Shown: positions 1 through 21,790 of the stretch, piece after piece
How the letters are laid out: every line of letters begins with the position of its first letter
Position numbering within the stretch: position 1 is the first letter of the stretch
Assembly: GCA_963736115.1 (NCBI GenBank)
Contig: CAVTNR010000024.1
Location: 1-21,790, forward strand
DNA length: 21,790 nucleotides
DNA from: an uncultured bacterium
GTDB lineage: Bacteria; Zhuqueibacterota; QNDG01; DTFT01
Direction of reading: 5' to 3'
Notes under the pieces: model-generated
What the model saw: only the letters and a program-made list of their open reading frames with translations
What the model was told of the DNA's origin: nothing
The model's database searches: none
Translations under genes and position numbers: made by a program

Positions 1-5
1 CCGCC

Positions 6-36
6 GCCGACCGTGGGTCCGCCACGGACCGTCGGC
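6..36. terminator. GC-rich hairpin just downstream of tusA (possible end of the operon)
   Basis: GCCGAC/CCGTGG pair with CCACGG/GTCGGC; any U-tract would lie outside the window. Confidence 0.3.
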
Positions 37-50
37 CGGAACCGGCTGTT

Positions 51-281
51 TCATTTCCGGATCAGAATACGCCAGGATCCGTCGGGTGCGTCGCTGACCT
101 CGAGGAGTTCCAGCCGCAGGGAATCCACGGCCATCGGGATTTCTTTTTTGGAGGCCGAGTGCGTGCCGCGGATTTCGATGATCTGGCCCTTCTGCGCCTT
201 CATCACGGCTTTGCGCATCTCGACCAGGGGGATGGGGCAGGTCTGCCCGGTCACGTCAACGAATAGGTCCGCCTGCATCAT
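51..281 (-). CDS. tusA: TusA/SirA-family sulfur carrier protein
   Basis: 76 aa with DVTGQTCPIP (CPxP persulfide motif) and C-terminal WRILIRK strand; start overlaps the upstream stop (ATGA, 278-281). Confidence 0.9.
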   Translation of the reverse strand: MMQADLFVDVTGQTCPIPLVEMRKAVMKAQKGQIIEIRGTHSASKKEIPMAVDSLRLELLEVSDAPDGSWRILIRK

Positions 282-916
282 GCGCCCCGGAAAACGACTT
301 TCACGGAGCGGACATCCCAGAGGGGTTCGATGCGCTCCTGGATCTCGTTCCGGAGATTGGCGGCAAACTGGTGGTCCTCCGGCAGTTCGACGAATACCGT
401 GATGTCCCCCGCCTCGATGCGGACCTCCGTCACGATCTTGGTCCGTACGACATCGAGTCCGGCGAGCGGATTGATCACGCGGGAGAGCCGCTTCATCACG
501 ATTTTCTCGTCTGTAGGGACTTTTTCCTTCAGCAGGCCGTGCCGGTGCTCGTAGTTCTCAATCGCCGTTTTCAGCGCGTCGACGGCCAGAACCGCGCAAT
601 GCACTTTCACCGGAGGCAGGCCGCCGAGCTCCTCGTTGGCCTTCTGCCAGGTGATGGCCTTCGCTTCCTCGATTGTGCGTCCCTTGGCCAGGTCCGTGAT
701 GATGGATCCCGTGGCGATGTTCGAAGCGCACCCGTAGGACTCGAATTTGATGTCCGTGATGGTTTTCGTCGGCGCATCCACCTTCAGGCTCAGCTTGACC
801 ATGTCTCCGCAGGCGGGGCTGCCCTCGGTGGCCGTCGCGTCCGGATTTTCGACCTGCCCCACGTTGTGGGGATGCATGAAATGTTCGAGAATTTTCTGGG
901 TATAGGGAATGGACAT
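278..916 (-). CDS. iscU: IscU/NifU-N Fe-S scaffold fused to a C-terminal DUF59/SufT-like (FeS_assembly_P) domain
   Basis: ILEHFMHPHNVG, GSPACGD, FESYGCAS and LPPVKVHC supply the three scaffold Cys; an extra ~75 aa (LSRVINPLAGLDVVRTKIVTEVRIE...VRSVKVVF) follows the DUF59 pattern. Confidence 0.88.
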   Translation of the reverse strand: MSIPYTQKILEHFMHPHNVGQVENPDATATEGSPACGDMVKLSLKVDAPTKTITDIKFESYGCASNIATGSIITDLAKGRTIEEAKAITWQKANEELGGLPPVKVHCAVLAVDALKTAIENYEHRHGLLKEKVPTDEKIVMKRLSRVINPLAGLDVVRTKIVTEVRIEAGDITVFVELPEDHQFAANLRNEIQERIEPLWDVRSVKVVFRGA

Positions 917-923
917 GATCCGT

Positions 924-2096
924 TCACTCCTTTTTTGCCAGCGGGCTGATTCTCCGGAGCGCTTCGACCACCTCCCGGCAGGCTTCAGCCGTCCGGCGGA
1001 TTTCGTCGTCGGTATTGAACCGGCTCAGCGTGAACCGGATTGACCCGTGCGCGCGCTCGTGCGAATAGCCCATGGCCATCATCACGTAACTGGGTTCGAG
1101 GGACCGGGAGAAGCAGGCCGATCCCGTGATCACTGCAATGCCCTTCATGTCGAGATGAAGCACCACGGATTCGCCCTCAACATAGGGAAAGGACACGTTC
1201 ACATTGCCGCAAAGCCGTTTCGCAGGATCGGCCGGTCCGTTGACCTGCGCGTCCGGGACGGCCTCGAGCAGCAGCGCGAACAGTTTTTTCTGCAGTATAC
1301 GGACCGATTCGACGGCGGTGTCATCGGCGATTTCGACGGCTTTTCCGAATCCCACCGCGGCCGCGACGTTTTCCGTGCCGGCCCGTCGGTCGTTTTCCAT
1401 GTAGCCGCCCTGCTGGATCTTTTCCAACGCCGTCCCCTTCCGGACGTAGAGGGCGCCGATGCCCTTCGGCCCGTGCATCTTGTGGGCGGTCACCGTGACC
1501 AGGTCGGCCGAAATCGAGCGGACGTCCAGGCCGGTCCGGGTAAACGAGAGGGATGCATCGACATGAAACAGCGCGCCGTTTTTCCGGCACAGGTCCGCCA
1601 CGGCATCAACGGGCTGAAGGGTTCCCACCTCCTGATTGCCCTGCTGAACGCTGACGATCGCGGTTTGGTCCGTCACGGCCGTCTCGAGGCGGTTCAAATC
1701 GATGAAGCCTTCGCCGTCCACGGGAACCACGGTGAGCGGGAATCCCCGCTTTTCAAGCCACCGGCAGGTCTGCAGAACGGAAGTGTGCTCGATCGACGAA
1801 CAGACAATGCCCTTTCGTATCGGCCCGGCTGCGGCCGCGGCGCCCTTGAGCGCCAGATTGTTCGATTCCGTGCCCCCGGAGGTGAAAACGATCTCGTCCG
1901 GCCCGGCTCCGAGCCGCTCCGCCAGAACGGACCGGGCCCGGTCGAGCGCTTCTTTCGCGAGAATACCCGGCGTATGGGAAAATTGCGAGGACGCGACCGC
2001 GTATGTCTCGGTAAAAAATGGAAGCATGGCCTCAACGACCCGGGGATCGACCCGTGAGGAGGCCGCGTTGTCCAGATAGATCATGCGATTATCCAA
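924..2096 (-). CDS. iscS: Cysteine desulfurase, IscS/NifS group I
   Basis: IYLDNAAS, FTSGGTESNN, HVDA, TAHKMHGPKG (PLP Lys), GSAC (catalytic Cys), HGSIRFTL. Start is either TTG at 2096 or ATG at 2084. Confidence 0.93.
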   Translation of the reverse strand: MDNRMIYLDNAASSRVDPRVVEAMLPFFTETYAVASSQFSHTPGILAKEALDRARSVLAERLGAGPDEIVFTSGGTESNNLALKGAAAAAGPIRKGIVCSSIEHTSVLQTCRWLEKRGFPLTVVPVDGEGFIDLNRLETAVTDQTAIVSVQQGNQEVGTLQPVDAVADLCRKNGALFHVDASLSFTRTGLDVRSISADLVTVTAHKMHGPKGIGALYVRKGTALEKIQQGGYMENDRRAGTENVAAAVGFGKAVEIADDTAVESVRILQKKLFALLLEAVPDAQVNGPADPAKRLCGNVNVSFPYVEGESVVLHLDMKGIAVITGSACFSRSLEPSYVMMAMGYSHERAHGSIRFTLSRFNTDDEIRRTAEACREVVEALRRISPLAKKE

Positions 2097-2108
2097 GATT
2101 GCGCCTGA

Positions 2109-2429
2109 TTAATAGAAATACCGGGCGAAAAACACGAAAACGACCAGGGCGGCCGCGCTGGCAACCGCGAAGGCCCTGGCCTTGTTCCGGACCGAAGCCA
2201 TCCGTATGCGGAGGATGCCATAGGCCGCGTGCACGGTAAACAGCAGGAGAAACGGGACGTCCACCCAGCGCGAAAAATGCATCCAATGCGCCGCGGCTTC
2301 CCCCGGAAAGGGGGCGGCGCCGGCCAGACGCAGACCCGACACCATTTTCATGCCCGCGAACAGAATCAGGAGGAGTCCGCTCCACCGGTGAACGTGCCTC
2401 ACGATCAGGACGGAATCGGCGTCTTTCAT
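2109..2429 (-). CDS. Small three-TM membrane protein, SdhC/SdhD-like cytochrome b type (orphan)
   Basis: Likely start ATG 2429 (GGAGG upstream), 106 aa, three hydrophobic segments. HVHRWSG and VHAAYGILRI resemble the HRxxG and HxxxGIR motifs of SQR/QFR membrane anchors. Confidence 0.6.
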   Translation of the reverse strand: MKDADSVLIVRHVHRWSGLLLILFAGMKMVSGLRLAGAAPFPGEAAAHWMHFSRWVDVPFLLLFTVHAAYGILRIRMASVRNKARAFAVASAAALVVFVFFARYFY

Positions 2430-2487
2430 GGAATGCCTCCGATGACGATCGAACAGGGCAACGGGACTCGCGAGAGACGGAATCGAC

Positions 2488-2994
2488 TCAGGGCCCGATA
2501 TGCACCATGTCGTACTGAAAATCCTCGCGGTCAAAGTACGCCTCATCCCGCATGCACAGGTCGAATTCCCCCTTCAGCAGGAAATAATGCCCGTGTTCCA
2601 TGCTGGCAAGGTACTGGAGCACTTCGCGGAGGCCCCGGTCCTCCACGTTTTGGGAGAGGCTGTCATAGAACTCTTCGGCCGCTTTTTCCGCGTCCATCGC
2701 GATTTCCAGGAGATCCGGAACCGAGTGGGACTCATTCAACGACAGGGAGAGCGCGGGAAGGATGGACCGATCGGATTCGGCGGGTTCACGCCCCTTCGCC
2801 ACTTTCCGGTGAATTGCCGTCAGCAGTTCTCGGTGCCGCTTCTCCTCGTCCTCGAGGAAACGCATCTTTTCCTTGAGCATGAAATTCCGGATCTGGCTGT
2901 TCAGCTTCCGGTAAACCTCCGTCGCGTCGGTCTCGGAACGGACCGCCATGGAGAGGGCTTTCTCAACGGACAGGGAAGAAAGGTCGATCGGCAT
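2488..2994 (-). CDS. Ferritin-like (rubrerythrin/erythrin family) di-iron protein without a rubredoxin domain
   Basis: AVRSE...Y, EEKRH, AMDAE...FY, MEHGH give two E...ExxH repeats; GGAGG RBS. Confidence 0.85.
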   Translation of the reverse strand: MPIDLSSLSVEKALSMAVRSETDATEVYRKLNSQIRNFMLKEKMRFLEDEEKRHRELLTAIHRKVAKGREPAESDRSILPALSLSLNESHSVPDLLEIAMDAEKAAEEFYDSLSQNVEDRGLREVLQYLASMEHGHYFLLKGEFDLCMRDEAYFDREDFQYDMVHIGP

Positions 2995-3012
2995 GCAGCT
3001 TCCTCCCCCGCC

Positions 3013-3411
3013 TCAGCCTGAGATTGCGACCGGCTTTTCCGACTGCCACAGCCCGTGAATATTGCACAGGGCGAGGACGGTCAGGACGCCGGGTTTCGTG
3101 ACTTTCACCGTCGCCGTCACCTGGGAGGCGGCGTGCACGGGTCCCTGGTTCGGCCCTTCGGCGCTTTCTCCATGCGCGCTGAATTCGAAATGACCCACCT
3201 GAAAGGGGAATTTCGCGCCGTCCGCCTGAAAATAGAGGTCGATCCAGCGGATGTGATGCTCGGTGGTGTTCGGGTGCGCGATCTCGCGTCCGACGGTGAT
3301 TCGCACATCGAACCCTTCGCCGGGCTTGACCGCCTCGGCGCATTCGATGAAAGGCACGTGTTTCTCCGCCTTCCAGTCGGCGGACTGAATCGATTCGGTC
3401 AGTTTTGACAT
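3013..3411 (-). CDS. sor: 1Fe superoxide reductase (neelaredoxin, class II SOR-like)
   Basis: EKHVP, HPNTTEHHIRWI and CNIHGLW give the full His4-Cys ligand set; there is no N-terminal desulforedoxin domain. Confidence 0.93.
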   Translation of the reverse strand: MSKLTESIQSADWKAEKHVPFIECAEAVKPGEGFDVRITVGREIAHPNTTEHHIRWIDLYFQADGAKFPFQVGHFEFSAHGESAEGPNQGPVHAASQVTATVKVTKPGVLTVLALCNIHGLWQSEKPVAISG

Positions 3412-3436
3412 TTCCTCTCCTCAACGATTTCTGTCA

Positions 3437-4075
3437 TCAACCGCACGGGCAGAGGGACATTCGACGTCCGGCTGATCGGACGATTGAAAGAACGCGCGTC
3501 GACGCCGTCGCGTCAAGCATTTTCGTCATGTTGGGGATCGAGCTGTAATACGGGCTAAGCTTGAGGGCCACCGGGATTTTTACGCTGCGCTTCACCTCCA
3601 GCGCGAGTCCGGTGATCATGTCCTCGACCGCAAGCGCGTCGACGTCGGGATCCGTGGGGATGTAATAGGTGTTGAGTTCAAGCCCGTCCGCGCCCGCCTG
3701 TTCGATTTCCCGGGCGTAGCGGATCCATCCGCCCGTGGAAACGCCGTTCAGACTTCCGAGAACGGGGATGCCCGTCGCTTCTTTGGCCTTCCGGATCAAT
3801 TCCAGAATCCCTTCCGCGCCCATGTGGAAATCGCGGATGTCCGGAAAATTGCTCGGCGATTCCCAGTATGTCTCCGTTCCCTGGTTCAGGTTCCGATCCA
3901 GTCCGATCTCCTCGATCCGGATCTGCTCTTCGAAAACGGAATGCATCACCACGGCCGACGCCCCTGAGTCCTCCATTTGACGGAGATTGTCGAGAGATTC
4001 GCTCAATGGCGAGGGGGATACCACCAGCGGATTTTTCAGGGAAATCCCCATGTAGGTTGTGGACAGATCAGCCAT
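3437..4075 (-). pseudogene. Dihydroorotate dehydrogenase-like flavoprotein (PFOR-associated), 3'-truncated or degenerate
   Basis: LSTTYMGISLKNPLVVSPSPLS, GASAVVMHSVFEEQI, GADGLELN and IPVALKLSPY match the family. After MLDAT the DNA shows frameshifted remnants of GVDALVLFNRFYQPD, then roughly a third of the expected protein is missing. Confidence 0.75.
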
Positions 4076-4110
4076 GAGCGTTTCTCCCGGGAGTTCGGGG
4101 TTCGGGTTTT

Positions 4111-4200
4111 CGAAAAGCGGATGGAGGAACCGGTCCCGGCGGGGTCACATCTTCGCCGCCGGACGGATTGCGCCCGGTCTCTCCATCCGTTCCGTTTTCG
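4111..4200. other. Long imperfect inverted repeat between PFOR and the DHODH-like gene (stabilising or attenuating hairpin)
   Basis: CGAAAA 4111-4116 pairs with TTTTCG 4195-4200; CGGATGGAG 4118-4126 pairs with CTCCATCCG 4181-4189; inner CCGGCGG pairs with CCGCCGG. Confidence 0.5.
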
Positions 4201-4202
4201 GA

Positions 4203-7200
4203 CTATTCCGGTTTTACCTGCGCGCCCGGCATGTTCGCCATGTGCTCGTACAGCTTCCACCGGAGGGCGACGTCCTCCTGCGCCTGCTTCAGCAGGAACT
4301 TCGCATGCTCCGGATTGGTCTTGGTGAGCATGCTGTAGCGGGTTTCGTTGTAGATGTACTGTTCGAGCGGAATCGCCGGCGCCTTGGAATCGAGGACCAG
4401 GGGATTCTTGCCCTGTTCCGCCAGGTCGGGATTGTACCGAAGCAGCGGCCAGTAACCGGACTGAACCGCGGCCTTCTGCTGGTTCAGGCCGTTGACGAGA
4501 TTGTACCCGTGGTTGATGCAGTGGCTGTACGCGATGACGATCGACGGCCCCTTGTAGGCTTCGGCCTCGAGCACGGCCTTGACGGTCTGCGCGTCGTTCG
4601 CGCCGAGGGCCACGCGCGCCACGTAAACGTTGGTGTACGCCATGGCCATCATGGCCAGGTCCTTCTTCGGCGCGGGCTTCCCTCCCGCGGCAAATTTGGC
4701 GACGGCGCCGCGGGGCGTGGCTTTTGACGCCTGCCCGCCTGTGTTGGAATAAACCTCGGTGTCGAGCACGAGGATGTTCACGTTACGGCCCGAGGCGATG
4801 ACGTGGTCCAGACCGCCGTATCCGATATCGTAGGCCCAGCCGTCCCCGCCGATGATCCAGACGCTCCGTTTCACGAGCGAATCGGCCACTGCAGCGAGCT
4901 GTCCCGCCTCGGGCTTCTGGATGCTGCCCAGCTTCTTCTTCAGCTCGGCCACCCGGCCGCGCTGGGCGTTGATTCCGGTTTCATCGGACTGTTCCGACGA
5001 AAGGAGCGAGTCGACGAGGGCGTCCCCGAGGTCCGCGGAAAGGGTTTTCAGAAGTTCGCAGGCGAACTCCAACTTCTTGTCCTCCGCGAGACGGAGACCC
5101 ATGCCGAACTCGGCGTTGTCCTCAAACAGGGAGTTGGACCAGGCCGGTCCGCGCCCGTCACGGTTGACGGAATACGGGGTGGTCGGCAGGTTGGCTCCGT
5201 AAATCGAGGAGCAGCCCGTGGCGTTGGCGACGAGCATCCGGTCGCCGAAGAGCTGACTGAGCAGTTTGACGTACGGAGTTTCACCGCATCCGGCGCAGGC
5301 GCCGGAAAACTCGAACAGCGGTTCCAGGAGTTGGAGGTCCTTCACCGTGTTGACCTTGAGGCGGTTTCGGTCCATATCGGGCAGACCCAGGAAAAATTCC
5401 CAGTTCTCGCTCTCCGCTTCACGCAGGGGCGCCTGGGTGGCCATGCCGAGCGCTTTTTTGGACGCGTCCTGCTTGTTCTTCGCGGGGCAGACCTGGAAGC
5501 ACAGAGAGCAACCGGTGCAGTCTTCGGGCGACACCTGAATGGTGTATTTCATGCCGGCGAATTCCTTCCATTTCGCCTCGGTGCTCTTGAGGGTCTTCGG
5601 CGCCTTCGCGAGAAGGCCGGCGTCATACACCTTGGCGCGAATCACGGCGTGCGGACACACCGACGAACATTTGCCGCACTGGATGCAGGTGTCCGGATCC
5701 CACACCGGAATTTCCAGTGCGATGTTCCGCTTCTCCCATTTCGTCGTGGCCGACGGAAAGGTGCCGTCCACCGGGAAATCCCCGACGGGGATGTCGTTGC
5801 CCTTTCCGGCGATGATGCGGGCCGTGACCTTCCGGACGAATTCAGGGGCGTTCTTGGGGACGGCCGCCCGCATGTCGAACTGGCTGGTGGCCTGAGCGGG
5901 AACCTTCACCTCGTGCAGGTTGGACACCGCGCTGTCGATGGCCTGGTAGTTCATCTGCAGGACGGATTCGCCGCGCTTGCCGTAATTCTTCTTGGTGAAG
6001 GTCTTGATGTACGCGATCGCCTCGTCCTTCGGCAGCACGTTGCTGATGGCGAAGAAACAGGTCTGCATGATCGTGTTGATACGGACACCGAGTCCGACTT
6101 CTTTGGCGATCTTGTACGCGTCGATGACGTAGAAACGTAGCTTCTTACGGATGATGTCCTCCTGGACCTTCTTCGGCAGGCGGCTCCCATACTTCGGCCG
6201 CGTCGAAGGAACTGTTGAGGAGGAACGTGGCCCCCGTTTCCGCCACGGCCAGCATGTCGTACCGCTCCAGAAAGGTGAACTGGTGGCACGCCACGAAATT
6301 CGCCTTGTCGATGAGGTAGGAGGAACGGATGGGATCCTTTCCGAACCGCAGGTAGCTGGTCGTGAGCGTGCCCGCCTTCTTCGAATCGTAGAAGAAGAAT
6401 CCCTGCGCGTTGAATTCCGTCTCTTCGCCGATGATCTTGATCGAGCTCTTGTTGGCGCTCACCGTCCCGTCCGCGCCGAGGCCGTAGAACACGGCTCGTG
6501 TGCGATCGGCGGGCTCGGTGGAAAAGGCCGCGTCGACCGTGAGGGAGAGATGCGTCACATCGTCCTCGATGCCGACCGTGAAATGGGTCTTGGCGTCCTT
6601 CTTCCCCAGTTCATCAAAAACCGCCTTGACCATGGCCGGCGTGAATTCCTTGGAGGACAGGCCGTACCGCCCGCCGATGACGCGCGGGGAGAACCCCGCG
6701 TCCAGCAGGCCGGTGGCTTTGGATTCGGCGATGGCGGAGAGGACGTCGATGTACAGCGGTTCGCCGGAGGCGCCCGGTTCCTTCGTCCGGTCCAGCACCG
6801 CGATCTGCTTCACAGATTTCGGCAGCGCCTTCGCGAAATGCGCCAACGAGAGCGGGCGGTAGAGGCGGACCTTGAGAACGCCGACGGATTCGCCCTTCTT
6901 CACGAGATGATCCACCGTCTCGTGCGCCACTTCGGCTCCCGACCCCATGAGGATGATGAGTTTTTCCGGATCGGGCGCGCCGACGTAGTCGAAGAGTGCG
7001 TACTTACGGCCGGTGATGGATGCGAACAGGTCCATGGATTTCTGGACGATGTCCGGGCAGGCCGTGTAGAAGGGATTAATGCGCTCGCGCGCCTGGAAGA
7101 ATACGTCGGGATTCTGGGCCGTGCCCCGGATGAAGGGTTTGTCGGGCGAGAGTGCCCGTTCACGGTGCTGCCGGACCAGATCGTCCGGGATCATGGCCCG

Positions 7201-7773
7201 CATCTCCTCCCTGGAGAGCGTACAGACCTTGGCCACCTCGGCGGACGTGCGGAATCCGTCGAAGAAGTGCAGGAACGGGATGCGGGCGTGCAAGGTGGCG
7301 TTCTGCGCGATCAGCGCGAAGTCACCGGCTTCTTGCACGGAGTTGGACGCCAGCAGCGCCCATCCCGCGGAGCGGGTTGCCATCACGTCGCTGTGATCCC
7401 CGAAAATCGACAGAGCATGGGTCGCCAGCGTGCGGGCTGAAACATGGAATACCGTGGATGTGAGCTCGCCGGCGATTTTGAACATGTTGGGGATCATGAG
7501 GAGCAGGCCCTGCGAGGCGGTGAAGGTGGTTGTTAGCGCCCCGGCCTGAAGCGCGCCGTGCACGGCGCCAGAGGCGCCGCCCTCGCTCTGCATCTCGGTG
7601 ACCTGCGGGACCGTGTTCCAGATGTTCGTCTTCCCCTCGGCCGCCCATTGGTCGGATAGCTCCCCCATCGTCGACGAGGGGGTGATGGGATAAATCGCGA
7701 TGACTTCATTGGTATGATAGGCGGCGTGCGCGGCACCCTCATTCCCGTCAATGGTGACCATTTTCTTGCTCAT
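4203..7773 (-). CDS. nifJ: Pyruvate:ferredoxin (flavodoxin) oxidoreductase, homodimeric type; one apparent +1 frameshift near 6187
   Basis: Start ATG 7773 (AAGGAGG upstream). Motifs IDGNE, YPITPSS, MQSEGGA, GLGADGTV, two 4Fe-4S motifs (CIQCGKCSSVCP, CTGCSLCFQVCP), GACAGCGETPY, GGDGWAYDIG. Removing one C of CCC 6186-6188 joins the two ORFs (VWSRLPKKVQEDIIRKKLRFYVIDA...RINTIMQTCFF). Confidence 0.95.
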
Positions 7774-8044
7774 TAAAAACATCCTCCTTGGATTGATTCT
7801 ATAGAAAGCACAAAAACGACGAGTTCATGCACCGAAATGACGGCGGTCCCCTGCACCGCGAAACCGGTCTGGTTTCGTTGTCTGGCGAGGGGACGGGGTC
7901 TTCCGTTCCAGAACCGCGGAAGGGACCGGATTTGTCAACTATTTATCGACAGATGGATCGACGATCCGAACGACGATCGAATGGTTTTCCATCCGTCGTG
8001 GATTCTCCAATCGGAAATCGTCCATCCTCGATCGTAAAATGTTC

Positions 8045-8533
8045 TCAGTCGGACTTACGCCGCCCAGCTCCGCGTCGATGAAGAAACAGACCCTGGTTGC
8101 CGGCGAGCTTCAGACGGGTGACGATTTCGCCCGCGTGGGCCTCCTCTTCCACTTGCTCATTCACGTACCACTGGAGCAGATTCTGCGTGGCGTAATCCTT
8201 CTCGGCCACCGCCTGGTCGGTCAGCTTGTGAATGCACGCGGTGATGTGTTGTTCATGCTTCAGCGCCTTCTCGAAGAGGTCGGAGAGGGGCCCGAACGGT
8301 CCTTCCGGCTTCGAAATGGCCTTCAATTCGACCTGTCCTCCCTGTTCGAGGATATATCCGAAAAACTTCATCGCGTGGCCGGTTTCCTCGGCCGCCTGGG
8401 CCCCGAACCATTTCGCGGCGCCCTTGAATCCCTCCTGCTCGCAGTGCGCGGACATGGCGAGGTACAGGTAGGAAGAGAACATCTCCTCGTTGATCTGCTG
8501 GTTCAACGCGTCCTGCATTTTCTTGCTGATCAT
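8045..8533 (-). CDS. ftnA: Non-heme ferritin
   Basis: ALNQQINEEMFSSYLYLAMS, EETGHAMKF, ALKHEQHIT, LQWYVNEQVEEE. The C-terminus has two compensating indels (near 8085 and 8062) masking GLFFIDAELGRR. Confidence 0.93.
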   Translation of the reverse strand: MISKKMQDALNQQINEEMFSSYLYLAMSAHCEQEGFKGAAKWFGAQAAEETGHAMKFFGYILEQGGQVELKAISKPEGPFGPLSDLFEKALKHEQHITACIHKLTDQAVAEKDYATQNLLQWYVNEQVEEEAHAGEIVTRLKLAGNQGLFLHRRGAGRRKSD

Positions 8534-8712
8534 TTAAACCTCCTGTCATAGCGCGGCGGTAGTCAGATCCCGTTCCGGTGACGCACACTGCGGGATCCGC
8601 GGAATTCCGCCTGGACGCCGTATGATGCATCCCCACTAGAAGAGAGGGGTATTGTACCTGATCCGGGTTTGTTCCTAACCCGAACCGATCCGCCCCCGGC
8701 GGGCAGTCCGGT

Positions 8713-8872
8713 TCACTGTTTCTCGAACTGATCCTTCGATGCGCCGCAGTCCGGACATAACCAGTCTTCCGGTATCTGCTCGAAGGGAGTGCCCGGCTGA
8801 ACACCGTTGGCCGGATCGCCGTGCGCCGGGATCGTAGACGTATCCGCAGACGATGCAGACGTATTTGTCCAT
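8713..8872 (-). CDS. rub: Rubredoxin (apparent +1 frameshift at 8828-8830)
   Basis: AGGAGG RBS. Deleting one G of GGG gives [52 protein letters not shown] (52 aa, two CxxCG). The ORF track misses it. Confidence 0.92.
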
Positions 8873-8883
8873 GACAACCTCCT

Positions 8884-9391
8884 TTATGAACGCGTGGAAT
8901 GTGATTCCAGTTCCTTGTAGATCTCGGCCAGACGCCGGATGTGATTCTTCTCCTCCCGGATGACCTCCTCCACCATCGGCCGATCCGCGGACCGGACCTG
9001 TTCCAGCATCTGGTAGAAAAAAGAGCAGCGTGTCCTTCTCGAATCCCAGCGCGAACTCCACCGCGGACTTCTCGTCCGACGCTTTCGTCGCGAGCGCGAT
9101 GTTCTTGTCCGGACCATCGAAGAGCCGGTTGTCCGTCATCGCCGCGATGTACCGGCCGGTCTCGTCGGGGTCAGCCGGTCTCTCCGCCGGCTGGGCCGGT
9201 TCCTGGATGCTCTTCATGAAACCGAGAAATTTTTCCTTGTGTGCCTGCTCCTGGACGGCGAGATCGTCGAACAGACGCTTCAGTTCAGGCGTCTTCGCAC
9301 GTTCCGCAGCCAGTCTGTAGAAATCGAAGCCCATCTCCTCGTTCCGAACCGCGATTTTGACCAGTTCCATGCTTGAAAAAAACACGCTCAT
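8884..9391 (-). CDS. Ferritin-like (rubrerythrin family) di-iron protein; apparent +1 frameshift in the A6 run at 9017-9022
   Basis: Start MSVFFSSMELVKIAVRNEEMGFDFY (GAAGGAG RBS), QEQAH, ALGFEKDTLL; with A5 it continues FFYQ...REEKNHIRRL. Confidence 0.85.
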
Positions 9392-9406
9392 GTTGATTTC
9401 TCCTTC

Positions 9407-9436
9407 AGGTGCGTCATGAAGAGGTGCGTCATGAAG
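9407..9436. repeat. Perfect 15-bp tandem duplication
   Basis: AGGTGCGTCATGAAG at 9407-9421 and 9422-9436, immediately upstream of the RBS of the ferritin-like gene. Confidence 0.85.
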
Positions 9437-9473
9437 CCGACGATGGAATACGCCCGATCCTCGGGCATCCTTC

Positions 9474-10349
9474 TCAGTGCCGTGATTGAACGAGAAACGC
9501 ATCAAGGAACGCGGACACGGCCGCTGGAGCCGGAAATTCAGGGATTCCGGAGGATGCCTCCGGAATCCGCTCGCGGAAGCGGTCGCCGAAACAGGGTTTC
9601 GGAGATCCGTTCCTGAAGAGGACCCCGATAGGGATACGCCCGTTTGATTCCACGATTTTGGAGAACGCCGCGTTCCAGTCTCCGGAATCGTATCCCGCCG
9701 GCAGTTTTTCAATCCGTTCCCGGTACCATTCGACGGGATGCGATCCCCAGCTGATGCACGGTTGGATGACGTCCACGATCGAGAGCCCCCGGTGACGGAC
9801 GGCTTCGACGAACAGCGAGGCGAGGTGCCCGATTTCCCCGGCGAAGCCCCGGGCGATGAATCCGCATCCGGAAATCAGCGCAACCGCGAGTGGATTGAGC
9901 GGTTCCGATACCACTCCATCAAACTGGAGGCGCGTCCGGTCGCCGAGATCCGTGGTGGGTGAGGCCTGGCCTTTGGTCAGGCCGTAAATCTGATTGTCGT
10001 GAACGATCAGCGTCAGATCCGGATTCCTGCGCAGGGCATGCAGAAAATGGTTTCCGCCCTCCCCGTAGCAGTCTCCGTCACCCGTGGTGACCAGCACGCT
10101 CAGCGCCGGATTCGCCGCCTGAATGGCGGTGGCCACGGGAAGGGCACGACCGTGGAGGCCGTTGAAAAAATGGGCCTTCAGGTAGTGGGGCAGTTTGGCC
10201 GCCTGTCCGATGCCCGAAACCAGACAGACCTCATCGGGACGCCGGCCCAGTTCCGCCAGGGCGGTTCGAAGCGCGGCCAGAATGCCGAAATTCGGGCATC
10301 CGGGACACCATTGATTTTCCGCCGTGGTTTTAAATTCGTCGGGACGCAT
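9474..10349 (-). CDS. korB: 2-oxoacid:ferredoxin oxidoreductase beta subunit
   Basis: WCPGCPNFG, VSGIGQ, LHGRALP, GDGD...GGNH...DNQIYGLTKGQASPT (TPP binding), IQPC. Confidence 0.9.
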   Translation of the reverse strand: MRPDEFKTTAENQWCPGCPNFGILAALRTALAELGRRPDEVCLVSGIGQAAKLPHYLKAHFFNGLHGRALPVATAIQAANPALSVLVTTGDGDCYGEGGNHFLHALRRNPDLTLIVHDNQIYGLTKGQASPTTDLGDRTRLQFDGVVSEPLNPLAVALISGCGFIARGFAGEIGHLASLFVEAVRHRGLSIVDVIQPCISWGSHPVEWYRERIEKLPAGYDSGDWNAAFSKIVESNGRIPIGVLFRNGSPKPCFGDRFRERIPEASSGIPEFPAPAAVSAFLDAFLVQSRH

Positions 10350-12013
10350 CAGACGGACGCCCTGAGAATGAATTCCGCATCGAGCGGAAGGCCGTCGAAC
10401 CGGCGCACGGATCTCTCGAAAGTGATCCCGTATCCGGCGCGCGCCATCGACTCAAACTGGCCGGTTGCGTTCCCCTCCACCGCGATCAGACGTTTCCCGG
10501 CCGGAAACCGGAACTTCGGAAGGGGCCAGACTTCGCTGAAATGGATCAACCCGTATTTCCGGCCGGCGGTCCGGTGCCGTTCAACCGCTTCCGCCGCGGC
10601 GTTTCGCGTCGTCCCCCAGGACACGAAACATACATCCGCGTCTTCGATCCGAACCGTCTCCGGAGGCGCCATCCCGGCCGTCAGCGCTTCGGACTTCTTC
10701 AACCGCTTCAGGACCATCCGGTTTCGAAGTTCCAGATTTTCGGTGATATGACCTTCCTCGTCATGCTCGTCGCTGTCGCAGAAAGCCAGATGGGTGCCGA
10801 TTCCAGCCGGAAGCCTCGGCGAGATTCCCGAATCCGTCAGGGCGTAGCGCCGGTACGGATCGGCTGTCCGGCCATCGATCGTATGACGACGGTTCCGGAT
10901 CAGGTCCACTTCGAAATCATGAACGGTGTATACCGAATCCATGAGCAGTTGGTCCGTGAGCACGAGGACGGGAGTCTGGAATCTCTCCGCGAGATCGAAA
11001 GCCCGGGCCATGGCGTGAAACGCGGATTTGGCATCGAACGGAGCGATGACGGCTTTGGGAAACTCGCCGTGCCCGGAATGAACGGCGAACAGCAGATCCC
11101 CCTGTTCAGTGCGCGTGGGAAGGCCCGTGGCTGGACCGGGACGCTGGGCCAGGACGATCACCAGGGGTGTCTCCGTCATTCCCGCCAGGCTCACCGCCTC
11201 GGTCATGAGGGCGAATCCGCCCCCCGAAGTGGCCGTCATGGCTCTCATCCCCGCGTAGGAGGCACCGATCGCCATATTGACTGCGGCGATCTCATCCTCA
11301 GCCTGCTCGGTGAAAACGCCCAGGGTGCGGCTGTGTCTGGACAATGTCGTAATTACGCCTGTGGAGGGACTCATCGGGTAGGCGGCCATAAAACGGCAGC
11401 CCGCCGCCCACGCGCCCAGAGCCACGGCATCCGAGCCGGAAATCACGTAGGCCCGGCCGTTCCCGTCCGAACCGGGTTCAATCCGCGGTTCACGGCACTG
11501 CGCGGCTGCCAGCTTATACCCCTCCTCAGCGGCCGCTACATTGAGCGCGACCAGATCCTCCGGTTTCCCCGAGAATTCCCTGGATACGACGCCGGCCGTC
11601 AGGTCCGGCCGGAATCCAAGAACCGCGGCCGCCGCCCCCAGCGCCGCCATATTGGAAGAACGGCTGGCACCCGTACTGCGGGTAGAAACGGAGGTAAAGT
11701 CGACTTCAACCGAACGGTAGTCCGTATCCGAAGGACCGACCACCACTCCGTCCTTTTTCAGGTTCAGCCGGTATTTGACCCGCGACGCCTCATCCAGAGG
11801 AAGCAGTACATCAACCGCATCCACCGGGGCGTTCAGGACCGAATCCGATATTCGAAGTCCAAAGGCATTGGATCCGCCCCGGATTCGGGATTCGTTGTCC
11901 TGCCACGAGAAAACGGAATAGCCGCTTTCGGCCGCCAGCCGGGTGAGCATCGCTCCGACGGTCTGAACACCCAGACCCGCGGCTCCCGTGATCAGGATTC
12001 GACTGTCGGCCAT
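10349..12013 (-). CDS. korA: 2-oxoacid:ferredoxin oxidoreductase alpha subunit with fused gamma domain
   Basis: Likely start ATG 12013 (MADSRILITGAAGLGV). Motifs SRIRGG, YPMSPST, QAEDEIAA, TATSGGGFALM, QRPGPATGLPT, EHDEEG, VEGNATGQ. Stop overlaps the beta-subunit start. Confidence 0.9.
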   Translation of the reverse strand: MADSRILITGAAGLGVQTVGAMLTRLAAESGYSVFSWQDNESRIRGGSNAFGLRISDSVLNAPVDAVDVLLPLDEASRVKYRLNLKKDGVVVGPSDTDYRSVEVDFTSVSTRSTGASRSSNMAALGAAAAVLGFRPDLTAGVVSREFSGKPEDLVALNVAAAEEGYKLAAAQCREPRIEPGSDGNGRAYVISGSDAVALGAWAAGCRFMAAYPMSPSTGVITTLSRHSRTLGVFTEQAEDEIAAVNMAIGASYAGMRAMTATSGGGFALMTEAVSLAGMTETPLVIVLAQRPGPATGLPTRTEQGDLLFAVHSGHGEFPKAVIAPFDAKSAFHAMARAFDLAERFQTPVLVLTDQLLMDSVYTVHDFEVDLIRNRRHTIDGRTADPYRRYALTDSGISPRLPAGIGTHLAFCDSDEHDEEGHITENLELRNRMVLKRLKKSEALTAGMAPPETVRIEDADVCFVSWGTTRNAAAEAVERHRTAGRKYGLIHFSEVWPLPKFRFPAGKRLIAVEGNATGQFESMARAGYGITFERSVRRFDGLPLDAEFILRASV

Positions 12014-12050
12014 TGAGGATTCGCCCTTGCGTCCGTAGAATTTCCACACA

Positions 12051-12554
12051 TTAAAATTTTACAAACTTCGACTTCGCGACCCCGCACACCGGGCAGGCGT
12101 CCGGCGCGTCGCCGGCCACCGTGTACCCGCACACCGGGCAGATATGGACGGCTCCGATGGCAAGATCCTTGTTGTCCTTCGCCGCCTGCTTGGCTTCGGT
12201 GTACATCGCCGCGTGTATCTTTTCGGCCTCGATGGCGTAATGGATGGTCCGGATCGCCTCTTTCTCCGCCTGCAGTTTGGCCACCGCGTCGTAAGCGGGA
12301 TACATCTCCTCCACTTCGAAATTTTCGCCGTCAATGGCGGCCTGCAGGTTCTCAATCGTGCCCGCGACCTCGCCGAGGGCTTTGAAATGACCCGTGGCAT
12401 GGACCTGTTCGGCGAATGAAATGGCGCGGAACAGCCGCGCAATGTTCGGCTTGTTTTCCTCTTCGGCGCGTTTGGCGAAGATCAGATACTTCATGTGCGC
12501 CTGGCTCTCCCCCGCGAATGCGTCGTGCAGGTTCTTTTCCGTCATCTTTTTCAT
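12051..12554 (-). CDS. rbr: Rubrerythrin
   Basis: AFAGESQA, EQVHA, GENFE...MYP, AEKIH, and a C-terminal rubredoxin-like CPVCG...CPVCG. Confidence 0.95.
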   Translation of the reverse strand: MKKMTEKNLHDAFAGESQAHMKYLIFAKRAEEENKPNIARLFRAISFAEQVHATGHFKALGEVAGTIENLQAAIDGENFEVEEMYPAYDAVAKLQAEKEAIRTIHYAIEAEKIHAAMYTEAKQAAKDNKDLAIGAVHICPVCGYTVAGDAPDACPVCGVAKSKFVKF

Positions 12555-12611
12555 GCGGTTTCCTCTGGTCTGTGATGCTTCATTGTTACCCCGGACCCCG
12601 GGCGGAGCCGG

Positions 12612-13370
12612 TCATTCGAAAAGCCGTTTGATCCCGAATCCGAACTTCAAGTCCTGGTTCGGCGCACCCCGCATCATGCGGCGGAGACCGATGTCCGTTG
12701 AATTCCCGATCTGGAAAAGAAAATGATGTCCGTATGTCTTGAACTGAACCCCGGCCGTAAAACAGTCATACGACCGGTAACCCTCCCATGAACCCCGGTC
12801 CGCGCGCGGGAAAAATTCGCCGATCAGGCTGATGTTCCGGGTGACGGCGCAGTCCAGGCCGAATCCGAACCCGGTTTTGCGGTTGTCCGAGTCGAAACCA
12901 GCGTTCACGACCGGGGTGAGCCGCGCAACGGTCGGACCCTGAAGATCCACCCGGCCGAACCAGACTGCTTCCCGGTCCTCTTTCCAGCGACCTTCAACGA
13001 AACGGCCGGATTTGAACGACACCCAGTCGAATCCCGCCTGCGCCCTGCACCCGGGGATCAGGGGAAAGAAGGAATAACCGGCGCCGAGACGGTATTCGCT
13101 GTTCAGGAATGTATGGTGCAGGCGAAACTCGACTCTATTCAACGGGCTGCTCCGGAATCCCAGGTCGACAGTGGCGCCCTCGGCCAGACCGAAGAAGGAA
13201 TCGAGCGGTTTGTCGTCGATTTCGCCGTTAAAGCGGTGCTGCACGACAAACTGCGCCTGTCCGGGCTCCAGAGCCGCGGGCCGCTCGAGATTGAGCATGC
13301 TGTTCTCGACGGCCGAGGCATTGATGGCCAGGAACAGCAGGGGAACGGAAATCAGATGGATGGATCGCAT
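12612..13370 (-). CDS. Outer-membrane beta-barrel protein, DUF5777-like
   Basis: Signal peptide (..INASA|VE); HRF...FFGL, TYGHHFLFQIGNS and terminal FGFGIKRLF match my recollection of DUF5777; alternating amphipathic strands. Confidence 0.72.
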   Translation of the reverse strand: MRSIHLISVPLLFLAINASAVENSMLNLERPAALEPGQAQFVVQHRFNGEIDDKPLDSFFGLAEGATVDLGFRSSPLNRVEFRLHHTFLNSEYRLGAGYSFFPLIPGCRAQAGFDWVSFKSGRFVEGRWKEDREAVWFGRVDLQGPTVARLTPVVNAGFDSDNRKTGFGFGLDCAVTRNISLIGEFFPRADRGSWEGYRSYDCFTAGVQFKTYGHHFLFQIGNSTDIGLRRMMRGAPNQDLKFGFGIKRLFE

Positions 13371-13391
13371 GGCTCGGCTCCGGATCGTCCG

Positions 13392-13739
13392 TTACAGACG
13401 GATCGTTTCTTTTTTCTTTCCGAACACATTACACACGGTGGTCGCCTCGACCGTGTCTCCCGGCTTCAAATCGATGATTTTATAGGAGACGGTCTGGGCC
13501 GCGCCGTCTTCCTGGCTGGCGAATTCCTGCTTGATGATTTCCTTTCCGTTCAGTCGGACGGATATGGCCTGAATGTAATGCTCCGCCGGCTTTTTGGTTT
13601 CATGCGCGGCGGTGATTTTAAGAATCCGGGAGACAGGATCAAACTCAAGCCGGACCTCGGAGGCCGGATGGGCCGAGGCGCCGGTCAGGCCGGCCAGGGC
13701 GAATGCCGTGATCAGAAATATCCTGAGCGGTCGGTTCAT
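13392..13739 (-). CDS. Small exported protein with a superoxide reductase/desulfoferrodoxin-like Ig fold
   Basis: Start ATG 13739 (AGGAG RBS); 23-aa Sec signal ending ASA; mature HPA...AHETKKPAEHYI...VCNVFG parallels SOR HVP...HPNTTEHHI...CNIHG. Confidence 0.65.
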   Translation of the reverse strand: MNRPLRIFLITAFALAGLTGASAHPASEVRLEFDPVSRILKITAAHETKKPAEHYIQAISVRLNGKEIIKQEFASQEDGAAQTVSYKIIDLKPGDTVEATTVCNVFGKKKETIRL

Positions 13740-13756
13740 GGAAAGTCTCCTGTCCT

Positions 13757-14170
13757 TTACTCGTTCACGGCCGCGGTCTCGCAGCCGGGACATACACCGA
13801 AGTATTCGAGCCTGTGCCAGTGAACCCGGTAGCCGATCGTGTCTTCGACCTGGGAATAGGAAAATGACTGTCCCGATGGCGGAACATCTTCGACTTTTCC
13901 GCAGATCAGACAGCAGATATGGTCATGGTTCCGGAGATCGCCGTCGAAAAGCCCAATCCCCTTCCCGACGGACAATTCCCGTATCCGGCCCTCTTCCTTC
14001 AGCATGGCCAAATTGCGGTAAACGGTTCCAAGGCTGATGGAGGGCAGATGCTTGCGCGCCTCTTCGAAAATCCACCCGGCAGTCGGATGGCATTTGGTGG
14101 CTCTGAGAATCTGGAGAATAAGATTCCGCTGTCTGCTGGACTTGAATTTTCGAGTGGATGTCATGCTCAT
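13757..14170 (-). CDS. perR: Fur-family transcriptional regulator, PerR-like
   Basis: SRQR, HPTA, ISLGTVYRNL, FDG, HDHICCLICGKVED (Asp at the PerR position), GVCPGC; heads a peroxide/superoxide defence cluster. Confidence 0.8.
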   Translation of the reverse strand: MSMTSTRKFKSSRQRNLILQILRATKCHPTAGWIFEEARKHLPSISLGTVYRNLAMLKEEGRIRELSVGKGIGLFDGDLRNHDHICCLICGKVEDVPPSGQSFSYSQVEDTIGYRVHWHRLEYFGVCPGCETAAVNE

Positions 14171-14181
14171 AAGCTTGAATC

Positions 14182-14210
14182 ATTATAGGATGAAATAAAA
14201 ATAACGTCAA
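14182..14210 (-). promoter_or_regulatory. sigma70-type promoter for the perR island
   Basis: Minus strand TTGACG (14210-14205), 17-nt spacer, TATAAT (14187-14182), inside an AT-rich gap. Confidence 0.85.
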
Positions 14211-14228
14211 TAATAATAATCGTTATTA
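14209..14228. promoter_or_regulatory. Fur/Per-type operator overlapping the -35 element
   Basis: AATAATAATAATCGTTATT (14209-14227) matches the Fur box GATAATGATAATCATTATC at 15/19; 7-1-7 repeat TAATAAT-C-GTTATTA at 14214-14228. Confidence 0.75.
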
Positions 14229-14252
14229 ATTTAGGGAAAGTTTGACTTAAAG

Positions 14253-15086
14253 TCAAGCGGATTCGCTCTCAATTGCGGCTGAAATATACCCGACTGTATA
14301 GGATCCTGAAGATTTTCCCCGGAATTCGTCTTTTGAATTGCTTCTGTACAAGGTCCGTAAACGGTTGGCGCCCATCTTCATCGCTGTCTCAAGCACAATG
14401 GATATAGGCACTTTTCCGCACACCGTGCAGGTATCCGGCCTCAGAGTATTCCGGATCCGTTCCAGTTCCAGGGTTTCCAGCGCTTCCGCCACACGTTGGT
14501 CCCCTTTTCGAACTGATTCGTAATTGTCCAGATGATGCATATCGCTGCTGGCGATGAGAACGGCTTTATGCCCCCGGAGTGCGTGGAGAAGTGCCTGAAC
14601 CGCGTTTTCAACTCGCCGCACATCGCGGTTCCCGATCATCAGCGGCAAAAGGCGGAACGGCTTCAGAACCGTCTGCAAAAAAGGAAGCTGTATTTCGATG
14701 GAATGTTCTTCTTCCTGATCCAGTTCCGACACGTGCGTGTCGCGCCCCATCGCCTCGATCAGGTCCCGCGCGACTGGAACGCTTCCGAGCGGCGTTTCGT
14801 ACGCGGAAGCGGCGTGGACCATGATGTCGCCTGAGGGGAACCCGTGGAAGGGTGAAAGAACCGCCACGATTTCGACATCCCGTCCCTCCAGAAGACGATA
14901 CCCGTGGGCCGCGGTGAAACCCGAATAGACATATCCGGCGTGCGGGCTGATCAATCCGATGAGGCCGGTCTTCGTCGGACCCGGCTGCGGCACGGCGTCC
15001 AGAAACGAGCGGATCCATTTCCGGAGTTCTTCGGCGTCCCCGGGGTACCATTCCCCGGCGAGAACCGCATGTCGAACAGGCCGCAT
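14253..15086 (-). CDS. amrB: MEMO1 family protein (AmmeMemoRadiSam system protein B)
   Basis: Likely start ATG 15086 (GGGAGG upstream). Motifs AGEWYP, ISPHAGYVYSG, ETPLG, EHSIEIQLPFLQ, IASSDMHH, TVCG, VGY. Confidence 0.88.
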   Translation of the reverse strand: MRPVRHAVLAGEWYPGDAEELRKWIRSFLDAVPQPGPTKTGLIGLISPHAGYVYSGFTAAHGYRLLEGRDVEIVAVLSPFHGFPSGDIMVHAASAYETPLGSVPVARDLIEAMGRDTHVSELDQEEEHSIEIQLPFLQTVLKPFRLLPLMIGNRDVRRVENAVQALLHALRGHKAVLIASSDMHHLDNYESVRKGDQRVAEALETLELERIRNTLRPDTCTVCGKVPISIVLETAMKMGANRLRTLYRSNSKDEFRGKSSGSYTVGYISAAIESESA

Positions 15087-15110
15087 GGCTTCCTCCCGTG
15101 CGGGCGGCAA

Positions 15111-15992
15111 TCAGCAGAAAACATTGAGGGCGTGCGGAACGACTTCGATGCGGACCGGCAGACCGCCCAGCACATCGCCGTCGATCTGCGCGATCGTGGG
15201 ATGGTCGGAATGAAATTCCACGCGCCGGACCCGGTAGTATCGGACGTGCTTCATCCTCAGGTGCTGGCGGTAAAACAGGCTCAGGACGAAACGGGCCAGC
15301 CCCAGCTGGGAGCGTCCCTTGTAGAGCAGAACGTCCAGAAACCCGTCATCCACTTCCGCGAAGGGAGTCATTTCGTGGGATCCGCCGTAGAAGTGGGTGT
15401 TGGCGGCGACGACGAAAGTCGCTCGCTCCTGCACCTTTCCATTGTCCAGCAGAACGCGAATCTCGACCGGCCGGTATCCGATAAAATCCTTGAGCCCCGC
15501 CCAGACATAGGCATAGCGGCTGATGATTTTCTTGATGCGTTTGCTCGTGCGGCTGATGGCGTAAGCGTCGTATCCGCATCCCGCCATCATGGCGAAGTAG
15601 CGGCCGTTGGCCCGGCCCAGGTCGATGCGCCGGATCCGGCGGCGGGCGATGATTTCGGCGGCTTTGACCGGATCGAGCGGAATCGACAACTCGCGGGCCA
15701 CCACGTTACTGCCGCCGAACGGCAGAATGCCGAGCGGCACGTCGCTCGGCATGATGGCGTTGATCGCTTCGTTCGTTGTCCCGTCTCCGCCCGCCACGAG
15801 GATCGCGTCGAATCCCTCGGCGAGCGCCTCCTGCGTTACGGGCAGGACTTCTCCCTCCCGCTTCGTGAAATGCACCGAGAGCTTGAATCCGTTCTTTCGC
15901 AGGATGTCCAGGGACGGCTTGAGATACCGCTTGATCTTCCGCGGCTGGGACTCCCGGTTGACGATGACTTTTGTCCGGAGAGTTCCCTTCAT
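15111..15992 (-). CDS. Diacylglycerol kinase family lipid kinase (YegS/DgkB/BmrU)
   Basis: VIVN, AGGDGTTNEAIN, LGILPFGGSN, IDLG, AGCGYDA, ANTHFYGG, DDGFLDV, QIDGD. Confidence 0.9.
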   Translation of the reverse strand: MKGTLRTKVIVNRESQPRKIKRYLKPSLDILRKNGFKLSVHFTKREGEVLPVTQEALAEGFDAILVAGGDGTTNEAINAIMPSDVPLGILPFGGSNVVARELSIPLDPVKAAEIIARRRIRRIDLGRANGRYFAMMAGCGYDAYAISRTSKRIKKIISRYAYVWAGLKDFIGYRPVEIRVLLDNGKVQERATFVVAANTHFYGGSHEMTPFAEVDDGFLDVLLYKGRSQLGLARFVLSLFYRQHLRMKHVRYYRVRRVEFHSDHPTIAQIDGDVLGGLPVRIEVVPHALNVFC

Positions 15993-18900
15993 CTGGCGGT
16001 CTGGGCCGCTCCCATGAAACGCTGAACCTCGCCGGTCCGGCGGTTGTAGGCGGAAATGGAAGTGCGGGGGCCGTATCCTGTGACGGCCAGCGCGGTGAGG
16101 GATCCCTTTTCCTGGGGCATCATGACGACGGAGTTCAGGTAAGTTCCGTTTTCATCCAGAAAATGGATACCGTTCCGGTCCGTGACGAACAGTTCAATGG
16201 GCCGGTGGAAGCGGTCTCCCTGAATGTCGACGCCTTCCAGGTCCTCGGCAACCGCAATGCGGGAAGGATAGCAGAAGCGGGCCGGCTTGCCGACATCCGC
16301 CGGGCCGTTCTCTCCGAAACCGCCGAAAGAGCGGAGACAGAGGCCGTCCGGGCCGAAGATGAAAATCGAGTGGCGCGCCCAGTCCACCACATAGACATTG
16401 CCCCTGGAATCCGCGGCGACGCCTTCCGGGCTCTTCAGCCGGGTCGTATCCGGGAACTGCACCCGGAACTCCTCCTCGGCGGCGTGGTTGGCGGCGTCGC
16501 GGTAGAGCAGAATCTGCCCCTTGCGGGCCTGGGTTACCAAATAACCCTGGTGAACCCGGGAATAGGCGAAATCCCGGTACGCAACGTTGGACTGGAACGC
16601 CCGGACGAGGCCTGTGGCAGCAAGGCCCGCGCCGCCTCCGGGAACGAAAACCGCGTTGCCGTCGAGCCGCTCGGTGAAACGCATCAGGTCGGCGTTACCG
16701 CGGCTGTCGGCGCGCACGAAGGACAGGGCCGGCACCAGAGAAATCACCAGACGCGTCTCACGCGGTACCGTAAATTTCACGGAACGGAAAACCGGGTAGA
16801 ATCCCTCGCCGGTGACGCGGATCGAAGCGGTGTCGCCGAGGGAATAGGTTTTCCGGACCGTCCCGGTGCCGTCCAGTTCGACGGGTTCGCCGTTGACGTA
16901 GACGGATGCGCCGAGGCCGGCGCCGTCCGGGAACGCGACGCTCAGCACCAGCGTCGAGAGAACGGCGCCGGTTCGCTCCCGGATCCCGGCGTTCAGCGCG
17001 GCGAACGCGGCGGAACGCGGACGGATGCCCGGCGTCGGAAACGCGGACGGGGTGATCGCATCCTTCCGTATCCCGTACCGGAGCATCAGGGACAGTCCTT
17101 CCTGAAGAATGGCCGTCTTCTGGTAAACGGACTCGACGAACTGTTCAACCGAGACGTCGCCCCCGCGGCTCCAGCGCTCGGGGTACTGAATCGCGTCGAG
17201 TCGCACACCGCTCAGCACGTCGGTGCCTCCGGCCAGCGCCTCCCGGGATTCATCGATGGCGCGGTTCGCGGAAGCGGCGGCGTTGGCCCAGATCTCTCCG
17301 CCCGATGCGCCTTCGGTTTTGCGGATGACGGCCTCGTAGCACTGCCGGGCGGCCGCGGTTTTCCGCTCCCGGCGCAGGATCTCGCCGAGGAAATAGGCCG
17401 CACGGACACTCTGGCCCTCGTTGACGAGCGAAATAAACAGCCCCCGCGCGTCGTCGAACTCGTCCGCTGCGAGGAGGCTTCGCGCTCGGAGGTATTTACC
17501 TTCAAGTTCAAACTCGCCTCTGCAGTCCTTGACCCGGTCGGCTGCTTCTTTGAACCGGGCGCCCTTGTTTTTGACTTGGATCTCGGCGTCCAAAAACCGG
17601 TACAGGCCCTGGTAATACCGGGTTTCGGACTCGCGTTTGCTCTGGGTGAACTTGAACAGGGGCTCGATCTTATTCAGAATGTTCCGCCGGTCCTGTCCCA
17701 CGACCTGGTTGGCGCGCACGAGCAGGCTGCGCACGATTCCGAAAATGGCGTCGATCCGTGCGTCCGGGGAGCCCTCGAGGTTCTGCCAGACGTTTTTGGG
17801 ATCGAGCAGAACGGCCGCCAGGTCCCGGAGCGCGGCTTTTTTCTCACGGACAAAAGCGGTCTCGGGCTTGAACTGATCGGCCTCCGCGAGGAACGCGCGG
17901 AGCGCGGATCCGGAACCGGCCGATACGGCCATCTCGAAAGACATGGTGAGGAGCTGGAGTCGCGCGTCTTCCCGCAGAACCCGCATGCGGAAATCCCCAG
18001 CGGATGCCTCCGTTCCGGTCAGAAAAGCCTCGAATGCGGCTTTGGCCTCCTCCGCTCCGGTCAGTGCGTTCAATCGGCCCGCCCAGAAACGGGATTCGGG
18101 CACGGCTGTGAAGGCCGGCGTCAGGTTCTGCTCGACGAGCGCGAAAATACGGTTGGTGAAGGTTTCGTTGTCCCTGAAACCCGCGCTGTTGGCGATGTCC
18201 CGGCTGTCGCGCAGGCCGCGGTAGAAGCTCCGCTCCGCCGCGGATGCGGACGCGGCCTGGCTTTCGAGGAGGCGGTCGAGGGCTTGCCGATCCTGCGCCG
18301 ATCCGCTGTTCAGAAAAGCGTGAAGTCCGGCGGCCAGATCGGAGGCCGCCAGCACGGGCTGGGCATTGAAGGAGACCGAGTCGGCGAGGCCCGAGTAGGC
18401 GGCGCGGCGGAAGAAATCCGCCGCGGTCGCGGAAACGGTTGATGCCTTGCGCGGGTCGCGGAGAGATGAGAATAGCGGTCCGGATACGGATTCATAGACG
18501 CATCCCCGCTCGTACGCGGCGTCGCGGTGTCGGATCAGGGCCGCGGTCCTGAGATCCGCGGAAGCGGCCGGGTCCGAGGCCGCGGCGCGGAATGAGGCGG
18601 CCGCGGCGATGCACCCGTCCACGGCCTTCTGCGCCTGGAAGTTCTGAGCCAGTGCCGCGATGCGGAGGCGCTGATGCTCCGCGAGCCGGAGCGCGGTCTC
18701 GCCCTCCATGTACAATGCGGCCACTCGCAGGGAATCATCCGAGGACTTGGACAGGTCGCGGAAGTTCGCGTGCGCCTTTTCCAGGTCATCCGCTGCGCCG
18801 CCTCTCAGCTCGGACACGCGGAAAAAAGCCCAGGCTTTCTTATACCGCGCGTTGTCGACCAGGTAGGGATTGGATTCGCGAAGGGGTACACGCTTCAGGC

Positions 18901-19180
18901 ATTCGTCGAAAGCCGCCAGAGCCTCGTCGAAATGGTTCACGGCATCAGACGCGTTCGCGGACGCGAGCCCCAGGTTGTACCGGCTTTCGCCGATGTAATA
19001 GTATCCCAGTTCGGCTTCCGCGGGCGTGCGTTTCATCCAGGCCCGGATGGAATCGATGGCGGCCTGGTATTCTCCGCGGTTGAAAAGCTGGAGCCGGCTG
19101 GAGCCGAAAAAGGGCTCCTGCGCCGACGCCGCGGCGCAGAAGAGCATCGCGATAACCGTGAAGACCTTCTGGATGCGCAT
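15989..19180 (-). CDS. Secreted TPR/alpha-solenoid protein with a PEGA-like domain and C-terminal NHL beta-propeller
   Basis: Signal peptide (..AAASA|QE); TPR-like segments (YYYIGESRYNLG, ARYKKAWAFF, AAYFLGEIL); PEGA-like GASVYVNG...IRVTGEGFYP; NHL repeats SPEGVAADSRGNVYVVD and FCYPSRIAV. Confidence 0.72.
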   Translation of the reverse strand: MRIQKVFTVIAMLFCAAASAQEPFFGSSRLQLFNRGEYQAAIDSIRAWMKRTPAEAELGYYYIGESRYNLGLASANASDAVNHFDEALAAFDECLKRVPLRESNPYLVDNARYKKAWAFFRVSELRGGAADDLEKAHANFRDLSKSSDDSLRVAALYMEGETALRLAEHQRLRIAALAQNFQAQKAVDGCIAAAASFRAAASDPAASADLRTAALIRHRDAAYERGCVYESVSGPLFSSLRDPRKASTVSATAADFFRRAAYSGLADSVSFNAQPVLAASDLAAGLHAFLNSGSAQDRQALDRLLESQAASASAAERSFYRGLRDSRDIANSAGFRDNETFTNRIFALVEQNLTPAFTAVPESRFWAGRLNALTGAEEAKAAFEAFLTGTEASAGDFRMRVLREDARLQLLTMSFEMAVSAGSGSALRAFLAEADQFKPETAFVREKKAALRDLAAVLLDPKNVWQNLEGSPDARIDAIFGIVRSLLVRANQVVGQDRRNILNKIEPLFKFTQSKRESETRYYQGLYRFLDAEIQVKNKGARFKEAADRVKDCRGEFELEGKYLRARSLLAADEFDDARGLFISLVNEGQSVRAAYFLGEILRRERKTAAARQCYEAVIRKTEGASGGEIWANAAASANRAIDESREALAGGTDVLSGVRLDAIQYPERWSRGGDVSVEQFVESVYQKTAILQEGLSLMLRYGIRKDAITPSAFPTPGIRPRSAAFAALNAGIRERTGAVLSTLVLSVAFPDGAGLGASVYVNGEPVELDGTGTVRKTYSLGDTASIRVTGEGFYPVFRSVKFTVPRETRLVISLVPALSFVRADSRGNADLMRFTERLDGNAVFVPGGGAGLAATGLVRAFQSNVAYRDFAYSRVHQGYLVTQARKGQILLYRDAANHAAEEEFRVQFPDTTRLKSPEGVAADSRGNVYVVDWARHSIFIFGPDGLCLRSFGGFGENGPADVGKPARFCYPSRIAVAEDLEGVDIQGDRFHRPIELFVTDRNGIHFLDENGTYLNSVVMMPQEKGSLTALAVTGYGPRTSISAYNRRTGEVQRFMGAAQTAR

Positions 19181-19260
19181 GAAAGGAACCTCGCTGTCTA
19201 TGAAGTCCGCCAGTTTCTTTCGGATGAGACGATTGATCTCAAAGTGAAATAATCCGTTAA

Positions 19261-19289
19261 ATTATACGAATGAATTTTATTAAAATCAA
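19261..19289 (-). promoter_or_regulatory. sigma70-type promoter for the TPR-NHL / lipid kinase / MEMO unit
   Basis: Minus strand TTGATT (19289-19284), 17-nt spacer, TATAAT (19266-19261). Confidence 0.7.
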
Positions 19290-19511
19290 CTCCTTTAATT
19301 CCATCCCCTTATGCAGGCAGGAAAACCCGGGTAAAAACATGCATTCCATCAATGCACAAACCAAGCCGTTCTATTGAACTTAGCGGCTTTCTGTGACATT
19401 TTCTTCAAAAATGAAATAATGCCCGGAACGGAGATCACGAACCATCATCAAGACACCCTTCATCGCGCTCCCAAGAACCCGCGAATGAATGTTAACAGCT
19501 CCTACCGGACG

Positions 19512-21790
19512 TCATTTCATGAGCATCATTTTCCTGGAGACCGTGAACCGTCCTGCTTGAATCCGGACGACATAGATGCCGGACAGGACAGCCGCGCCGG
19601 TCCCGTCCCTCCCGTCCCAGACCACGCTGTGCCATCCCGCATTCTTTCTGCCCTCCAGGAGGATTCGGACCCGCTGGCCCAGGGCATTGTAGATCTCCAG
19701 CCGGACATCCGATGCCCTCGGCAGTCCGAAACCGATGGTGGTCTCCGGATTGAAGGGATTCGGATGGTTGGGAAGCAAGGTGAACCGGAGAGGCGCCGTC
19801 ATGAAGGCGGAATTCTCCTCCGGGTATTCCACGCCGTCCCATACGGTGATGAATCCCGTATTCCTGTTGTCGTGATGCAGTTTCGGCCAGTCGCTGTCCG
19901 CCAATCCCGCGCTCCCGGTGTGAAAAGCGTACAGGTTTCCATCGTTCCATCCGACGAGAACCGTTCCGTCCTGCGCGATGGCCGGTGCGCTGCATCCGTC
20001 CGCGCCGTGAATCGGATAGGACCAATGCAGGGTTCCGTCCGGATTCAACGAATAAAAACGGGAATCGCCGGAACCAAAATAGATGCGGCCGTCGGAATCC
20101 ACCGCCGCAGAAGAGGAGATCGGACCATCCGTCTGGAAGACCCAGGCCGTTGAACCGTCCGGATTCACCGCGAACATTCGTCCGTCACCCGATCCGCAAT
20201 AGATCACGCCCCCCGGACCGAGGACGGGATCCACGAAGGACGCTCCTTCGACGGGATATGCCCAGAGCAGGGTATTCCCATGCAGAGCCAGCAAAGAATC
20301 CCCGGCACCGATATAAAGCCGGCCGTATCGATCGATCGCAGCCGATGTGAAATCCCTGCCTTCGCTGAACTCCCATGCAGGGTTGCCGTCTCCGTAAATC
20401 GAGATCAAGACGGACCCTTCCCCCGGAGAAGTCCTTTCCGCTCCGAAGGTGACAACACCGAACGACCCTATTGCAGGATCTGAAACGGCCTCGAACCCGT
20501 CATTCGCCATGTTCCAGTTCATGGAACCGTCATCCAGGAGACAGAAATATCCGAAAAAAAGCGCATTGTCGTGGGTTGCCGGCGTTACTCTTTTCCAATT
20601 CCGATCCGCGTACCCTTCGGCCGTCCATTTCACGGTACCGTCTGGAGAGACTGTTTTTCCCTCGAAATACACGGATCCGTCCTCGAGCAGCACGGGATTC
20701 GTTTCATTGTCCGTTCTCCGAATCCGACGTCGACCGCAGGATCCATCCGGATGAAGCGCATGAAGCCCGTTTCCGAACCAGGGCGATCCGACATAAACGG
20801 TGCCATCCGTGCCGACGGCCGGCGATAATGGAAATGGTACCTGTATGCGTCCCCCATTTCGTTTCCGACGGGGGCGCTTCCGACCAGGCCGTCCATTTCA
20901 ACCCGCAATGGATCTTCACGAAATCCGACGAGGATGCGCCGGAGTCGTCCGACACCGTCAATCGGAACCGGTATATTCCGTGTGTCGAAAGCCTGACGGT
21001 GGCCGAAGCGTTTTTCGGTGTCGTTATCACAACCGAGGCCCCTTCCGGTTTCTCAAGGCATTGCCAGGAGTACGTCATCGGGCCCGGGTTCGGGCTGAAT
21101 GAGTCGCTCCCCGTCGAGTGTGATGGGCATCCGGATTGGTCTGCAGACGGTTCGAAGCGGCGATCGCCACCGGCGATCCCTCTTTCAGAAGACATCCCGT
21201 GTTTCCGGGGTTGCCTTTTGTTTTCAGCCCAGGGCCGTGCAGGGCCGGAATTGCCGGAAAAGATGGCCTTCAATTGCCCGCCGTGCTGGATGATGACTGT
21301 GCTGTCCGGTGTCAACGCCGGGGATGAGGATGCGATCGGGGCGAGTATGTACCACGACACGGGTTTCGGACCAGATTCAACGCGTAGTAGAAATTATTGC
21401 CGTCCCCGACATAGATCCGTCCGTCGGACCCGATTGCGGGTGTGGATTGAACGGGACCAAGGCTGTTGTTCATCAGATGACCCGTTCGATCGCTTCCATC
21501 CGGATTCAGCGCCCCGTCATCCCGCCATCCCGTCCCCGAAATAGACGGCGCCGTCCGCATCGACAACAGGCCAGTTCGCCACCCATGCATACGGCACGAC
21601 GATGCCATCGCATCTTCCCGTCCACGTCCACCGCGAACAGTGCGCCGTCTTCGCCTATGAGGGATTCCCACGAAAATATTTCGCGACTCCGACGTATACC
21701 GTCCCATCCGCCCCGAGCCCCGGCACGCCCGTGATTTTCAAGAGTGTCCCGAATTTCCATTTCAGGGAACCGTCCCGTCTGAGCGCGAAC
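19512..21790 (-). CDS. Large secreted protein (5' partial, multiply frameshifted): PQQ/BamB-like beta-propeller, PKD/REJ-like domain, second propeller, FlgD-Ig/T9SS-like C-terminal domain
   Basis: Repeats of the type A(L/V)xxDGxxxW and PAIGxDGxxYxG run across several frames from the window end (FALRRDGSLKWKF, LFAVDVDGKMRW, STPAIGSDGRIYVG). PKD-like MTYSWQ...GIYRFRLTVSD. C-terminal NHPNPFNPETTI...WDGRD...SGIYVVRI...RKMMLMK. Confidence 0.78.

Follow-up and report, generated by a model that had tools for sequence, protein, structure and literature searches.

The gene at positions 13392 to 13739 of the window (the whole 21,790-nucleotide stretch analysed here) encodes an exported protein, best read as a strongly diverged member of the superoxide reductase (SOR)/SoxZ β-sandwich superfamily, whose own family is large, unnamed and unstudied. 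Our leading proposal, which we hold tentatively, is that it works in the periplasm as a redox metalloprotein in the response to oxidative stress and probably reduces superoxide. The export signal, the modelled fold, the conservation of residues and the gene neighbourhoods were observed directly, and from them we infer metal binding, the identity of the metal, the electron flow and the substrate of the exported protein. The features of the locus are listed in Table 1.

Table 1. Features of the exported SOR-like gene, its cluster and the comparison gene in the window
Feature	Positions	Strand	Remarks
Canonical cytoplasmic 1Fe-SOR	3013..3411	-	Comparison gene, outside the cluster
Rubrerythrin with C-terminal rubredoxin-like domain	12051..12554	-	Pfam 1.4e-22 and 3.3e-10; next cluster gene
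Divergent DUF5777 outer-membrane β-barrel, exported	12612..13370	-	Pfam DUF5777 7.4e-15
Exported SOR-like gene	13392..13739	-	115-aa ORF: MNRPLRIFLITAFALAGLTGASA then HPASEV...VCNVFGKKKETIRL
Stop codon of the exported gene	13392..13394	-	Next gene begins 21 nt on
Mature 92-aa SOR-fold domain (predicted)	13395..13670	-	His1, His23, His31, Gln53, Cys80 (precursor 24, 46, 54, 76, 103)
Predicted signal peptide, residues 1-23, MNRPLRIFLITAFALAGLTGASA	13671..13739	-	Sec/SPase I type; lacks a lipobox Cys and a twin arginine
Shine-Dalgarno-like AGGAGA	13746..13751	-	6 nt before the ATG at 13739; read from the sequence
PerR-like Fur-family regulator	13757..14170	-	Pfam FUR 6.6e-21; first gene of the presumed operon
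Promoter-like TTGACG-17-TATAAT (11/12)	14182..14210	-	Upstream of the regulator
7-1-7 inverted repeat TAATAAC-G-ATTATTA	14214..14228	-	Beside the -35 box; candidate Fur/PerR-type operator

The exported gene is nested in a longer ORF that starts at 13793. We preferred the start at 13739 because of the AGGAGA ribosome-binding site and because 10 of 10 close homologues begin at the same point, and the longer ORF was ruled out as the gene on these grounds. The signal peptide has a basic n-region with two arginines, a hydrophobic core of 12 residues and a TGASA c-region with alanine at -3 and -1; this segment had a pLDDT below 50 in the precursor model. No RR pair was found in the N-terminus (MNRPLRIF) or in the consensus of 150 members, and a lipoprotein reading was rejected since the signal peptide contains no cysteine. 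Signal peptidase I would cut after Ala23, which would make a histidine residue 1 of the mature protein. Cleavage directly before this histidine is predicted from the -1/-3 pattern conserved in the family: among 160 family sequences, position -1 is A in 131, S in 14, G in 10, C in 3 and P in 2 (A/S/G/C in 158), and a cut two residues earlier would leave L, V or I at -1 in about half of them. The preliminary description had proposed an exported protein with an AxA signal peptide and a 92-residue mature part from His1. Reading of the ORF bore this out, and the family-conserved -1 position agrees, as a prediction, with the cleavage site that it had named.

The mature protein starts with His-Pro and contains only three histidines (His1, His23 and His31) and a single cysteine (Cys80), which run in the order of the SOR ligands. 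SORs have a His4-Cys ligand set, and a Glu-Lys pair (EKHxP motif) precedes the first ligand histidine. The canonical SOR of the window, which matched Pfam Desulfoferrodox with an E-value of 6.8e-32 and a T. maritima SOR structure with one of 1.3e-43, carries AEKHVP, AHPNTTEHH and CNIHG. Comparison of the two proteins confirmed the ligand order, the CNVFG and the missing Glu-Lys pair that had been described initially. In the exported protein, CNVFG occupies the place of CNIHG, with Phe83 instead of the histidine, and the Glu-Lys pair is missing because the mature chain begins at the first histidine, preceded by the Ser-Ala of the signal.

The same positions were kept across the 160 family sequences, which indicates that the residue pattern indeed exceeds chance. 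In precursor numbering, His+1 was found in 146 of them, His46 in 159, and His54, Gln76 and Cys103 in all, whereas the position of the fourth SOR histidine was variable, with His in 3. The conservation of the N-terminal histidine that had been expected among homologues was therefore incomplete: the other 14 sequences have Asn, Thr, Asp or Ser at +1 and no compensating histidine. Gln76, which did not figure in the preliminary description, could fill the fourth ligand position just as well. Lys or Arg is common just past the Cys loop (96 and 105 of the 160 at positions 108 and 109), which would suit an anionic substrate. At E ≤ 1e-3 the family comprised 1447 cluster representatives at 50% identity, a lower bound for its size, and 621 at ≤ 1e-10. 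Its members are annotated as hypothetical or, loosely, as 'desulfoferrodoxin', and two long homologues consist of an NQR2_RnfD_RnfE membrane domain joined to the SOR-like domain. Our searches of the open literature turned up nothing on these exported proteins.

In sequence, the exported protein is linked to SOR only weakly, and it is the structural model that suggests a SOR-type fold. The exported protein scored below threshold with Pfam Desulfoferrodox (PF01880; 18.4 bits against a cut-off of 22.2, E 0.0032) and with TIGR00332 (13.8 bits against 61.9), and 41 of 150 family members matched Desulfoferrodox at E ≤ 0.01, the best at 4.5e-5. Alignment of the family profile with a profile of 121 SORs by hhalign gave an E-value of 0.0084 and a probability of 4.8%. 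It paired His46, His54 and Cys103 with His46, His52 and Cys116 of SOR, and Phe106 with SOR His119; the N-terminal histidine could not be aligned by sequence with the first SOR histidine, and the global mode of hhalign was nonsensical. BLASTP of the exported protein against the SOR of the window gave a meaningless 31-residue match (E 0.32). Two family profiles retrieved no SOR among PDB sequences, with spurious weak matches to a nanobody, BAG6, a PI3K C2 domain and others. The AF2 model of the mature protein had a pLDDT of 95.9 (96 for the first ten residues), and its best Foldseek match was the 1Fe-SOR of Giardia (4d7p; E 4.7e-4, TM 0.78/0.75). When 48,161 chains were scanned without bias, this SOR again came out on top, at Z 11.1 with an rmsd of 2.4 for 85 aa; SoxZ was next with Z 10.8, and generic Ig folds reached at most 9.9, which left SOR a margin of only about 1 Z unit. 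These rankings are in line with the SOR/SoxZ-like fold suggested earlier. From the strand order of the model, residues 1, 23, 31, 53 and 80 would lie at one end of the sandwich.

A Fur-family gene lies 17 nt upstream of the exported gene and heads the cluster, as the preliminary description had noted. Its best NCBIfam models are those of PerR (7.8e-30), although the score of 103.7 bits is below the cut-off of 180. Five promoter-like sites were found in the region, compared to 1.1 expected, and the one upstream of the regulator was the best; the inverted repeat next to it may resemble a Per box. The divergent DUF5777 barrel has invariant QHRF and TYGHHF motifs in its family alignment, and when residues 21-252 of the barrel were modelled in complex with the mature domain, the prediction scored 0.01 (mark 0.32). 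In the genome to which the window belongs, which is 87% complete, the only SORs found were two cytoplasmic ones, and neither Cu/Zn SOD (SodC) nor Fe/Mn SOD was found.

We compared the neighbourhoods of 18 distinct loci, which represent one bacterial order and nine metagenome contigs rather than the whole family. The locus search with a close-homologue alignment yielded 3 genome loci and 9 metagenome loci, and because this alignment was used, few loci inform on the context and members of the CNVFGKKK type are over-represented among them. Directly upstream of the exported gene we observed a TAT Rieske protein in 8 loci, a PerR-like regulator in 5 and a DUF4405 haem-b cytochrome in 3; in 4 loci the PerR-like gene lies one position further upstream. 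Fur-family genes hold the position of the window's regulator in six loci (L007, L009, L012, L016, L020 and L023). The divergent DUF5777 barrel adjoins the exported gene on its downstream side in 13 of the 18 loci and is absent altogether from the other five (L013, L015, L022, L023 and L024). Within the same order, 9 of 9 genomes with the divergent barrel carry it beside this gene. A rubrerythrin is nearby in 9 related loci, and ferritin and a peroxiredoxin are present in some. One-electron carriers lie next to the gene in 11 of the 18 loci. A Rieske search across the relatives returned mostly generic Rieske domains; the locus-specific hits were four full-length proteins at E ≤ 1e-23 and one split copy. 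No Rieske partner, Rieske family member or DUF4405 protein was found in the window's own genome, at its 87% completeness, and two multihaem cytochrome candidates are encoded elsewhere in it. PMC11334425 demonstrates haem b binding by DUF4405 and proposes that it carries electrons across the membrane.

The proposed explanation runs as follows. The exported gene would be co-transcribed with the PerR-like repressor, a dedicated DUF5777 barrel and rubrerythrin, and oxidative stress would switch this operon on. One redox-active metal, most likely Fe by homology, with Cu also considered, would be bound by His1, His23, His31, Cys80 and the invariant Gln53, whose loops would all lie at that end of the modelled sandwich where the iron of SOR sits. 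This periplasmic centre would pass single electrons from a carrier to superoxide or related reactive oxygen species, as the cytoplasmic SOR does; in the relatives, the carrier would be the TAT-exported Rieske lipoprotein or the small DUF4405 haem-b membrane cytochrome. A more ambitious form of the proposal, which we regard as doubtful, is that the family represents a widespread, undescribed class of periplasmic metalloenzymes in anaerobes that reduce superoxide or other reactive oxygen species. In this class, signal cleavage would itself build the site: the amine and imidazole of the N-terminal histidine, two further histidines and an axial cysteine on a SOR scaffold would make up for the lost fourth histidine. 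Dedicated carriers of the Rieske or haem-b kind would supply electrons to the enzyme, which would work at the DUF5777 barrel.

Among known systems, class II 1Fe-SOR (neelaredoxin) is the most similar. Both are seven-stranded β-sandwiches (Z 11.1, TM 0.78), SOR ligands are matched in the alignment by the two histidines in the loop after strand 2 and by the cysteine in the CN[IV]xG loop that precedes the final strand, a His-x-Pro-like start lies just ahead of strand 1, and both are linked with rubrerythrin. The exported family differs in its Sec signal, in the loss of the CxxH histidine, in an extra invariant Gln and in its partners, which are Rieske, DUF4405 and the DUF5777 barrel instead of rubredoxin; the exported protein itself lacks the Glu-Lys pair, spaces its two histidines by 8 rather than 6 residues and falls below the Pfam threshold. 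A SOR-type domain predicted to leave the cytoplasm is also found in the TAT-SOR class of SORGOdb, which is described in PMC3116461 as seven proteins that carry a twin-arginine signal and in which active site II is complete. Compared with that description, the exported family is of the Sec type without RR and has an incomplete SOR ligand set.

The mature N-terminal histidine has parallels outside the SORs. In histidine-brace proteins (LPMO, CopC, YcnI and PmoB), signal cleavage exposes such a residue, and copper is bound by His or Asp without Cys. The predicted His1 could likewise chelate through its free amine and imidazole, but the exported protein has a conserved Cys and probably a different fold, and none of these four proteins was among the best 50 structural matches listed. 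The Ni-hook of NiSOD also uses an N-terminal histidine exposed by processing, together with the backbone amide of residue 2 and two Cys. It shares the processed histidine, a thiolate ligand and superoxide chemistry with our proposal. However, the exported family has a single Cys, an unrelated fold and, in 143 of 160 members, Pro at +2; because Pro has no amide proton, coordination chemistry argues that a Ni-hook-type site is excluded, which counts against the Ni-hook analogy drawn in the preliminary description. In MsrP-MsrQ, a periplasmic molybdoenzyme reductase is fed by a haem-b membrane protein. The three DUF4405 loci similarly pair a small haem-b membrane protein with an exported redox protein, here of the SOR fold rather than a molybdoenzyme; PMC11334425 also discusses MsrQ-like cytochromes.

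The electron-carrier neighbours can also be read differently. The exported protein might be an electron carrier rather than an enzyme, an unlikely reading in which it would ferry electrons between the Rieske or cytochrome b proteins and an acceptor, be it the DUF5777 barrel or another, and in which two His, Cys and Gln would form an Fe site or one of the blue-copper kind. Together with the barrel, it could make a two-part counterpart of fused cytochrome-porin conduits. Two His, Cys and Gln are the ligand set of stellacyanin-type copper sites, and His46, His54, Gln76 and Cys103 stay invariant even in members without His+1. Sec export, which implies metal loading in the periplasm, also fits a carrier, as does the position of long canonical DUF5777 genes directly upstream of a cytochrome c/Rieske/cytochrome b-c operon in 3 of 3 genomes of other orders, although these were picked for a Rieske match on the same contig as DUF5777. 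On the other hand, the 50 best structural matches included no cupredoxin, SOR comes closest in both fold and motifs, no terminal acceptor is encoded nearby, and a context with PerR, rubrerythrin, ferritin and peroxiredoxin suggests detoxification more than respiration. The preliminary description had left the choice between an enzyme and a chaperone open. The Rieske, DUF4405 cytochrome b and RnfD-like fusion neighbours favour a redox enzyme or carrier, and the chaperone is accordingly disfavoured. A periplasmic chaperone or sequestering protein for Fe, Cu or Ni, which would hold the metal by an N-terminal His brace together with His and Cys ligands, use the barrel as a channel and limit Fenton chemistry or deliver metal under oxidative stress, seems to us quite unlikely. 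Such a role would recall the processed N-terminal histidine of the copper-handling proteins CopC and YcnI, PerR regulons often include metal-homeostasis genes, and the strict barrel linkage within the order and the ferritin neighbour in some loci are consistent with it. It is hard to reconcile with dedicated one-electron carriers in so many loci; moreover, neither a metal transporter, a P-type ATPase nor a target metalloenzyme was found in the cluster in the window or the related loci scanned, and Pro at +2 would rule out ATCUN- or Ni-hook-type binding.

It is very unlikely that the protein binds no metal and serves the DUF5777 barrel, for instance, as a plug, a lid or a partner in assembly, with its His, Cys and Gln acting as structural residues or barrel contacts. 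The Ig-like fold is generic (174 chains reached Z ≥ 8 in the scan), the two genes are tightly adjacent, and the barrel has invariant His motifs of its own. However, the sole three histidines and the sole cysteine are exactly the conserved residues, in SOR order and within the SOR-like motifs xHYI and CN[IV]xG, and five loci have no barrel. We consider it extremely improbable that the protein is a SoxZ-like sulfur-carrier subunit. The SoxZ of the SoxYZ thiosulfate-oxidation carrier (2ox5, 2oxg) shares the fold class and the periplasmic location, ranks second in structure, and gave weak Pfam matches in 20 of 150 members. It works with SoxY and has no such His/Cys set, whereas the CN[IV]xG and HxxxxxxxH motifs fit SOR; the scores of the exported protein for SoxZ (PF08770, 14.4 bits against a cut-off of 25; TIGR04490, 13.5 against 76) were low, and neither SoxY nor any other sox gene occurred in the inspected neighbourhoods of the window and related loci. 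Taken together, the initial observation is confirmed and its interpretation partly supported.

If the protein is the periplasmic redox metalloprotein that we propose, the family may shield the outer compartment of bacteria that are sensitive to oxygen. For strict anaerobes, the usual view is that superoxide is handled in the cytoplasm via SOR and rubrerythrin, and to our knowledge the protection of their periplasm is largely unaddressed. A large exported SOR-like family, accompanied by electron donors of its own and a regulator of the PerR type, would make periplasmic protection directly testable. The proposal, if true, would add a further case of signal-peptide processing that builds a metal site, of which we know no example on a SOR-type fold, and would provide the first functional handle on DUF5777 barrels and short DUF4405 cytochromes.

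The gene of the exported SOR-like protein encodes 115 residues, and an AGGAGA box lies 6 nt before its start, which is the same in all ten close homologues. A longer open reading frame from 13793 was ruled out because of this box and the common start. Residues 1 to 23, MNRPLRIFLITAFALAGLTGASA, read as a classical Sec signal, with two Arg, a hydrophobic core of 12 residues, and Ala at both -3 and -1; neither a lipobox Cys nor a twin arginine was seen in this segment. The mature protein would have 92 residues and begin with His-Pro. It contains exactly three His (1, 23, and 31) and one Cys (80, within CNVFG). The preliminary description of an AxA signal peptide, a mature His1, His and Cys in SOR ligand order, and CNVFG was right in every detail of the translation. 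It had also placed the gene behind a PerR-like regulator, and the two are indeed 17 nt apart. Gaps of 21 nt to the barrel gene and 57 nt from there to the rubrerythrin gene follow, and a scan of the region found no convincing terminator between these first four genes.

Features of the gene clusters in the window
Feature	Position	Strand	Basis
Promoter-like site (11 of 12; TTGACG-17-TATAAT, near-consensus)	14210-14182	-	promoter scan
AT-rich 7-1-7 inverted repeat TAATAAC-G-ATTATTA, adjoining promoter	14214-14228	-	repeat search
PerR-like Fur-family gene	13757-14170	-	Pfam/NCBIfam family matches
Exported-protein gene	13392-13739	-	ORF translation, 115 residues
Exported DUF5777 beta-barrel gene	12612-13370	-	Pfam
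Rubrerythrin gene, then 2-oxoacid:ferredoxin oxidoreductase subunits	12051-12554	-	Pfam (rubrerythrin)
Memo-like gene	14253-15110	-	
Gene of 1063-residue exported protein	15989-19180	-	
Rubrerythrin-like ferritin-fold gene	2488-2994	-	
Cytoplasmic SOR gene	3013-3411	-	Pfam

An AT-rich island (14182-14228, minus strand) precedes the regulator gene in this GC-rich contig. The inverted repeat within it, which we take to resemble Fur/PerR boxes, suggests autoregulation. The contig carries two oxidative-stress clusters, 2488-4075 and 12051-15110, both on the minus strand. The Memo-like gene precedes the PerR cluster and has the same position in six related loci (L004, L008, L009, L011, L016, and L023); a homologue of the 1063-residue exported protein is encoded at the corresponding place in L004. 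In the other cluster, the ferritin-fold gene adjoins the SOR gene. This SOR, taken as the canonical member for comparison, proved genuine, with a Pfam match of 6.8e-32, a match of 1.3e-43 to the solved T. maritima SOR structure, and the motifs AEKHVP, AHPNTTEHH, and CNIHG. A second SOR in the same genome (contig C17; L033, 1486-1938, minus strand) has an N-terminal CxxC...CxxC rubredoxin- or desulforedoxin-like module and the SOR domain motifs KHSP and CNLHG.

A word-based search yielded only ten close relatives of the exported protein (63 to 83% identity). With a profile built from these ten, an exhaustive search of 1.84 billion representatives gave 1447 proteins at E<=1e-3, of which 621 reached E<=1e-10; nearly all have 100 to 140 residues. 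At source, members are labeled either as a "hypothetical protein" or as a "desulfoferrodoxin (superoxide reductase-like protein)". The nearest Atlas clusters belonged to Omnitrophota and Cloacimonadota. Two proteins of 367 and 369 residues (P0281 and P0282) join a short NQR2_RnfD_RnfE-type membrane domain to the SOR-like domain, which still has a signal-like segment of its own. Either genuine fusion or read-through in gene calling could account for them.

We counted residues in an alignment of 160 sequences, comprising 11 close sequences and 149 other representatives listed, using precursor numbering (24, 46, 54, 76, 103, and 106 are mature 1, 23, 31, 53, 80, and 83). The expected conservation of His directly after the predicted cleavage site was observed: position +1 was His in 146 sequences (Asn 5, Thr 4, Asp 3, Ser 2), followed by Pro in 143. 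No compensating His occurred anywhere in the 14 sequences lacking it. Position -1 was Ala (131), Ser (14), Gly (10), or Cys (3) in 158 sequences and Pro in 2, and position -3 was mostly Ala (61), Leu (38), Val (29), Ile (11), or Ser (8). Cleavage directly before His is the only predicted site that satisfies the -3/-1 rule family-wide, as cleavage two residues earlier would give roughly half of the members a Leu, Val, or Ile at -1. His54, Gln76, Cys103, and Gly107 were invariant and His46 was present in 159, whereas the position of the fourth SOR His varied (Phe 64, Ser 21, Gly 20, Tyr 15, Met 8, His 3). A Lys-rich stretch followed the Cys loop.

The link of the family to SOR is weak at the sequence level. 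The exported protein scored 18.4 bits with Pfam Desulfoferrodox, below the cut-off of 22.2; this model matched 41 of 150 members at E<=0.01, and SoxZ matched 20. Family profiles found no SOR among PDB sequences, and profile-profile comparison with 121 SORs gave an E value of 0.0084 and a probability of 4.8%. At a relaxed threshold, it paired His46, His54, Cys103, and Phe106 with SOR His46, His52, Cys116, and His119, the iron ligands of SOR; the family has two additional residues between its two His. No reliable alignment of the N-terminal His with the first SOR His was obtained. The model of the whole precursor was of middling quality (pLDDT 79.8, with the signal peptide below 50), whereas the mature-only model reached pLDDT 95.9 and pTM 0.86, with 96 for the first ten residues. 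The proposed SOR-type fold was recovered in this model: Giardia 1Fe-SOR was the best Foldseek match (E 4.7e-4, TM 0.78/0.75) and first in an independent scan of 48,161 chains (Z 11.1, rmsd 2.4, 85/92 residues, 19% identity). SoxZ came second (Z 10.8), and generic Ig/FnIII domains reached at most 9.9; because this margin is small, the predicted fold by itself proves little. Since fold and motifs agree, descent from the SOR/SoxZ superfamily is a reasonable reading.

The strands of the mature model span residues 5-11, 16-22, 33-40, 43-49, 58-64, 73-80, and 85-91. Because neighboring strands of such a sandwich are antiparallel, residues 1-4, 23, 31, 53, and 80-84 should all lie at one end, the one that holds the iron in SOR. 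Pro at +2 lacks an amide proton, which should exclude a Ni-hook or ATCUN-type site and leave amine plus imidazole, or imidazole alone, as possible binding modes of residue 1. The free amine may replace the lost His, as the preliminary description proposed; the invariant Gln, absent from that description, is another candidate to fill the vacant fourth position. In His-brace proteins and NiSOD, the ligand arises through processing, as proposed for the exported protein, but the ligand sets differ and so, probably, do the folds. The protein would work most like an SOR, but it falls short of three defining features of that family: the curated threshold, the His4-Cys set, and the EK pair. Members of the TAT-SOR class of SORGOdb combine a complete site with a twin-arginine signal (PMC3116461), and the exported protein has neither. 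A search of article texts in the open literature found nothing on this family, DUF5777, or a periplasmic SOR of this kind.

We compared 18 distinct loci (the window, L002-L005, L007, L009, L010, L012, L013, L015-L017, and L020-L024), leaving out L006, L008, L011, L014, L018, and L019, each of which encodes a family protein identical to a counted one, and L025, which is shorter than L021 but otherwise much like it. The gene directly upstream encoded a Rieske protein in eight loci (L004, L005, L007, L009, L012, L017, L020, and L021), a PerR-like regulator in five (the window, L002, L003, L016, and L023), and a DUF4405 protein of 77 to 95 residues in three (L010, L013, and L015); no recognizable gene was found there in L022 and L024. 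Four of the Rieske loci had a PerR-like gene one gene further upstream. The full-length Rieske proteins of L004, L005, L007, and L020 carried a twin-arginine signal, as did that of L012 from an internal start, and those of L007 and L020 a clear lipobox Cys. The Rieske gene seemed split or frame-shifted in L009 (1234-1995, minus strand) and L021 (212-772, plus strand): the domain spans no more than a portion of a longer, odd ORF, and a relative's genome (G017) gave two separate matches. Haem b binding by DUF4405 has been demonstrated, and a role in carrying electrons across the membrane has been proposed for it (PMC11334425). A divergent DUF5777 barrel lay downstream in 13 loci and rubrerythrin nearby in 9; ferritin or peroxiredoxin occurred in L004, L005, and L017. 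The family was present in 12 of 60 relatives' genomes, all of one order, and in 0 of 30 from other orders of the phylum. Nine genomes of that order had the divergent barrel, with the family gene beside it on the same contig in all nine. Close Rieske orthologues (E<=1e-23) were found in only four of these genomes, always adjacent, with a split copy in a fifth.

Twelve aligned barrels, about 30 to 84% identical to that of the window, had invariant QHRF and TYGHHF motifs near the N- and C-terminus, respectively, and similar motifs were visible in canonical DUF5777. These His-containing motifs could be where the outer-membrane barrel binds a metal or haem. Long DUF5777 proteins (428 to 444 residues) from other orders of the phylum (L034 4163-9062, L035 1957-5009, and L036 2241-7194) were extended at the N-terminal end by about 160 residues that include a Cys-x4-Cys-His stretch. 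Directly downstream lay a small lipoprotein-like gene and a Rieske gene, accompanied in L034 and L036 by genes for a cytochrome c and a cytochrome b-c fusion. The arrangement may be cytochrome-porin-like.

The dedicated one-electron carriers beside the gene argue that the exported protein is redox-active. It could be a pure electron carrier or an outer-membrane conduit module, in line with the invariant 2His-Cys-Gln set and with canonical long DUF5777 beside cytochrome bc operons in all three inspected genomes, which were chosen for a Rieske match on the same contig; we consider this unlikely. A metal chaperone or sequestering protein appears slightly less probable still, a non-metal partner of the DUF5777 barrel is improbable, and a SoxZ-like carrier very improbable.

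We tentatively favor, at somewhat below an even chance, an SOR-like reaction in the periplasm as the most economical mechanism. A weak point for the window itself is that neither a Rieske nor a DUF4405 gene was found in its genome (87% complete), which has two multihaem cytochrome candidates elsewhere. In a search of that genome, no Cu/Zn or Fe/Mn SOD was found; it encodes two cytoplasmic SORs. In the proposed reaction, Rieske or cytochrome b would supply an electron to a metal centre whose open site lies trans to Cys; the reduced centre would then convert superoxide to peroxide, and the Lys-rich stretch would help attract the superoxide anion. The PerR, rubrerythrin, ferritin, and peroxiredoxin genes in the neighborhoods argue that the exported protein serves in oxidative-stress defence.
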